This document shows positions 1 to 64,000 of a stretch of DNA of 64,000 nt, in pieces. A program made the position numbers and the translations under genes. Under the pieces are notes generated by a model. It ran no database searches. It was not told where the DNA came from and was given only the letters and a program-made list of their open reading frames with translations. Each line of letters opens with the position of its first letter. Within the stretch, counting starts at the first letter, position 1. The stretch lies in sequence record MW760841.1. One strand, 5' to 3'.

Positions 1-1
1 T

Positions 2-151
2 CCAGCACATGGGCATTTCCGTATCCCGGTGTGTGTGATGACCCCGCATGAAAATCCGGAACTTGCAGCGGTGGGCGAATTACTTCGTACCGAAGCTCGT
101 ATCCGTAGCCCACACTTCGCTGGGTACCTGAAGACGGATACCAAGAAATAA
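2..151 (+). CDS. 3' end of a hypothetical protein truncated by the window edge
   Basis: Open frame from base 2 (PAHGHFRIPVCV...YLKTDTKK) to TAA at 149-151. Confidence 0.5.
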   Translation, partial: PAHGHFRIPVCVMTPHENPELAAVGELLRTEARIRSPHFAGYLKTDTKK

Positions 152-217
152 TATTTTTTACAGATTGCCATGTTCTTGTGTTCGAAACCCAACTTGCCAA
201 CACCAGGGGAAAAAACC

Positions 218-406
218 ATGACACCAGAACAACGTCGACGTCACGAGGACGAGCAGCGCAGACTGCGTCGCCTCCGTCAACAAAACCAGGGCGGTTCGCT
301 CTCGAGTGTTATCGACCAACACGATGACATGGTCGAAGCGTACACCGCACCATCCAGCCCAAGCAGCTGTGATTCCGGTTCGGATAGCGGCGGTAGCTGC
401 GACTGA
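218..406 (+). CDS. Small hypothetical protein with an Arg/Gln-rich N-terminus and Ser/Asp/Gly/Cys-rich tail
   Basis: ORF track 170..406; ATG 218 follows AGGGGA, so it is the likelier start. Confidence 0.6.
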   Translation: MTPEQRRRHEDEQRRLRRLRQQNQGGSLSSVIDQHDDMVEAYTAPSSPSSCDSGSDSGGSCD

Positions 407-418
407 CCAGGAGGTCTC

Positions 419-925
419 ATGACCACGATTGCTTACGACGGCGAAACGCTGTCGTCCGATAGCCAGGTGACCCAGGCTCAGTATCGCCTGGATGTCAACA
501 CGCCTAAAATCTTCGAACCCGGTGAAACCGAGTCGTGGGTTGTCGAGGGTGTGAACGCTGTAGCGTTTGGTGTCGCTGGCCCACTTGAAGCTCAGCAGGT
601 TGTTCGTAGCGTACTCGCCGGTTTTGGTTCTACCTGCGGCGTTACCACGGCAACGGCTTGGCCGAAGGGCATCTCGATGAGTTTTATTATCATCGACGAG
701 AACGGCGGTGTTTACACCGGTGGTCAGGAACCCGATGCTGAAAGAGGTTGGTTGGCGAAAGTCAAACCACCGATGGCGGTTGGTAGCGGTTGTGAATTCG
801 CACTCGGTGCGATGTTTGCAGGTGCGCCATCGGCTGTCGCGGTGATGTCAGCCATCCGTTACGACGTGAATACTGGTGGTGGTGTTCAAACCATTCAACC
901 ACGCAGAAGTCCAATTACAGATTAA
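419..925 (+). CDS. HslV/proteasome-beta-like Ntn-hydrolase (putative threonine protease)
   Basis: N-terminal MTTIAYDG..SDSQ.T, a Lys near position 30, GSG motif and C-terminal D..TGG; RBS GGAGG. Confidence 0.75.
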   Translation: MTTIAYDGETLSSDSQVTQAQYRLDVNTPKIFEPGETESWVVEGVNAVAFGVAGPLEAQQVVRSVLAGFGSTCGVTTATAWPKGISMSFIIIDENGGVYTGGQEPDAERGWLAKVKPPMAVGSGCEFALGAMFAGAPSAVAVMSAIRYDVNTGGGVQTIQPRRSPITD

Positions 926-973
926 CCTAGTGTTATGCTGAGAGGCGCACGACGGTTTCTCTGAAAGAATTTT

Positions 974-1049
974 GGGGGTATAGTTCAATTGGCAGAATGT
1001 CGGTCTCCAAAACCGAAGGTTCGAGGTTCGAGACCTCGTGCCCCCGCCA
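974..1049 (+). tRNA. tRNA-Trp(CCA)
   Basis: Cloverleaf; acceptor GGGGGTA/TGCCCCC, anticodon loop CTCCAAA, encoded CCA end. Confidence 0.95.
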
Positions 1050-1115
1050 AATTTAGCCAACAGGGACATGATTCACCGCAACGTGACAAGATACGTCAAT
1101 TAGCGGAGAACGACC

Positions 1116-1340
1116 ATGAACTTGTATTTGCTGGAAAGACAGGATGATGTTGACTACGACGAGTTTGATTCCATAATCGTCGCTGCTCCTACGGAGCAAG
1201 CTGCGCGCGCAATTCGTCCCTCGGGAAGTGGCTGGGTACCAGAAGACAAAGTCGATGACGGTGAATTCCTGAGAGTTGTCATGATTGGTACTACAGACCG
1301 AGGAGAAGGCATCGTCCATGAATCTTTCTGTGCAGGCTGA
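1116..1340 (+). CDS. Small acidic hypothetical protein between two tRNAs
   Basis: 74-aa ORF with RBS GGAG and protein-like composition. Confidence 0.7.
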   Translation: MNLYLLERQDDVDYDEFDSIIVAAPTEQAARAIRPSGSGWVPEDKVDDGEFLRVVMIGTTDRGEGIVHESFCAG

Positions 1341-1368
1341 ATAAACGGCGGACTACGGTTCGCCAACT

Positions 1369-1444
1369 GGGGTGATGGTCCGAGTGGTTAGGCGTTGGAT
1401 TGCAAATCCAAATCAGTCCGGTTCAAATCCGGTTCACCCCTCCA
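1369..1444 (+). tRNA. tRNA-Cys(GCA)
   Basis: Acceptor GGGGTGA/TCACCCC, U73, loop TTGCAAA, CCA end. Confidence 0.95.
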
Positions 1445-1456
1445 AACTTTTTAAAA

Positions 1457-1576
1457 CACATCTCGCCCGATGTGACAACTTTACAACAAACCCGTAGAGC
1501 CTTTCGGGGGTGTGGCTAGTAGGAGTGATTGTTCACTCTACGGTCTTTCACTCCTGGGCGCTGGCTCACCCACCTA
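1457..1576 (+). promoter_or_regulatory. Structured, pseudoknot-capable leader upstream of terB
   Basis: Hairpin 1457-1474; crossing 8-bp helices 1492-1499/1536-1543 and 1521-1528/1548-1555. Confidence 0.4.
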
Positions 1577-1591
1577 AAGGAAAATTTGCAA

Positions 1592-2017
1592 ATGTTTAGT
1601 ATCTTCAAAAAACGCGCTAACCGTGCTATGGCCGACATCAAAAAATTCGACAAACGCGATCTGGCAGAAGCCGTTGTTAACGCAGCGTACCTGATTGCCT
1701 ACGCCGATGGCGAACTGGAATCTTCTGAGAAATCCAAAATCGACCAGGTACTGCGTGCTAACCCTGTGCTGTCTAACTTCCAGGGTGAACTGAACCAGAT
1801 CGCGGGCACTATCATCGCCCAGCTGGAAGCAGACATCGATATCGGTCGTCGTGCTGCTCTGCGTCAGATTGCTGATGTGAAAGGCGACCAGCGCGAATGT
1901 GAAGACGTCCTGGACGTTGCAGTGGCTATCGCTCGTGCTGATGGTGAAATCGAACCGGCCGAAGTCAAAATGCTGGAGCAAATCGCCGAAGCTCTTGGCC
2001 TGCGCTACGACGCGTAA
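1592..2017 (+). CDS. terB: TerB-family (tellurite-resistance/stress-response) protein
   Basis: Motifs AYLIAYADGELESSEK and AVAIARADGEIEPAEVKMLEQIAEALGL; ATG 1592 after AAGGA. Confidence 0.85.
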   Translation: MFSIFKKRANRAMADIKKFDKRDLAEAVVNAAYLIAYADGELESSEKSKIDQVLRANPVLSNFQGELNQIAGTIIAQLEADIDIGRRAALRQIADVKGDQRECEDVLDVAVAIARADGEIEPAEVKMLEQIAEALGLRYDA

Positions 2018-2020
2018 TCC

Positions 2021-2200
2021 ATGAAGCTGAAAACCAAGTTATACATCGCGGCCGCACTGATTCTGATGCTGCTTGGCAACTTCATAGGCCGAGCGTTTAC
2101 GTTCATCGCCTATGCAGCTGTAATCAGCTTAGTAGCATACTTCGTGTGGCCACTCATTAAGACCTACGCTGCCAAGGCAAAAGCCAAGGTCAAGTCTTAG
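2021..2200 (+). CDS. 59-aa membrane protein with about two TM segments (absent from the ORF track)
   Basis: Translated by hand: MKLKTKLYIAAALILMLLGNFIGRAFTFIAYAAVISLVAYFVWPLIKTYAAKAKAKVKS*. Confidence 0.75.
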   Translation: MKLKTKLYIAAALILMLLGNFIGRAFTFIAYAAVISLVAYFVWPLIKTYAAKAKAKVKS

Positions 2201-2210
2201 TGAGTTTAGT

Positions 2211-2230
2211 GGGGAGGTCGTTCCCTCCCC
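2211..2230 (+). other. Intergenic GC hairpin (stabiliser or weak terminator)
   Basis: GGGGAGG-TCGTTC-CCTCCCC with no T-run. Confidence 0.4.
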
Positions 2231-2266
2231 ATTGTTCCATTCTCTTAAACAATAACAGGTACAAGC

Positions 2267-3100
2267 ATGAGAAAGGTTCTGATTGGTTTATTCGCTGCGC
2301 TGAGCTTCTCAGCGATGGCAGGGCAGGATGTTGTCATTACCACTGGGCAACAAGGACTGACGTACAACTCAGTCTACGGCACCAACCTGGCAGGGGCGCT
2401 GAATGAGTTCGGCAATACTGCACGCGTTATCCCTTCGAAGGGGTCTTCGGACAACCTCGATAAAGTTTCCAGCGGTGAAGCCCAACTTGGGTTCACGCAA
2501 GCTGATGCCTTCCAGTATTGGCGTCAGCAACATCCGAACGAAGCACAGAAGGTTGACATCGTTGGTCAGCTGGGACGTGAATGCGTTTGGGTAGCCGTCA
2601 AGAAAGGCGGTAAGATTAGCGAAGCCAAAGACCTGACCAACGGCGCGAAGATTGCCGTCGGTGACCCGGACTCTGGTTCCTACGCCAGCTGGCAATACCT
2701 CCAGCTTTTGGTAAAAGAATACTCGAAAGCGGAAACCTACGCGAAGGGTGGCATTCGTTCTCTGTCCAAAGTGGCGACAGGGGAATACGATGCGTTCCTG
2801 TGGGTATCGGCTCCGGGCAAAAGTAATAAATTCCTCGATGCCGTCAATCAAGACAGTTCTGGCTTGGAACTGATTGACATGAGCACTTGGAGCGTTAACG
2901 ACAAACTGCCTAACGGCCAGTCTGTTTACACCAAAGAGAAAGTAGAGACCAACTCTGCGGCATTCTTCGGTGCGAAGGTTGACGTCCCATGCACCACTAC
3001 GCTGGTTGTGGCTAACACAGACGCGGGTGACGACATGCTCGAAACGGTATCGTCTATCCTCCTCAAGAACACTTCTCGTGTGATGGGGACGAAACAATAA
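2267..3100 (+). CDS. TAXI-family TRAP solute-binding protein (secreted)
   Basis: Signal peptide MRKVLIGLFAALSFSAMA; ITTGQQGLTY, SKGSSDNL, LGFTQAD and VGDPDSGS motifs typical of TAXI receptors. Confidence 0.8.
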   Translation: MRKVLIGLFAALSFSAMAGQDVVITTGQQGLTYNSVYGTNLAGALNEFGNTARVIPSKGSSDNLDKVSSGEAQLGFTQADAFQYWRQQHPNEAQKVDIVGQLGRECVWVAVKKGGKISEAKDLTNGAKIAVGDPDSGSYASWQYLQLLVKEYSKAETYAKGGIRSLSKVATGEYDAFLWVSAPGKSNKFLDAVNQDSSGLELIDMSTWSVNDKLPNGQSVYTKEKVETNSAAFFGAKVDVPCTTTLVVANTDAGDDMLETVSSILLKNTSRVMGTKQ

Positions 3101-3868
3101 CTGGCTGAGGGTTGATTCTGACCCACGACCTGTACCAACCTACTTGAACGGGCTGGTATCCCGTTTGATGCGGTAATAGCAGAGACCCAGTGCACACCCG
3201 TAAGTCGCTGGTAGCCGGTTACACAAAGCACTATCCGTTAGGGTAGGTAACTGACCGTACATGAACTTACTCGATGAGAGAGCCCTTATATATGCAAGGA
3301 CTTAGAGAGTTGGTGCGTGGGCTCATTCGTTCCATACGGGACATCTGGGCTTTCGCTCGACATTGGTCACTTGCTCATTACTGGCTTACAGGCGGTGGGA
3401 AGTCCCGTGAGGGTTCCCGATACAGACATCTTCCTGCGTGGAATTATATGTCCTTATCGGACAGGCCAGCACCGGACCGCTAACCCGACCTGCTAACGCC
3501 TGTAATACTACAATCTGATGTCCATTAATGGGATTAAGTTCCCAGTGTGATAGAGCGACTGTGTGTCGCTGGAGATAACCCCCCGTCGTGGACTAGGTTA
3601 TCCCAAAGGTAATGTGAAAGCGGGTGGTGCTTGGAGAGGTTCAGACCGGGGGATACTCTGGCTCAACCGAAGAAGTCCATCACCCGCATTCTCACTTCAA
3701 AAGTCCTTTTACAGATTTATCCCTATATATGCGAAAGATAACAAAGCGAATTCTAACGAATGAGTTTTCTTTGTTATATGTCGGGGAATCTCGTTGTTGC
3801 TGCACAGGGCGTTGCGTTGCGTACGCTTGCCGGTGTGTAGGAGTTGCGAGGTGCCCTGGCACCTATAC
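3101..3868 (+). ncRNA. Candidate large structured non-coding RNA (unassigned)
   Basis: No convincing ORF; nested long-range helices (e.g. 3339-3345/3517-3523, 3386-3394/3497-3505, 3620-3629/3678-3687) and a GTGA tetraloop; strand and ends are inferred. Confidence 0.55.
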
Positions 3869-3950
3869 GGGGGAGTGGCGGAGCGGTCGAACGCGGCAGA
3901 CTGTAAATCTGTTATCCCACACGGTGGTTCAAATCCATCCTCCCCCACCA
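3869..3950 (+). tRNA. tRNA-Tyr(GTA)
   Basis: Acceptor GGGGGAG/CTCCCCC, loop CTGTAAA, CCA; short 10-nt variable region. Confidence 0.9.
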
Positions 3951-3954
3951 CTTT

Positions 3955-4029
3955 AGGGGTATAGCCAAGCGGTAAGGCCCAGGGCTTTGATCCCTGTATG
4001 CCCTGGTTCAAATCCAGGTGCCCCTTCCA
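3955..4029 (+). tRNA. tRNA-Gln(TTG)
   Basis: Loop CTTTGAT, Gln-type D arm, CCA; A1-U72 and U73. Confidence 0.9.
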
Positions 4030-4036
4030 TTACGTT

Positions 4037-4114
4037 GCACCTGTAGCTCAGATTGGTCAGAGCACGAGTTTGAAAAACTCGGGGTCGCTGGTTCGAGACC
4101 AGCTGGGTGCACCA
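4037..4114 (+). tRNA. tRNA-Phe(GAA)
   Basis: Stem CGAGT/ACTCG, loop TTGAAAA, CCA. Confidence 0.92.
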
Positions 4115-4120
4115 TTTTGA

Positions 4121-4197
4121 TGTCTCGTAGCTCAGTTGGTCAGAGCGCGCCCCTGATAAGGGCGAGGTCAGTGGTTCAAATCCACTCGAGACAACCA
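4121..4197 (+). tRNA. tRNA-Ile(GAT)
   Basis: Acceptor TGTCTCG/CGAGACA, loop CTGATAA, CCA. Confidence 0.95.
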
Positions 4198-4203
4198 ATT
4201 TCC

Positions 4204-4290
4204 GCCGGGGCGGTGAAATTGGTAGATACATGGGATTTAAAATCCCCCGGCGTTCGCGTCGTGCGGGTTCGAGTCCCGCCCCCGGCACCA
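4204..4290 (+). tRNA. tRNA-Leu(TAA)
   Basis: Type II cloverleaf, loop TTTAAAA, CCA. Confidence 0.93.
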
Positions 4291-4294
4291 ATTC

Positions 4295-4370
4295 GGTTCT
4301 GTAGCTCAGTCGGTAGAGCACGCCACTCATAATGGCGCGGTCGTTGGTTCGATACCAGCCGGAACCACCA
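4295..4370 (+). tRNA. tRNA with CAT anticodon (elongator Met or Ile2; not initiator)
   Basis: Loop CTCATAA, G1-C72 paired, no triple G-C anticodon stem, CCA. Confidence 0.9.
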
Positions 4371-4494
4371 GTCACGAGAACGTAACCCTGCGGTTTGGTT
4401 AGTCACCTATACTAGCGGTTACGCGATGCCCTTATCTGCGGGGTGTGATATAGTGCGAGGGGTAGACTCTCTCAAGCAAGCAGACGCAAATTCT

Positions 4495-4570
4495 TCTCCC
4501 GTCATCTAGCGGTCCAGGATACCGGCCTTTCACGTCGGGCACACGAGTTCAAATCTCGTCGGGAGAACCA
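4495..4570 (+). tRNA. tRNA-Glu(TTC)
   Basis: Acceptor TCTCCCG/CGGGAGA, loop CTTTCAC, CCA. Confidence 0.93.
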
Positions 4571-4576
4571 AATTAG

Positions 4577-4740
4577 CAGGAGAGCTTTAGGGGTTCGTTT
4601 TCAGACGCCTAGGTTGTGGAACGTTGCATCCCGCGTCAAGCCGGATGTAATTGGGGTTCGACTCCCCACTAGGATGCCCTAAAGGTAGCGCCGTCACAGG
4701 CGAGCAACTAACACGAGGCGTCATTACACGCCTACTCCTG
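4577..4740 (+). ncRNA. Candidate ~165-nt ncRNA with an embedded tRNA-like domain
   Basis: Outer helices 4577-4582/4735-4740 and 4585-4592/4677-4684; perfect T-arm 4652-4668; two extra hairpins. Confidence 0.6.
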
Positions 4741-4749
4741 AATAACTGT

Positions 4750-4826
4750 AGTGCCGTAGTCGAGCTGGTTAAGACGCCTGCCTGTCACGTAGGAGATCGT
4801 GGGTTCAAGTCCCATCGGCACTGCCA
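4750..4826 (+). tRNA. tRNA-Asp(GTC)
   Basis: Acceptor AGTGCCG/CGGCACT, loop CTGTCAC, G73, CCA. Confidence 0.93.
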
Positions 4827-4902
4827 TATTTTCACGGACCTTATCAGCCGCCAACTGATATCATCTTAGAGCGATAAAGCCGGGTGGTGAATGGTGTATT
4901 AC

Positions 4903-4992
4903 GGAGAATTGACTGAGAGGCTGAAGGTGCTCCCCTGCTAAGGGAGTGTATGCGAAAGTGTACCATTGGTTCGAAACCAATATTCTCCGCCA
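4903..4992 (+). tRNA. tRNA-Ser(GCT)
   Basis: Type II, acceptor GGAGAAT/ATTCTCC, loop CTGCTAA, G73, CCA. Confidence 0.95.
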
Positions 4993-5101
4993 AACAATGA
5001 ACGTGGCCTTCCCAACGTAATTGCACATGAGCCCGAGGGCAACACTGTCTTTGCAAGTAAGAATCAGTCCTGCCTTTGATGGCGAGCGTTCACCCTACAA
5101 T

Positions 5102-5167
5102 GGTTTCTCCCGGTCGGTCCGGGGTCGTCCGTAATAGACGAGGTTGGTTCAAATCCAGCAGAAACAA
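5102..5167 (+). ncRNA. Compact tRNA-like cloverleaf with a non-canonical anticodon loop and no CCA
   Basis: GTTTCT/AGAAAC, CCCGG/CCGGG, TCGTC/GACGA, T-arm GTTGG-TTCAAAT-CCAGC. Confidence 0.55.
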
Positions 5168-5267
5168 GAACGATGAAGTTAGAGGCATAAACACCCGACT
5201 CATAATCGGATAGTGGTTTACCCGGCGGGTACTCCTTCGCAGGTTCGAATCCTGCCTTCGTTCGCCC
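5168..5267 (+). tRNA. Atypical tRNA-like gene with CAT loop, 28-nt variable region and no encoded CCA
   Basis: Acceptor GAACGATG/CTTCGTTC (one T.T mismatch), loop CTCATAA, T-arm GCAGG-TTCGAAT-CCTGC, ends GCCC. Confidence 0.55.
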
Positions 5268-5273
5268 TTTTTT

Positions 5274-5349
5274 GATTCCATAGCTCAGTTGGTAGAGCGG
5301 CGTCCCGTTAAGTCGTAGGTCCCAGGTTCGAGCCCTGGTGGAATCGCCA
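5274..5349 (+). tRNA. tRNA-Asn(GTT) with an atypical anticodon arm
   Basis: Acceptor GATTCCA/TGGAATC, G73, CCA; loop CCGTTAA (C33) and a T.T mismatch in the stem. Confidence 0.85.
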
Positions 5350-5617
5350 CATTTTGTATTGCCCTTGTCCCGGAGACATTCCTAAGACAAATCCATCCAT
5401 GGTCGGGGGCAGTACAGAACCAAATTCCGGACATCACACCTTTTGTCGCCACCTGCATGGCTGCCTCCGGGGTGTGATGGCTGGAACCATCTTTACCCGT
5501 TTGTTTTTTTCTTTCAATCAATTAAGCCTGGTGGAAAGGTTGACCAATGGACGGGTAGAGCCCTAGCGGGGGATAAGCCGCTAACAACAATAGAAACAGA
5601 AATAGAAGGAAAGCACC

Positions 5618-6127
5618 ATGTTTACAGTTCAACGTATCGTTAAAGGTACCCGCTGCCCTATCGACCTGGAAGAACCGGCGCTTGGCGACCGTGACTCCGA
5701 TGTCTTTAAGGAAGCCATGAAACTGGCACAGGAATCCATTGACACGCAGAGCGAAGCAGTCATGGACATGAACCTGGCCGATGCCCGAGAAATTATCGGG
5801 ATGCAGGAGAAGTTCAATTCTCCTGAAGGCGTGGATGAAGAAACCGCAAACGCCTTGTGTCAAGAATTTACCGCAGTGGACTTAGAGTTCCATTACGATG
5901 ACTCCAAACCGGAAGAGCAACCCCAGCAGGCAGTCCTGTTAGGTTCTCGTCCTGGCACGCGTTCTCTGGACGAAGCCATTGGGGTGTTGTCGTATGCACT
6001 TGAAGACCGCCGTGACCCGGAGAAACCGGAAACGTACGTGCAAGCGTGTCGTTACGAGTTCTTCTATCCAGGGGACCAAGTCTACGTAACCAACCGTTAC
6101 GGTAAGACCGTCGATTCCCTGCGTTAA
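5618..6127 (+). CDS. Hypothetical protein
   Basis: 169-aa ORF, RBS AAGGA; C-terminal VYVTNRYGKTV resembles a motif common in small phage proteins. Confidence 0.8.
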   Translation: MFTVQRIVKGTRCPIDLEEPALGDRDSDVFKEAMKLAQESIDTQSEAVMDMNLADAREIIGMQEKFNSPEGVDEETANALCQEFTAVDLEFHYDDSKPEEQPQQAVLLGSRPGTRSLDEAIGVLSYALEDRRDPEKPETYVQACRYEFFYPGDQVYVTNRYGKTVDSLR

Positions 6128-6223
6128 CAGAATCAACCCGCTCGTTGATATCGATGTTGTTGGAGCCACCCACTCCTGCCTGAAACCGACATCATGCAGT
6201 ACCCTTCGAAAGCCGACATGCCT

Positions 6224-6270
6224 GGTACCCCCTACCCCTTTCGGGGTAGGGACGTATCCTATATTTTTTT
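6224..6270 (+). terminator. Probable intrinsic terminator
   Basis: CCCTACCCC-TTTC-GGGGTAGGG hairpin with a T-run a short distance downstream. Confidence 0.55.
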
Positions 6271-6272
6271 GG

Positions 6273-6291
6273 ATATATATCATTTAGGTGA
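6273..6291 (+). promoter_or_regulatory. Degenerate copy of the phage early-promoter-like motif
   Basis: ATATATATCATTTAGGTGA upstream of 6341. Confidence 0.4.
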
Positions 6292-6340
6292 GATTACAAT
6301 TCCGTAATCAAATGCCTACAGCCTATCAAGGAGTTCTATT

Positions 6341-7354
6341 ATGTCAGCAGTTATCGCAGCCTCAGCCATCGGCACCCTGATGTCTTTCGGTTATACCGAA
6401 CTCGAAGCTAAGCGTATCCGTTCTTTCTTACCACGTCGCTTCCAGACCTTCGGACAACCGTTACCACCGACCAACATCGACGCATGGTTAATCTACCGTG
6501 CCGTTAAGCATTACCTGTTGTGCACCAATGAGCGCGGTGTATTCAAACCGTATGCGGGCACCAGTGGCTATCTCTCCATGCAATCCACCGAGACCATGGT
6601 GTACGTGACCAATAAGGAAAAGATTAGTTTCAGCACAGTAGAGTTCGTACGTCACTTCGGTGACGCGTTCTATACTGACATGAATGAGCAGGAAGGTAAG
6701 CGCATCGTCCGTATGAATCAGGATGGCTCCTTCGTGGTTAAGAACCGTCGACTGGAACAACTGTTCCGTGAGATGGAACAACGTGCTAATCGTCCAGAAG
6801 GTCCAGGCTGTCACACCAATCCGTACATGAGCGCCAATACGGGAGCATTCTACTTACCGGTGGATGAAACCTACAGCGCCAGTGATATCTTCGCCATGTA
6901 CACCCATGGGGCATTGGCCACGGAATACGTCCAGGATCAGAACTTCCGTAAGGTAATGTTATCCGGGGTTGATTTCCACATCGTGGCGAAGTACCTGTAC
7001 TTCCTGTACTGCGAGAAACTGAAAGGTGAACCACATGGTGAACATTTCGAAGCCATACGTTTCACCATCACCCGGACTCTGGACAGTCGTTTCGTAGATG
7101 GGTTCACTTACTACCCGCACCGTCGTGGCAATGCGATTTACTTTGCAGACCAAACCGCACTGACACCTAACGGGCTGGTGCCGGTTGTGCCAATGCAGTT
7201 GATGATGAACTCTGTCCCGGTCAATTATTACTCACATGGCTTCATGGTACGTTTCAGTCTCAACGGCCACATGGAATCCTCACCGAGCATTCCACTGTCA
7301 GTGAAAAAGTATTTCACTCTTGAAGAGTGGGCTACTGCATTGAACAAACAATAA
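6341..7354 (+). CDS. Hypothetical protein
   Basis: 337-aa ORF, RBS AAGGAG, followed by a terminator. Confidence 0.85.
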   Translation: MSAVIAASAIGTLMSFGYTELEAKRIRSFLPRRFQTFGQPLPPTNIDAWLIYRAVKHYLLCTNERGVFKPYAGTSGYLSMQSTETMVYVTNKEKISFSTVEFVRHFGDAFYTDMNEQEGKRIVRMNQDGSFVVKNRRLEQLFREMEQRANRPEGPGCHTNPYMSANTGAFYLPVDETYSASDIFAMYTHGALATEYVQDQNFRKVMLSGVDFHIVAKYLYFLYCEKLKGEPHGEHFEAIRFTITRTLDSRFVDGFTYYPHRRGNAIYFADQTALTPNGLVPVVPMQLMMNSVPVNYYSHGFMVRFSLNGHMESSPSIPLSVKKYFTLEEWATALNKQ

Positions 7355-7362
7355 CTTAAAGA

Positions 7363-7390
7363 GGTGACCTTCGGGTCACCTTCTTTTTTT
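7363..7390 (+). terminator. Intrinsic terminator
   Basis: GGTGACC-TTCG-GGTCACC plus T-run. Confidence 0.85.
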
Positions 7391-7425
7391 ACTGTAAGGG
7401 CTGTTCCTTATAGGAGGAGATAATC

Positions 7426-7878
7426 ATGGCCAACTTAGTTCCAACCAGTTACAGCTTCGAATTACTGTTCGCAAAGTACGCTGCGAAAGATATCTTCAAC
7501 GCTTTCCAGGATGGCGTCATGCCGGGAAGTTTCCAACCGAACAACCGCTACGATGAACTGTTGCACGATGATGTGTTAGGGTTTGTCTTCCACCATCCGA
7601 TATTCCAAGAGTGGCGTGACACACTCAAGCTCGAAGAGAATACATCGGTTATTCGCATCGCTAATGAGTGCCCCGTGATTGAAACCGGGTACAACCTCTC
7701 GACGCAGGAAGTCCGTCGCTTCAGACGAGATGGTAAAGTTATCCTGAGTTTCATGCGCTCCATGGCGCAGAGCCTCACGGATCGTGCACTACCTTATGAG
7801 GAAGTGTTCGCGGTCATCATGGACGCCATCTTTACTGCACAACACGTCATGGGCTCGAACATCGAGAACGTTCACTGA
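7426..7878 (+). CDS. Hypothetical protein
   Basis: 150-aa ORF, RBS AGGAGG. Confidence 0.85.
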   Translation: MANLVPTSYSFELLFAKYAAKDIFNAFQDGVMPGSFQPNNRYDELLHDDVLGFVFHHPIFQEWRDTLKLEENTSVIRIANECPVIETGYNLSTQEVRRFRRDGKVILSFMRSMAQSLTDRALPYEEVFAVIMDAIFTAQHVMGSNIENVH

Positions 7879-7945
7879 TTTTTTACGCCAGATACCCTCC
7901 CTATAGGGAGTCTGAGCATTATTAGATTCCGATAGGAGAAGAAGC

Positions 7946-8332
7946 ATGAAGACGAAGCTGCGTCCTCTGGATGTGATTCTCGCCCATCCAGAAACGTTAG
8001 GTAAGATTAAGCCCAAGTCCGACTTGGACAAGCAGCTGTTGGAATGTATCGAGTGGGGGTTTGCTTTCCACCCGGACGAGACAACGAATACAAAGAAGCT
8101 TGACGTTGCTGACGAGGTAGAGATTGACTGGAGTGAAAAGGAAGGGTTCGATGATGTGAAGCGGTACGTGGAACAGGCAACTGTCCCCGCGCTGATTCCC
8201 ATTGCAGGTAAGGCCGAACATGTAATCTCGTTACGCCGTGTTGCCAACGCTCAGGAAGAGACGGTACGCAACGGTGAAGCGTGGTCATATGGCACAGCCA
8301 GCCACTTGAAGAACTTGCTCCTGCAAGCATAA
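7946..8332 (+). CDS. Hypothetical protein
   Basis: 128-aa ORF, RBS AGGAG. Confidence 0.8.
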   Translation: MKTKLRPLDVILAHPETLGKIKPKSDLDKQLLECIEWGFAFHPDETTNTKKLDVADEVEIDWSEKEGFDDVKRYVEQATVPALIPIAGKAEHVISLRRVANAQEETVRNGEAWSYGTASHLKNLLLQA

Positions 8333-8337
8333 TACCC

Positions 8338-8376
8338 TACCCCTGCTTGCGCAGGGGTAAGTATTTCTTTTTTTTT
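8338..8376. terminator. Terminator between convergent genes
   Basis: TACCCCTGC-TTGC-GCAGGGGTA plus T-run. Confidence 0.75.
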
Positions 8377-8378
8377 GT

Positions 8379-9191
8379 TTACGATTTGTAACGACCACCG
8401 GCCTGCCAGTTGTAACGGTCTCCGATGTTGTCGTTGTGAATCATTGCACGTTTCACCGCAGGGATGGTGTCATTGAATGAATCCCCCGCATCGGAGTAAC
8501 CTTCAATCACGTTCTTGAAGGCACCGAACTCCATCCCGTTCTCCAGCTTACCGGAGTCCATGTCGAAGATCAGTTTGTTGTAGATGTACTGCTTGACCGC
8601 AAAGGTGGCCAGGGTGGCAATCAACGGATAGAAGTCTGGTTTGATTTCGTTCAGTTCTTCAGTCATGGCTAACTTGGCCATCAGCTTAGTTCCGTAGACG
8701 AACATCCCAGGGTCTTTAATCTTTACGACGTTCGGCCCGAGTACCTTTACCTCCGGAGAGGAGATACGCGGTAGGGCAGACTGGGAATCCACGACCTGTT
8801 GGTTAGAGGCCAGGATACCGGTAGTGGCACCGTCCAGGTAAGAACCCGCAGGTGGTAGGGTGTATGCCTGTCCGGCTACTGGCGTGATCGCCAGATACCC
8901 CCCGATGATTTCACGACCCCCGGTTTTGAAGTCGTCGATGAAGTAGATACGGCTGTAGTAGTCCTGGGTATCGTTCTCATACGGCAAACCTTGCAGGTCC
9001 ACTTCTTCAAACTGACCCATACGGCAGATTTCAGGGATAACGTATTCGTCCAGCACCTTTTCAGTAATTTCGTTGTCCACTCCGCTCGCAATACCCAAGG
9101 AGCGTAAGTTTTCAGGAATAAAAGCGATCCGGAGAACTGGAGCAGGGATATCGCGCCGGATACGACGCAGGCAATAATCAATGACATTCAT
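8379..9191 (-). CDS. Conserved jumbo-phage protein, probably virion-associated
   Basis: 270-aa ORF, RBS GGAG, TATG late-promoter-like site upstream; function inferred from position only. Confidence 0.7.
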   Translation of the reverse strand: MNVIDYCLRRIRRDIPAPVLRIAFIPENLRSLGIASGVDNEITEKVLDEYVIPEICRMGQFEEVDLQGLPYENDTQDYYSRIYFIDDFKTGGREIIGGYLAITPVAGQAYTLPPAGSYLDGATTGILASNQQVVDSQSALPRISSPEVKVLGPNVVKIKDPGMFVYGTKLMAKLAMTEELNEIKPDFYPLIATLATFAVKQYIYNKLIFDMDSGKLENGMEFGAFKNVIEGYSDAGDSFNDTIPAVKRAMIHNDNIGDRYNWQAGGRYKS

Positions 9192-9312
9192 TTAAAGCTC
9201 CTGTGAAGCATTTTAACGGCGTTCATACCAACGGGTTAACTCACCCATTACCTTACTTAAAAAAATACGTTACAACGCCATTATGTGCGTGCCGCAGTCG
9301 AAGAATTTTTAC

Positions 9313-9331
9313 ATAGATATTATCTTGATGA
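9313..9331 (+). promoter_or_regulatory. Phage early-promoter-like motif
   Basis: ATAGATATTATCTTGATGA upstream of 9356. Confidence 0.6.
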
Positions 9332-9355
9332 CATTCCAGAAGGAGTATCAACCCA

Positions 9356-9670
9356 ATGATAGTGTATTTCATGCTCAAGCCCCCACCAGAACCCATCTCG
9401 GTAAACGAGTTGATAGCTGGTATCCGGGAGCTGCTTTACTTCGACAGCCACCCCGATATTCCGAAGTATATCTTAGATATAGCGAAGACGTACGATGGCT
9501 CCGAAGCCTGGCATACGCTCTGGTGGCTTGGACGTGGTCATACTGAGCCTTTCACCTACTGTAATGGAGTTGTAAAAACGTGGTCAGAATTCACATTAAG
9601 CCAAGTGATGTGCACGCAGACTTTTGGGACCGTGTTGCCAAAACGCCGTACGCTGCCGCATTGCGCATAG
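9356..9670 (+). CDS. Hypothetical protein
   Basis: 104-aa ORF, RBS AAGGAG. Confidence 0.7.
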   Translation: MIVYFMLKPPPEPISVNELIAGIRELLYFDSHPDIPKYILDIAKTYDGSEAWHTLWWLGRGHTEPFTYCNGVVKTWSEFTLSQVMCTQTFGTVLPKRRTLPHCA

Positions 9671-10239
9671 ATGAACCAAAAAAGCAAGAGGTGACTGTTC
9701 AGCTACTCCATGCCGCATTAGAGGATATCTTCTTATCCATTGAAGAAATGCCTAATGCGCAGTTGACTGACCACCTCGAGCCATTCCTCGATCGTCCGAT
9801 GATGCACCAACTTCTCCAGAAGCATGGCGTTTTAGACGAACCTGAAATCCTTCGCAGCAAAGCGAAGTTGGTGTCGGATACCGTTATCGGTACTGATTAC
9901 CTGGGCACAAAAGTAGTGGAGCATGTGGTGTACGAAACGCCGATGATGTTAATCAATGCGGCCTTCGAACAGACATACCACGACTTTGTGAACGTCATTG
10001 AGCAGTTACTGAAAACCAGTTTCCGCCAAATGAACAAACGTCTGAATCGTTATGCAGTGGTGGAGATGGTTCCGCATATCTCACATAACTCCCGCATCGT
10101 TTCATTGGAGCTGGTAATAGGTGAAGACATCAGACACATTCATTATCGGCAATGCTTCCCGAATGGACGTTACAAAGCCCCAGTCGTCTGTAACGATGAT
10201 ACGCTTCGTGACGTACAAAGCATACTTGCGGATAATTGA
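9580..10239 (+). CDS. Hypothetical protein
   Basis: 219-aa ORF with GTG start after GGAG; overlaps the previous gene. Confidence 0.75.
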   Translation: MVRIHIKPSDVHADFWDRVAKTPYAAALRIDEPKKQEVTVQLLHAALEDIFLSIEEMPNAQLTDHLEPFLDRPMMHQLLQKHGVLDEPEILRSKAKLVSDTVIGTDYLGTKVVEHVVYETPMMLINAAFEQTYHDFVNVIEQLLKTSFRQMNKRLNRYAVVEMVPHISHNSRIVSLELVIGEDIRHIHYRQCFPNGRYKAPVVCNDDTLRDVQSILADN

Positions 10240-10567
10240 AAACGCACACACTAACGACGTCTATCTTTCGGGGTACGATTGTCAAACCACCTTGAAGTTC
10301 GTGGTCTGGGATTTATTCCAGTATCTCATCCACCACTTCAATCCGTACGCTGGCATTAACTACGACGATGTCGTAATGATTGTTAGAGTACAACTCCCCA
10401 AAGCGCCCAGACACATTGCGTTCGAATGGGCCGAAATAGTACGCAGAGCTATGTGCGAAGAATTCAATATAGCGTACAAGGGGTATACACTCACTTACGA
10501 ACTTGATGATGAGTTTGTTCGTGTCACCACGAAGAAGGTGATGGAAAGTGCAGACGATCTATTTTGA
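10196..10567 (+). CDS. Hypothetical protein
   Basis: Within track ORF 10121..10567; in-frame ATG 10196 chosen, start uncertain. Confidence 0.65.
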   Translation: MIRFVTYKAYLRIIENAHTNDVYLSGYDCQTTLKFVVWDLFQYLIHHFNPYAGINYDDVVMIVRVQLPKAPRHIAFEWAEIVRRAMCEEFNIAYKGYTLTYELDDEFVRVTTKKVMESADDLF

Positions 10568-10937
10568 GCTACCCGACACCTATCGGGAAATGCTTAAACC
10601 ACTGGATCAGTTCGCCGGGCAAGACTACTTCCAGCACCAGGAAACGATTGACCACTATATCGAACAACTGGTTCGTATAGAGATCGCTCGACGTTGGTGT
10701 CACGGCAGTCGAGTTCGCACGAAAGAGTGGTTTAAAGCGACCATCGCGGAAGAACCGATTTCCAACGATTACTTCGTTAATCAAGCGATACAAACCTACA
10801 TCGTCCACTCCTCGGATTTGTGGCGATGTGTAAACCGTGAACTAACCTTCACACCGACCGGTCAATTCATGATGTGGCACGTTGACTTCGGACTGTGGAA
10901 GATGATTGCATCAGGAGTTAAGTACCATGTTGAGTAA
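10548..10937 (+). CDS. Hypothetical protein
   Basis: 129-aa ORF in a tightly packed operon. Confidence 0.7.
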   Translation: MQTIYFELPDTYREMLKPLDQFAGQDYFQHQETIDHYIEQLVRIEIARRWCHGSRVRTKEWFKATIAEEPISNDYFVNQAIQTYIVHSSDLWRCVNRELTFTPTGQFMMWHVDFGLWKMIASGVKYHVE

Positions 10938-11433
10938 TTCATACTTTCTGATTCCTGACTATCAGGATATCTGTGGCCCTCTGTCAGAGTTTGATCCGCA
11001 TGCTGTTCTGCGGGAGGTTAACGATGACTTGAACAGCGTCATTAACAAAGCGTTTGCATTTGTTGAGACCGGGTCAATCGGTGACGAACTGCCGTTTATG
11101 TTACCACTGACGTATGGCTACGTGGCGACAGAGTTGTCTTCTCGGGGTATTACGTTAGATGGCCCACAGGCTATCGTGTACGGCCGTGCGATTCAGGATG
11201 TGGGTAAGGTATTCATGACCGCTGTCTCTACCTCCCCGCACTGGTTCACGCGCTATGGGAAGTGGGTCGGCGCACGTTACAGCATTAACTGCGTAGGCGG
11301 TGTGGAGTTCTTACTGGACTATAATCAGGTCAAGCACCCACAGCTTGAAACAGCGGAAGCGTTCGACAATCTGTCACCGAAGTTATTGACAGTTATCGAG
11401 ATGCTGATCGGTACGCTGGGCGGTCGCCTATGA
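10927..11433 (+). CDS. Hypothetical protein
   Basis: Track ORF 10906..11433; ATG 10927 after AGGAG. Confidence 0.75.
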   Translation: MLSNSYFLIPDYQDICGPLSEFDPHAVLREVNDDLNSVINKAFAFVETGSIGDELPFMLPLTYGYVATELSSRGITLDGPQAIVYGRAIQDVGKVFMTAVSTSPHWFTRYGKWVGARYSINCVGGVEFLLDYNQVKHPQLETAEAFDNLSPKLLTVIEMLIGTLGGRL

Positions 11434-11948
11434 TTGTCTACTACGATGCAACTGAGCGTGTAGACGAATACGGCAAGTCTAAGTTCTACGAGATGGTACG
11501 AGAGAACATCTCGGAAATCTTCGAGAAGAGCGGGTTGGAAATACTGGCTAACGAAAACCACGGTAGCGATAAAGCCATCATCGAAATCTATCAGAAGTAC
11601 GCCTATGCGTTCGTGATCGGTATCATGATGAACAACTCTGCTCAGTTCGAAGACAACTTCTTCGAAGAGCTGAATGACCCTGTCGGGGGTTGGCGTCAAA
11701 TGGAAGAGGGTGGCGATGAATGGGGTTCCACCGTGTGGAGCGAATCTGTTGTCCCTAATACCTACGGGTCAATTGAGCAACAGAACACCGCGCGCATTAC
11801 GGCGGTGAACCTGTTTAATGAGCAGGGGCGAAATCAAACCGACCTGGCTGGGTTAGTACGCCAGCTGTACCCAGGGCGTTACCTGAACCATTACGGTGAC
11901 GATTTCAAAGGGCTAGTGGTGGTATGCGAGCATGAAAGTCTATTTTGA
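11430..11948 (+). CDS. Hypothetical protein
   Basis: 172-aa ORF, ATGA overlap with the upstream stop. Confidence 0.8.
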   Translation: MIVYYDATERVDEYGKSKFYEMVRENISEIFEKSGLEILANENHGSDKAIIEIYQKYAYAFVIGIMMNNSAQFEDNFFEELNDPVGGWRQMEEGGDEWGSTVWSESVVPNTYGSIEQQNTARITAVNLFNEQGRNQTDLAGLVRQLYPGRYLNHYGDDFKGLVVVCEHESLF

Positions 11949-12369
11949 GTTACGTGACATCTGCGACATCGACGGTATACTCGGGCGGGTAAATATCGAA
12001 TCGTCGTACTACAATCCAAAGCGAACGCCACACTTGTGTTATATGTTCGTCGCGGAATACGCAAGACAGGCACTGGAGCAGATTGTGAACCATGGGCTGG
12101 GCGTGGGGTTTGTAACCTTCACGCCACCTGACCAGTTTCGCATTCTGGCCCAGATGAAACAACTCTGGTCAGAAGAAGACATTCTTGCACTGCGTATCAG
12201 TTTCGACTCGATAGCACTGCATGAAGAAGTGCGCTTCTTTGAGTTACAGCAAATCGTGCAAGCAACCTGCGTCTATTCCGGATTGAATCGTATGGAAGTC
12301 GCTGAGCGAACCAAGGTTACTCTCTTTATGAATGAGATTGGTAACGCACTGATTTGCATGGAGTGCTAA
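11932..12369 (+). CDS. Hypothetical protein
   Basis: 145-aa ORF, operon packing. Confidence 0.75.
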   Translation: MKVYFELRDICDIDGILGRVNIESSYYNPKRTPHLCYMFVAEYARQALEQIVNHGLGVGFVTFTPPDQFRILAQMKQLWSEEDILALRISFDSIALHEEVRFFELQQIVQATCVYSGLNRMEVAERTKVTLFMNEIGNALICMEC

Positions 12370-12378
12370 GGAGCACAG

Positions 12379-12975
12379 ATGATTTATAACGTGTTGGCCA
12401 TCCACTCCTGGGGAATCAAGTTGGGTGTGGTCGGCTACCTCACGGACGGCGAAGTGTTTTTGGAGGCGGTTGAAAAGACCGTGGCGAAGTTCCCAAAGAT
12501 GCGCGTCGACTTACCGGTAGGGGAGCTGGAGAGTGATGTAATCTATACCGCGTTACGTACGGCCGCAATGGTTTATCTCGATGACCATCAGACCGTGTTG
12601 CCTCGCGTGCAGTTAAGTCGTCTGAAATCGTTCCTGGATTCGCTGAGTGATGAGTACCGCCGTTGGAAGTTCGACGCCGGTATGGAATGTACGTCCAACG
12701 ATGCGGTGATGGAAGAATTGACTCCGTTGATTCAACTTCACCGTTCTGTGAGCAGTGACAATTTCAGTGTGGCTAACACCATCCTGGAATACGCCATCGA
12801 AAACGTCTCGCAGTTCTTTGCGAAACAAATCGTGGAAGAGTTCGCTCATGTAGTTGCAGCGTACCGTCTCATGCACAAAGGAAACATTGAGCGGTTAGTC
12901 GTCACGCTCGATTTCCCACAGTGTAAATTCAACATCATGGATATGAGACTGCACATTCACGTAGCGGAGGAGTAA
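12379..12975 (+). CDS. Hypothetical protein
   Basis: 198-aa ORF, RBS AAGGAG. Confidence 0.8.
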   Translation: MIYNVLAIHSWGIKLGVVGYLTDGEVFLEAVEKTVAKFPKMRVDLPVGELESDVIYTALRTAAMVYLDDHQTVLPRVQLSRLKSFLDSLSDEYRRWKFDAGMECTSNDAVMEELTPLIQLHRSVSSDNFSVANTILEYAIENVSQFFAKQIVEEFAHVVAAYRLMHKGNIERLVVTLDFPQCKFNIMDMRLHIHVAEE

Positions 12976-13382
12976 TGTACGACATTAAGCAGTTAGAAGC
13001 CGGAGCGGTGGTGAACATCACGTATGACACCCCGATTAAGATGCCTGAGCAACGTGTTGTTGTCTTGGGCACCTGCGGTTATGAAATGGCCAAGAGCATT
13101 GAAGACGTCAATGCTACTCAAAAAAACATCTATTCCAGCATCGTCAGTCAGCCGGAAGACAATACAGCGAAATACCTGTATCTGATGTTCAAGGGTTCCA
13201 ATGGTAAGATTCGTGTAGCAGCGGATGCGTGGATTCGTGACGTCACTGTCATTAAGAACCTCACCGTCCGCTTTACCGTTACGGTGGATAACCGTGATGA
13301 AATCGATGAGATTACCAAGGCCCTGGCTATCCGTGGTTTAAACGATGTCAAGTACGAAATCGTGGACAACACGGCAGGTTAA
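12975..13382 (+). CDS. Conserved hypothetical protein upstream of DNA polymerase
   Basis: 135-aa ORF, TAATG coupling, RBS GGAGG. Confidence 0.8.
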   Translation: MYDIKQLEAGAVVNITYDTPIKMPEQRVVVLGTCGYEMAKSIEDVNATQKNIYSSIVSQPEDNTAKYLYLMFKGSNGKIRVAADAWIRDVTVIKNLTVRFTVTVDNRDEIDEITKALAIRGLNDVKYEIVDNTAG

Positions 13383-13387
13383 GAATG

Positions 13388-13426
13388 CCCCTCTTCGGAG
13401 GGGATTCTTTTTTTTTTTCTTTTTTC
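13388..13426 (+). terminator. Intrinsic terminator
   Basis: CCCCTC-TTCG-GAGGG hairpin plus a long T-run. Confidence 0.75.
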
Positions 13427-13479
13427 ACGGGAGCACTAAGTCTTATAGCAGAGAGAATCTAACGCCACAGGAGTACAGC

Positions 13480-15789
13480 GTGGAATACAAAGAACCATTC
13501 CGATTACCGGTCGACGAGTACAAGCGTGAGATCGATGTAATCGAAGGATACATGGAACAATTGACGTTGTACATCTGGCACCAAACAGATCACAAGTACA
13601 GCCATGAGTATATTCGTGGTCAGCTTGAGGAGATGTTTGCAGAAGGCGGCGAGTTAGCGCACAACTACCCATCGTGTAAGATGTGGGTGCGTAACCAAAC
13701 CACAGGCGATCGTGAAGAAAAGCATACCACGATTGATAAGCTATTTAAGACAGTGATTGCCAAGCAGATTATCTCTGCCCCGTCACTGACTTTCTATTTA
13801 CCAGAACATGTCAAGCGTTCTAAGCTCGCGGAGTTTACCGCAGAGAACGTGCGTAAGCGTGCTGTGGTAAAGAATGAGATGTACGAAGCGGCAGCAGCCG
13901 GTAACGAAGTCTTGAAGATTAACAAGAAGAACGAACAGAACGCCGTTAAGACATTGAACAACGGCATGTCGGGTGCGTTCTCCTCACCGTACACGGTAAT
14001 CTTCAACCAGTCCTCACACTCGGTGTTGACTTCGACCTGCCGTACTGCCACCTCGTTCGGTAATGCCGGTAACGAGCGTCTGTTGGGCGGTGCACGCCAC
14101 TACGACACACCGTCCCGCGTCATTGACCACTTCCTGAGCATCGGTACGTTGACGGACTTCATCTCCTTCAAAGAGTGCATGGACAAATACAACCTGCATG
14201 TGCCGACAGTCGAAGAAACGATGGATGTTATCCACTACTCTTCTGACTTGTACTGGCGTAGTGCCGAAGGTGCTGAACGTGTTCGTCACTTTGTTGAACG
14301 TGTATCCGATCTCGAACGTGCTGCGTTCGTGTACATGGGTGACTTCTTCCACCTGGCGAAATTCAACGACGAGTTCATGCGTGGCTTCATCACCGCGCTT
14401 ATCTCGAAAGAGATGGTGGAAGACTGCACGAACTGGACAGACGACCAGTGGAAAGCTGCTGAGAAGACTATCGACGGTGACATGAAAATCATCATCGGTC
14501 AGTTCCGTACAGATATCGTACCGTTGGGTAAATCCTTCGGTGACGTGAAACGCAAAGATAAGGAAACCGAAAAGGCGTTACCGTGGAGTGAGCAGGCTGA
14601 CTATAAAGAGCTGATTCGTTCCGCAGTGTTCCTGCAACGCACCATCGGCGGCTATGCGTGTCTGATTAAGAATATCCTGACCACCCGTAACCTGCCAATC
14701 AACATCGCCAGGATGCCGGATGTGGTACGTCGTGTGGGTGTGGTATCTGATACTGACTCCACCATGATGACCGCACAGTGGTGGGCACAGTGGTATTGTG
14801 GTCAGCATTACGGTGAAACCGCAACGCGTGTATCGGATGCAATGATTTACATTGCGACCCAACACCTGCGTCACCTGATGGCCAGCATGTCAGCCAACAT
14901 CGGCGTAGCGAAAGAGCGTATCTTCTTGTACGCCATGAAGAACGAGTTTAAGTTTGACTCCTTCGCATTGACCACCAAAGCAAAACACTACTTCTCCATT
15001 ATTACCGGACAGGAAGGCCAGCTGAAGAAAGACCCAGAGCTGGAAGTAAAAGGCGTAAGCTTACGTACGTCGAACATCCCGCCGGTTATCATGAAGGAGT
15101 TCAAGAAGACCATTCGTCAATTGTGTATCACCGTAGCCAAAGGTGAACGTATTGAGATTGTTCCGTTGATGGAGAAAGTGGCATCCATTGAGCATAACGT
15201 TGTGGACTCACTACGTAGCGGCAATGCGGGCTACCTGAAAACCACCAACATCAAACCGCGTGATGCGTATCAGGGTGATGAGAAGAGCTATCACTACCAT
15301 CGCATGTACAACACCATCTTCGGGCCGAAGTATGGCTACATCGAAGAACCGCCGTACGATGCTGTTAAGTTGCCAGTGAACCTGGAAACCAAAACCGCAT
15401 TGAAGGAATGGATTGAGTCTATCGAAGACCCGATTATTCGTAACGGTGCACAAGCCTGGTTTGAAGAAACGAAAGGTCGTACTTACAGCACCCTGATTCT
15501 TCCAGAGCACCTGGTAGAGAACCACGGGATTCCACCTGAACTGATCGCAGCCGCCAACGTGCGTAAAACTGCTTTCGCAACTGTTGAACCGTATTACCAT
15601 ATCCTGGAATGCTTAGGCGTCTTCATGATCGATAAGACTCGTACCCGTCTGCTGTCTGACTACTACGGCGAATCGCTAGAAGCCCTGGCTGAACTGCCAG
15701 ACCTGAAAGCGGTACGTTACGTACCGAAAGCAGAACGTGATGCGGAAGACGAAGATGAGGATGAAGATGGAGAAGAAGCCGAAGAGTGA
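13480..15789 (+). CDS. Split family-B DNA polymerase, polymerase subunit (phiKZ gp50-like)
   Basis: Motif B-like KTLNNGMSG, motif C VSDTDST, TKAKHY; GTG 13480 after CAGGAG; acidic tail. Confidence 0.85.
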   Translation: MEYKEPFRLPVDEYKREIDVIEGYMEQLTLYIWHQTDHKYSHEYIRGQLEEMFAEGGELAHNYPSCKMWVRNQTTGDREEKHTTIDKLFKTVIAKQIISAPSLTFYLPEHVKRSKLAEFTAENVRKRAVVKNEMYEAAAAGNEVLKINKKNEQNAVKTLNNGMSGAFSSPYTVIFNQSSHSVLTSTCRTATSFGNAGNERLLGGARHYDTPSRVIDHFLSIGTLTDFISFKECMDKYNLHVPTVEETMDVIHYSSDLYWRSAEGAERVRHFVERVSDLERAAFVYMGDFFHLAKFNDEFMRGFITALISKEMVEDCTNWTDDQWKAAEKTIDGDMKIIIGQFRTDIVPLGKSFGDVKRKDKETEKALPWSEQADYKELIRSAVFLQRTIGGYACLIKNILTTRNLPINIARMPDVVRRVGVVSDTDSTMMTAQWWAQWYCGQHYGETATRVSDAMIYIATQHLRHLMASMSANIGVAKERIFLYAMKNEFKFDSFALTTKAKHYFSIITGQEGQLKKDPELEVKGVSLRTSNIPPVIMKEFKKTIRQLCITVAKGERIEIVPLMEKVASIEHNVVDSLRSGNAGYLKTTNIKPRDAYQGDEKSYHYHRMYNTIFGPKYGYIEEPPYDAVKLPVNLETKTALKEWIESIEDPIIRNGAQAWFEETKGRTYSTLILPEHLVENHGIPPELIAAANVRKTAFATVEPYYHILECLGVFMIDKTRTRLLSDYYGESLEALAELPDLKAVRYVPKAERDAEDEDEDEDGEEAEE

Positions 15790-15793
15790 GGGT

Positions 15794-16069
15794 GTGTGGC
15801 GTGAAGGCTTAGGGATAACTATCCCCAGTCAAGCCGATTGGGCCTTACGCCGCATACGTGCTCCCTGGGAAATCTATCGTGAACTGATCAAGAACGATCC
15901 AAAGAGTCAGGAACTTCTTGAAATTCACGCCGTTGATATCGATGCCTGTATCCGGGACATGACGGAAGCTCAGCGTCAGGCTGTCCACGATAGCATCGTG
16001 GGTATCTTACAAACTGCTGTAAAAGAGGTATTGGTCAATGGCGTATCGCGATCCGAAGAAAGCGACTGA
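15794..16069 (+). CDS. Hypothetical protein
   Basis: Track ORF 15737..16069; GTG 15794 assumed as start. Confidence 0.55.
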   Translation: MWREGLGITIPSQADWALRRIRAPWEIYRELIKNDPKSQELLEIHAVDIDACIRDMTEAQRQAVHDSIVGILQTAVKEVLVNGVSRSEESD

Positions 16070-16223
16070 GATGACGCGAGAGATCCTCGACGATCTCAAG
16101 GAACGGGGCTGTGAGAACATTGTTCTACATAGCAGCGGTGAAACAGTACATGTCACTGCCACTGACCCGAAAAAGAAAAGAGGCATTCGGGTGATTGGTA
16201 AGCCGTATGCCAACGGAGGGTAA
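16038..16223 (+). CDS. Small hypothetical protein
   Basis: 61-aa ORF, RBS GAGG. Confidence 0.65.
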   Translation: MAYRDPKKATEMTREILDDLKERGCENIVLHSSGETVHVTATDPKKKRGIRVIGKPYANGG

Positions 16224-16225
16224 TC

Positions 16226-16717
16226 ATGCCTAGGGATAAAGATATAAAGACGATGCTTGCGTACACTAAGCGCGAAGATGCGGAGGAGCGAGGTATCCGT
16301 GATTTCAGGATGCCACAAGCGAACCGCGTCCATCAGCCTGGTGGGAAAGGTACCACGGTGGTGGTTGAGTTGAGTCCGAACTCTGGGCTCGCTAAACGTT
16401 TAATGGAAGAAGCGAAGTACCGTTATCTGGTGGTACTGGACTATACCGATCTCGAATCCATCGATTACGAGCAAGGTTATCCGACGCGAGAGGAAGCCTT
16501 AGCGGTTTACCTGCGTACGCTGCCTGACATTAAGCACCGGGTGGTATTGTCTGAAGATTGTCGTGGCCCAGCGCTCAATGCGCCTAACCGTTTAGTGGAA
16601 GTGGACTTCCTGGTTATCACCCCAGAAGGGAATTACCAGAACATCCGCTTTACGGATGAGAATATCGGGCATGTCTGCACTACGTTGAACATTGCGTACT
16701 ACCAGACAAAAAAATAA
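16226..16717 (+). CDS. Hypothetical protein
   Basis: 163-aa ORF, RBS GGAGG, ends at a terminator. Confidence 0.75.
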   Translation: MPRDKDIKTMLAYTKREDAEERGIRDFRMPQANRVHQPGGKGTTVVVELSPNSGLAKRLMEEAKYRYLVVLDYTDLESIDYEQGYPTREEALAVYLRTLPDIKHRVVLSEDCRGPALNAPNRLVEVDFLVITPEGNYQNIRFTDENIGHVCTTLNIAYYQTKK

Positions 16718-16723
16718 AGGGAA

Positions 16724-16751
16724 GCTGCATCCCGAAGGATGCAGTTATTTT
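16724..16751. terminator. Bidirectional terminator
   Basis: GCTGCATCC-CGAA-GGATGCAGT flanked by A- and T-rich runs. Confidence 0.7.
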
Positions 16752-16793
16752 CCCTATTATATGTACACTGGAAACAGTGTGCGGACGAGGGGA

Positions 16794-17864
16794 CTATTTT
16801 CCCGATTCTGCAATCTGGTCTCCAAGGGGGCGGAACAGCGTATGCCGGTAGTGATTGTATATCGCCTTCGGTAACTTGTTCAGCACCTTGAGGTCCATAA
16901 ATCGATCCAGGTCGTACGACAGCTCTTTCTTGAACTTACTCATGACCCCCGCATCGTAGCTGAGGCAGTAATGCATCCAGCTCCAGTTAACCAGACTCAA
17001 ATGCCATGACCCTTGCGTTGTACTGCCGGAGTCACGGAATAAGATACGGTCGATAGCGGTGCGGGTTTCACCAGGGCGATTAAAGAACTGAGGTACGTGT
17101 GCCAGCACTACACCCGGTAACGGGTTAGCGGCCAGTAACACTTTGCGGATGTTTTCCGCATTGCGTATTGCTAGGTCGCGGAGTGGCGGTACCGGAACTG
17201 TCCTGACCGGTTGTTCGGGTTCCACGTCTCTTCCCGCTGCGATTGCGCGGTGGATGTTGAGGAACGCGATGTCCATGTACGACGGTAACATCCTGCTGAT
17301 AACGTGTCGCCAGGCATATACCGGGGTAGTAATGGGCTCCTTAATGTTGCGGTAGTAAATCTCTGCTTTGGCGTATTGCCACAACAGTTCGACGAGATTA
17401 ATCTCGATGATACTCACCCCACGCGGCTTACCATTCCCAAGTTGCCAATTCAAATTGGTGTACTCGTGATAGAGGTAGCGTACCGGTGTGTATTCGCGGA
17501 AGGACAACTCGGGGTCAATCGGTCTGGCCACAAGAGAGATAATCTCATCCTGGCCTTCGATAAACGCACCGTTGAACACCTGGCCAAACTCCCCGACGGA
17601 AGTGAGACGCATAGCGTTTCCAATTCCCACCAAGCGACGTCGGCAAGCCCACTCGATATCCTCGTAGTCGGGTTCGCCAGCATAGCCCACCTGGGACAGT
17701 ACCTGAAGGACGAGATGACCGGATGCTACGCGGGTCTGTACCGAGTCGAAGTGGTTGCGAATACGTTGGTGGTTATTTTTTACAAGACTACCTAATTGTA
17801 TAGCGGAAGGGTCTGCTGTATGACCTTTAATCTCCACTTGCTTTAATTCGGCTTGACTGAACAT
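16794..17864 (-). CDS. Conserved protein divergent from chimallin, probably virion-associated
   Basis: Track ORF 16794..17930; ATG 17864 after GGAG; function inferred from synteny. Confidence 0.7.
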   Translation of the reverse strand: MFSQAELKQVEIKGHTADPSAIQLGSLVKNNHQRIRNHFDSVQTRVASGHLVLQVLSQVGYAGEPDYEDIEWACRRRLVGIGNAMRLTSVGEFGQVFNGAFIEGQDEIISLVARPIDPELSFREYTPVRYLYHEYTNLNWQLGNGKPRGVSIIEINLVELLWQYAKAEIYYRNIKEPITTPVYAWRHVISRMLPSYMDIAFLNIHRAIAAGRDVEPEQPVRTVPVPPLRDLAIRNAENIRKVLLAANPLPGVVLAHVPQFFNRPGETRTAIDRILFRDSGSTTQGSWHLSLVNWSWMHYCLSYDAGVMSKFKKELSYDLDRFMDLKVLNKLPKAIYNHYRHTLFRPLGDQIAESGK

Positions 17865-17916
17865 GACGGTCTCCTGTGTTACCACATAGGAACGGTCACT
17901 TTCAAAAAAATTACAG

Positions 17917-18025
17917 ATGTATATTATCAATGTGACAGTTCCGGCATATCTTACTGTCCGTGGTATTCAATAGGCGACGGCTTACTTGCATTCCATTATA
18001 TCTCAGCTAGATATTATCGCTGTGA
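17917..18025 (+). promoter_or_regulatory. Tandem early-promoter-like motifs upstream of chimallin
   Basis: ATGTATATTATCAATGTGA (17917-17935) and CTAGATATTATCGCTGTGA (18007-18025). Confidence 0.6.
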
Positions 18026-18065
18026 ACTCTATACTGTAAATTACTTATCAAGGAATATAAATACC

Positions 18066-19868
18066 ATGGTTAAAATCGTAGAAGAAAACACTGGCGCAGC
18101 AGCAGCTTCCACCACTACCTCTACCTCTGGTATTGGTGACCTGGGCACCGCCAAAAAGCCGACCGCAACTACCACTGACTACAGCGGTATGTTCGACCGT
18201 GCATTCGACTGGTCTTCTTCCAGCAGCATGGCTGGTGACTTCGTTAAAGCACTGAACGAAGCCGCAGAGAAGAACGACAAACTGTCCCTCTTTAAATACG
18301 GCGTTGTAGAAGGTATTGCGCCGGAAATGGGTTCTGCCGCATTCGTTGCTGGCGACTATAACGGCTCTTGGCTGTACGGCCTGCTGTTCTTCGAGAAAGG
18401 CCAATCCATGCGTTTCCAGGAACTGCCTAACCATCAGGAAACCTACTACACTCTGGTAGACCTGATCAACCGCGATGTCCTGAACAAAGTAGAAGCGGCT
18501 ATCAACGCAACTGGCGTTGACAACGTTCACTACATGCTGACCAACACCGTGCCGGATATCTCCGACCACCGCATGAGCGCTGAATGGGCACAGTCCCTGA
18601 TGGGCCAAATGCTGCTGGGTATCTTCGGCCGAGTACCGGGCTGGCTGGGTAACATGACTCTGAGCAAAGCTGACCGCTTCCTGGTCAACGTTGCGGCACC
18701 AGAGTCTGGCATTGCAATGGACGACAACGGTCACCCGAACCGTGCCGACATCGCAGTGTACGTAGAGCACACTCCTTCTAGCCAGAATCAGGATGACCCG
18801 ACTCTGCTGGACAGCTCTGCGGCTACCGAATTCCCACCGGTACGTGCAGCAGGTTACATCAACCTGCGCTTCACTGGTCTGAAACCAATCGGTCAGAACG
18901 GCGTACAAGATCTGAAACAGGTGCAGGGTGAAGTTGTAATCTCCCTCATCGATTCTCAGGCTCGTGGTTCCCGTGCTCCGTACGAACGTCAGCTGGTAAC
19001 TCTGGCAGGCTTCGCGGAAATCGCACAGAACGGTGGCTGGCGTGACCAGTTCATCAATACGCTGAACACCACCGATCGTAAGTTCTCTGCTCTGGCATCT
19101 TACCTGAGCTGGGGTTCTGACGGTGTGCCGGATCTGTCCAAACTGGATAAGAACCGTGAACACATCGACCAGGCTCTGAAACTGTTCGCACCGTCTTCTG
19201 CGGCGCTGGTAGTCAACCATCGTGCTGGTAACGGCGTAGGTGGTCTGTCTAACCTGCTGGCGGAAATCGGCGTGGGCAACCTGAACTCCCTGGGCCAGCT
19301 GATGAACATCTGTGATGCGATGTTCTCTAAAGGTTCTAACGAAACGTTCCGTGCATACCTGGCGAAAAACCTGGGTGTGACTGAACTGAAACCACAGCAC
19401 ATCGTGGCAGCGGCAGTTCCGGGTATCGCTGGTATCTACAGCGGCGCTGGTACTAAGCGTTCTGTGCAGGACGGTGACCTGATTGCAGTGACCTCTTTCC
19501 TGGGTGACAAGCAAGCTGACGTCATGCGTTTCGTACACGCTCAGTCTTACCAGAACCGTGAGCTGGAGCAGAAAGCACAGCGTATCTACCTGGCTAAGCT
19601 GTACTCTGGCATGTACGGCAACCGTCAGCTGCGTCTGACTGGCGAAACGCTGGACATGGCAATCAACCCAATCTTCGCACGCTGCGTCCTGGACAAAGTA
19701 CGTGAGAAGGCTGGCTGGCAGGTTAACGGCGTTAACGCCTACAACGAAATGGAGACCTCCCTGTTCTACAACAACGGTGGTCAGTCTCTGATTCTGTCAG
19801 GCAATGGCCAAACTGGCGGTCTGTCCGACTTCGGTCTGGGCGTAACGCTGGGCGATTACAACCTGTAA
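18066..19868 (+). CDS. chmA: Chimallin, major phage nucleus shell protein (phiKZ gp54-like)
   Basis: About 600 aa, flexible N-terminus, strong high-expression codon bias, directly upstream of the nvRNAP beta' N gene as in phiKZ gp54-gp55; assignment rests mainly on synteny. Confidence 0.8.
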   Translation: MVKIVEENTGAAAASTTTSTSGIGDLGTAKKPTATTTDYSGMFDRAFDWSSSSSMAGDFVKALNEAAEKNDKLSLFKYGVVEGIAPEMGSAAFVAGDYNGSWLYGLLFFEKGQSMRFQELPNHQETYYTLVDLINRDVLNKVEAAINATGVDNVHYMLTNTVPDISDHRMSAEWAQSLMGQMLLGIFGRVPGWLGNMTLSKADRFLVNVAAPESGIAMDDNGHPNRADIAVYVEHTPSSQNQDDPTLLDSSAATEFPPVRAAGYINLRFTGLKPIGQNGVQDLKQVQGEVVISLIDSQARGSRAPYERQLVTLAGFAEIAQNGGWRDQFINTLNTTDRKFSALASYLSWGSDGVPDLSKLDKNREHIDQALKLFAPSSAALVVNHRAGNGVGGLSNLLAEIGVGNLNSLGQLMNICDAMFSKGSNETFRAYLAKNLGVTELKPQHIVAAAVPGIAGIYSGAGTKRSVQDGDLIAVTSFLGDKQADVMRFVHAQSYQNRELEQKAQRIYLAKLYSGMYGNRQLRLTGETLDMAINPIFARCVLDKVREKAGWQVNGVNAYNEMETSLFYNNGGQSLILSGNGQTGGLSDFGLGVTLGDYNL

Positions 19869-19882
19869 TCGCGTAGTCAAGG

Positions 19883-19924
19883 ATGGGGTGGGAGCAATAG
19901 CTCTCACCCTCCCCTCTTTTTTTG
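19883..19924 (+). terminator. Intrinsic terminator after chimallin
   Basis: GGGGTGGGAGC-AATA-GCTCTCACCCT hairpin plus T-run. Confidence 0.7.
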
Positions 19925-19936
19925 CTTGAGGTTGAA

Positions 19937-21529
19937 ATGCAGAAAGCACCAAGATTTTATGGTATTTCCGGGAGACTGGAAAGTCAGGACAAGTATCTCC
20001 TTGACTTGATGATTGAAGCGGACGCTAAAAGAATTAAACCGCCCACTATTATCAATGACATTGCGATCGGCAGCGACCCTATCCGGGTAGCTGAACAAAT
20101 TGACCTGTTGGTGCAGAATCGTATCGTTGGTGAACAACTTAACTCGACTCCTATTTGCGACATCCTGTGCGAGAATCCGACAGCGCATCGTTACAACCTG
20201 GGCAAAATCTGTCCATGCTGTGGCTTCCGCGTAACGGAAAACCGGATTGAGTCTGATGTATGGTTGCGTGCTCCTGACGAGATTGGGCATTTTGTAAACC
20301 CGCGTTTCTGGGCAATGTTCAATGCGTTCTTCAATACCAAGAAGATTCGCAAATTTGACCGCAATAAAGTAGGCGTTGGTAATGGTTCTGATTTGATGAT
20401 GTGGTTCCTCGATCCGTACTATCGGAGCGATGAGCCGGACTCGAAACGTGCGCAGGTTGTGAAGCGTATAATGGAAGAGCATGGCGTACGCCGTGGGATT
20501 CATTATTTCGTCGACCACCACAAACAGATCTTCGAGATCCTGACCAAGCCAGAATCGTGGCGGGAAATCTATCCTCCGCAACGTAACAACAGTACCGAGA
20601 GTGAAGTGCTTCGTGACCAATGGAAGCGGTTATTCGAAGGACAAGCATCTGCGATGTTCCCAAAACACCTGCCAGTCATCTCTTCAAAGTTGATTGTGTC
20701 GGAAGAAGGGCGACGTGGTGTAATGATTGACCCGGTGTATACCTCCGCAATTGATGCGGTGAAAAACATCGCCCAGCTGTACACCCGTAAGCGTGCAGTC
20801 GACCCACGGTTTATGATTAGCCGTGCGTTGAAAGCGAACCGTCAACTGGCGTACTTCTATATCGACTTCCGTCGTGAGAACTTGGAGCAGAAGCCTGGGG
20901 GCTACCGTGCCAAAGTTAGTTCTACTCACGTCTGTAACTCTGGTCGTGCAACCATCTCGCCGATTGCCTCTCCGCATGATGCGTGGAAACTGAAAGCGCC
21001 TTGGCGTTGGTCAGTAGGGTTGTTGTCAGTGGATATTGAAAGTAAGCTGATGGATCGTGGTTATACCTCGCGACAGTGCGAACGTATTGTGGCGAAAGCG
21101 GCAATGCAATACGACCCATTGGTCGATGAAATCTTCAAGGAGTTGATTAAGGAATCTCCGGGTGGCCTGGGGATACTGGTGTTACCACTTCGTAACCCGA
21201 CCTTAGTCCAGCTGTCCATTCAGGCGCTGTGGATTGATGAAATCATCACCGATGTTAACCAGTGTTCGATTCGTATCTCGGATCGCGTTATCAAGATGGC
21301 GAACGCCGACTTCGATGGCGACCAGCTCATGGTATACCGTCCGACCGACCAACGCGAAATCGATCTCGCAATGGCATACCGTCCGGACAATGGTTTCATG
21401 TCCTCTACCAATGTGAACGAGGTGGAGCGTGGCATGGTCTTGCACAGCGAATTGATTAGTATGCAAAACCGATTCCTTATCGAGGCAGATGAGGATGAAG
21501 AAATGGGTGTGGCTCTCGAAGACCTTTAA
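19937..21529 (+). CDS. Non-virion RNA polymerase beta' N-terminal subunit with the catalytic loop (phiKZ gp55-like)
   Basis: NADFDGD motif, Zn-binding C..C...CPCC, SGRATISP, LRNPTL. Confidence 0.92.
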   Translation: MQKAPRFYGISGRLESQDKYLLDLMIEADAKRIKPPTIINDIAIGSDPIRVAEQIDLLVQNRIVGEQLNSTPICDILCENPTAHRYNLGKICPCCGFRVTENRIESDVWLRAPDEIGHFVNPRFWAMFNAFFNTKKIRKFDRNKVGVGNGSDLMMWFLDPYYRSDEPDSKRAQVVKRIMEEHGVRRGIHYFVDHHKQIFEILTKPESWREIYPPQRNNSTESEVLRDQWKRLFEGQASAMFPKHLPVISSKLIVSEEGRRGVMIDPVYTSAIDAVKNIAQLYTRKRAVDPRFMISRALKANRQLAYFYIDFRRENLEQKPGGYRAKVSSTHVCNSGRATISPIASPHDAWKLKAPWRWSVGLLSVDIESKLMDRGYTSRQCERIVAKAAMQYDPLVDEIFKELIKESPGGLGILVLPLRNPTLVQLSIQALWIDEIITDVNQCSIRISDRVIKMANADFDGDQLMVYRPTDQREIDLAMAYRPDNGFMSSTNVNEVERGMVLHSELISMQNRFLIEADEDEEMGVALEDL

Positions 21530-21544
21530 CTGTAGGAGTGATGT

Positions 21545-22132
21545 ATGGGAATGTGGAATAACCTGACCACTGCGTTTACGAAACAACAAGCGGGTGGTGG
21601 GACGTTCGACTTCTTCCAGCAATCGTTCGATATAACACGAGTGGCACCGGATATGCTCGACCGCGTTATGGAACACAAAAAGGAACTGATGTCCCTGGAT
21701 ATGTTCCGTAAGACTTCTGCGGCGATGCGTAAGCTCCAGAATACGGATGGTACGGAAGTAATCAGACAGTTGACGGATATTGGTGAATTCCAACACGCCA
21801 ACTCTCTGCTCCAGCCGTTCCTGGTGGCAATGCCTGAGTATCGTAAGCTGTATAACGAAAATCTGGCAACCGGCTATGAGACAGGCTTCTCTCAAGTCGA
21901 TGTGTTCCGTGGGAATGCGTACATGCATACCGACGACAACTATCGTGAGATGACGTCTGATATCTCTACCGAGTACGATGAAGATAAGATTTGGCACTGG
22001 GTGTCCAATGAAGATCGCCAGCATCGTCTCACAACTATCGAGCGTGTTGACCTGGGTATTAACCGAGTGCGTATGCGTGACTTTGACTGGGAAGACGGTG
22101 ACCCGTGTTCCGAGATGAATGCATCGTGCTAA
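21545..22132 (+). CDS. Conserved hypothetical protein
   Basis: 195-aa ORF, RBS AGGAG. Confidence 0.8.
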   Translation: MGMWNNLTTAFTKQQAGGGTFDFFQQSFDITRVAPDMLDRVMEHKKELMSLDMFRKTSAAMRKLQNTDGTEVIRQLTDIGEFQHANSLLQPFLVAMPEYRKLYNENLATGYETGFSQVDVFRGNAYMHTDDNYREMTSDISTEYDEDKIWHWVSNEDRQHRLTTIERVDLGINRVRMRDFDWEDGDPCSEMNASC

Positions 22133-22145
22133 TGTAATGTAGCGA

Positions 22146-22186
22146 GGGAGGGGATTAGGCATCCCCTCTCTTTCTATTTTTTTCTT
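22146..22186 (+). terminator. Probable intrinsic terminator
   Basis: GAGGGGA/TCCCCTC hairpin plus T-rich tail. Confidence 0.6.
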
Positions 22187-22307
22187 TAAACGGTACTGCG
22201 GAAAATATACGTTAGTGCCAGTTGATTTGAGTAGCCGAGCGTCCATGTAACATCGCGCTCTGTAAGCTGACAGATCTTATGTTGGGTTTACTTCACAGGA
22301 GCGTATC

Positions 22308-22685
22308 ATGGTTATCGCAGTAGGCACCGTTTCGACCCGAGGGTGGGCTAAAACCACCAAGGAAAAAGTCAAAGAGCTGATGAATCACTACACTGAGGCA
22401 GGTTATAGCCAGTCAGTGATTTATCGTGGCAATGTTAAATCGTACGCTTGGGCCTGTGCGCAGTATGCTCAAGATCCCGACTACCTCGCCTCGCAGGTAG
22501 AGACTGATTTGAAACGTTTGTACGGGAATGTGTTCCCGGAAGGCGTGGCCTGTGATGTAACGTTTCGTTTCATCGATAGTAACCAAATCAAATACAGCAT
22601 CGATATCAGCCTCCGTGTGATGGTAGACGGTGAATGGTACGATTCGACCAATGCGCTAGAAGTTGACCGAACAGGAGTAAGTTAA
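22308..22685 (+). CDS. Putative virion protein, possibly gp25-like baseplate wedge fold
   Basis: 125-aa ORF, RBS CAGGAG; fold guess from size and the pattern L..LY...FPE...DV...Y.I.I. Confidence 0.55.
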   Translation: MVIAVGTVSTRGWAKTTKEKVKELMNHYTEAGYSQSVIYRGNVKSYAWACAQYAQDPDYLASQVETDLKRLYGNVFPEGVACDVTFRFIDSNQIKYSIDISLRVMVDGEWYDSTNALEVDRTGVS

Positions 22686-23359
22686 TGTCCGAAGAAAAGA
22701 TGGAAAACGCACATCTGTATCAGCGTGATCTCATGGACCCGCAACATGTCTACGCACTTGACCGTGCTTTGGGTGTAGAGCAGGACATTAAAGAGCACCT
22801 CGATCCCTATGCCCGTTTCCAGGAATCTGTGTTCCGTCGTCAGGGTCTGCCAATTCTGAGCGGGCTGATTGACGGCACGTTTGACCAAACCAACTGGACG
22901 AACTTCGTGGGCTCTGCCTTCGTACCTTGCCAGGTGGTGTCAGATGACGTGACCAAAGTGCTGTTTACGATCCCGGCGTTGAACTACACCGGTGAAACGT
23001 TGCTGCACGTTGAAGGCCAGCAGTCCCTGACCGATGAGTCAATGAATATTGAGCAATACTCTATTCAGATGCCAAGTGCCGGTGAGAAGGCCAAGCATGA
23101 TCTCATCGTGGGTACCTTAGACGGTATCGATAAAGTCATGTACGAAACCAATCGTCAGCGGGGCTATCGTGTCATCACTCTGCTGAACTGGATCTTTACC
23201 CGTTACGGCCTGGCTGGACGTATCGAGTACCCGCAAGGGATGGAAGATTTGGTGAATGGCGGTACTGCGGCAACAGCAGCGGTTGCTGCTACGCCTGCGG
23301 CGATGCCAAAAGCGGAAGAGGTATCCGATGGCGGAATTGATGATTGCGAAGACCTTTAA
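22685..23359 (+). CDS. Conserved hypothetical protein
   Basis: 224-aa ORF, TAATG coupling. Confidence 0.8.
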   Translation: MSEEKMENAHLYQRDLMDPQHVYALDRALGVEQDIKEHLDPYARFQESVFRRQGLPILSGLIDGTFDQTNWTNFVGSAFVPCQVVSDDVTKVLFTIPALNYTGETLLHVEGQQSLTDESMNIEQYSIQMPSAGEKAKHDLIVGTLDGIDKVMYETNRQRGYRVITLLNWIFTRYGLAGRIEYPQGMEDLVNGGTAATAAVAATPAAMPKAEEVSDGGIDDCEDL

Positions 23360-24515
23360 TCGGTCGGAAGTAGCGAGACACATCGAGAAGATTTACCACA
23401 TTCCTCCGAAGCCTCTGGATGTGACTCGTATTCTGGTGTTATCCGATGTTCACCTTCTGCATCGTCGTGTGCCGACCTGGCACATCATCGAAGTCTTGAA
23501 GGAAAAGATACTTTCGGGTGGTGAAACACTAGATGCAATTTATATAGCGGGGGACTTATTTGATGACTCCCGTTATCTCCGTCAAGACGAATCGCAGGAG
23601 GCCGTTGGCTTCCTGACTTGGTTACTCCAATGGTGTCGTTCCACGAAAACCGCGCTCCGCATTATTGAAGGTACACCGTCTCATGACCACGGTCAGAGTA
23701 GAGTTGTCGAAGCCCTGAACATTACGGTTGGGGTTGACTGCTTATACCTGGCAGGGATTGGGGTGTTCTACGATGAAGCGATTAAAGCAACGGTTGGTTG
23801 GGTACAGGACGAGTACAAGGATCGTGTTGCAGAGAATACCGAAGCAGAGATGGCCGAACTGATGGCCACTCGTGGATTGGAGAAGGTTGATTTCTTCTTC
23901 ATGCATGGCTGTTTCAAGTTTCAGGTACCAATCGAATCACCTCACTGGTTCGATGAAGACTTTTGGATTTCACGTTGTCGCCTCGGTATTTATATCGGCC
24001 ATGACCATCGTGAGAAAGTCTTTAGTCTCATCCGCGTTATGGGAAGCGTGGATAGATTGGCACACGGGGAAAACGAAGACAAGGGCATGACGCTCGTCGA
24101 CTTCACTCCAACCGTGGCGAGGAACTATTTCCTCGTTAACCAAGCTGCGTGCCCGATGCGTGCAGTGGCAGCAAGCGAAGACTACACCGCGCAACTGGCG
24201 GAATGTCTGGACGCCTTAGCCTATATTGACTCACACCCATCGCGTGCCATAGGCCGCTTTAAAGTGGAGTATCATAACGGCTCACCTATTGCTGACCATG
24301 TTAGCAAATGGAAACGTGAATACGGATTCCACATAGAGGGAAAACGTGTTAACACGGATGATGAGGAAGAACGCCTCATCGCAGTGTTCTCTACCGAAGC
24401 ATCGGTGGATGAAAAGATTACGCCCGAAAACGTCGAGCGTATCTTGTTGGAAGGGATGAACGGGATGAAATACGATCCCCCCATCGTTTCAGAAATCGTT
24501 AGGAGTATCCAATGA
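23340..24515 (+). CDS. SbcD/Mre11-like metallophosphoesterase nuclease
   Basis: SDVH, AGDLFD, GTPSHD, MHG and GHDH motifs. Confidence 0.88.
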   Translation: MIAKTFNRSEVARHIEKIYHIPPKPLDVTRILVLSDVHLLHRRVPTWHIIEVLKEKILSGGETLDAIYIAGDLFDDSRYLRQDESQEAVGFLTWLLQWCRSTKTALRIIEGTPSHDHGQSRVVEALNITVGVDCLYLAGIGVFYDEAIKATVGWVQDEYKDRVAENTEAEMAELMATRGLEKVDFFFMHGCFKFQVPIESPHWFDEDFWISRCRLGIYIGHDHREKVFSLIRVMGSVDRLAHGENEDKGMTLVDFTPTVARNYFLVNQAACPMRAVAASEDYTAQLAECLDALAYIDSHPSRAIGRFKVEYHNGSPIADHVSKWKREYGFHIEGKRVNTDDEEERLIAVFSTEASVDEKITPENVERILLEGMNGMKYDPPIVSEIVRSIQ

Positions 24516-25336
24516 GCCCCATAAGCGTCGATCGCAAATTTGGGGGTTATCCGATATCAATCGCCGGTTCTTTGGCGATGGAAGGTTTATTGCACACAGG
24601 CGAATTTGCCGACCGCGATGGCGAACTGGCCATCCATGATTATCAGGCTTTGTTCCTGAATCTACGCACGCTTTTCCGCAATGCATTTTACGCATTCGAA
24701 GAAAACCGAGAACGGCTCACGCCAGACGTAATTAAGACATGCATCGAAGAAGATATTGAAAATATATTCGCCACCGCTCGTGCGGTGGCTCCTTCGATGG
24801 TATGTGCCTTTTACCTCTGTGAGTACAAAAAGGTGAACCACGAGTTCCCTAACGGTGACTTCCGTAATGCGAACACCCCTAACCAGCTTTTCTATTATTC
24901 GCTGGGACAGGACGTGTACAAAATGTTCTTAACGGAGCAGCCGCGTCGCGATGACTTCCTGGTATTTGATATTTACCCCGAAGGTGATAAGAACACCCTG
25001 TTGTTAACCCACTACCCAGCTGACCTGCTGGCAGTGAAAGAATTTCCGATGTTGGCTTTACTTGAGTCTCATACCGGCGAGGTGAAAACCCAGCTGCAAT
25101 GGAACTCAAAGATGTATAACAAACCGGAACGTATCCCGTTCAACAAAGGGTTCTTGATGCTCTTTGGTGATAACGTGATGTTCCACCCGCAGGACAGGAA
25201 GATCCGTAATGTGGTGCTGAAAACGGCTGAGAAATACAGCTGGACTGCCGACACCAGTATGGATCGTGTCAACAACTGTTTACGCTTGGTGAACGAACCA
25301 CACATCATCGATTACCTGCGCAAATTGAACAAATAG
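24512..25336 (+). CDS. Conserved protein, possibly PIN/5'-3' exonuclease-like
   Basis: 274 aa; LFLNLRTLFRNAFYAF resembles a FEN/RNase H N-terminal strand-helix; weak. Confidence 0.5.
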   Translation: MSPISVDRKFGGYPISIAGSLAMEGLLHTGEFADRDGELAIHDYQALFLNLRTLFRNAFYAFEENRERLTPDVIKTCIEEDIENIFATARAVAPSMVCAFYLCEYKKVNHEFPNGDFRNANTPNQLFYYSLGQDVYKMFLTEQPRRDDFLVFDIYPEGDKNTLLLTHYPADLLAVKEFPMLALLESHTGEVKTQLQWNSKMYNKPERIPFNKGFLMLFGDNVMFHPQDRKIRNVVLKTAEKYSWTADTSMDRVNNCLRLVNEPHIIDYLRKLNK

Positions 25337-25399
25337 TTTTTTACGTCACCGGGGTATCATGTGTAGATACCCCCTTAACTAAGATCAAAGGATTTCCCA

Positions 25400-26053
25400 A
25401 TGGGCATGATTAACACAGAACTCTTTAACAACAAATGGTGCTTCCCGCAGTCGGAGCCCGACAACCAGGGAAAGACCCGTAAAATTGGTATCGAGCCTAA
25501 CTTCTTCAAGGACAGCCAGGATTGCGAAGGTCTGAAATTTAGCTACTCTTTCGCCAAGGGCGAAGGTCTGTATTACAACGCGAACCCAGAAATCTGTCAG
25601 GCATTCCTGGACGCGCTGCGTGATGTTCTGCGTAAGAGCGAAAAAGACATCATCAGTATTGGTAACACTGCGGGCAACCGTGGCCAGGTTACTTTGTCTG
25701 TCGGCCGTGGTGACGATCTGGTGCCGTTCGTGGCAATCTCGGGTGAAATCAACGGGCAACGCCGCAGCAAGAAATTCTTCTTCCCAATTCCGAAAGGCTA
25801 CGTGATTACTCGTAACGGCGCACCGCTGAGCGATCTCGAAGCTGCTGAGCGTATGGCTCGCGTCTTTACTGAGCGTTTCCATAAGTTCCAGGAGTGGCTG
25901 GATGCGTCGTACAAAGCGAAAGTGTGGAACCCAACTGGCGGCGGTAATCCAGGTCGTGGCGGCTACAATAACAGTGGCAACAACGGCGGTGGCCATAGCG
26001 GTGGTGGTGCATCTGCTCCAGCATCTGACGCGAACTTCGACGAATTCCTTTAA
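25400..26053 (+). CDS. ChmC-like nucleic-acid-binding protein (phage-nucleus associated)
   Basis: 217 aa with a Gly/Asn-rich disordered tail ending DANFDEFL; directly upstream of the gp68-like gene, the position of ChmC. Confidence 0.6.
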   Translation: MGMINTELFNNKWCFPQSEPDNQGKTRKIGIEPNFFKDSQDCEGLKFSYSFAKGEGLYYNANPEICQAFLDALRDVLRKSEKDIISIGNTAGNRGQVTLSVGRGDDLVPFVAISGEINGQRRSKKFFFPIPKGYVITRNGAPLSDLEAAERMARVFTERFHKFQEWLDASYKAKVWNPTGGGNPGRGGYNNSGNNGGGHSGGGASAPASDANFDEFL

Positions 26054-26127
26054 AATAAATGAAACCCGCTGGCGAGGCCAGCGGGTACATCGCCTACTGA
26101 TCACAGGCGCATCGTACGAAATTTGAG

Positions 26128-26146
26128 ATAGATGTTATCTCCGTGA
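26128..26146 (+). promoter_or_regulatory. Phage early-promoter-like motif
   Basis: ATAGATGTTATCTCCGTGA upstream of 26175. Confidence 0.6.
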
Positions 26147-26174
26147 ATATAACTCTGTCGGAGCACTGACTATA

Positions 26175-27800
26175 ATGAGAATTGAGAAATATAAAGACAG
26201 CGTCACCATCTTCCATAAAGGCGAAACGTTAGCATTCATGAACGTGCCTGGAATTCGTAAGTCCCCTGGCCCGGACTTGCGTGACCATGATGGGAAAGTT
26301 GTCACTCGCGACCAACTCCTGTTTAGTGAACTGAATCGTTATTGGGCCACGTTGAAAGAAGCCGAGAAGGACGAACTCTACGAAGCTTACTCGCTGTTGA
26401 ATGAAATCTCCAGTGAGTCCATGGATGTGATGCGGGAATACGTCCCGAAGGTGGTGGCGGTGATTGCCAAATACCACACCGACGCGGCGTACAAGAAACT
26501 GTATCCGATTAACAACGTCTTCATCCCCGACAAGTTACATGCATCCTTTAATGACATGTCGCCGAACTATACCGAAGCCATGACGTATATCGTGCCGGAT
26601 TATTATCAGCTGCTGATCATGACCCTGCGTGTGAAACCGTTCATTCCGGTGTTCAGTGTACTGGGTGCGTACACGGGTGGTAAAGGATTGTCTCAGGAAA
26701 CCAAACGTCAGGTGGTGTACAACATTAACCTGGCCTTTGAAATGCTGTGCGAAACAGAACTGATGTCGTCTCCGGCGATTGATAAACTGTCGCGCTTCCT
26801 GACCAGTCTGGTAGAGAAGTTCCAGAAAGAGATGAGCAACCGCAGTAACGGTACCAGCTTGAGCGTGCTGGCATCGGTTGCAGGTTACGGCTCGGACATG
26901 ATGGACGAGTATCTGCTGGCATTAACCGTGGTGCGCTTACTGGCATTGCGTCCGGGCTATGCGGATTATCCGGATGGGCGTATGGAAGACAATTCGATTG
27001 TCTCCAGCATCTATTTCGGGATTCGTGCCGAGGTGGAAAGCGGATTCGCTAACCGTATCTCGGGCCAGAGTATCATCATGAAGCAACACCCAACGGCGGT
27101 GGTGTTCAACGGTGAGAAAGGAAAGGTCAGTGCCATTGACCTGGTGACGGCGCGCAGTATCGCGCCAATGAAGGAACCGATTCGTGCGGGGGTGATGTTC
27201 GTTGACTATCGTCGGCACATCAAATCCACCGAGCTGGACATTCCACCGGCGTTAGTGAAGACCCTGATTGATTCCATGCAGGCGAATCACACTGGTGTAA
27301 CCTACGAGCTGCATGAGTGGTTAGTGGCAGCCGTGTGTCATCGTCGTACGGATTATCGCTCGTACAAAGACATTGACCCAGATAAGTTCATCTACGCGAT
27401 GGCGATAGCGCAAGCTATCTACCTGAACTACGGGATGTTCGAAGTCGCCCAGCTCCTGAGCTGTGAGATGCTTCCGGGTAATGTCAGTGGCTATCCGTTC
27501 GATCCGGCAGACAGTGAACTGAAAATATCTACAGATAGATATTATCCTCAGGCATACCGTCCACAACGGAATCAAGAACAACAGTCTGTTGTACGTACGT
27601 CGTTGGACATTCTGGTGCGTAATCACATCAGTCCGTATCACTTCCATTTAAAGGCGAGTGATGAAGCGGCAGCATTGTTGCATAGCGCTACCGATATTCC
27701 GAACTATCGTCCGGGTAGTAATATCCTGACACAGCTTACTGAGATCCTCGGCATTCAGGCTCGTGGGAAACTCAAAGAAGTATCATGGTTTAACCAATAA
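26175..27800 (+). CDS. nvRNAP promoter-specificity subunit (phiKZ gp68-like)
   Basis: 541 aa; size and position three genes before nvRNAP beta match gp68; synteny only. Confidence 0.65.
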   Translation: MRIEKYKDSVTIFHKGETLAFMNVPGIRKSPGPDLRDHDGKVVTRDQLLFSELNRYWATLKEAEKDELYEAYSLLNEISSESMDVMREYVPKVVAVIAKYHTDAAYKKLYPINNVFIPDKLHASFNDMSPNYTEAMTYIVPDYYQLLIMTLRVKPFIPVFSVLGAYTGGKGLSQETKRQVVYNINLAFEMLCETELMSSPAIDKLSRFLTSLVEKFQKEMSNRSNGTSLSVLASVAGYGSDMMDEYLLALTVVRLLALRPGYADYPDGRMEDNSIVSSIYFGIRAEVESGFANRISGQSIIMKQHPTAVVFNGEKGKVSAIDLVTARSIAPMKEPIRAGVMFVDYRRHIKSTELDIPPALVKTLIDSMQANHTGVTYELHEWLVAAVCHRRTDYRSYKDIDPDKFIYAMAIAQAIYLNYGMFEVAQLLSCEMLPGNVSGYPFDPADSELKISTDRYYPQAYRPQRNQEQQSVVRTSLDILVRNHISPYHFHLKASDEAAALLHSATDIPNYRPGSNILTQLTEILGIQARGKLKEVSWFNQ

Positions 27801-27811
27801 GGAGAATCTAA

Positions 27812-29524
27812 ATGAATGGCATGCTTTTGAAGTCCCTGCAAATCTTCCCGGTATACGAAGTTCCTGAACAGGTTCGTCGTCGTATCGCTATCAGCGGTAC
27901 AGTGGGTGCGCTGGATGCATTAAGTGATGTGGTCGCCCAAGGTGGCCACGCCGCAGCGGGTACTGCGGAATACCAAAACGCATTGGCCGACATTGTCGGC
28001 TTTGATGCAACGCCACAAGGTTTCGAACGTCCGTTGGTGAACATCTCTGACAATGACACGAACCTGACGCAGTTCTCGTACGAAGCCCGTGACACTGGCA
28101 TCTACAACTTCGTCATGGTGTTAGTGGCCAACCCGATTAACGAAACGCGCTCGCAGGAAGTGCAGTACGTTGTTACCGGTTATACTTCACAAGCAGAAAC
28201 GTCCATCATCAGCGGCTTGTTGCCGGATGAGATGGTTCTCTACATTAACGACATTTACGGGATGCAGACGACCTATCGTCGTAACGCCTTCGGTGAACGT
28301 GAAGTGGATGAGAACAGTTTCCGCATGATTGATAACTACGTGCTGTCGCGCTCTCTGGCGCATCACGATTATCATGAAGCCAGCATCAACGCCATCAATA
28401 TTACCAAGTCTGCGGACATGGTGAAGAAGATGAACCTCGGTAACGGCGAGGCTATCGTCCCAACCGACAATACGTTGTTTGCACCGGTCGCGAACAATAC
28501 GCCAACCCTGTTGGCCGGTAACCTGACCCAACCGACGAACTTCGTCACCGCTATCTCTAACTCGTATCTGCGTACCATGGGTCGCGATAACGAACTGAGC
28601 ATGGTGGACAGCTTCTTCGAGAACACCGGCGGGACTGCGGTGGAGCAGGAGTTGCAAAGTCTGGGCGTGGTGCGCCAGTTCACGAACTACGAGCTGGTGA
28701 AATCATTCCGTCAGGCATTGAGCAACAATACCGGTAACAGTAAAGAAGGCTGGGGAATCTCCAACCGGGCAAACTTCCGTCTGCGTGATTTACGTGCAGC
28801 GTTGGCTAACCCGATGATGGTGGATTCACAGATTCAGCATTCCCTGTTCCTGGCATCGCGTTCTGGTGTTGGCCAAATCGATTCCACCGACCAATGGATC
28901 GGCCGTAATGACTATTCCACCATGGGTTCACTGGTGAGCTATGACATGTCCATGCAGTTGGGTGCGATTCTGTCGCGTAACCTGGTCGGTCGTGTAAGCT
29001 TCATGTTTGATAACCGTGCAGCGGACTTCACAACGCAGCCGGTATTGAACGTGTACGAAGATTCCCTGGAAGCGATCGCCAATGCGCAGTTGCCGCGTAT
29101 GTTGGCACAACGTCTGCTCTCTGACCTGCACGCTATGTTCGTGAAGGTTACCAAGCACAACCATATTCGCTGCGCGGTTCACGTCGTGGCGTTGTTGGGT
29201 ACCGTCACCCGTGTGGAAATCTTAATGGATGGTGAACTCCAGAAGGAACGCTACACCTACGCCAGTTTCATGTCAGCTCGTCTGCATAACGGTAACACCA
29301 CCAGTCTGGAATACGCCGGTCGTTTGGCGCAAAGCACCAGTAAGCTGATGGACAGTATCGAAGACGGTTTTGGCACGCATGAACGTGGCAAAGGTAAAGA
29401 CCGTCTGTTCTCCAACATCCCTTCCGCACCAAACCAGACATCAGGTAACTCCTTACTGGACGGGGCGGAATCCAACATCATTCTGAGTAGCAGTAGCCTC
29501 AAGCGCAACAGCCTCTTGGACTAA
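27812..29524 (+). CDS. PicA/Imp1-like phage nucleus protein-import factor (phiKZ gp69 position)
   Basis: 570 aa directly after the gp68-like gene; synteny only. Confidence 0.6.
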   Translation: MNGMLLKSLQIFPVYEVPEQVRRRIAISGTVGALDALSDVVAQGGHAAAGTAEYQNALADIVGFDATPQGFERPLVNISDNDTNLTQFSYEARDTGIYNFVMVLVANPINETRSQEVQYVVTGYTSQAETSIISGLLPDEMVLYINDIYGMQTTYRRNAFGEREVDENSFRMIDNYVLSRSLAHHDYHEASINAINITKSADMVKKMNLGNGEAIVPTDNTLFAPVANNTPTLLAGNLTQPTNFVTAISNSYLRTMGRDNELSMVDSFFENTGGTAVEQELQSLGVVRQFTNYELVKSFRQALSNNTGNSKEGWGISNRANFRLRDLRAALANPMMVDSQIQHSLFLASRSGVGQIDSTDQWIGRNDYSTMGSLVSYDMSMQLGAILSRNLVGRVSFMFDNRAADFTTQPVLNVYEDSLEAIANAQLPRMLAQRLLSDLHAMFVKVTKHNHIRCAVHVVALLGTVTRVEILMDGELQKERYTYASFMSARLHNGNTTSLEYAGRLAQSTSKLMDSIEDGFGTHERGKGKDRLFSNIPSAPNQTSGNSLLDGAESNIILSSSSLKRNSLLD

Positions 29525-29533
29525 GGACTATCA

Positions 29534-30910
29534 ATGCACATCATCGCCTTTTATCAATCTCAGCTGGAATCCCTCGGCTTCAACCGTGATGGAGACCTGC
29601 TGGTCCACGCTGACGATGCTACGCCAGCGTATTTCACCTACAACAAAGAGAAGCGCCGTCTGGTGCTTCCTACCAGTGCCATGATTAAGAATGGCATGGA
29701 AGATCCACAGGGTCGTGAGTGTCATGCTTACCACCCGCTGTGTGAATCCGTGCTGGCGGGTGAATCGGGTACAATCCGCTTCTTGAAGAAAGCCATTCGT
29801 GCGAACGTGTGGCTGCGTACCATGGACTTGATTGATGTCATCATGGATATCAATGCGTCCGGTAAAGCGGTGCGTGCGGCAGCGTACAAGAAGTTCATGA
29901 CCGAAGTCATCTGCGAAGGCATTAAAGAGCCGAAGCTGGATGAGAAGTTGAAGTCAAGTTGGGCAGCGCTGAGCAACCACCTGATTGAAACGGTGGAACC
30001 GAAGAAGCAGTCCCATCTGTACATCGCATCCGACATGGCTATCGATGGCACGAAGTATGTGCGCGTGGCCAACTTCAAGCATCTGTTTGAAGAAGAGTCG
30101 CTGGATGATACGGCGGTGTACTTCGGCGTGAAGATGCATCGTAAACAGGATAAGGTTATTATCCACCGTTTACTGATGACCATCATGGGCTGGTATCCAG
30201 ACCTGTGTGGTTCTAACGACAACCGTCCGTACTTCGGTTGCCTGGCTCGCGGTTGGGCGCAGTATGTCATTAACTACAACCAGATCGTCAAAGGTCTGCG
30301 TGATGTTAGTGGTCTGAAAACCCTGAGTGATGAATGGATTGGTCAGCTGGATTCCCTGTCGCAGTACGACAACGTGATTCAGACCCTGCCATTCAACACC
30401 GGCTCTGCATCTACCAACCCAGAGAAAGATACCACGCAGCAACAGTATCGTGTCTCCAGTTCTCAGACCAGCCTGCAAACCGAACGCCGTATGGCATCTG
30501 AAACCGCCAAAGCTCCGGCGGAAGAAGAAGGTTCGCTGGGTTCATTCTTCAAGAAACATTTGGGGAATACCGATCGCTCCGGCCGACTCGATATCAATGC
30601 GTTGCCGCTGGTACAGCAGCGTGCGTTGAAAGAATCCGGTCAGCTGATGAAGAAAGATGACGGTCCGAGCGTCACTGAAATTTCGTTGGTGAGTGTACAC
30701 GGTGGGCGTAAAGCACCACCATCTCTGGGTACACTGTCTTCTTCCAACTACAATGACGGTAACTCTCTGTTGAGCAGCGGTCAACAACGCTTAGGCGGGA
30801 TTGGTAATCTGTCGAGCGGCGGTTCATTACTGAGCAGTGGCCCAACGTTAGGCCCGATGGGCGGAACTCAGGGTGCACGCGGTAAGGGTGGCGGTTTCAC
30901 CTGGAACTAA
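29534..30910 (+). CDS. Conserved core protein (phiKZ gp70 position)
   Basis: 458 aa, YHPLCES motif, Ser/Gly-rich tail; synteny. Confidence 0.65.
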   Translation: MHIIAFYQSQLESLGFNRDGDLLVHADDATPAYFTYNKEKRRLVLPTSAMIKNGMEDPQGRECHAYHPLCESVLAGESGTIRFLKKAIRANVWLRTMDLIDVIMDINASGKAVRAAAYKKFMTEVICEGIKEPKLDEKLKSSWAALSNHLIETVEPKKQSHLYIASDMAIDGTKYVRVANFKHLFEEESLDDTAVYFGVKMHRKQDKVIIHRLLMTIMGWYPDLCGSNDNRPYFGCLARGWAQYVINYNQIVKGLRDVSGLKTLSDEWIGQLDSLSQYDNVIQTLPFNTGSASTNPEKDTTQQQYRVSSSQTSLQTERRMASETAKAPAEEEGSLGSFFKKHLGNTDRSGRLDINALPLVQQRALKESGQLMKKDDGPSVTEISLVSVHGGRKAPPSLGTLSSSNYNDGNSLLSSGQQRLGGIGNLSSGGSLLSSGPTLGPMGGTQGARGKGGGFTWN

Positions 30911-30928
30911 AAAAAATAAATAAGAAGA

Positions 30929-30955
30929 AGGGACTCGCGTCCCTTCTTTTTTTAG
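30929..30955. terminator. Bidirectional terminator
   Basis: AAGGGAC-TCGC-GTCCCTT with a T-run after and an A-run before. Confidence 0.75.
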
Positions 30956-31275
30956 CTGATGATAGTATCCAATACCTCGGATACCGCCATTGAAGTTGGT
31001 ACCACCAAGGTCTGGAAATCGTCAGTGTTGAACATCATTGGTTCATCAATGCGGTTCAGGAGCATGATCGGGTAAATCTGATTCGGCTCCCACCCTACTA
31101 ATTTACAGTAGGCATAAAAGTTATGTATCTCTGGCCATGCAAATCTCGGATCGACGGGAATGGTCCGAGTGTCTTTGTGACTGCGCAGGTACTCTGTGTG
31201 GTCTCGTAAAACGCGTCGTTTCACACTGTCCAGCGAGGGTACTACTTCATCCAAGGTAATGAACTTTTCGAGCAT
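30952..31275 (-). CDS. Small conserved protein, possibly LysM/gpX-like baseplate component
   Basis: 107 aa, RBS AAGGAG; LLNRI..P......LVVP pattern; fold is a guess. Confidence 0.55.
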   Translation of the reverse strand: MLEKFITLDEVVPSLDSVKRRVLRDHTEYLRSHKDTRTIPVDPRFAWPEIHNFYAYCKLVGWEPNQIYPIMLLNRIDEPMMFNTDDFQTLVVPTSMAVSEVLDTIIS

Positions 31276-31300
31276 GGGGTCTCCTTGAAAAGATTGTCGA

Positions 31301-31319
31301 ATATATATTATCTTGGTGG
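31301..31319 (+). promoter_or_regulatory. Phage early-promoter-like motif
   Basis: ATATATATTATCTTGGTGG upstream of the RNAP beta gene. Confidence 0.6.
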
Positions 31320-31346
31320 AGTAACCAAGAAGGAGTATTTAATAAA

Positions 31347-33560
31347 ATGAGCACACCGGTACAACTTGTCGGTTCACACGCAGACCGGGAAACTACATCA
31401 CCTGAGCAGTCAGGCGCACGCGCATCAATGGTGGGTGGACATATGAAATCGGCAGCGCCGATTGACCATCCGCAACATACGCTGCACTTTACTGGGGCTG
31501 ATGTAAACTACCACGACATAGTGTTTAACGATATAGTCGAAGATTCAGGCACGGTATGTGTATATAACGATAATGGGTCGCACAAGCGAGCCGTCTTTAC
31601 GCGTCACTCACGAGTCGGGCATCCTGCTCCTTTAGAACATGCAATCTTTTTCCGTCGTAGCGAATCCAGTGCGGCGATGCACCACAAACCAGTGATTGAT
31701 GTAATTGAGATTAACCATTACACCCATCACGATAACGTCTTCACGTCAGAGAAACGTACCACTGACAAACTGCGCGCGGTATTGCGTGGTGAAACGTTAA
31801 TGCTTGACAAAGATGAAATGCTGACCACCATGAACTGCCAGAAGGACGGGGAGTTTGTGGACGGGGTTAACCTCCCGACGGTGACCATTTCACATCCGGA
31901 CATCATTGAGGATTCCTACACCATCTCCGAATATGCCGCATCCCAGATGCACGCGTACGGGTTGAAGGAAATCGAATTGGTGTTACGGGAAGATGAGTTC
32001 CTGTTAGACCTGTACGGTGTGGACACACCCGATGGGCGTCGTCCGCAGTATTTCCCAGACGTCGGACAAGCGGTACGATCCGATGGGTTAGTCATTGCTG
32101 CGCGTCAATTCGATCCGCTGTATGCAGCGATTAACGCCAGTGCCGGTGAGTGTCAACATGCCTCACCATGGTACGACCATTGCGAATACGTTGATGCCGA
32201 TCCGGAGCACTTCCAGAACCCGCTGCCTACCAATGGCTCACGGGTGATTGATGTGCAGGTATGGCGTGACGAAACCGGTATCCATAACGGTGTCAATAAC
32301 ATCCGTGCTACGGAAGAGAACAAAACCGTTCTTGACCAGTATGCGATGGGCTTGAAGCAGTATTACCGGGATATCGTGCGCTTCTACTTCTCCGTGAAGG
32401 ATGACGTAGTGTGGTCACCAAAAGCCTGTGAGTTCCTGGAGAAAGCCTTTGCCTCCGAGACTCATGAAGTGTACAGCGAATTCCGTAATGAAATTCGTGA
32501 TGTGGTAGAAGCCGCTGCGCGTCGTGGCGAATACAAACGTGCTGACCTGGAAAGCAAAGTCCTGAACCGACTGAACTCGCCAGTAGAACGTATGTTGCGT
32601 GACGTCATCAAAACCTACACCATTCGTATCGTGGTGCGTTATCCGATCCCGGTTACAGTCTCTTCGAAGATTACTGACCGTTCGGGTACCAAAGGGATTG
32701 TGGGCGCGGTGAAGCCTGATGAAGAAATGCCACTCGATGAGTTTGGGCAGCGTGTCCACGTATTGCGTTCCATGAACGCCGTACCACGCCGTTCAACTTA
32801 CTCCGGTCTGTTCCACATTTATTGGTCTGCGGCATCTGAGCAATTGAAGATGCGGCTCAAGCCGATGATTGATGGCGGAGAAATCGACGAAGCTTTCAAC
32901 ATTCTGTTAGATTACCTCTCGCGGTATAATCCTGATTGGGCTAACGTGATTATGCAAGATCACGAAACCACGGAACGCAAGCGTGAACTCTTCAAAGAGA
33001 TTTACGATTTCAGTATCCGTATCTGGATTCCGCACGAGAACCCGAAAAGCTCACTCCAGATGGCGAAAGACCTGGGTGAGTACGCACCGAAGAAATCGAA
33101 ACTGTTGTTGACGAACTACGACGGTGAGAAAGAGTGGACGAAGAACGACTTCTACGTGGGCTATGTGGAAACACTGCGCCTCGATAAGACCGGTCGTGAG
33201 TTCTCTTCTATCTCGTCAATGTTCACCAACTACCTGGGGATGATTGATGCATCTAACCAGGGACGTGGCTCGTATCCGATTAACTACTCTGCGAAGAAGT
33301 GGGGTGGTGAGTCAGAGCACCGTCTGTGCGATGGCTACGGTCAGGGGATGTTTGATGAAGTGCACAACCGTTCGAACGCACCAGACGTCCACCGCGTCAT
33401 GGTCGAAGGGATGTACTTGTCGCCGACACCAAGTAACCCAGGTTATCTGGTAGACCGCAATAAATATCCGCTGGGTGATTCGCAAGTCGATCGCATGATC
33501 GATAACATTCACCGTTGTGAAGGGTTCGTGTTGGTTCGTCCAGAGAGGGAGGATAATTGA
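31347..33560 (+). CDS. Non-virion RNAP beta C-terminal subunit (phiKZ gp71-73-like)
   Basis: IEDSYTIS, SKITDRSGTKGIVG (GDK..RHG.KG equivalent), KKWGGESE. Confidence 0.88.
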   Translation: MSTPVQLVGSHADRETTSPEQSGARASMVGGHMKSAAPIDHPQHTLHFTGADVNYHDIVFNDIVEDSGTVCVYNDNGSHKRAVFTRHSRVGHPAPLEHAIFFRRSESSAAMHHKPVIDVIEINHYTHHDNVFTSEKRTTDKLRAVLRGETLMLDKDEMLTTMNCQKDGEFVDGVNLPTVTISHPDIIEDSYTISEYAASQMHAYGLKEIELVLREDEFLLDLYGVDTPDGRRPQYFPDVGQAVRSDGLVIAARQFDPLYAAINASAGECQHASPWYDHCEYVDADPEHFQNPLPTNGSRVIDVQVWRDETGIHNGVNNIRATEENKTVLDQYAMGLKQYYRDIVRFYFSVKDDVVWSPKACEFLEKAFASETHEVYSEFRNEIRDVVEAAARRGEYKRADLESKVLNRLNSPVERMLRDVIKTYTIRIVVRYPIPVTVSSKITDRSGTKGIVGAVKPDEEMPLDEFGQRVHVLRSMNAVPRRSTYSGLFHIYWSAASEQLKMRLKPMIDGGEIDEAFNILLDYLSRYNPDWANVIMQDHETTERKRELFKEIYDFSIRIWIPHENPKSSLQMAKDLGEYAPKKSKLLLTNYDGEKEWTKNDFYVGYVETLRLDKTGREFSSISSMFTNYLGMIDASNQGRGSYPINYSAKKWGGESEHRLCDGYGQGMFDEVHNRSNAPDVHRVMVEGMYLSPTPSNPGYLVDRNKYPLGDSQVDRMIDNIHRCEGFVLVRPEREDN

Positions 33561-35659
33561 TGGAAGCTCGTGTAGTCCATGTGCGTGACCTACGCAATCT
33601 AGATTCAAACAAAATCTGGAAAGTGCGGGGTCGCTACGACGTAACGTTTGATGATGGTGTGACGAAACCGATGTCCGGTCGCCACATCAAACTGAGCTGG
33701 CCGTATTGGGGTCTGTCGCGCTTCTATCCGAATGTGCCTACGCCGTCCACGTTGTGTTATCAGCGTGGCGGTGAATGGTCGACGGATGATCGCCACCTCG
33801 ACCTGATGTCGCAAGCGGGACTTCTGGCGCGTAATGCCGGAATAGACTTGGCCGATACCCGCTACATCCTCAGTCAGCACGTCTACGCCGATGCGTTCAA
33901 CCTGACCGTGAAGAATCTGTTGTCTTTCTGTACCACTATCGATATCGATACGCTGTTGCAGATTTACGACCACCCGGAATATCAAATCATCCACGAGTGG
34001 ATGAAGTTGTATCCGTCGGGGTATGATTCCGAAGGGAAGGACTACGTTAACGAAGCGTACATTATCATTGACAAAATCATCAAGTCGCCGGAACTGTTCG
34101 GCAACCCGTTGGCGATGTCAGTGGTTGATAAGACGTTGAAACTCGACCAGGTCCTCCAGGCATTCGTGCGTGGTAAGACCTCCGAGATTGATTCCCGTGT
34201 CTACACCAACCAGGTGTGGGAAGGTTTCTTCACTGGCCTGAATACGGTTATCAGCCGCCTGAAAGAATCCGGCGCAACGTCTCGTGCTCACCTCTATAAC
34301 ACCGATAAGATCGCCGAAGCAGAATACGGTTCGCGCAAGCTGCAATTAGCAGCCAACGTGCTGACCCACTTCACGCTGGACGATTGCGGTACCACTCACT
34401 GGCATAACCACACCTTCCGTGACAACGAAGGGGAGAAAGCGAAGTTCTCGGCCATGGTCGGGATGCGTTATCGCTTCGTAGGTGAAACCGGTGAGTGGCG
34501 CGTCTTCGAGAAAGGTCACTTCGAAGATGTGGTGGATAAACCGCTGCACTTCCGTACAGCCATGTCCTGTCTCCATATGCGTAAGCAAGGAGTCTGTGCT
34601 GTCTGTATGGGTGATTTGGTGTATAACCTTTCGGAGAAAACTTCTCCGGGTCACCTGGCCTCCACGTCTATCTCGGAAAAAGGGACGCAGGGTATCCTGT
34701 CGACCAAGCACCTTGACTTCTTGCGTTACCTGTTCAAACTGGTAATCTCGGGACGTATTGGTGCGTACTTCGATGAGTATGCGAAAGGGTCAGAGAAAGG
34801 TCTGCATCTGAAGAGCAAGCCAGAGTTCGGTAACTGGGATGAATACGTCATGGTCGTTAACGACAAGATGCATTCCGAAATCAGTCAGGTCGCGTATTAT
34901 GACAACCTGGATGACATCGATGAAACCAGTCTGCCGGATGTAACGGATGTAACATTTACCCGCCTGAATAAGGACGGGGAACCGATCGGGGGTGAATCCT
35001 TAGATGTCCGTATGGGCGTGTGTGGAAACTTCTCGAAACAGTTCCTGGCCTTCTTCTTGAAGGTACGTGAAAAGGTTCAGTACATCAAGAAAGGTGAGAT
35101 TCGTATCCCACTGGCCGGATGGAAAACCAAACAGCCGTTCCTGGTATACACCAACCGTTCTGAATCCATGGCAGAGTTTGTGGCCGGTCTTGAGACCAAG
35201 CTGCGTTCGATTGCTGCGGATAAGAATGAAGACCCGGTGGACTTCACGACCGATGCAACTGTGAAGATGGGCAAAGATGGTCGTGTGAAAACACTGACCC
35301 TGGTAGAGATGGGTGGGTCTACGGAAGCGCAATGTACTTACGCGCTGTTCGATACCTTCCGCTACATCAAGCGTAAGTTGAGCGGCATCCCGATGACGCA
35401 CATTGCGATTATGTTGGCTATCTCTCGTGTTGAATCACCAACCAACCCGTTCCCGGCAGCAGGCTTCGATTCCGAAGAAGCAGTCAATGGATTGGGCAAA
35501 CGGTTCTTAGACCACAACACGCTGATTGCGATTCGTTCTGCGGCACCAATGTTCTTCTTCCAAGGACAGCAGGATAATATCAACCAGCCAGGTTTCTTTA
35601 CCGATCGTAAAATCCCGGCCTCGTTATACGACGGGTCGTTCAAAACGCGGTTGCATTAA
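33560..35659 (+). CDS. Non-virion RNAP beta' C-terminal subunit (phiKZ gp74-like)
   Basis: DDCGT, Zn motif SC...VCAVCMG, SISEKGTQGILSTKH (trigger-loop equivalent); TGATG coupling. Confidence 0.88.
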   Translation: MEARVVHVRDLRNLDSNKIWKVRGRYDVTFDDGVTKPMSGRHIKLSWPYWGLSRFYPNVPTPSTLCYQRGGEWSTDDRHLDLMSQAGLLARNAGIDLADTRYILSQHVYADAFNLTVKNLLSFCTTIDIDTLLQIYDHPEYQIIHEWMKLYPSGYDSEGKDYVNEAYIIIDKIIKSPELFGNPLAMSVVDKTLKLDQVLQAFVRGKTSEIDSRVYTNQVWEGFFTGLNTVISRLKESGATSRAHLYNTDKIAEAEYGSRKLQLAANVLTHFTLDDCGTTHWHNHTFRDNEGEKAKFSAMVGMRYRFVGETGEWRVFEKGHFEDVVDKPLHFRTAMSCLHMRKQGVCAVCMGDLVYNLSEKTSPGHLASTSISEKGTQGILSTKHLDFLRYLFKLVISGRIGAYFDEYAKGSEKGLHLKSKPEFGNWDEYVMVVNDKMHSEISQVAYYDNLDDIDETSLPDVTDVTFTRLNKDGEPIGGESLDVRMGVCGNFSKQFLAFFLKVREKVQYIKKGEIRIPLAGWKTKQPFLVYTNRSESMAEFVAGLETKLRSIAADKNEDPVDFTTDATVKMGKDGRVKTLTLVEMGGSTEAQCTYALFDTFRYIKRKLSGIPMTHIAIMLAISRVESPTNPFPAAGFDSEEAVNGLGKRFLDHNTLIAIRSAAPMFFFQGQQDNINQPGFFTDRKIPASLYDGSFKTRLH

Positions 35660-35665
35660 TACAGA

Positions 35666-35689
35666 GGGGCCATGTGCCCCTCTTTTTTT
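35666..35689 (+). terminator. Intrinsic terminator
   Basis: GAGGGGC-CATGT-GCCCCTC plus T-run. Confidence 0.75.
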
Positions 35690-35702
35690 GTAGAGGGGCA
35701 AC

Positions 35703-37403
35703 ATGTACGAGATACACATCACGCATACCTCAATGGGGGTGCGAGTGGAGGTGCCAGTCCGGCAGATTGAGATTGCTCTCAAGTCCTGGGCCGAGCAAAA
35801 CCTTCACGCTCCCAAAATGGGGAAAGACCACGGTAGAATAACCGTGGAGCAGGGTGATGGATATTACGCGTACTTGCCTGGTACGAGAACATTCATCTTC
35901 CACAAGACGTTCCTGGAGCAGATTCTGTCTGTTATCAAGAACACCGTTGTCTCACACCGCTTAGACGTCAAGCTTATTGAACATGACGTCACCAAGAACC
36001 GCAAGCAACCCTTTGGTTGTGCGTTTCCCAACCACGGGTTCGACTTAGTGGTCACCGATCCCGATTCCCGCTTCTATTACCAGAACGACGTAGTGGAAGC
36101 TGCACTTGACCCGTTATGGGCACAGGTGATATTTGCCATCCAAACCGGCCGTGGTAAGACGAAGTCTCTCCAGAAGGTCATGGTGAAGATGGGGGTGCGA
36201 ACGGCGCTTATAATGCGTCCTACGTACAAAGACAAATGGATCTTCGACTGCTGCGATGACCCTACCGGTCTGCTGGTCGAAAAAGAACACGTTCTTATCT
36301 GTCAAGGGGTACAGTCGATTTACGACGCCTACGAGATGGGGCAGAACGGTGAGCTGGACGCGAAGGATATCCGCATCATTATTATCCCAACCGTTACGCT
36401 ACAATTGTTCCTGAAAGAGTACATGAACACCTCGGCGACGAACGCCATTAACCTTGATGACTTCTACGACACCTTGGGTGTCGGCCTTGTGGGGTATGAC
36501 GAGGTGCATGAGCACTTCCTCCTGGTTTACCTCAGTGGAGTCATGTTGAATCCGCCAAAGACTGTGGAGATGTCGGCCACACTTGAACCGGGTGCAGCGA
36601 AGGTGTTCATCCGCGAACGGTATAAGGAACGTTTCCCAATCATTAACCGATTGAGTATTCCTTATATTCCTGTTGTAGACGTCCGTGGACTGTACTACAC
36701 CATCGAAGACAAGAAGTTAGCGTGGTGGGCGACGAAGATGTCCCCGTACAACCACAAGGTCTTCGAAGGGAAATTGATGCGAGAGGGCTATCACGTTTCG
36801 TATTGTGAAATGTGGTACGACCTGATCGAGAAGACGTATCTGGCCAATTACGAACCGGGACAGAAAATCATTATCTTGTTCGCCACGGTGGACATGTGTG
36901 AGTTCTTTACCAACTACGTTCGTGAGAAGCTGTCAACGCATCCGAAGTTCTGCGATTTGATGGTGGCGAAGTATAACGGCGGTGATTCGTATGACGATTT
37001 CATCATGGCTGAATTTGGTATCTCCACACCGAACAAAGCTGGGACGGCAATCGACAAACCGGGTACCGTTCACATGTACGTGACCACGCCAATTGATGAC
37101 CAACAGCTCAATGAGCAGATTGCTGGTCGTCCACGTCCTGTTATCTGGGACATGAACCCGAAGGTGTGGTTCGGACATTGCATGAACATCCCGAAACATG
37201 GCACTTACCTGAACTCCCGCATGAACTCCCTGAAAGGGAAAGTGCTGTCGTTCAAAGTGGCCACCTCTCCGTACGTTGTAAGGAAAAGTTATGATAACTC
37301 CTCCACTTCCAGCCGCACCCGAAGCCCCTTACGTCGGCTTGAGTTTAGCAAAGTTTCTCGAAAACGTGCTAAGGGCGTATCCAGGGGTAGAAGACGTCGC
37401 TAA
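35703..37403 (+). CDS. SF2 DExH helicase (phiKZ gp75-like)
   Basis: QTGRGKT, YDEVH, MSAT and QIAGRPR motifs. Confidence 0.88.
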   Translation: MYEIHITHTSMGVRVEVPVRQIEIALKSWAEQNLHAPKMGKDHGRITVEQGDGYYAYLPGTRTFIFHKTFLEQILSVIKNTVVSHRLDVKLIEHDVTKNRKQPFGCAFPNHGFDLVVTDPDSRFYYQNDVVEAALDPLWAQVIFAIQTGRGKTKSLQKVMVKMGVRTALIMRPTYKDKWIFDCCDDPTGLLVEKEHVLICQGVQSIYDAYEMGQNGELDAKDIRIIIIPTVTLQLFLKEYMNTSATNAINLDDFYDTLGVGLVGYDEVHEHFLLVYLSGVMLNPPKTVEMSATLEPGAAKVFIRERYKERFPIINRLSIPYIPVVDVRGLYYTIEDKKLAWWATKMSPYNHKVFEGKLMREGYHVSYCEMWYDLIEKTYLANYEPGQKIIILFATVDMCEFFTNYVREKLSTHPKFCDLMVAKYNGGDSYDDFIMAEFGISTPNKAGTAIDKPGTVHMYVTTPIDDQQLNEQIAGRPRPVIWDMNPKVWFGHCMNIPKHGTYLNSRMNSLKGKVLSFKVATSPYVVRKSYDNSSTSSRTRSPLRRLEFSKVSRKRAKGVSRGRRRR

Positions 37404-37674
37404 GGCTTTGTGTCAGGACCCGAAGATTAATCGGGCCTTTCACTATTACATGGTGACCGAGCACTACGCTGGGCTTTACATCGAACAACGCGGGTTACGC
37501 TACCATGTAACCCGCACTTCGAACATTCGCGGCACTGCTGCGTACGAGCTGTACACTTATGCGCTCTGGACGGATAACCCAGCCGGTAGCGCCGACCAAA
37601 ACCCCAAAATGGCCTATGCTCTCTTCTCTGAGAAATGGCATGATTGGGTGACTGTGCCACACAATGTATCTTAA
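37291..37674 (+). CDS. Hypothetical protein overlapping the helicase 3' end
   Basis: 127-aa ORF, RBS AAGGA. Confidence 0.65.
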   Translation: MITPPLPAAPEAPYVGLSLAKFLENVLRAYPGVEDVAKALCQDPKINRAFHYYMVTEHYAGLYIEQRGLRYHVTRTSNIRGTAAYELYTYALWTDNPAGSADQNPKMAYALFSEKWHDWVTVPHNVS

Positions 37675-37729
37675 TACAGCAGTTGGATATAATGTGTGAA
37701 GTCACCCTGTATTTATAAAGGAAAATCCC

Positions 37730-38338
37730 ATGTCACGTCGTAAGAAACCCGCTGGTTACAATCCTAAGCAAGCTGCCCGTGATGCAATCACCCGCAACAT
37801 GCGCGATATCAACAACGTGGAAGAAATCTTTCGCGGTGAATCTTTAATCCTGTCTGACCGACTGGATACCGAAGCCAAAGCTCTGGAGCTGATTGAGTCT
37901 CCTGAGCTGCGCGATTACCTGACCGGGCACTTCAACCGCACGAAGAATGGCTTCGTCGGTTTGATGGCCGAGTTTAAGCAAAAACTCGCCGCTATCCGTA
38001 CTCCCGCTGATACCGTGGCGTGTCAGTGGATGGATAACCTGAAAGCGAACAAGTGGGATGCCATTAAAGACGCTTACATCCTGGCTGACCTGGAACTGAC
38101 GGGTGCATCCACCGACGTTATCTTCCTCGGCCAGGAATCAACCGCTGCGGCGATTGAGCTGTTCTCCCAGTACGCCTCCCGTACCGGCGCGATGCACCGT
38201 GCGATGCGTATGGGTCTGACCATTCCACAGGTCATCCAGTTCATGGAAGCGGTGGACGAGAACACTACTCCTGCTGCTGACGACTCCGTGGTGGCAGAAG
38301 CCGTAGCTGAGACCAAAGAGGAAGCTGCACATGTCTGA
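37730..38338 (+). CDS. Conserved hypothetical protein
   Basis: 202 aa, RBS AAGGA. Confidence 0.8.
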   Translation: MSRRKKPAGYNPKQAARDAITRNMRDINNVEEIFRGESLILSDRLDTEAKALELIESPELRDYLTGHFNRTKNGFVGLMAEFKQKLAAIRTPADTVACQWMDNLKANKWDAIKDAYILADLELTGASTDVIFLGQESTAAAIELFSQYASRTGAMHRAMRMGLTIPQVIQFMEAVDENTTPAADDSVVAEAVAETKEEAAHV

Positions 38339-40304
38339 ACAGTTTGATCAACGTCCGCAAATGGTGCGGCGTGATGCCCCAGAGGTTACGGAGACGAAGC
38401 CCGTCTTCCAACCTCTGCCTGAGGAGATGATAGCATCCCTGTCAAAAGGGGATGCTATCATGAAGATGCTTCATCTCAATCCCACTTTTTCTTTTGCCGA
38501 AGCCAGTGGTGTTTACGACGATTGGGCTGCTAAACAGCAGGCACCGGTTATTGAGCCAGCGAAAGAAGAAGTGCAACCTGCGGCTGCGGTCTTCGCGCAA
38601 GCGGAGAATGTCGCGGAAGTGAAGCCGGAGAACGTTGCCGCTGCACCGATTACCCCGGTACAGGAACCTGTGAAACAGGCTATCCCGGAAACTATCCGTA
38701 CGCTGCATCAGCACGTTGACCCGGCACCGGTCGCTCCAGTAACATCGGCTCCTGCTGCCCCATTGCCTGAGTCAAACCGTGAAGCACAGCCGACCCTCCC
38801 GGAGACTGTGCCTCATCAAATCAACTTCGGCGCTCACCCTAATCGTGAAGAAATTAGCGAGATGGGGAAAGACGACCCGCATCGTATCTTCACCCAGACC
38901 GATGAACTGGTCGGGACTTTCCGTCCGTTGGCGGCGGAAGAAGAAGCTGCACGTTTCTTCTCGGGTATTCGTCGTAATACCAAAGGTCAGCCAATGTTCG
39001 CCAGCGAAGCCGAAGCGAACAAGTATCAGGTGCTCTCCACTGTCCTGGAACTGACCCCACCGGTGAACGGTAACGGTAAAGCGGTGTTTGATACTGCTCT
39101 GGAACGTAGCGATACGACCTGGACGCAGGGGATGACTCTACCGACCGGCAAACTGGCAGGGCCAGCACAAGACCGTGGTGCCGATGCGAAAGGTGCGCGT
39201 GCCGCATTACGTCGTCGTCGTCAGTCCGGTTCACCGATTTCGGTGTGGCTGCCATCAACCGGTATCTACGTCGGCTTCCGTGCTCCGCTGGAGCGTGAGA
39301 TGTGTGACTTCGATATCCGTCTGGCTACCGAAACCGCAACGCTCGGGATGCAGACCTATGGCCTGCTGCTGTCCTCGATGTCCGGTGTGTATCTGCGTCA
39401 CATGGTTGAACACTCGCTGAACTTTGCGATTGAAACGACCTTTGACTGTCAGGGCAACGACATCAAGACCGCACTGATCGATATCGTCGACCTCGACGAT
39501 TACTGGCTGCTGATTCTCGGCCCAATCATGGCGAAGTTCCCAACCGGGATTCCGTGGAAGCTGGTGTGTGCCAAAGACGACTGTGGTCACGACCGCGATG
39601 TGCGTCTGAACCTGGCGCGTTGTATCCGTATGGCCGATGGCTTGTTCACCGACCTGCACCGTGCAATGAACCAGCGTCAGCGTGGTAAGACCAACCAGAT
39701 TATCGGCCCTGAAGATTATCTGGCTTACCGCAACGACCTGCCGCACAATCCGGCCAGCGTCTTTAAGAATGAAGAAGCGGGACTCACCATCACCTTCGGT
39801 CGCTCCACTATCGGGGATTACCTCGACAGCACCGACCGTTGGCTGGAAGAGATTAACCGTGCCGCCACCGATGCGTTGTCTTCCAACGCCAGCGACTACG
39901 AACGCACCAACTACATCAAGTTGACTGCCGAAGTGCGTCGTCTGACTCGTCACGCTCACCACGTTAAGTCCATTACCGTGGAAGAAGAAGTGAAGGGTGA
40001 AACGGTAGAGACCGTGGAAACCGATCCGGCGAAGATTGTCGAGATTCTGGAAGACATGTCCTCTGACCGTATTTACGTACTGGCCTTTGAGAACGCCCTG
40101 GCGCGTTACAATGACCTGTCACGTATGGCGGTGCTCGGTTACATGGGTCACGCGTGTCCGGCGTGCCAGACGAAGGAAGGCGAAGAAGACGGTCCGTTCC
40201 GTGGTATTGTTACCATCTCTCCGGACAGGGTTTTTTTCGCGCTATCTCGTGTGGTGTCCGAGATACAGAAAGTCTTTTTACAACAGTTCGGAAATATTGG
40301 CTAG
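38331..40304 (+). CDS. T4 gp26-like baseplate hub/tail assembly chaperone domain with a long Pro/Ala-rich N-terminal extension
   Basis: WLPSTGIYVGFRAPLERE, C...DCG...V.LNL, CPAC and a near-terminal VFF resemble the gp26-family pattern as I recall it. Confidence 0.65.
   Translation: MSEQFDQRPQMVRRDAPEVTETKPVFQPLPEEMIASLSKGDAIMKMLHLNPTFSFAEASGVYDDWAAKQQAPVIEPAKEEVQPAAAVFAQAENVAEVKPENVAAAPITPVQEPVKQAIPETIRTLHQHVDPAPVAPVTSAPAAPLPESNREAQPTLPETVPHQINFGAHPNREEISEMGKDDPHRIFTQTDELVGTFRPLAAEEEAARFFSGIRRNTKGQPMFASEAEANKYQVLSTVLELTPPVNGNGKAVFDTALERSDTTWTQGMTLPTGKLAGPAQDRGADAKGARAALRRRRQSGSPISVWLPSTGIYVGFRAPLEREMCDFDIRLATETATLGMQTYGLLLSSMSGVYLRHMVEHSLNFAIETTFDCQGNDIKTALIDIVDLDDYWLLILGPIMAKFPTGIPWKLVCAKDDCGHDRDVRLNLARCIRMADGLFTDLHRAMNQRQRGKTNQIIGPEDYLAYRNDLPHNPASVFKNEEAGLTITFGRSTIGDYLDSTDRWLEEINRAATDALSSNASDYERTNYIKLTAEVRRLTRHAHHVKSITVEEEVKGETVETVETDPAKIVEILEDMSSDRIYVLAFENALARYNDLSRMAVLGYMGHACPACQTKEGEEDGPFRGIVTISPDRVFFALSRVVSEIQKVFLQQFGNIG
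40232..40265 (+). promoter_or_regulatory. Candidate -1 ribosomal frameshift signal
   Basis: In-frame slippery T TTT TTC (40232-40238) followed by hairpin TATCTCG/CGAGATA (40243-40265). Confidence 0.65.
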
Positions 40305-40711
40305 ATGCCGATGATATTCCGTCCGGCGCTATCATTAACGCACTGAAGCTTGATACCACCTCGCTGTTTAAACAGCGCAGTAGCCGACCCATCACGTACC
40401 AGGAGGCACACGATGAGTTGCTGTCCACGTACGACGATGTGATGGGGTTGGAGACGGGTGAGAACAACATCAGTCTGTCTGACTTCGAAAACCCGTTAAT
40501 GGGTTCGTTGTACGAAATCTGGATGTCAACTTATACGCGGGAGAAGATTTGGGACGTGTTCCATATCGACTTCGATGACTTCCTGGAACGACCCAGATGG
40601 AAGATAATGAAAATGCTGGAAGTGGCGAAGCGACGCAACGCCGAGTTAAATCGGATGCAGAACAACGTCATCCCGGAAGATTGGGAAAAGCAACTGACTG
40701 GAAAGATATAA
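40238..40711 (+). CDS. T4 gp51-like chaperone extension, probably reached by -1 frameshift from 38331
   Basis: -1 frame ORF (track 40154..40711) with no good RBS/start; FHIDFDDFLERPRWKIMKMLE pattern. Confidence 0.6.
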   Translation, partial: RAISCGVRDTESLFTTVRKYWLDADDIPSGAIINALKLDTTSLFKQRSSRPITYQEAHDELLSTYDDVMGLETGENNISLSDFENPLMGSLYEIWMSTYTREKIWDVFHIDFDDFLERPRWKIMKMLEVAKRRNAELNRMQNNVIPEDWEKQLTGKI

Positions 40712-40715
40712 AGAA

Positions 40716-40745
40716 CGGGGCTTCGGCCCCTTTCTTTTTTTTTTG
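40716..40745 (+). terminator. Intrinsic terminator
   Basis: GGGGC-TTCG-GCCCC plus T-run. Confidence 0.8.
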
Positions 40746-40778
40746 TGTTGATATGACACCCGCCTTAGGAACGGAACA

Positions 40779-41633
40779 ATGGAAAACTTGTATGACGATT
40801 ACGCTGACGTATTAGGAAAGGTTCGTCAGGAAGTACGCTTAGCACCAATCCTCGACTTGGTGAGCCTGGGAATCGATTACGGCTACGACACGACACTCGC
40901 GGACATTTATTACCAGCCGCTTCCCGAGTCGAACGATGAATGTATTCGCCTGGAAGGAATCATTGTCAGAGTGGCAATGGCCTTAGGGCAACGCCTGGGG
41001 GTTGGCTTCAATCCGCAGGAAGTCTTTAAGAAGCCCAAGGAGACGGTACGTGTCCTCCACGGCCTCCTGGAGAGCTTTGACGAGTTCGAAGACAAAGATG
41101 CACTGTTTGGCATCATGTGCTCTGGCGAGCCGCCACAGTTCATTCTGGAGAACATGGCACGCCATGTCTACGGGGATAACGAACTGCACTTCGAAGATTT
41201 GATTGTGGTGGTGGAACCACGCCTGTTAAACGCCCTGCGCAACATCTTTGCCGCGCAAGCAGCGGAAGACGCGAAGGAAGGGGACACGAACCCACGGATG
41301 GAGCGCATCATTCCGTATCTGCGCCATTACCCGGCCAACCCATCGGCGTTCGTCTTCATGAACCTGCCTGCGGTGGTTGACCTGAACGCGGTCGTGCAGT
41401 CGCTGGACTTTAGCGAAGAGAACGGGGTCTCGGAGATTGACCTGCTGGTCATGTACGCGGTGGGGCTGTCGATTATCGGCCCAGCCGACTATCAAACCGC
41501 CTACGGTCAGCTGGAAGAGAACCTGGCACTGATTAACAACGAAGACCTACCGGAAGGCCCTATCCTGAAAGATGCAATGGAAGGTCTGAAAGCAGTCTAT
41601 GGTGAGGAGCAAGAGAATCATGACGAAGATTGA
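40779..41633 (+). CDS. Conserved hypothetical protein (possibly virion)
   Basis: 284-aa ORF. Confidence 0.75.
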   Translation: MENLYDDYADVLGKVRQEVRLAPILDLVSLGIDYGYDTTLADIYYQPLPESNDECIRLEGIIVRVAMALGQRLGVGFNPQEVFKKPKETVRVLHGLLESFDEFEDKDALFGIMCSGEPPQFILENMARHVYGDNELHFEDLIVVVEPRLLNALRNIFAAQAAEDAKEGDTNPRMERIIPYLRHYPANPSAFVFMNLPAVVDLNAVVQSLDFSEENGVSEIDLLVMYAVGLSIIGPADYQTAYGQLEENLALINNEDLPEGPILKDAMEGLKAVYGEEQENHDED

Positions 41634-42924
41634 GTACCTGTATGCTGCCTGTAAGTCCGGGGCCTGGAAGCGCCTGGTGTGGCGCATGGGTATCTTTAAC
41701 GTCTGTATCTTCCCGGAAGACGGCGAAGGGCCAGTGTCGTACGACCTGACGTTTATCGATGGCATGCCGCACTACTGGGTCGCCTCTGACGATGACAGTC
41801 CGGCGGAATGGGTGGCTATCTCCGACGGGAAGAAAGATGAAGAGCTGTTCTTCCCGGAAACGGTTATCCCGCTGCCGAAAGTCGAATACCCTGGTCTGGA
41901 AGAAGACATCACCACCACAGCGGGGCGTTATGTCCTGAACTGGATTACCATCTACTACGCGTTCGGCACCCGCTTACCGTATCTGCGGGAAAAAGACCCG
42001 ATGTCTTACGCCAAGGTGATGTATGAACGTTGCCTGGATAATGAAGAAGACAATCCGGAAGACGAAGACGCCATTCGCCCAAGCATGGTAGCACGCTTTG
42101 TAAACGGCCTCAGCGAGTTAGCGCCGATGGCTAAGGCAATCTCCCCAACTGGGACGTTGCGCTCGTTCACGGTGCACCCAGACGCGTATAAGCTGCGTGA
42201 TGCGTTACTGCTCAAGCACAAAGACGAACTGGACAACCCGGCGGTCATTGCGATGATTGAAAAGGCGTTGGATGAGCTGGATACCGAATGGTTATCCGGT
42301 GACCAGTCCATTCAGTTCTACGCCTCGAAGAAAGCGCGTATGCGTCGTCGTAAGCTGATGCTGTTCTACGGAATCGAGTCTTCGTTCCACGAAGGGACCG
42401 ACTACACCTTAATCCCAACCGCGTTAGTGGAAGTGGATAAGGCGGGGATGGAAAACCTGGTGGCGAAATACAACTCCATCCGTGACGGTTCGTTCTCGCG
42501 TGGTGCGGAAACCGCGAAAGGTGGGGAACAGGTACGTATCATCCAGATGATTTTCCAGAACCACCGAATCGTCGAAGGGGATTGCGGCACCAAGATTACC
42601 CATGCGGTGTTAGTGACCGATGCCAACGCGGGTCGTTACATCGGTATGAACGCCATGGTGGACGGTAAACCGAAGATGATTACCACCGACTGGATTAACA
42701 GCCAGAAGGGCAAAATCATCCGACTGCGCCGCCCCATCTTATGTCAATTGAAGCATATCGACTGTTGTGCGACCTGTGCTTCGCAAGATAAAGCGAAAGA
42801 ACCCCGCGCAATCGCCGCAGATATCTCCACCGCGTTCTCGAACGTCATGGGTGTGGCGATGGCGAAGATGCACGGCTCCGAAAACATTGTGCGGGAATTC
42901 AAACCGCTACAACACATTACCTAA
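41620..42924 (+). CDS. Virion RNAP beta' C-terminal-type subunit (phiKZ gp80-like)
   Basis: RGAETAKGG, EGDCGT and LC...CCATC Zn motif. Confidence 0.8.
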   Translation: MTKIEYLYAACKSGAWKRLVWRMGIFNVCIFPEDGEGPVSYDLTFIDGMPHYWVASDDDSPAEWVAISDGKKDEELFFPETVIPLPKVEYPGLEEDITTTAGRYVLNWITIYYAFGTRLPYLREKDPMSYAKVMYERCLDNEEDNPEDEDAIRPSMVARFVNGLSELAPMAKAISPTGTLRSFTVHPDAYKLRDALLLKHKDELDNPAVIAMIEKALDELDTEWLSGDQSIQFYASKKARMRRRKLMLFYGIESSFHEGTDYTLIPTALVEVDKAGMENLVAKYNSIRDGSFSRGAETAKGGEQVRIIQMIFQNHRIVEGDCGTKITHAVLVTDANAGRYIGMNAMVDGKPKMITTDWINSQKGKIIRLRRPILCQLKHIDCCATCASQDKAKEPRAIAADISTAFSNVMGVAMAKMHGSENIVREFKPLQHIT

Positions 42925-42934
42925 GGAATATCCC

Positions 42935-43444
42935 ATGAGCGAAGTCGTAAAAGACGAACAGACACAAGCCGTCCGTCCTGTTGCTGCTGTGCGCGCCGTT
43001 GCACCGCAATATGGCCAGGAAGACCAGGCTAAAGTGCAACTCATCACCGAGATGCTGGATGAAGCCGGTGCGGCCGTGGGCCGTAACAAGAAACCGAAAG
43101 CAGAACTGGAAGCCGCTGCCTACAGCAAACTCCACTCCGCTTTCCGTAACCTGTTCACCTTGCGCGGTCAACCGTTCCTCGACGCCTTTGCGGTGTTCGT
43201 GGGGGCAGCGAGCAAACACAAAGCGGGTATCTTCTATACGCCGCTGGCGACCGGCCATCTGGATGACTTCAATGACCGTAACGAACGTGAAACCTTCATG
43301 ATCTTCATTCACATGGTTATCCGTTTCGCCGCGACCACGGACAAAGCGAACTTTGCATCGCGCAATAACGCTGACCGTCTGGCCAATCGTCTGGCCGACC
43401 CGGAACTGCAACAGCTGATTCGCCACGCGTTCCTGGCGGTGTAA
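42935..43444 (+). CDS. Conserved hypothetical protein
   Basis: Track ORF 42767..43444; ATG 42935 after AAGGA. Confidence 0.75.
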   Translation: MSEVVKDEQTQAVRPVAAVRAVAPQYGQEDQAKVQLITEMLDEAGAAVGRNKKPKAELEAAAYSKLHSAFRNLFTLRGQPFLDAFAVFVGAASKHKAGIFYTPLATGHLDDFNDRNERETFMIFIHMVIRFAATTDKANFASRNNADRLANRLADPELQQLIRHAFLAV

Positions 43445-43456
43445 AATAAATAAGAG

Positions 43457-43494
43457 TACCTCACTACCCAAATGGGTAGTGAGGTTTTCTCTTT
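43457..43494. terminator. Bidirectional terminator
   Basis: ACCTCACTACCC-AAAT-GGGTAGTGAGGT plus T-run between convergent genes. Confidence 0.8.
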
Positions 43495-45272
43495 TAAAAG
43501 CCTGAAACGTACTCCGTAGGTGGTTCTTCGTTGGCAACACGTTTGTTGAATGCATCCAACACTTCGTCTTTGCCTGGCAGCAAGAACAGACTGCACGCGA
43601 TATCCATCGCATTCACTTTACCGGCTGTCAGGTTAACGCCCGCTGCACGACGTACGTGCTCTGGAACGCCAGTGATAGACAGCAGTTCAATGATGGTGGT
43701 TTCACGAGACTGGTTCATCATGTTCGTTGCAGACGGGTATGCCTGGGTTAAGTCGGCATCTGCCGCTTGACCACGGAACGCTGAGTAGAAGGTTGGCAGC
43801 TCTTTCAGCACATCCAGCCCGTTCTCCGCATTCATACATGCCGTCAGGGTAACAATCCAACCATCGGTACCGATAACTTCATCGTCGAAGTCGTTACGCA
43901 TCGCCGAGCCCACTGAACCAATGACCAAGTCTTGGGCATACAGGTAGTAGGTAAAGGCCACGCATATTCGTTTCGGTAACGACGGGAAGATATCGTACAT
44001 CGAGTAACCGGCCAGAATCGAGATTGCCGAAGACATGTCGTTCGTCTTCTTATCCAACAACACAATCATCAGGTTATCGAAGATGTTGTAGACGCAATAC
44101 TCCAGCGCATAGTCGCGTTGCGCTTTCAAGTGCCAGTCAAGTTTCTCCTCGTACGGCAGTCCTGGAATGTCGAGTTTGTTTAAGCCTATCTCGCTATCCA
44201 GAATGGCGTTCAGTTTGTACGACGGACGTTGGCCTTCATGCACACGCAGGGAACGGAACAGCACCATGGCATCCACGAAGTAGAACGACGCCATGCAGTA
44301 CAGAACGTGCCACTGTTGTGAAGGAGCTTTGGTCAGTGACTTGGACTCCGTCTTCTTCGATGCCTGGTCTTTCTTGAACCACACACGACGATACTTCTCT
44401 GGCACCGTTGGGTGACAGAACACATCTTCAGGACGAATACCCGCACGGTCTAATGCTTCCATCATACGTGAGATATCGAACTCGTGGTTCCAGGCGGCCA
44501 TTAAGTCCGGCAGACGCACATGAATCTCTTCGAACATACGCTGCACACACAGCCCAGAGTTGAGACATTCGTACGTGAAGATTTTATAACCATCAATCAC
44601 GTTCTTCTCTTTGACTTCGACCTGGTCGGTGAATTTGTTCTTCTCACGGAACTGAACCTTTGAGAGCATCTCTTTCGCTTTCACGATTAAACGCTCTTCC
44701 CAATTCTTGCCCATGCGCATGGCGTAGTCTTTGGTGCAGAAGAAGTGAATCTCGTCATCGAGAACAAAGGACATTAACCATGGGTCACGGCTCTTATCTT
44801 CTTCGCGGGTTTCCACGTCGTACACGCAGATGCGGTTCGGTGTCACCTTGTCTTTCCAGCGAGACATGTACTTCTGTTTGATGTACGTGGTCACCGGTAA
44901 GTCCGCCCAATACACGAACGGCGAAGTACAAATCTGACGCAGCTTCTTACGGGGGTCTGGGAAGGATGCCCCTAAGCCCATTTGAATTGCGTTCCCCATG
45001 TTAGCGTCGGTTGTCCAAATCTCCTGGCAATTCCCTTTCTTTTCGTACTCTTTCTTTTCCTTGTGATTACGGAATTCTTTACGGGTAATGTACACCGGAC
45101 GGCGTACGTTCTCACGGCCTATTAACCGAGGAATAAAGCGCCCATCCTTAGTATGGATGACCTCTTTGACGAGGACAAAATCGTTTTCCTTATCATCATC
45201 GGTCGCGTAGGCAACGTGTTTGCACTCCTTGGCAATGACTTCCTCGGGTGCGTAATATTGATTGCTTTCCAT
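43494..45272 (-). CDS. Split family-B DNA polymerase, 3'-5' exonuclease plus motif A subunit (phiKZ gp82-like)
   Basis: ExoI YDVET, ExoII WNHEFD, ExoIII YCVYNIFD, and PolB motif A-like DLTQAYPS. Confidence 0.85.
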   Translation of the reverse strand: MESNQYYAPEEVIAKECKHVAYATDDDKENDFVLVKEVIHTKDGRFIPRLIGRENVRRPVYITRKEFRNHKEKKEYEKKGNCQEIWTTDANMGNAIQMGLGASFPDPRKKLRQICTSPFVYWADLPVTTYIKQKYMSRWKDKVTPNRICVYDVETREEDKSRDPWLMSFVLDDEIHFFCTKDYAMRMGKNWEERLIVKAKEMLSKVQFREKNKFTDQVEVKEKNVIDGYKIFTYECLNSGLCVQRMFEEIHVRLPDLMAAWNHEFDISRMMEALDRAGIRPEDVFCHPTVPEKYRRVWFKKDQASKKTESKSLTKAPSQQWHVLYCMASFYFVDAMVLFRSLRVHEGQRPSYKLNAILDSEIGLNKLDIPGLPYEEKLDWHLKAQRDYALEYCVYNIFDNLMIVLLDKKTNDMSSAISILAGYSMYDIFPSLPKRICVAFTYYLYAQDLVIGSVGSAMRNDFDDEVIGTDGWIVTLTACMNAENGLDVLKELPTFYSAFRGQAADADLTQAYPSATNMMNQSRETTIIELLSITGVPEHVRRAAGVNLTAGKVNAMDIACSLFLLPGKDEVLDAFNKRVANEEPPTEYVSGF

Positions 45273-45339
45273 CGGTTCTCTCTCATCGATCCAGCCTATA
45301 AGGATCGGTGGTGACGTAAAATCTTAAAGGACACCGGAA

Positions 45340-46689
45340 ATGGGTTACTGGTCTAAACATGCACAAACGGTGGGAGAGTTAAAGCTCATTGCTGCCGAGT
45401 CAATTAAATTTCAGGATAAGAAGAAACTGGCTGCGTTAGCAGAAATCATCGCTGCCTTCCAGGCGGCGGGCGATTACTCTGTGGCGGCCTACGACACTTC
45501 CGGTGTTGCCGAATGGGTACAGGATACAGTGGGTATCGGTATCAAGCTCAGCACCGGTCATGAACTGGGTCTGGAACACGAACTGTTTGCGGCGGTTGAG
45601 CCTCCGCAGATTGATGCGAACAACCCTATCATCGCTGACCTGCAAAAGACCACCTATCAGGGCAACAAAGACCTGGACTTGTACACCAAGTTCCTCAAGG
45701 ACAATGCGCTGAACGGTGAGTTTGATGATGCCAATGCGAAGCTGAAAGGCGACCTCAGCAAGATTACCAGTCCGCTGTACGTGACCCCGGAAATCTTCAA
45801 AGGGCGTGCTGAACTGACGGCGTACGAAATTGCGGCTATCATCCTGCATGAAGTCGGCCACGTTTATTGGTACCTGCGTACCTTAATGCGTGGTGTGGTG
45901 GTCAACCTGATTGCGGATGCGGCGGCGAACCGTATGATGGAGATGGATTCCCCGCAGGAGAAACTGCGTGTGGTGAAAGATGTTGAGCGTATGCTGAACA
46001 CCAAAATCAACCAGCCGGAAACCATCTGCAACGACTACAAAAAAGAAAACATGTACATGCACCTGGTGACCCAGACGCTGTTAATGCGTCCGAACATCAC
46101 CGGTGGGCGTGGTGTGGGTAACCGTGTGTGGGAACGTGCAGCCGATGACTTTGCCGCCCGTTTCGGTGCCGCTCCACACCTGGCCTCTGCCCTGTACAAG
46201 ATGGAGATGTCAAACTGGTGGATTCTGCGTAACAACGCGTACACCAACATCTATACCCATCTGTTCGGTGAGCTGATTGAAATCAGTGGTCTGGTCATCG
46301 CGATGTCCAACCCGATTGGTGCGGTGTTCAGTACCATCAGCGTGTTGTTCGGTCTGCTCATCAATGACCCAGGCAGCACCATCTATGATCCACCGCAGGA
46401 ACGTTTCGAAGCCCTGCGCCGTAACCTGGTGGAAGAACTGACCACGTTGAAAGGCGTGAACACCAAACAGGCTCAGGAAAACCGTGACCGTTGCCTGAAA
46501 GGCATCGCCCAACTCGACCAGATTCTGAAAAACGTGAAGGACAAAGACAACGTCTATGCCTTCATCCTGAAGAACCTGACTTCGTACGGTCGCAAAGAGA
46601 AAGCTGCCGTGGATTATCAACGTCAGCTCGAAAGCTACATGTCCAACGACCTGCGCATTGCTTCTGCGAAGCTCCAGCAGTTGGCCTAA
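45340..46689 (+). CDS. Head/ejection protein with an HExxH zinc-metalloprotease-like motif
   Basis: ILHEVGH and ERAADDFA; N-terminal AAE/S prohead-protease-type site. Confidence 0.65.
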   Translation: MGYWSKHAQTVGELKLIAAESIKFQDKKKLAALAEIIAAFQAAGDYSVAAYDTSGVAEWVQDTVGIGIKLSTGHELGLEHELFAAVEPPQIDANNPIIADLQKTTYQGNKDLDLYTKFLKDNALNGEFDDANAKLKGDLSKITSPLYVTPEIFKGRAELTAYEIAAIILHEVGHVYWYLRTLMRGVVVNLIADAAANRMMEMDSPQEKLRVVKDVERMLNTKINQPETICNDYKKENMYMHLVTQTLLMRPNITGGRGVGNRVWERAADDFAARFGAAPHLASALYKMEMSNWWILRNNAYTNIYTHLFGELIEISGLVIAMSNPIGAVFSTISVLFGLLINDPGSTIYDPPQERFEALRRNLVEELTTLKGVNTKQAQENRDRCLKGIAQLDQILKNVKDKDNVYAFILKNLTSYGRKEKAAVDYQRQLESYMSNDLRIASAKLQQLA

Positions 46690-46710
46690 GATAAACGAAA
46701 GGGTATAACC

Positions 46711-47148
46711 ATGACTCACAAACTTTCTTTAAACAGCCTGGTGCTGGATTACAAACGTGCCGTTGAAGGGAAGGGCGTAGAAGGCCCACGCGCGCTCACA
46801 GCGATTGTGGCGTTCGCCCTGGCGTATAACGCTCCTCTGCCGGATAACGGCCCGTACGGCTCTGGAGACGCTGTAAATGGCTGTCTCAAGCCGATTATTA
46901 ACAGTCTGGTCTCCGATGTGAACGAACTGTACTGCATCGACACCGGTTCCATCATCGACATGATTACCGTCATGTACTGCAACCGCTATGACGCCGCTCA
47001 CGGTGGTCGTCGTGCGCTGGAAGCCTACTCGGTGAAACAGATTGTCGACGAAACCCTCGGTGGCGATATCTGGCCTACCGTCATGCTCTGGTGTGACCGC
47101 TTTGTGGACTGCGTGCGTTTCTACCTCAGCGAAACCAAGAAGGGGTAA
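46711..47148 (+). CDS. Putative virion protein
   Basis: 145-aa ORF in the structural operon. Confidence 0.65.
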   Translation: MTHKLSLNSLVLDYKRAVEGKGVEGPRALTAIVAFALAYNAPLPDNGPYGSGDAVNGCLKPIINSLVSDVNELYCIDTGSIIDMITVMYCNRYDAAHGGRRALEAYSVKQIVDETLGGDIWPTVMLWCDRFVDCVRFYLSETKKG

Positions 47149-47151
47149 GTC

Positions 47152-48867
47152 ATGACGAGTATGACGATGGTGGGGGGCTTGGTTGCACCGGCCCCGCAGT
47201 GGCGTTTAGGCGAAATTGGTGAGCTGCTCAAAGAGCACATGAACACCAAGATTGAAAGCCTCGACCAGCTGACGCTGTACATGCAGCGCAATGACGCGGA
47301 TATGCTGTACGGTGGTCGTATGCTCGCGCAAATTGACGCCATCCTCGATGACCTGCGTCGCAACGGGATTTCCCGTGACCTGGCCGTTGCGGTGGAGTCA
47401 GCTCGTCCGGGTACGATTCCGAAGAACGTGCAAAGTCTGTTGACCTCCAACTATACCCGCACCGGACAGAAAGAGACCATTGCGGCGCTCGAGTCCTGGA
47501 AAGAAGCCGGTAAGCTCGGCCTGGTGGTGTTGGTGATTACCGCTGTGCTGAAAATGCTGAGCTGGATTCTGTCCAACGGCAACGGGTACAGCCCAGATGC
47601 TTCCGGTAAAGACTTTAACGACCGGGCGGAGTATGTGGACAAGGTGAAGGCAAGCGTGGAGACCCGTATCGAAAAGGTACAGGAGAACGTACGTCCCGAA
47701 GCGAAAGCCACCACTCAGGTGTGCCAGTGCGCGTCCGTACAAGATGCGTACATGGATGCGGTCAGTAAAGGTAAGGTTCAGCAAGGTGGGGCGAAACAGG
47801 CCGCTGTAGCGGCGTTGAAGCTCGACAAAGTCATTGCCAAGGTCAAAGGGCAGGACTGGGTGGACTACGCTTCCCTGCGTGCGGGTAAGTCGGTCTTCTC
47901 CGGTATCTTCGATGATATCGTGAACGGGAAAGGCAATGCCAACGATATTATCGATGTGGCGTTGAACCGTTTACTGCGTGACTATCACCTGGGTGATGCA
48001 GTGTTTACCCAACGTGGTGCGGGCCTAATCTACGCATCCTTACCGGAGCGTCTGCGTAAAGCCGGGATTCGTGTGCCGATGGATAACGTGTTCACGATCG
48101 CGAACAACCGCTTTGGTGAACTGGCGGCGTACTTTAACTCAGTCGCGAAAGGTTTCGATGACCTGCGTCAGGTTGACCTGACCACAGAGAATCCTGACCT
48201 GCACGCGGTACGTACCAGCTTTGCCGCTGCGATTCGTACGTTGAACGACACCCTGGCCACCAGTATTCCGGATGTCTCTAAGAAAGGGATGTCTCTGGAT
48301 ACCATGCCAGCAGCAGCGATGACTGAACAACAGGCATCAACGTTGATTGGTTACGGCGACCCGGTTGGGTTCATCGGCGGGAAAGTGATTGTGGCTGCCG
48401 GGTACGAGTCGTACCTGAACGGGACATCGTACGGTCTGATTAGCGACGAGCTGAAACCGAACGACGGTGAGCTGGAAGTGATTCTGTCCGCTGTGTGTGC
48501 GATGATGAATAAAGACAACATCAGCACGAACACGAACGTCTCGAATATGTCCGGGTACAAGAAACTGGAAGCCGATGTTGAACTGCTGATTTCGAAAATC
48601 GAAGTCTGGCAGAAAGACATGCAACGTCACAAAAACGTTGACCTGAACAAACTGGGTCAAGACCTGGCCGCCGGTGCTCTGGAACAGCGCTCTGATTCAC
48701 TCAACATGGGTCGTGAGATTTCCATGGAGTATCAGGACAACCCTGACTTCTTCGCTACGCTGCGTAAGCAGATGTCGTACGTACGACAGATTTGTCGCGG
48801 GGTGTTGGGATTGAACCGGGTAATCACGGGCAGTAGCAAGAACCTGATCTTGCGGTCGAATAAATAA
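47152..48867 (+). CDS. Putative internal head protein
   Basis: 571 aa; AVE/S and ALE/S cleavage-like sites and a hydrophobic segment after the propeptide. Confidence 0.6.
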   Translation: MTSMTMVGGLVAPAPQWRLGEIGELLKEHMNTKIESLDQLTLYMQRNDADMLYGGRMLAQIDAILDDLRRNGISRDLAVAVESARPGTIPKNVQSLLTSNYTRTGQKETIAALESWKEAGKLGLVVLVITAVLKMLSWILSNGNGYSPDASGKDFNDRAEYVDKVKASVETRIEKVQENVRPEAKATTQVCQCASVQDAYMDAVSKGKVQQGGAKQAAVAALKLDKVIAKVKGQDWVDYASLRAGKSVFSGIFDDIVNGKGNANDIIDVALNRLLRDYHLGDAVFTQRGAGLIYASLPERLRKAGIRVPMDNVFTIANNRFGELAAYFNSVAKGFDDLRQVDLTTENPDLHAVRTSFAAAIRTLNDTLATSIPDVSKKGMSLDTMPAAAMTEQQASTLIGYGDPVGFIGGKVIVAAGYESYLNGTSYGLISDELKPNDGELEVILSAVCAMMNKDNISTNTNVSNMSGYKKLEADVELLISKIEVWQKDMQRHKNVDLNKLGQDLAAGALEQRSDSLNMGREISMEYQDNPDFFATLRKQMSYVRQICRGVLGLNRVITGSSKNLILRSNK

Positions 48868-48869
48868 AA

Positions 48870-48910
48870 GCACTACCCACTCCTTTACGGGAGTGGGTAG
48901 CTTTCTTTTT
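48870..48910. terminator. Bidirectional terminator
   Basis: CTACCCACTCC/GGAGTGGGTAG hairpin plus T-run. Confidence 0.8.
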
Positions 48911-51858
48911 TAGTCTTTGTCGGTGTCGTGCTTGTTGTAGGCAATGACGATATCGTCTTTCAGACCGATACTGCCGTTGGCTTCAATGGCCAGCTTCTTC
49001 CCGATGGTCACACGGGCGGCTTCATCCACCACCGTGAACAGACGCATGTTCTGGTCAGGGCCCATGCTCCCCAGTTCCACACCAATGATAACCCCTTCCA
49101 GTTTCGTCCCCAGTACCTTACCGAGTTCTGTCGCAGAGACAGTATCGTGCGTTTCCAGGTAATCGTTAATCACCTGGCTGGTCTGTTTACGAATGGTCGC
49201 AATCAAGTCGGTGTTCTGACGGTTGGCTGCGGTGAGGTAATAGTTGACGGTGAACTGGTTCTCGGCCGGGATAGGCGTCACTGCCCCATCCTCCGTACGG
49301 GCATTGATGTAACCCATGGTGGTAATCGGCACGAAGAACGCTTCGGTACGTTCCAGCAACTGACTCTGCAAGCTCGGTACCGTTGACGTGATTTTGACAA
49401 TCAAGAAATCGATAACCGTTTGCAGATACGCCTGCACTTCATCACTGTTGGCGAACTTGTAACGGGCGTCAAACACCGCCATCTCGCTACGGAACCGAAT
49501 GCTACGGGGTTTCGCAATGATAGGCTCTTTGGTGGACGGGTCACGTTTCAGGTCACCTTTGTAGTACGCAATCTCACGCGTACCGTCTTCTTTGTACTTC
49601 GGGTCACCTATGTGGTGCAAGTACGTCAGAATCAACGGCGGGTTTTGTGTTTCATCGAAGGTGTACTTCGGCACCCCATGTTCATCACGGTCGAGCACAT
49701 CTTCTTCCCACACCGCCAACACGTCTTCTTCGTAATACTCGTAGTTGATACTGTCCGTAACCGCACGGGCTTTACGCCAGAACGCAGACAGTGACTTCCC
49801 GATTTCAATCTTGAAGATTTCGTGCGTGATGCCGATAGCGTCACGAGACGGTGGAACAATGATGGTATCCATCTCTGCCCGCTCGTAGTTCTTCGGATAG
49901 TACGCCGAACAGCCGTAGAAGACGTTGAAGTCTTGCAGCAGGGCAACCGGTACATTCACCGTGTTACTGGACGTGATGCGGGTGTTGGTCAGTACCAGCT
50001 CGTCGTTACGGTCAACGTCGAGGTTGGTTTCTAACGGGAATTCCCACACACGTTCACCGCCTTGCTTCCCGACCAGCGTGCCGTTGATGTAGGCCACATG
50101 CTCACCGTTACGTGGAGTAAAGGAGATTTGGGCAAACACCTGGTCATCGCTCATCTTCTGGTACGGCGGTTCCGACTTGGTGACCGTTCGCAGCACATAG
50201 CCGGTTTCGGTCATCAGAATCTGGTAGTCCGCCGTCACCACTGACAGCTCGGTAGAGATGTTGGTGTCGATGAAACGTTTACTGGACAGCTTCGGTTTGT
50301 CCAACTGGTAGATACGCACGTCAATGGCGTTGTTGTTGATGTCCAACACGTAATGGAACGGCGTGAACAGGTACGGTGTAGCGTTACCTGCGGCCACGAG
50401 GTCAGTCTTACGTAGAGAACGGGACAGCTCGGTCATTGTCGCATCCACGGCCAAGGCCGCACCGTCGAACTTGTACAGCGTGCCCGGCAGTACGGTCATA
50501 CGGCTGTCATTGATACGCACCGTTGGCAGTGCCGACAACTCATCCCAGCTGAAATACAGTGCCGCTGTCACCGAACCAATTGGCGAACTGACTTTCGACA
50601 GTGTGGAAGCAGGGATTGGCGCAGACAACAGATAGGTACGGTCGGTGACGTAGTCGATGGCGTTGTACATCTGCAACCCGTAGTCACTGACGTCCACCGC
50701 TAACTGGCCTGGCGTTACCGGCGTCTGACGAACACCCACGGCGTTGTTCACCACACGCGCACGCAGTTCATCAAATGGCAGGTCAACACGACCCCCGGTC
50801 GTACGGAAGCCTGACTCGGCAATCATCTGGGCAATCGAGAACGACTTCAACGGGTTCCAGTAGGACGCGTCAATCTCATCGTTCAGGTCACGCAGGTTCC
50901 AACCGAACTCATCAATGGCGTAACCCGACAGGTCAATGTCCAACGGCCCTAAGGTCGTGTAGACGTCCATGCGGATTTCCCCGGAGACCAACCCATTGTT
51001 CAGGTAGACTGATGGGATGGTACATTGAATCGCTTGCCCGTTGACCTGAATCAGTGCTGTCCCGACCGTTGGGTCGTACACGTCACGGCTGTGGGTGTGT
51101 GGAATCTCTACCCAACCGGTACCGTTTGGCAAATGTTGCCAGACTCGGACGTAGAAGAACTTGTTGGTAAAGGTACGCTGCATCACAAAGGTGTTGTTCC
51201 CGACCGTGGTGTCGGCGTGGGACTTCACATCGTACTGCTTGACCGGAATCTTGATACGCAACAGCGTCGACGTAGTGGTTGGGGATGAACCCAGCTCCCA
51301 CTCCAGGGCGTTCGTCGAGACTGGAGAGATAGGTGACTGGTTATCCGTCAACCACAACACCTGGAAGGCCGGGTTCTCGTTCGTCCCGTACGGCAGAACA
51401 CGAATCTCAATCGGGTATTGAATCGCAAAGACGTAACCGGCGACCTTGAACTGGGTATCCCGCGGAATCACCACCTTACGTACCCCGGCAAACTGCAACG
51501 GCATCGCTTTGGCCAACAGGGAGTCGGTGTCGATAATCAGCTGCATCTCCGTCTCAGACGGCTGGGCGAAGACATCGATGTAGTCGACGTCCGACATGTG
51601 GCGGTACAGGTCATCCATGGTCTGGGCCATCGATGGGTAAGTACGTGGAATCGTAGCGCGCACCCCCTCAATGGTGGTGTGCCCCAGCGTCACCCCACAC
51701 TCCAACAGAAACACCACCGGGTCGGTGGGGTCCATCAGGGTAATGTTGTTCGCTGAATCCTGCGCTTTCGATAACTGGTTTAACAGCAGCGTCTGCATCG
51801 CGGCCGGGTTATTCGCCAGCAGCAGCAGGTTCTTCGACAGCGTTTCAATTGTATCCAT
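48910..51858 (-). CDS. Large virion structural protein, probably baseplate
   Basis: 982 aa from ATG 51858, TAATG-coupled to the upstream gene; function inferred from synteny. Confidence 0.65.
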   Translation of the reverse strand: MDTIETLSKNLLLLANNPAAMQTLLLNQLSKAQDSANNITLMDPTDPVVFLLECGVTLGHTTIEGVRATIPRTYPSMAQTMDDLYRHMSDVDYIDVFAQPSETEMQLIIDTDSLLAKAMPLQFAGVRKVVIPRDTQFKVAGYVFAIQYPIEIRVLPYGTNENPAFQVLWLTDNQSPISPVSTNALEWELGSSPTTTSTLLRIKIPVKQYDVKSHADTTVGNNTFVMQRTFTNKFFYVRVWQHLPNGTGWVEIPHTHSRDVYDPTVGTALIQVNGQAIQCTIPSVYLNNGLVSGEIRMDVYTTLGPLDIDLSGYAIDEFGWNLRDLNDEIDASYWNPLKSFSIAQMIAESGFRTTGGRVDLPFDELRARVVNNAVGVRQTPVTPGQLAVDVSDYGLQMYNAIDYVTDRTYLLSAPIPASTLSKVSSPIGSVTAALYFSWDELSALPTVRINDSRMTVLPGTLYKFDGAALAVDATMTELSRSLRKTDLVAAGNATPYLFTPFHYVLDINNNAIDVRIYQLDKPKLSSKRFIDTNISTELSVVTADYQILMTETGYVLRTVTKSEPPYQKMSDDQVFAQISFTPRNGEHVAYINGTLVGKQGGERVWEFPLETNLDVDRNDELVLTNTRITSSNTVNVPVALLQDFNVFYGCSAYYPKNYERAEMDTIIVPPSRDAIGITHEIFKIEIGKSLSAFWRKARAVTDSINYEYYEEDVLAVWEEDVLDRDEHGVPKYTFDETQNPPLILTYLHHIGDPKYKEDGTREIAYYKGDLKRDPSTKEPIIAKPRSIRFRSEMAVFDARYKFANSDEVQAYLQTVIDFLIVKITSTVPSLQSQLLERTEAFFVPITTMGYINARTEDGAVTPIPAENQFTVNYYLTAANRQNTDLIATIRKQTSQVINDYLETHDTVSATELGKVLGTKLEGVIIGVELGSMGPDQNMRLFTVVDEAARVTIGKKLAIEANGSIGLKDDIVIAYNKHDTDKD

Positions 51859-53123
51859 TAGATAAGTCCTGCCTTTTTCAAGATACGTTGGTAGTCGACG
51901 TTGTATACCCACCACGACAGCTTACGGCGGATAGGGTCAATGTGCGGATACCCGTAATAGTTAAACAGCGGCATCATCTGCGGCGGAATCTGCTGCATCA
52001 TGTCCATCCCCTGTGGGATGAAGTTGCCGGTTCGTACCGCTTCGGCGGTCGGTGCCATATCCGGGTTGAAATACGAGACCGTGGCGTTGAACATGTCCAT
52101 GTACAGCGGGTCATCGTAACGGGCACCGATGCATTGCCACTGCAACGAGATATTGGTATCGTCGTTCATCTGTGGCTTGCTGTTATCGACCGAGGCCATC
52201 TGCCCGGCGTTGTTGTTCATCGGCCAGGCGACACAGGACGTCCAGAAGCGGGTGATGTTCCCCAGTGGGTCATAGCGCAATCCGTAGATACGGGTCTGGT
52301 AATCAATGCGCCGTTGAATCGAGTTACGAATCTTCGGCATAAAGCGACCTTCCTTCACGCCGGACATGTACTCAATCCAGATAGAGGCCAGGCGCATAAT
52401 CGCATTCCCGTACGGGTTGGTCAGTGAGGTTGACAACGAGTATTGGTTGTTAATCTCGTGGGTGGAATCCACCATCCCCCACTGTTCACGCTTAATCCCT
52501 TCGTCTGACATCCAGTTATCAACCGACTCATCGGGCATCCCCGAGAGGCTCACGAGTTGTGTCGAAAGCAATGGTATGAAAGCCTGTAAATTGTCAAACG
52601 GGATATCTGGCATAAACGGCGTGCCTAAACGGCTAATCAATTCACCGTTCTTGTTACGTGCCGGGTCAGAAAACCCTAGCTCGAAGTCGGGGTCAAGCGC
52701 CGCCAACAAGGAGTAATCCAGGGACGCTCTGGGCTGCATCGCCATGTTGGAGAAGCGACGTGAGTTCGCGATATTGTTGTAACTTAGGTTAAAGTCGGGA
52801 CGGGTGAAGAAGGTCAAACCCCCGTATTCACGGTTAACCGGAACGGGGTTGTTGGCCATCATATGGTTGAACCCCATGAGGGGATTGGTCATACGCTGCG
52901 CAGCGATACCTAAACCGACTGTCAACCGAATCCTGTCTTGCCACACGGTAAGTTCGTCTTCAATTGTCCCTTGTGTGGGATTCGTGGTCGACTTTCGACC
53001 GTCGAAATAACCCGCTACAGAAGGAACAGCCTCAGCGTTGTTCGGATTGGGAACAGTGTAGTCGATGTCCGTGTTTGCGTCGTAACCAGGATCTGTATTC
53101 TGTTCAGTCTCGTTACTCATCAA
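51858..53123 (-). CDS. Virion structural protein (tail/baseplate region)
   Basis: 421-aa ORF; function inferred from synteny. Confidence 0.6.
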   Translation of the reverse strand: MMSNETEQNTDPGYDANTDIDYTVPNPNNAEAVPSVAGYFDGRKSTTNPTQGTIEDELTVWQDRIRLTVGLGIAAQRMTNPLMGFNHMMANNPVPVNREYGGLTFFTRPDFNLSYNNIANSRRFSNMAMQPRASLDYSLLAALDPDFELGFSDPARNKNGELISRLGTPFMPDIPFDNLQAFIPLLSTQLVSLSGMPDESVDNWMSDEGIKREQWGMVDSTHEINNQYSLSTSLTNPYGNAIMRLASIWIEYMSGVKEGRFMPKIRNSIQRRIDYQTRIYGLRYDPLGNITRFWTSCVAWPMNNNAGQMASVDNSKPQMNDDTNISLQWQCIGARYDDPLYMDMFNATVSYFNPDMAPTAEAVRTGNFIPQGMDMMQQIPPQMMPLFNYYGYPHIDPIRRKLSWWVYNVDYQRILKKAGLI

Positions 53124-53148
53124 TTTTTACTCCGGAGTAAAATTTAAA

Positions 53149-54468
53149 ATGGCAGATACCACTATTGAAACGAGTGTCGTCTCGTTCCTGTCAAAGTTTC
53201 CAGACCTGTTCCGGCAACGTGCCGATTCACTGGAAGAGTTTAACCAGATACTCTACAACGAGTATACGACTCTGGTTGAGCAAACGCTCCTGGGCCTGGA
53301 TTATCTACCGGGTATCCTGGAAAAACTTCAGATTCTGATGGCGGGTAACCAGCTGACAGCGATTTCACTGTTAGTCGGCGTGCCGGAGGTTGATATCCTC
53401 GGTACCCTGGACCAGATTTCTACCCGTCGTAATAGTGCTGATGCAGCCGCTCGTTCTGGTGCCCGTTTGGGTAAATTCGCCATGGGCGAAAGTCGTGGCC
53501 GTTATGGTTTGCCGTCATACGATAACCTTGCCATCGCGGTGGGTGAATCTCGTCGTCCGGGTGGCAGTAAAGGTGGTAACTTCATGGGTAACAATACCCG
53601 CTATGAAGATTACTCCTCCGTCGGTGGCGATATCAATACGGACAACAGCCGTAATGACAACCGCAGCACCACGCGCAACCAAACGAACAACACCACGCAC
53701 AACAACACCATCAACGACAACCACAGCATCACCACCAACAACTACGACAGCAAGTCGGGTAAGGTGTCCTCCACGCTGCCAAACAACTTTATGAAACAGT
53801 TGCAGGAGCAGGAAGGGCTGTCGCAGGGTAAAGTGTTCAGTGCTGTCTTCGAGCGCAACGGTAATAAGGTTGAAGTGCCAATGCGCATTCGCCTGGATGT
53901 CAAGTCCACACCGACCGAAGGGCTGGAAACCATCATCGCCTTTAGCGACCAGACAAAAGATTTCTGGGATCGTTATCTGCGCCTGCAATACAAAAATGAC
54001 CGTAAAGGAAGCGCGCTGGATAAAATTGCTGCGGCAAAAGACCTGGCCTTCTCGAACGATCTCATCGAAGAGTACCGCAAGAACCGCTACCGCGATAAGA
54101 CCGGCTATTACAGCAAGATGATGGAAAAGCGCAATGGCAACTGGCTGTCCGGCCTGCTGACCTTGGCTCCGTCTATCAACAACGCCTCAGGCATCATCGT
54201 CGTTTCTCAGGAAACCATCGATGGTCTGGAAGCGCAGCTGGGTGGTAGCTTCGACGACTTCAATGTGCGTCAGCGTGTCTTCCAGGATAGCCTGACCGTG
54301 TACTACGTGGTTGTTGATACCACCTGGAACAAAGTCACTATCTACACTCGCGGCATGAACGGTTCTCAGGAACTCGACAAGTCCGACTTCTCCAAATCTA
54401 AGGCCGGTAGCGCTGACGTTAACAAAGTCATCGAAGCATACCGCGCTGGCGCACAACCGGTTCTTTAA
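53149..54468 (+). CDS. Putative internal head protein
   Basis: 439 aa; MGE/S and VGE/S sites; Asn/Thr-rich low-complexity insert. Confidence 0.6.
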   Translation: MADTTIETSVVSFLSKFPDLFRQRADSLEEFNQILYNEYTTLVEQTLLGLDYLPGILEKLQILMAGNQLTAISLLVGVPEVDILGTLDQISTRRNSADAAARSGARLGKFAMGESRGRYGLPSYDNLAIAVGESRRPGGSKGGNFMGNNTRYEDYSSVGGDINTDNSRNDNRSTTRNQTNNTTHNNTINDNHSITTNNYDSKSGKVSSTLPNNFMKQLQEQEGLSQGKVFSAVFERNGNKVEVPMRIRLDVKSTPTEGLETIIAFSDQTKDFWDRYLRLQYKNDRKGSALDKIAAAKDLAFSNDLIEEYRKNRYRDKTGYYSKMMEKRNGNWLSGLLTLAPSINNASGIIVVSQETIDGLEAQLGGSFDDFNVRQRVFQDSLTVYYVVVDTTWNKVTIYTRGMNGSQELDKSDFSKSKAGSADVNKVIEAYRAGAQPVL

Positions 54469-54479
54469 GGGGTTAGCGA

Positions 54480-55415
54480 ATGCCTATTCCAAACATGCTG
54501 GCACTGCTGTTGCCAAGCTTTGAAGCCACCAACCTGAAAAACAGCCTCTCTTCGAACTGTGACGCGTTGGCCAATGTACTGTTACCACAGTACCAGAACT
54601 TGCAGGAACTCGTCGGTTCCGTTGAAGGCAAACCGTTTAATTCCAAAACGGTACAGGGCCTCAGCGAAAACCTGGTGCGTTACCTGCGCGAAACCAAGCT
54701 GGAGGTAGCGGGTCTCCGCGAACCTAGCGTCCTCGAGTACATCATCGCTGCGATGGAGAACACGGTTGCATTGCGTCCGTTCCTGGAACAGTGCATCAGC
54801 CGCGACGTCGGTAAATCAGTCGTCACTGCGTCACTGACGTTTAACAAACAAACGTTGCTCCAGATTCTCGACCTGATCGACTTCTTCACAGTGTACTCGT
54901 CCACGTTGCTGAACTACATCACGGCAGAAGAGATTGGCAACCAGCCAAACTCCAACATCGCGGTGAAAGGTGTTGGCCCGAACGACCTGACGTATCTGAA
55001 TGCACGGCTCGTGACATTCGGTATCGCCCTGCGTGTTCTGGCAACCCCAGCAAACAAACTGAAAGCCGACTATGCGGAAATCCCGGAAGCGGTGTTCAGT
55101 GAAGAAACTTACAATGAGTTGGTGGAAGCCTTCGGTTCGAAGACTACTGACCCGTTAGGTCTCTCCGCTGTGCCATTCCCGCTCTCTATCGTTTATCGGG
55201 TAAAACTGTCCTGGGCTGAACACCAGATGGACAAGTACGATGAATGTGTAGAAGCGGCGCACGCTGCCGAGCTTCGTATTTTGCTGTACAAAAAACAGCA
55301 GGCTAACGGTCAGGGCGATGCGCATATCGAGAAACAAATCGAGCGCCATGAGAAACGCTTAGCGGAACTCATGCGTAAACGTGAGCGTTTAGAGAAGAAG
55401 TACGATCTCAAGTAA
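54480..55415 (+). CDS. Putative virion (head) protein
   Basis: 311-aa ORF with a C-terminal coiled coil. Confidence 0.6.
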   Translation: MPIPNMLALLLPSFEATNLKNSLSSNCDALANVLLPQYQNLQELVGSVEGKPFNSKTVQGLSENLVRYLRETKLEVAGLREPSVLEYIIAAMENTVALRPFLEQCISRDVGKSVVTASLTFNKQTLLQILDLIDFFTVYSSTLLNYITAEEIGNQPNSNIAVKGVGPNDLTYLNARLVTFGIALRVLATPANKLKADYAEIPEAVFSEETYNELVEAFGSKTTDPLGLSAVPFPLSIVYRVKLSWAEHQMDKYDECVEAAHAAELRILLYKKQQANGQGDAHIEKQIERHEKRLAELMRKRERLEKKYDLK

Positions 55416-55433
55416 TCGCCACAGGAGCGTAGC

Positions 55434-55997
55434 ATGTTGCAAGAAATCACCCTCCCCGACTTCAACCAGGCAGAACGCATGTTGAAGGCGTACATGGACA
55501 AGCTCACCCAGAACCCTGTCCTCGTGCATGACGATGAAGTCATTCACGGCATTCTACCCGCAGTGGCTGTGGTTTTACCTTACTTCAAGCTGGCCGCGGC
55601 AGAGAGTGTGCAACAAGTATTATATGACGAATATCCGCAAATCGGTTTTACGTTCAATACGTTCTATAACGAGACGGTAGCATTCTTGCTGGAAGGCAAG
55701 CGTCGTACCACCACGGTGGGGACTTTCTCGGTGCTGATGACGTCGTACATGAATGACGTTGCTGGCACGAAGTACGTGGAGCAAACCGGTAGCATTGGTG
55801 CCCGTATGGTCTCGGCAGCCTTTGGTAAGGCAGGTAAAGTTCGCGAATTCGGTAAACAGATGCAGTCAATGCATACCGACCAACGACTATTATCATATGC
55901 AGACCACGAACTGCTGGCACGATGGATGACGCGTACTAACGGATTATCCGATATGATTACGTCGTTGGCAGTGTTCTTGAAAATCGCACGTCCCTAA
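55434..55997 (+). CDS. Putative virion protein
   Basis: 187-aa ORF, RBS CAGGAG. Confidence 0.6.
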   Translation: MLQEITLPDFNQAERMLKAYMDKLTQNPVLVHDDEVIHGILPAVAVVLPYFKLAAAESVQQVLYDEYPQIGFTFNTFYNETVAFLLEGKRRTTTVGTFSVLMTSYMNDVAGTKYVEQTGSIGARMVSAAFGKAGKVREFGKQMQSMHTDQRLLSYADHELLARWMTRTNGLSDMITSLAVFLKIARP

Positions 55998-56054
55998 GGG
56001 GGCCCCTTTCTAGGGGCGTGTAATTCGGTTATAACCAAACAGGAAACAAGTAAG

Positions 56055-57323
56055 ATGGCAAATTTTGCACAACGTAAAATCGCCCGCGAATCTATCGAGG
56101 GTACCCCGGACGAAATCGACGGCCTGAGCAACATTGAACCGGGTCACGAAAACCTTGATACCCAACTGGCTGAAATGGCATCTGACGATGCACAGCTGGA
56201 CGGCCTGGCAAGTGACGGCGAAACTCTGTCCGCCGACATCGATCGTACTGAAGTTGCTGTTGACGCTGCTGACGAAGCAGAAGCCAATGGCGAAGAACTG
56301 AGCGAAGAGTCTATCGCCCACACCGAAGTTGCGCAGGAAAGCATCCGTCGCCGCTGGGGTCTGGACGTTCCTCGCGTAGCCCGTGAATCCTACCGTCGTG
56401 GCCGTGGTATGACCAAAGCGGTTGGCGAAGGCTGGAAAGACACCCTGAAAGGGCTGTGGGAACGCTTCCTCGAGTTCATCAAGTCTGTGATCAACAAGAT
56501 CAAAGACGTGAAACTGAAATACATCAACGCCGGTAAATCTGCACAAGCGCGTGCGAAGAAATACCAGGCGGCCCTGAAAGGTCTGTCTAAGAAAAACAAA
56601 GAAGAAATCAGCGGTGGCTGGATTTCTAAACTGTCTATCGAAGGCAAATTCGATATGGATCAGTCTGTATCCATGGCGAAAGAAGTTACCTCTGGTAAAG
56701 CGAAAGCCGCAATCAACAGCATGCAGAGCCTGACCCAGAACATCGTGGCCATGGTCGCTAAAACTGCTGAAGGCGAAACTGAAGCGTTCAACTTCGGTGA
56801 AGCTAACGTGCAGCTGTTCGGTACCACTGCGTCTAAACTTCAGAACCTGCCAGGCTTTGAAAACGGCGACAGCCAGAAACTGATGGCGCTGCCAGGCAAC
56901 GCATACATCCAGTCTGGTAGCAAAGAAGTTCACGGTGCGCACCTGGTTGCGATCGGCTTCATGTCTACCGGTGACGACGCCGAAGAGAAAAACATCCCGA
57001 CTCCGGAACTCGGCAAGCTGCAAGCTGCTGCTTCTGGCATGGATGTGGTTGGTAAAGGCTTTGAGAAAGTGCTTCAGGACTTCCGTAGCTATGACAGCGA
57101 AATTGAAAAGCTGGTCAGTGCTGCTGAGAAAGCCAAAGATGCTCTGAACAAGTCTGACAACCACGCTGACAGCTCTCGTCTGGGCGCTGCTCGTTCCGCT
57201 GCTGATCAGGCGGTTAAAAACTACCAGACTCTGCACCGCGCAGTGTCTTACGTTGCTAACACCGTAATCGCTGGCCTGAACGGCTACATCGGTGCTGGTA
57301 TCGGTGCGTACAGCAAGAAATAA
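56055..57323 (+). CDS. Abundant inner-head/ejection protein, paralogue 1 (SPN3US gp53 / phiKZ gp93-family-like)
   Basis: Acidic propeptide with ARE/S and AQE/S sites; high-expression codon bias. Confidence 0.7.
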   Translation: MANFAQRKIARESIEGTPDEIDGLSNIEPGHENLDTQLAEMASDDAQLDGLASDGETLSADIDRTEVAVDAADEAEANGEELSEESIAHTEVAQESIRRRWGLDVPRVARESYRRGRGMTKAVGEGWKDTLKGLWERFLEFIKSVINKIKDVKLKYINAGKSAQARAKKYQAALKGLSKKNKEEISGGWISKLSIEGKFDMDQSVSMAKEVTSGKAKAAINSMQSLTQNIVAMVAKTAEGETEAFNFGEANVQLFGTTASKLQNLPGFENGDSQKLMALPGNAYIQSGSKEVHGAHLVAIGFMSTGDDAEEKNIPTPELGKLQAAASGMDVVGKGFEKVLQDFRSYDSEIEKLVSAAEKAKDALNKSDNHADSSRLGAARSAADQAVKNYQTLHRAVSYVANTVIAGLNGYIGAGIGAYSKK

Positions 57324-57397
57324 TCGTCTGTCCCGGTGACGTTCGGTTCGTAATCATTGAAGTGGGACTCAGTGTCCCACTTAGAGGAAGATATCAA

Positions 57398-58696
57398 ATG
57401 GCAAACTTTGCACAACGTAAAATCGCTCGCGAGTCCATCGAAGGCACTGGTACCGTCGTACCAGACGGCCTGGAACTGCCAGCGGAATCGGTAGAAGGTA
57501 TCCTGGCGGAACTGGCCGAAAACGAAAAAGGCATCAACCAGCACGATAGCGAAGGTGATGTTCTGACCGAAGACGTGACTGAAACTGAAGCTCAGCTGGA
57601 CGCGGTCAACGAAGCAGACGAAGCGGCTGGCGACGATGCTGGTGATGACGCGATGGATGCGGAAGAAGACATGCCTGACGAAGCAGCGGAAGCGCTGGAC
57701 GTCGCGCAGGAATCTATCCGTAAGCGCTGGGGCTTCGAACACCGCGTAAGCGTTGCTCAGGAAGCGTACGGTTCTCGTAAACGCCGTCAGGTTGCTCGTG
57801 AATCCCTGTGGGATGACATCAAAGCCTTCTTCCGTCGTATGTGGGAATGGCTGAAAGAGCAAGGCCGTAAAGTGAAAGACCGTTGGCTGAAATTCAGCAA
57901 CCAGGGCAAGTCTATCCAGAAACGTTCTAAGCAGTATGCTGAAGCGATCAAAAATCTGGGCAAACTGAAGTCTGGTAAAGAAGAGCTGAAAGGCGGCTTC
58001 ATTAAGAGCCTGTCTGTTGGCGGCAAGTTCATCGGTGATAACCCGGCTGAGCTGAAGAAAGAGCTGGATATGGCCGAAGGCTTCCAGAAAGACCAGGCTA
58101 AGCTGCTGGAAGGCGCTGCTGAGATGGTTGCCAGCATGGAGAAAAACATCGGTGAAGCTCGTAGCACCGGTAAAGAAGGTTTCGGTACTGCTGCCTCTCT
58201 GGAGTACACTGCTATGGAACGCGATATGCGCGCTATGGCTACCGAAGGCGAATCTCTGGGCGGCCTGACTGGCAAGATCGTTGTTGAAGGCACCGGCGAA
58301 GACATCAGCGTTACTGCGTCTGCTGTCGAAAGCGAAAAAGGCGTACCGGACGAAGTGAAGGTTCCTTCTGCTTCTACTCTGGGCGCAGTTAACACCTTCT
58401 ACGGTAATCTCGGCAAAGAAATCGAGAAGATGGTACAGGGTTACCACGCTACTAACCAGAAACGTGAGAAATACGAAAAAGGCATCGAAAATGTGCTGAA
58501 ACGTATCGACGCGCTGAAAGTTGACGATGTTGATAAAGACATCGGTAAAGTGGTGCGTACTGGTCGTCGTCTGATCTCCAATACTCAGTCTGTGCTCGCT
58601 ACCTGCGAACGCCTGGCTTCTAGTGTTGTGAAGAATGCGGTCTCTGGTCTGAACACCTACATCTCCGCAGGCATCGCTTGCTACGACAAGAAGTAA
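57398..58696 (+). CDS. Abundant inner-head/ejection protein, paralogue 2
   Basis: Shares the N-terminal MANFAQRKIARESIEGT with paralogue 1; ATG 57398 after GAGGA. Confidence 0.7.
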   Translation: MANFAQRKIARESIEGTGTVVPDGLELPAESVEGILAELAENEKGINQHDSEGDVLTEDVTETEAQLDAVNEADEAAGDDAGDDAMDAEEDMPDEAAEALDVAQESIRKRWGFEHRVSVAQEAYGSRKRRQVARESLWDDIKAFFRRMWEWLKEQGRKVKDRWLKFSNQGKSIQKRSKQYAEAIKNLGKLKSGKEELKGGFIKSLSVGGKFIGDNPAELKKELDMAEGFQKDQAKLLEGAAEMVASMEKNIGEARSTGKEGFGTAASLEYTAMERDMRAMATEGESLGGLTGKIVVEGTGEDISVTASAVESEKGVPDEVKVPSASTLGAVNTFYGNLGKEIEKMVQGYHATNQKREKYEKGIENVLKRIDALKVDDVDKDIGKVVRTGRRLISNTQSVLATCERLASSVVKNAVSGLNTYISAGIACYDKK

Positions 58697-58712
58697 TTCT
58701 TAGTCGTTGAAT

Positions 58713-58750
58713 GACCCACCCTTCGGGGTGGGTTTTTCTTTTTCTTTTTT
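58713..58750 (+). terminator. Intrinsic terminator
   Basis: ACCCACCC-TTCG-GGGTGGGT plus T-run. Confidence 0.85.
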
Positions 58751-58775
58751 CTTCTTCGAATAAAAATAATTTCAG

Positions 58776-58794
58776 ATAGATATTACCTTAGTGA
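58776..58794 (+). promoter_or_regulatory. Phage early-promoter-like motif
   Basis: ATAGATATTACCTTAGTGA upstream of 58859. Confidence 0.6.
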
Positions 58795-58858
58795 CTAGAC
58801 GCTCTAGTTTTTTACGTGAGCTGTTTAAACTTATGGTTAACCCGAAGGAGATTTCTTT

Positions 58859-59401
58859 ATGCGTTATTCTTTGATCGATCTAGCGTCTGTCGAAAGACAG
58901 ACAATGCCTCAGTCTTTTGACCTGGTCTTTAAATCCTCTTTACGAGGAATGACCCACAATGTCCCCGATGCGATTATGGTGGCCATCGCCATCATCATTA
59001 CCCAAGCGTACCGTAGCTGTAGCGAACACGTCCTGACGTACGGTCGCCATGAGTTCGTGTGCCCAGCACTGAACTACGAACAATACCTGGAACTCAAGGC
59101 AGCCTGGCAATGGCTGACCAAAGAGGACTACACGCTCTTTAACAAAGTCCACAGTGCCGACTTCTCTAAACAGGAATACTTCTGGCGCAAGAAACAAGAA
59201 CGGACTTCTGCATTGTTTGGCGGGCGTGAGGTGTACATGGTCATCCCTACGCTTACCGAGAAGGTACGTCGGGGTATCATCTACATCGTCGAAACGCGTA
59301 ACTGCGATAGCCTGTTAGACGGCAAAGAAGCCCTGCGTATGGAATTGCCACACTCAGGCATGACCATTGACCTGCGTAGCCCACAACTGAAAGAGGCGTA
59401 A
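58859..59401 (+). CDS. Hypothetical protein
   Basis: 180-aa ORF, RBS AAGGAG. Confidence 0.8.
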   Translation: MRYSLIDLASVERQTMPQSFDLVFKSSLRGMTHNVPDAIMVAIAIIITQAYRSCSEHVLTYGRHEFVCPALNYEQYLELKAAWQWLTKEDYTLFNKVHSADFSKQEYFWRKKQERTSALFGGREVYMVIPTLTEKVRRGIIYIVETRNCDSLLDGKEALRMELPHSGMTIDLRSPQLKEA

Positions 59402-59402
59402 C

Positions 59403-59756
59403 ATGAGCCAAGATGCTAACCGCTTCTCTGTAAGCATGCCGGGTGGTCTGAGTTCAATTCGCATGACCTTAGGCGGTGAGAACCTTCACCTGGTACCAGA
59501 AGACGTTACCGGGCTTCTGGAGTTCCTTAATGACCGCAACCGTATCGGAACGTATGCTCTGCGCTTACGGACACCGTTCATCGGCAGCGGAATGTTCGCA
59601 GGCGTGAAAACGGAACATCTGGTCGTGGATATCGAAGCACGTACCGTGACCATCACGTTGATTACCAGTAGCCTCCAGCAGCACACCTATGGGCGTAAAG
59701 ACCTGACGGCGTACTTGCGGGAACTGAATAAGATAATCCAGAAGGATAAAGAATGA
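59403..59756 (+). CDS. Hypothetical protein
   Basis: 117-aa ORF, RBS GAGG. Confidence 0.75.
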   Translation: MSQDANRFSVSMPGGLSSIRMTLGGENLHLVPEDVTGLLEFLNDRNRIGTYALRLRTPFIGSGMFAGVKTEHLVVDIEARTVTITLITSSLQQHTYGRKDLTAYLRELNKIIQKDKE

Positions 59757-60283
59757 AACTTTCTATCATTGCGGCAGTAGACCTCAACAACGCTATCGGT
59801 AAAGGCAACACCTTACCATGGCGACTCCCGGCAGACTTAGCCAACTTCAAAGCCTTGACTTTAGGCAAGCTGATTATCATGGGCCGTAAGACCTGGGAGT
59901 CTCTCGGCTGTCGTCCATTGCCTGACCGGACGACGCTAGTGATAACTCGTCAAGCGGACGAACTGGAAGTACCCTACGGTGTGCTCCTCGCCAAGAGCAT
60001 CCCCGAAGCCATGAAGTTCGTCACCAATGCGGTTAACGACGAAGCATTCCCAGAAGAAGTCTTCATCATCGGTGGTGCCGAAATTTACCACCAGTTCATG
60101 TCACTGGCGGACAAGATTTACTTGTCGCGTATTGAACTGAAGGTAGACGGTGCGGATGCCCACTTCCCAGAGATTGACCGGGATGTCTGGCAGATGGACT
60201 ACCACACCCGCAACCTGAAAGACGGGTTGAAGCACACGCACGATTGGCACTATCAAATTTGGGGGAAAGTCCATGCAAACTAA
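59753..60283 (+). CDS. folA: Dihydrofolate reductase
   Basis: IG.GN.LPW.LPADL..FK, IMGRKTWES, LPDR, IIGGAEIY, DAHFP. Confidence 0.95.
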   Translation: MKLSIIAAVDLNNAIGKGNTLPWRLPADLANFKALTLGKLIIMGRKTWESLGCRPLPDRTTLVITRQADELEVPYGVLLAKSIPEAMKFVTNAVNDEAFPEEVFIIGGAEIYHQFMSLADKIYLSRIELKVDGADAHFPEIDRDVWQMDYHTRNLKDGLKHTHDWHYQIWGKVHAN

Positions 60284-60746
60284 ACTGCAAGCAGTAACCG
60301 CAGCCAGTCTGTTCGACCACCTGGTGACCGTGAAGGATCATGACGAACATCCGTACAACGTTAACCTGGAAACCATGAAGTCGTGGGAAGAGGCGGCGTT
60401 CTATCTGGACGGTGAACCGAGCAAACTGGGTAATCACCTCGACCCGAAGACCTTGTTCGCAATACGACCGGTCGGGAATACGCTGCTGTGGTCAGTTTAC
60501 AGTGTGCATGACAACAGTGCGAAGGTAATCGAGAAAGACGGGGATACCCTGCTCGTGGGTATCGATTACAACACGGCATGGCCGACTGAGGTACAGTATC
60601 TGATGTCGGGTACCGTGGATTCCGGTGAACTCACTATCGAGTATTGCTGGGGCTACGGCTTATTGATGGTGGATGATCTGGCTTACGATTTGGGTACCGT
60701 GGGCCGTATCATTCGTCATTATCGCTCTAAACAAGAGCTAGGGTAA
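60273..60746 (+). CDS. Hypothetical protein
   Basis: 157-aa ORF. Confidence 0.75.
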   Translation: MQTKLQAVTAASLFDHLVTVKDHDEHPYNVNLETMKSWEEAAFYLDGEPSKLGNHLDPKTLFAIRPVGNTLLWSVYSVHDNSAKVIEKDGDTLLVGIDYNTAWPTEVQYLMSGTVDSGELTIEYCWGYGLLMVDDLAYDLGTVGRIIRHYRSKQELG

Positions 60747-60758
60747 AGGGGATTTAGC

Positions 60759-61088
60759 ATGGGCGGGTACGCATTGACGGAAATGAACGAGTACGAAATG
60801 AATGAATCGCTGGAACGTTTCTTCCGTGAGATTACGGGGAAAGAAGACGTTCCTGTGAAGGTATTGCTCACGAAGAAAAACGGCGACCCGTACGACACAC
60901 AGCTGCGGGGTATCGCGCTGTACGAAGGGACAACGTACAACTTCATCCGTCTGACGCCACAACAGGCATGTCGGGTAATGGTGAAATCCGACTTGTGTAA
61001 ATCACAGGCGGTGATTCGCGAGTCGTATAACATGACCGTGGTGCGCAGTAAGACGCTGCGCGCTGGAATGGTTTACGAACCGTTCTGA
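60759..61088 (+). CDS. Hypothetical protein
   Basis: 109-aa ORF. Confidence 0.7.
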   Translation: MGGYALTEMNEYEMNESLERFFREITGKEDVPVKVLLTKKNGDPYDTQLRGIALYEGTTYNFIRLTPQQACRVMVKSDLCKSQAVIRESYNMTVVRSKTLRAGMVYEPF

Positions 61089-61093
61089 ACAAT

Positions 61094-61121
61094 AGGGGGC
61101 TTAGGCTCCCTATTTTTTTTT
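61094..61121 (+). terminator. Intrinsic terminator
   Basis: AGGGGGC-TTAG-GCTCCCT plus T-run. Confidence 0.7.
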
Positions 61122-61169
61122 GCCATTACGTTATCGCCCAGTGATATGTACACAACGAGGGACAAGCCA

Positions 61170-62690
61170 ATGCAACAGTATTACGAAGTACCATCATTGG
61201 ACTTGACCGTGCGTAAGTCGGTGATTGACGGGGTTGTAGAGCGCGTATTGATGGAGTCGGGTATCGAGAAACCGGACATCGTCTATGTGGATGCTTTCAA
61301 CACGGCCCATCAGCCTGACTCCACCCTAGGCGAAGAAACCAACGTCGAGTATGCGGCTACTGAGCGTATTTACATCGAGGTTGCTGACGAACGTGATGAG
61401 ATGTCCCGCATTAACCGCAACGTCGGTATGGGCAACGAAATCCCGTTCTTCAAGAATGATATCGACCAGGTGAAAGCATGGGCAGTCCGCAGCAAATACA
61501 AAGCCACGGTCACCTTCCGTCGTAACGCCCAGTCTCCGGACGAGTTGCAACGCTGGGTGAACCGTCTGGACAGTTTGATTGACATGGGGCGTTTTACCCT
61601 GGTCACCGAAGCAGAAGCGTATTACTACATTCCGAAAGGGGTGTTGCGTCTGCTGAACGAAACGTACATAGCCTCCGAGGAGCGTGTACCGAAGTTCGAT
61701 AAGTTTGTCGATTATCTGCAAGCCTATTTCCATCCGTCTGTCTTCGTCACCGGTAACGTCGGTGGCGGGCAAGCGACAATGGCCGTACGCTGGTCTCCGG
61801 TGCGTATGGAAGTCGTCTACGACACCTCACCACCAACCTGGGACAAAGACGAAAACCACTACGAGTCCACCTTTACCGTCACGTTTGATTACGAACGACC
61901 GGAAGAGGTTGCCTGTGTCTATCCGTACATCATCAACCAGACCCCTCTGCCCGATGAGTACCAGCCACAGATTGACCCGCCGTGGATGGAGAACGAAGAA
62001 CAAATCGAGCGCAGTCAACAGCAGAAAGAATTCGACGGAACGTGGTGGAGTAACGAAGCCACCCAGTTGATTATCCTGCCGTACCTGATGTGCCCGAAAG
62101 AACAGTTCCATCGTACCCACACTCCGATTGAGCGTATCACGTTGCCTATCTTCGGTACCGATGTGTGCTTCGGGGAAGAGAATATGTCCAGTCCCGTGAT
62201 TTGTACCACGGAAGACTTGCCGTATGTCTGGAACCCGGTGCTGTTGCCGTATATCGAACACTGTCGTGTGATTGACCCTACTGGCCAACGTGGGGTGTTC
62301 CGCATGGAGCTGTTTGAGAACGGGGCGCGTATCGAGCCACAGTTCTATCACTGGGAAGGGGAGGAGTTTTCCCTGAAGAACCGGGAGATAGATGTCACGA
62401 AGAACTACTTCCTGACCGAGCGGGTGATTTACGATTGGCGTGGGCTTGACATGTTCCCACTGTGGCGTTATCCGAAAGCAGCTGAACTGCTCGTCAAATG
62501 GTTATTCCCGAAATGGGATACGCCGGACTGGTGGTGGGACTTGCCGGTGTTACCGCCGAGTGTGGTTGATGAAATTGAGAAGCAGACGGTGTATCCGGAG
62601 AAAGGGTTGTACCTGACCATCTTCAACACGTCTATTCTGGCTATCCGAGGTGTGAGCGATGTTACAAGCGAAGGGGAAGGGGAACACTAA
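61170..62690 (+). CDS. Virion structural protein (neck/tail completion region)
   Basis: Track ORF 61146..62690; ATG 61170 after GAGGG; TATG late-promoter-like site at about 61145; function inferred from synteny. Confidence 0.6.
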   Translation: MQQYYEVPSLDLTVRKSVIDGVVERVLMESGIEKPDIVYVDAFNTAHQPDSTLGEETNVEYAATERIYIEVADERDEMSRINRNVGMGNEIPFFKNDIDQVKAWAVRSKYKATVTFRRNAQSPDELQRWVNRLDSLIDMGRFTLVTEAEAYYYIPKGVLRLLNETYIASEERVPKFDKFVDYLQAYFHPSVFVTGNVGGGQATMAVRWSPVRMEVVYDTSPPTWDKDENHYESTFTVTFDYERPEEVACVYPYIINQTPLPDEYQPQIDPPWMENEEQIERSQQQKEFDGTWWSNEATQLIILPYLMCPKEQFHRTHTPIERITLPIFGTDVCFGEENMSSPVICTTEDLPYVWNPVLLPYIEHCRVIDPTGQRGVFRMELFENGARIEPQFYHWEGEEFSLKNREIDVTKNYFLTERVIYDWRGLDMFPLWRYPKAAELLVKWLFPKWDTPDWWWDLPVLPPSVVDEIEKQTVYPEKGLYLTIFNTSILAIRGVSDVTSEGEGEH

Positions 62691-63984
62691 GTTTGTTCCC
62701 GTGGAGCAGGAAACCCCGGCTCTGAATCAGCCCCAAGACGGGGTGAAAGAAAAAACCAATATCGTCACCAGTCCAGAACGTACCACCGTCATTGACATGG
62801 AACGTATCCCGCAACGGCAACTGTTGGCGGTAGTCGAAGGGTCACCCTGGCCGACCGAACGCTGGTATCGGTCACTGAAAGGGAAGAACGATCCGAAGGT
62901 GTTGTTTGACCCGAAGGTGGATACCCCCAGTCAGCAGTTCGATTGTATCCGCAACCTTGAGTTGCGGGTCACGCAGGCACTTGACCGCTCGCAGGAAGGC
63001 ACCAACAAAACCTACAGCATGACCGGGGCAGCGACGGTGGTGAACTCGGTACCGGTGAACGAAGGGGACTTCTTCACCGCCTCGATTGGAGACGGGCGTT
63101 TTGGCCTGTTTACCATTACCGCCTCGAACCGTCCGTCGAACAACAAAATCTCGACCTACACGGTTGAGTACGGGATGCTGTACGAAGTGATCCCGTTCCA
63201 TCGTCAGGTGCTGGATACCTGTACGGTGCGAACGTATTACTACATCAAGGAACGGGCGTTCACCGGAGGTGATACGTTACTGACCGAGAAAGAGTACCGT
63301 CGCTTCCTGGAGCTGGGTGAGCGCATTGACAGTATTGAGGAGACGTACGTCAAACGTTTCTACAACGCCGATGCCCAAACCCTGCTGTACCCGAACGATG
63401 TCTGGGGTTACGCCTACGACGTCTTCCTGGCGCTGTTCGTGAAAGCCTTGGGGTTACGTCAGGTTGGGAAAGATATCCGTATCTACCCACACCAGAGGAC
63501 GAATGTGAAGGACGTGGAGACACTGTTCTCCCTCATCATCAAACAAGACCCGTTATTCTTGCAAGATGCCAACCGTCCGAACAAACCGTTCCAGACCCGC
63601 AGCTTCCGTACGCTGCAAGTGGCCAACAACGTGGGCTGGTCGAAAATCTTCGTGACCCGTTTCTTCCAGTCTGACATGCCGCTGAATCAGCAGCTCGGTA
63701 ACTGGGAACCGTTCACGGCGTTTGAGCCTAAACTCTACCCACTCCTCGGGGCAGACGTGCCACTCTTTAATCCGATTACGTACGACCCGTACATCCTCTC
63801 TGAGGAGTTTTACAACGGCTCGTATTCTTCGGTAATTGAGTACGCCCTGCATCTGTATCTGAACAAACAACCGTTAGACAGTGCGATTGCCGCCGAGCTA
63901 GGCGTTGAAGTGCACAAGCTGCCGCGTGACAGTCAATTCTATTACGTGCCGCTGGTCTACGTGCTGTTGAAGCACGCGAGGTAA
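62659..63984 (+). CDS. Virion structural protein
   Basis: 441-aa ORF coupled to the upstream gene; function inferred from synteny. Confidence 0.6.
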   Translation: MLQAKGKGNTKFVPVEQETPALNQPQDGVKEKTNIVTSPERTTVIDMERIPQRQLLAVVEGSPWPTERWYRSLKGKNDPKVLFDPKVDTPSQQFDCIRNLELRVTQALDRSQEGTNKTYSMTGAATVVNSVPVNEGDFFTASIGDGRFGLFTITASNRPSNNKISTYTVEYGMLYEVIPFHRQVLDTCTVRTYYYIKERAFTGGDTLLTEKEYRRFLELGERIDSIEETYVKRFYNADAQTLLYPNDVWGYAYDVFLALFVKALGLRQVGKDIRIYPHQRTNVKDVETLFSLIIKQDPLFLQDANRPNKPFQTRSFRTLQVANNVGWSKIFVTRFFQSDMPLNQQLGNWEPFTAFEPKLYPLLGADVPLFNPITYDPYILSEEFYNGSYSSVIEYALHLYLNKQPLDSAIAAELGVEVHKLPRDSQFYYVPLVYVLLKHAR

Positions 63985-64000
63985 TCATGCCACAGAAACG

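Follow-up and report, generated by a model that had tools for sequence, protein, structure and literature searches.

The window analyzed here, a whole stretch of 64,000 nt from MW760841.1, derives from Erwinia phage pEa_SNUABM_8 (Chimalliviridae) and contains a 657-aa open reading frame (ORF) that ends inside a second frame, raising the question of whether the two frames are separate genes or parts of one gene with two products. A preliminary description of this DNA had proposed that a programmed -1 frameshift joins the 657-aa ORF to the one downstream of it, and the comparisons reported below lend this proposal strong support. The gene at 38331 to 40304 is probably decoded in two ways, through a ribosomal -1 slip on the heptamer T_TTT_TTC.

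The features of the locus are collected in Table 1. A correctly phased T_TTT_TTC had been reported at 40232 to 40238, and this was confirmed in the frame of the 657-aa ORF, where the context ...GAC AGG GTT TTT TTC GCG has the phasing of a slippery site. The -1 frame had likewise been equated with the downstream ORF that ends at 40711; it was found to be open from 40115 and to extend well past the zero-frame stop. The product lengths given at that time also work out, with 657 aa predicted for the zero-frame protein and 636 + 157 = 793 aa for the transframe protein. The coding sequence annotated in GenBank within the -1 frame probably covers no more than the 3' portion of the extension. No promoter-like or terminator-like signal was found between the zero-frame and -1 parts. 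The 3' end of the upstream neighbor and the start of the putatively frameshifted gene share 8 nt, and a small gene occupies the same position (that of phiKZ gp78, by synteny) in every clade examined.

Table 1. Positions of features at the cg18 locus in the window from Erwinia phage pEa_SNUABM_8
Feature	Coordinates	Strand	Description
Upstream neighbor pEaSNUABM8_00055	37730..38338	+	202 aa; PHROG 8045, unknown function
Zero-frame gene pEaSNUABM8_00056	38331..40304	+	657 aa; phiKZ gp77 / RAY gp267 family, core gene cg18
N-terminal part of pEaSNUABM8_00056			~290 aa; clade specific, disorder predicted
Conserved domain of zero-frame gene	39189..40238	+	~350 aa; common to phiKZ, RAY, Moabite, FLC8, and AgentSmith
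Slippery heptamer T_TTT_TTC	40232..40238	+	zero-frame phased, within T7 run 40231-40237
-1 frame extension	40238..40711	+	157 codons + stop; helical C-terminal domain, PHROG 7580/12109
Zero-frame tail	40239..40304	+	21 codons + TAG stop, after heptamer
Hairpin	40243..40265	+	perfect inverted repeat, 7 bp with 9-nt loop, 4 nt after heptamer
GenBank CDS pEaSNUABM8_00057	40418..40711	+	97 aa, TTG start; in -1 frame
Terminator-like element	40717..40745	+	GC hairpin then T-run, directly 3' of -1 frame stop

The zero-frame protein matched PHROG 8054 at 1.5e-292 and PHROG 4585 at 8.3e-60, and a tblastn search with it reached PHIKZ077 of phiKZ. By sequence and conserved neighborhood, the gene is the Chimalliviridae core gene cg18, of the phiKZ gp77 family. 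It is listed in the cg18 table in the supplement of PMC10299810. Although the nucleus-forming phiKZ-like phages have been the subject of intensive study, most of their 72 core genes are without known function (PMC10299810). Its conserved domain carries two Cys pairs and ends in a near-invariant "FF" whose codons are those of the slippery site.

Among the in-phase X_XXY_YYZ heptamers present in long open frames of the window (n = 51), the median -1 opening that follows is 13 codons. The cg18 heptamer is the extreme of this set, with 159 open -1 codons, the runner-up having 71; its combination with a long open -1 frame is beyond chance. An A7 heptamer at 16708 to 16714 was considered as a second recoding site and rejected, as it lies at a gene end and is followed by a terminator.

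To compare the site across relatives, 41 related loci, including 16 metagenomic IMG/VR contigs, were examined; the locus search used single-protein queries. The phages represented were SPN3US-like genera, phiKZ, 201phi2-1, RAY, SA002, Moabite, PhiEaH1, SPLA10, and FLC8, together with Bacillus phage AgentSmith, the PhiPA3-like phages BRkr and phiLBG22, and Noxifer, one of the phages being a Burkholderia phage. Conservation of the T-run in relatives of SPN3US and phiKZ had been named in the preliminary description as a check, and an in-phase T_TTT_TTN was present at the homologous "FF" position in 38 of the 41 loci, within T-runs of 6 to 9 nt. N_TTT_TTC takes its place in the other three, BRkr, phiLBG22, and Noxifer, from two lineages in which heptamer position 1 is A or G. 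The codon before "FF" varies (V, T, A, G, I, L, S, Y, or H), with a third base that is T in 38/38 canonical loci. A homologous domain of 153 to 183 codons lies in the -1 frame at every locus except in the SEGD1 record; homology among these domains was evident from hmmsearch E values of 1e-12 to 1e-57 and from cross-matches to the same PHROGs, and those homologous to the extension in pEa_SNUABM_8 include phiKZ gp76.4, RAY gp266, 201phi2-1 gp135, and SPN3US gp40. The putative frameshift is far more widespread than had been supposed, reaching well outside the relatives of SPN3US.

Another explanation is that one ORF has been interrupted, either through an error in the length of a homopolymer or through a mutation of recent date. 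Homopolymers are error prone, and in the SEGD1 record both parts are spanned by a single 795-aa ORF, gp042. This explanation is nevertheless exceedingly improbable and is already contradicted by the distribution across loci: of the 41 loci, each sequenced independently, 40 show the same frame relation, hundreds of member sequences from metagenomes show it too, a clean fusion was seen nowhere, and the zero-frame tail is conserved, its length and stop position being identical in 11 SPN3US-like phages from several genera. The T-run of SEGD1 is itself intact, and the difference is a short stretch upstream of it. A metagenomic fragment, P0126, also enters the -1 frame early through a local difference upstream of an intact T-run, and it is without the conserved CPxC motif. 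Both records were considered as natural fusions and rejected on account of these local differences and, for P0126, of the lost motif. A search of 1.84 billion representative proteins identified 76 clusters with the downstream domain, nearly all of them gene calls of 66 to 186 aa, and it returned no clean in-frame fusion. The 36 protein clusters of the SPN3US-like clade were all 389 to 706 aa in length, none being at the fusion size of ~790 aa.

Nearly every GenBank record presents the locus as two ordinary genes. The downstream domain was identified in 67 phage records and is a separate small gene in every record examined except that of SEGD1, as in phiKZ (gp77 and gp76.4), SPN3US (gp39 and gp40), and RAY (gp267 and gp266). 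If the annotation were correct, the downstream ORF would be translated from an internal start, TTG 40418 in pEa_SNUABM_8, perhaps by termination coupling, and the T-run would be incidental. The preliminary description had stated that the downstream ORF is without a good ribosome binding site or start near the upstream stop. In pEa_SNUABM_8 itself, however, TTG 40418 is a possible start, with the Shine-Dalgarno (SD)-like sequence AGGAGG 11 nt upstream, but across the relatives neither the start nor the SD is conserved. The AGGAGG falls within conserved codons, and pEa_SNUABM_43 has lost it. Possible starts lie at scattered places or are missing, annotated starts vary from phage to phage, and in phiKZ, AgentSmith, and one contig the opening 75 codons of the -1 frame contain no ATG, GTG, or TTG. 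Many phages have a -1 frame stop just 1 to 6 codons upstream of the heptamer. For the 37 -1 frame codons that follow the zero-frame stop and precede the annotated start, pN/pS is 0.31; the -1 frame is coding, under purifying selection, upstream of that start. Synonymous divergence, 0.57-0.69 elsewhere, drops to about 0.36 around the site, and in distant phages the -1 frame aligns as protein from the heptamer onward. The heptamer and the -1 relation also persist at about 20% protein identity. Two ordinary genes with an incidental T-run are accordingly quite improbable, although, given the AGGAGG, some independent initiation at TTG 40418 may occur in pEa_SNUABM_8.

The hairpin in Table 1 had been described previously as perfect and four nt past the heptamer, and it is present as such in pEa_SNUABM_8 (arms 40243-49 and 40259-65). 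Its suggested role as a stimulator of the slip found no support in the relatives, where the conservation that was to be checked is missing: the hairpin is broken in Kwan, pEa_SNUABM_11, and Caitlin, no compensatory changes or covariation were observed in it, and its region folds no better than shuffled sequences (z = -0.75). Folding of the downstream RNA at 21 diverse loci gave z values from -1.1 to +1.0 with nothing consistent, no conserved SD-like element was found upstream of the heptamer across the compared loci, and no Rfam family matched the site.

With no RNA structure or SD-like element conserved, the T-run is the only universally conserved element, and this would also suit slippage in transcription, in which the polymerase would stutter on the run and add one U to some transcripts, leading to the same long protein. 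These phages use their own multisubunit RNA polymerases, the run reaches T8 to T9 in some lineages, which is more than a heptamer needs, and nearly all other homopolymers of at least 7 in the window lie at ORF edges. However, the run is exactly T6, the bare heptamer, in two contigs and only T5 in three phages, and a T5 or T6 run is shorter than known polymerases need to slip efficiently. Phase is meaningless to a polymerase, yet the run always lies where the two zero-frame Phe codons, with the third position before them, make up X_XXY_YYZ, and it never falls in the one phase that would forbid tandem tRNA slippage. An origin of the long protein in transcription is accordingly unlikely, and we infer that the slip occurs on the ribosome.

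As the site is conserved, the -1 frame is constrained, and neither a conserved start nor a clean fusion was found, a programmed frameshift, with proteins of 657 and about 793 aa as its expected products, is well supported by sequence. In the proposed ribosomal slip, most ribosomes would read through the Phe codons TTT TTC (40233-40238), add the 21-residue tail, and stop at 40304, yielding the 657-aa protein. A fraction would slip by -1 on T_TTT_TTC, where each of the two tRNA-Phe pairs anew with TTT, and would continue in the -1 frame to 40711, so that a 157-residue helical domain replaces the tail in a protein of about 793 aa. The two proteins would have 636 residues in common, their ratio would be set by the efficiency of the slip, and both forms are presumably needed.

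The upstream part had been described as T4 gp26-like and the downstream part as T4 gp51-like. Sequence and fold searches of Pfam, NCBIfam, and PDB assigned no function to the protein. The NCBIfam search is uninformative on gp26, as that collection holds no gp26 model and T4 gp26 itself gave no match there. In Pfam, the window protein and seven distant relatives gave no match to PF12322 at E values up to 1, the control, T4 gp26 itself, matching at 8.8e-64. Alignment by hhalign against T4 gp26 and its family returned probabilities of 15% and 0.8%, and looser or global settings still revealed no gp26 relationship. Foldseek with the upstream model returned one match, a "T4-like baseplate hub assembly protein," at an E value of 4.7e-4 and a TM of 0.35; the AlphaFold models are of low confidence (pLDDT of 57.8 upstream and 55.7 downstream), so that fold searches carry little weight. 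A gp26-like upstream part is weakly indicated by these comparisons. Those with the -1 frame domain did not favor gp51, for which hhalign gave a probability of 0.1%, six such domains had no match in PHROG 634, which represents the C-terminal part of gp51, or in PHROG 150, which together with PF12322 represents the gp26 family, and Foldseek retrieved only small proteins of jumbo phages. Notes of other annotators also point the upstream part toward a T4 gp26-like protein. Identity with the nuclear import factor phiKZ gp69 (PicA/Imp1) was considered and rejected, the phiKZ homologue being PHIKZ077, and mentions of "gp77" in the literature were rejected as references to this gene because they follow the gene numbering of other phages.

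T4 gp26 and gp51 are baseplate hub assembly chaperones (PMC3004832, Table 2), and a role of cg18 as such a chaperone is weakly suggested. The upstream part of cg18 resembles T4 gp26 in having two Cys pairs and a C-terminal "FF." T4 gp26 and gp51 are paralogues that both match PF12322, gp51 having an extra C-terminal part, and this pair of a short and a long form resembles the pair proposed for cg18; in T4, however, the two are encoded by divergently transcribed genes with no frameshift. A broader proposal, possible but doubtful, is that the slip is ancient and all but universal in this gene family, in the Chimalliviridae and the related Bacillus and Burkholderia jumbo phages, free of stimulators and set to a fixed ratio of short to long protein, with cg18 as a one-gene counterpart of T4 gp26/gp51. 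Were this so, it would offer a first functional handle on cg18 and make phiKZ gp77 and gp76.4 one protein.

Literature searches returned no paper describing the cg18 frameshift site, and together with the GenBank records examined they agree with the earlier statement that a frameshift is unannotated in these phages. If it is real, annotation of the locus would have to be corrected across the GenBank records of the family. It would also add a long isoform so far not sought in proteomic or structural work, and would imply a need for a fixed stoichiometry of the two forms, as is typical of assembly chaperones. It would then be a rare case in which a frameshift has been kept over a span of about 20% protein identity with the slippery run as its sole conserved element, and the cg18 site would be useful as a case from nature for testing slippage on U-runs without stimulators.

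Frameshifts in tail assembly chaperone genes, lambda G/GT and P2 E/E+E', are cited in PMC9024508 (reference 38 there, Xu, Hendrix and Duda 2004). In common with these, cg18 has a putative -1 slip late in the gene, toward its 3' end, at a position conserved across distant phages, that would yield a minor, C-terminally extended protein sharing its N-terminal part with the major one. P2 also slips on a T-run, T_TTT_TTG. The lambda-type pair, however, lies between the tail tube and tape-measure genes, whereas cg18 lies among helicase, small hypothetical, and RNA polymerase genes; its proteins are about five times larger than lambda/P2-type tail chaperones and match no tail chaperone family (none in Pfam, and the PHROGs matched are of unknown function). 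With neither an adjoining tape-measure gene nor a family match, the tail-chaperone frameshift of the lambda G/GT type put forward earlier is retained here as an analogy only. In the tau/gamma system of Escherichia coli dnaX, a homopolymer-type heptamer in a long gene gives rise to two proteins at a fixed ratio, by a -1 shift that shortens the protein and depends for its stimulation on an SD-like element upstream and a strong hairpin downstream. The shift in cg18 would instead extend the protein, and no SD-like or hairpin stimulators were found; like dnaX, cg18 has a homopolymer-type heptamer inside a long gene, from which two proteins are proposed to be made.

Window coordinates are those of record MW760841.1, and the region is 100% identical to the Erwinia phages pEa_SNUABM_8 and pEa_SNUABM_4. 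In GenBank, the two hypothetical genes annotated here have as neighbors genes for a helicase, for RNA polymerase subunits and for small hypothetical proteins. The 657-aa ORF reads GAC AGG GTT TTT TTC GCG, bearing out the in-phase slippery heptamer claimed in the preliminary description, and a -1 shift at this site predicts products of 657 aa and 793 aa (636 + 157). The window's long open frames contain 51 in-phase heptamers, followed by a median open -1 stretch of 13 codons; the stretch after this heptamer is 159 codons, with the runner-up at 71. Almost all window homopolymers of at least 7 nt are found at ORF edges, unlike this T-run, which lies inside a long coding frame, close to its 3' end. 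An in-phase A7 heptamer elsewhere was rejected as a recoding site, as it lies two codons before a stop with a hairpin after it and marks a gene end with a terminator. Directly 3' of the -1 frame stop, a GC-rich hairpin and T-run are terminator-like in both orientations.

Coordinates of features in the window
Feature	Position	Length	Source
Hypothetical protein (upstream gene)	38331-40304	657 aa	GenBank
Hypothetical protein (downstream ORF)	40418-40711	97 aa	GenBank
Open -1 frame	40115-40711		
T-run	40231-40237		
In-phase heptamer T_TTT_TTC	40232-40238		
Exact inverted repeat	40243-40249/40259-40265	7 bp	
Region encoding N-terminal part of 657-aa protein	38331-39200	~290 residues	
Reduced synonymous divergence	40180-40231	about 15 codons	
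GC-rich hairpin then T-run	40717-40745		
In-phase A7 heptamer (rejected)	16708-16714		

The upstream and downstream pieces were used as separate tblastn queries, and the two frames were likewise kept separate in all other searches, alignments and foldings. In phages such as SPN3US, Asesino, CR5 and Kwan, the upstream match runs 4 nt past the point where the downstream match begins, the same -1 geometry as in the window. A search with the upstream domain reached PHIKZ077 of phiKZ and 190 phage records. Of 41 loci compared, 16 of them IMG/VR contigs, 38 have T_TTT_TTN in phase where the domain ends in the conserved "FF". All 16 contigs belong to these 38, as do phiKZ, 201phi2-1, RAY, AH06, SA002, Moabite, PhiEaH1, SPLA10, Burkholderia phage FLC8 and Bacillus phage AgentSmith. 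The T-run at these loci ranges from 6 to 9 nt, two contigs having exactly T6, the bare heptamer. Over all loci the zero-frame tail varies from 11 to 45 codons, and the -1 extension is 153 to 183 codons in every locus measured from the heptamer, with one contig running off its end. The extensions are mutually homologous by alignment and hmmsearch (E values of 1e-12 to 1e-57) and have PHROGs 12109, 7580 and 13274 in common. The codon before "FF" encodes nine amino acids, and its third base is T in 38 of 38 canonical loci; as a rough inference from these sequences, whose lineages are not independent, this would be very unlikely if the position were free. Support for a -1 frameshift from the 657-aa ORF into the downstream ORF is thus good, and its range is far wider than originally claimed. 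The 657-aa protein exceeds its phiKZ-type relatives by about 120 aa, and its N-terminal part, which is Pro/Ala/Glu-rich and predicted to be disordered, is confined to the SPN3US-like clade.

The heptamer is identical in 11 of 11 SPN3US-like phages of several genera, all with a zero-frame tail of exactly 21 codons and an unchanged stop position. Across four genomes of Machinavirus, a genus of the Chimalliviridae, positions ~40180 to 40310 are nearly invariant in nucleotides, with flanks 75 to 85% identical. Nei-Gojobori counts over the 11 SPN3US-like phages gave a synonymous divergence of 0.57 to 0.69 along the gene, falling to 0.35 over the 15 codons that end with the heptamer and 0.37 in the overlap of the two frames. 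Dual coding cannot explain the halved divergence upstream of the heptamer in those phages with a closed -1 frame at that point, and an unrecognized upstream element could be responsible. From the zero-frame stop to the annotated start, 37 codons of the -1 frame have a pS of 0.68 and a pN of 0.21, a ratio of 0.31 that is tighter than the 0.47 of the annotated part; this stretch thus appears to be translated in the -1 frame even with no start ahead of it.

The annotated start of the downstream ORF varies from phage to phage, and in phiKZ, AgentSmith and one contig the -1 frame lacks ATG, GTG and TTG throughout codons 1 to 75. The window's TTG at 40418 has AGGAGG upstream, lying within conserved codons and lost in pEa_SNUABM_43. 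The shift is pinned to the heptamer in many phages by a stop in the -1 frame only 1 to 6 codons before it. Three phages in two lineages, BRkr and phiLBG22 (loci L014 and L038) and Noxifer (L039), have ATA TTT TTC or GAG TTT TTC at the heptamer position, that is, T5 only with A or G first, and keep the long -1 ORF with no start preceded by a Shine-Dalgarno-like (SD-like) sequence.

The upstream gene's 36 protein clusters span 389 to 706 aa, with no fusion of ~790 aa among them. Searching 1.84 billion representatives with the downstream-domain profile gave 76 clusters, almost all of them gene calls of 66 to 186 aa; a few longer matches align in several short stretches. Two sequences cross both parts. 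In SEGD1, of the SPN3US species (locus L006, KU726251.1, 1607-3994), one annotated 795-aa ORF, gp042, covers both; its T-run is intact, and a short stretch immediately before it departs from SPN3US, which probably reflects a sequence or assembly difference. The metagenomic fragment P0126 passes into the -1 frame at an early point. It too has an intact T-run preceded by a short differing stretch, and it has lost the conserved CPxC motif; both read-across cases are taken to be local differences of this kind. Several records of Salmonella SPFM phages (proteins P0034-P0036, P0060 and P0061) have oddly sized gene calls with short multistretch matches to the two parts, suggesting assemblies garbled at this locus.

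The inverted repeat, put forward as a stimulatory hairpin, was not supported as such: it is broken in 3 of 11 close relatives, with no compensatory changes among them, and folding around the window site is unremarkable. Downstream of the site in 21 diverse loci, folding z-scores lay between -1.1 and +1.0. As the hairpin is not kept, no conserved SD-like element was found upstream of the heptamer and Rfam gave no match at the site, the conserved element is the in-phase U-run, on which the ribosome would slip in tandem. Transcriptional slippage by the phage polymerase on the T-run remains a rival, since one added U would yield the same protein; ribosomal tandem slippage is favored, given that the phase is constant and that some lineages have just T5 or T6.

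Prichard et al. list the upstream gene family as core gene cg18, a hypothetical protein, and the downstream ORF is absent from that core-gene listing (PMC10299810 supplement). No description of the frameshift site was found in the searchable literature on phiKZ, Chimalliviridae, SPN3US, jumbo phages and tail assembly chaperones, subscription-only papers being outside reach. Pfam, NCBIfam and PDB searches gave no matches. In two GenBank records the upstream gene is annotated as a hub assembly protein like T4 gp26, and Foldseek against BFVD returned one gp26-like hub assembly match (E value of 4.7e-4; query model pLDDT of 57.8). With T4 sequence from NC_000866 (accession as given in PMC2993671), hhalign of the family alignment gave a probability of 15% against T4 gp26 alone and of 0.8% against 17 gp26 relatives, leaving the gp26 likeness unproven; the gp51 likeness proposed for the downstream part found no support, its hhalign probability against T4 gp51 being 0.1%. 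T4 gp26 and gp51, both called hub assembly chaperones (PMC3004832), both match PF12322 over ~200 residues (locus L037, NC_000866 2803-4229) and are therefore paralogs, gp51 having an added C-terminal part (PHROG 634); their genes are adjacent and divergently transcribed. T4 thus has a short (gp26) and a long (gp51) paralog, an attractive analogy to the short and long forms predicted here, rather than evidence of homology.
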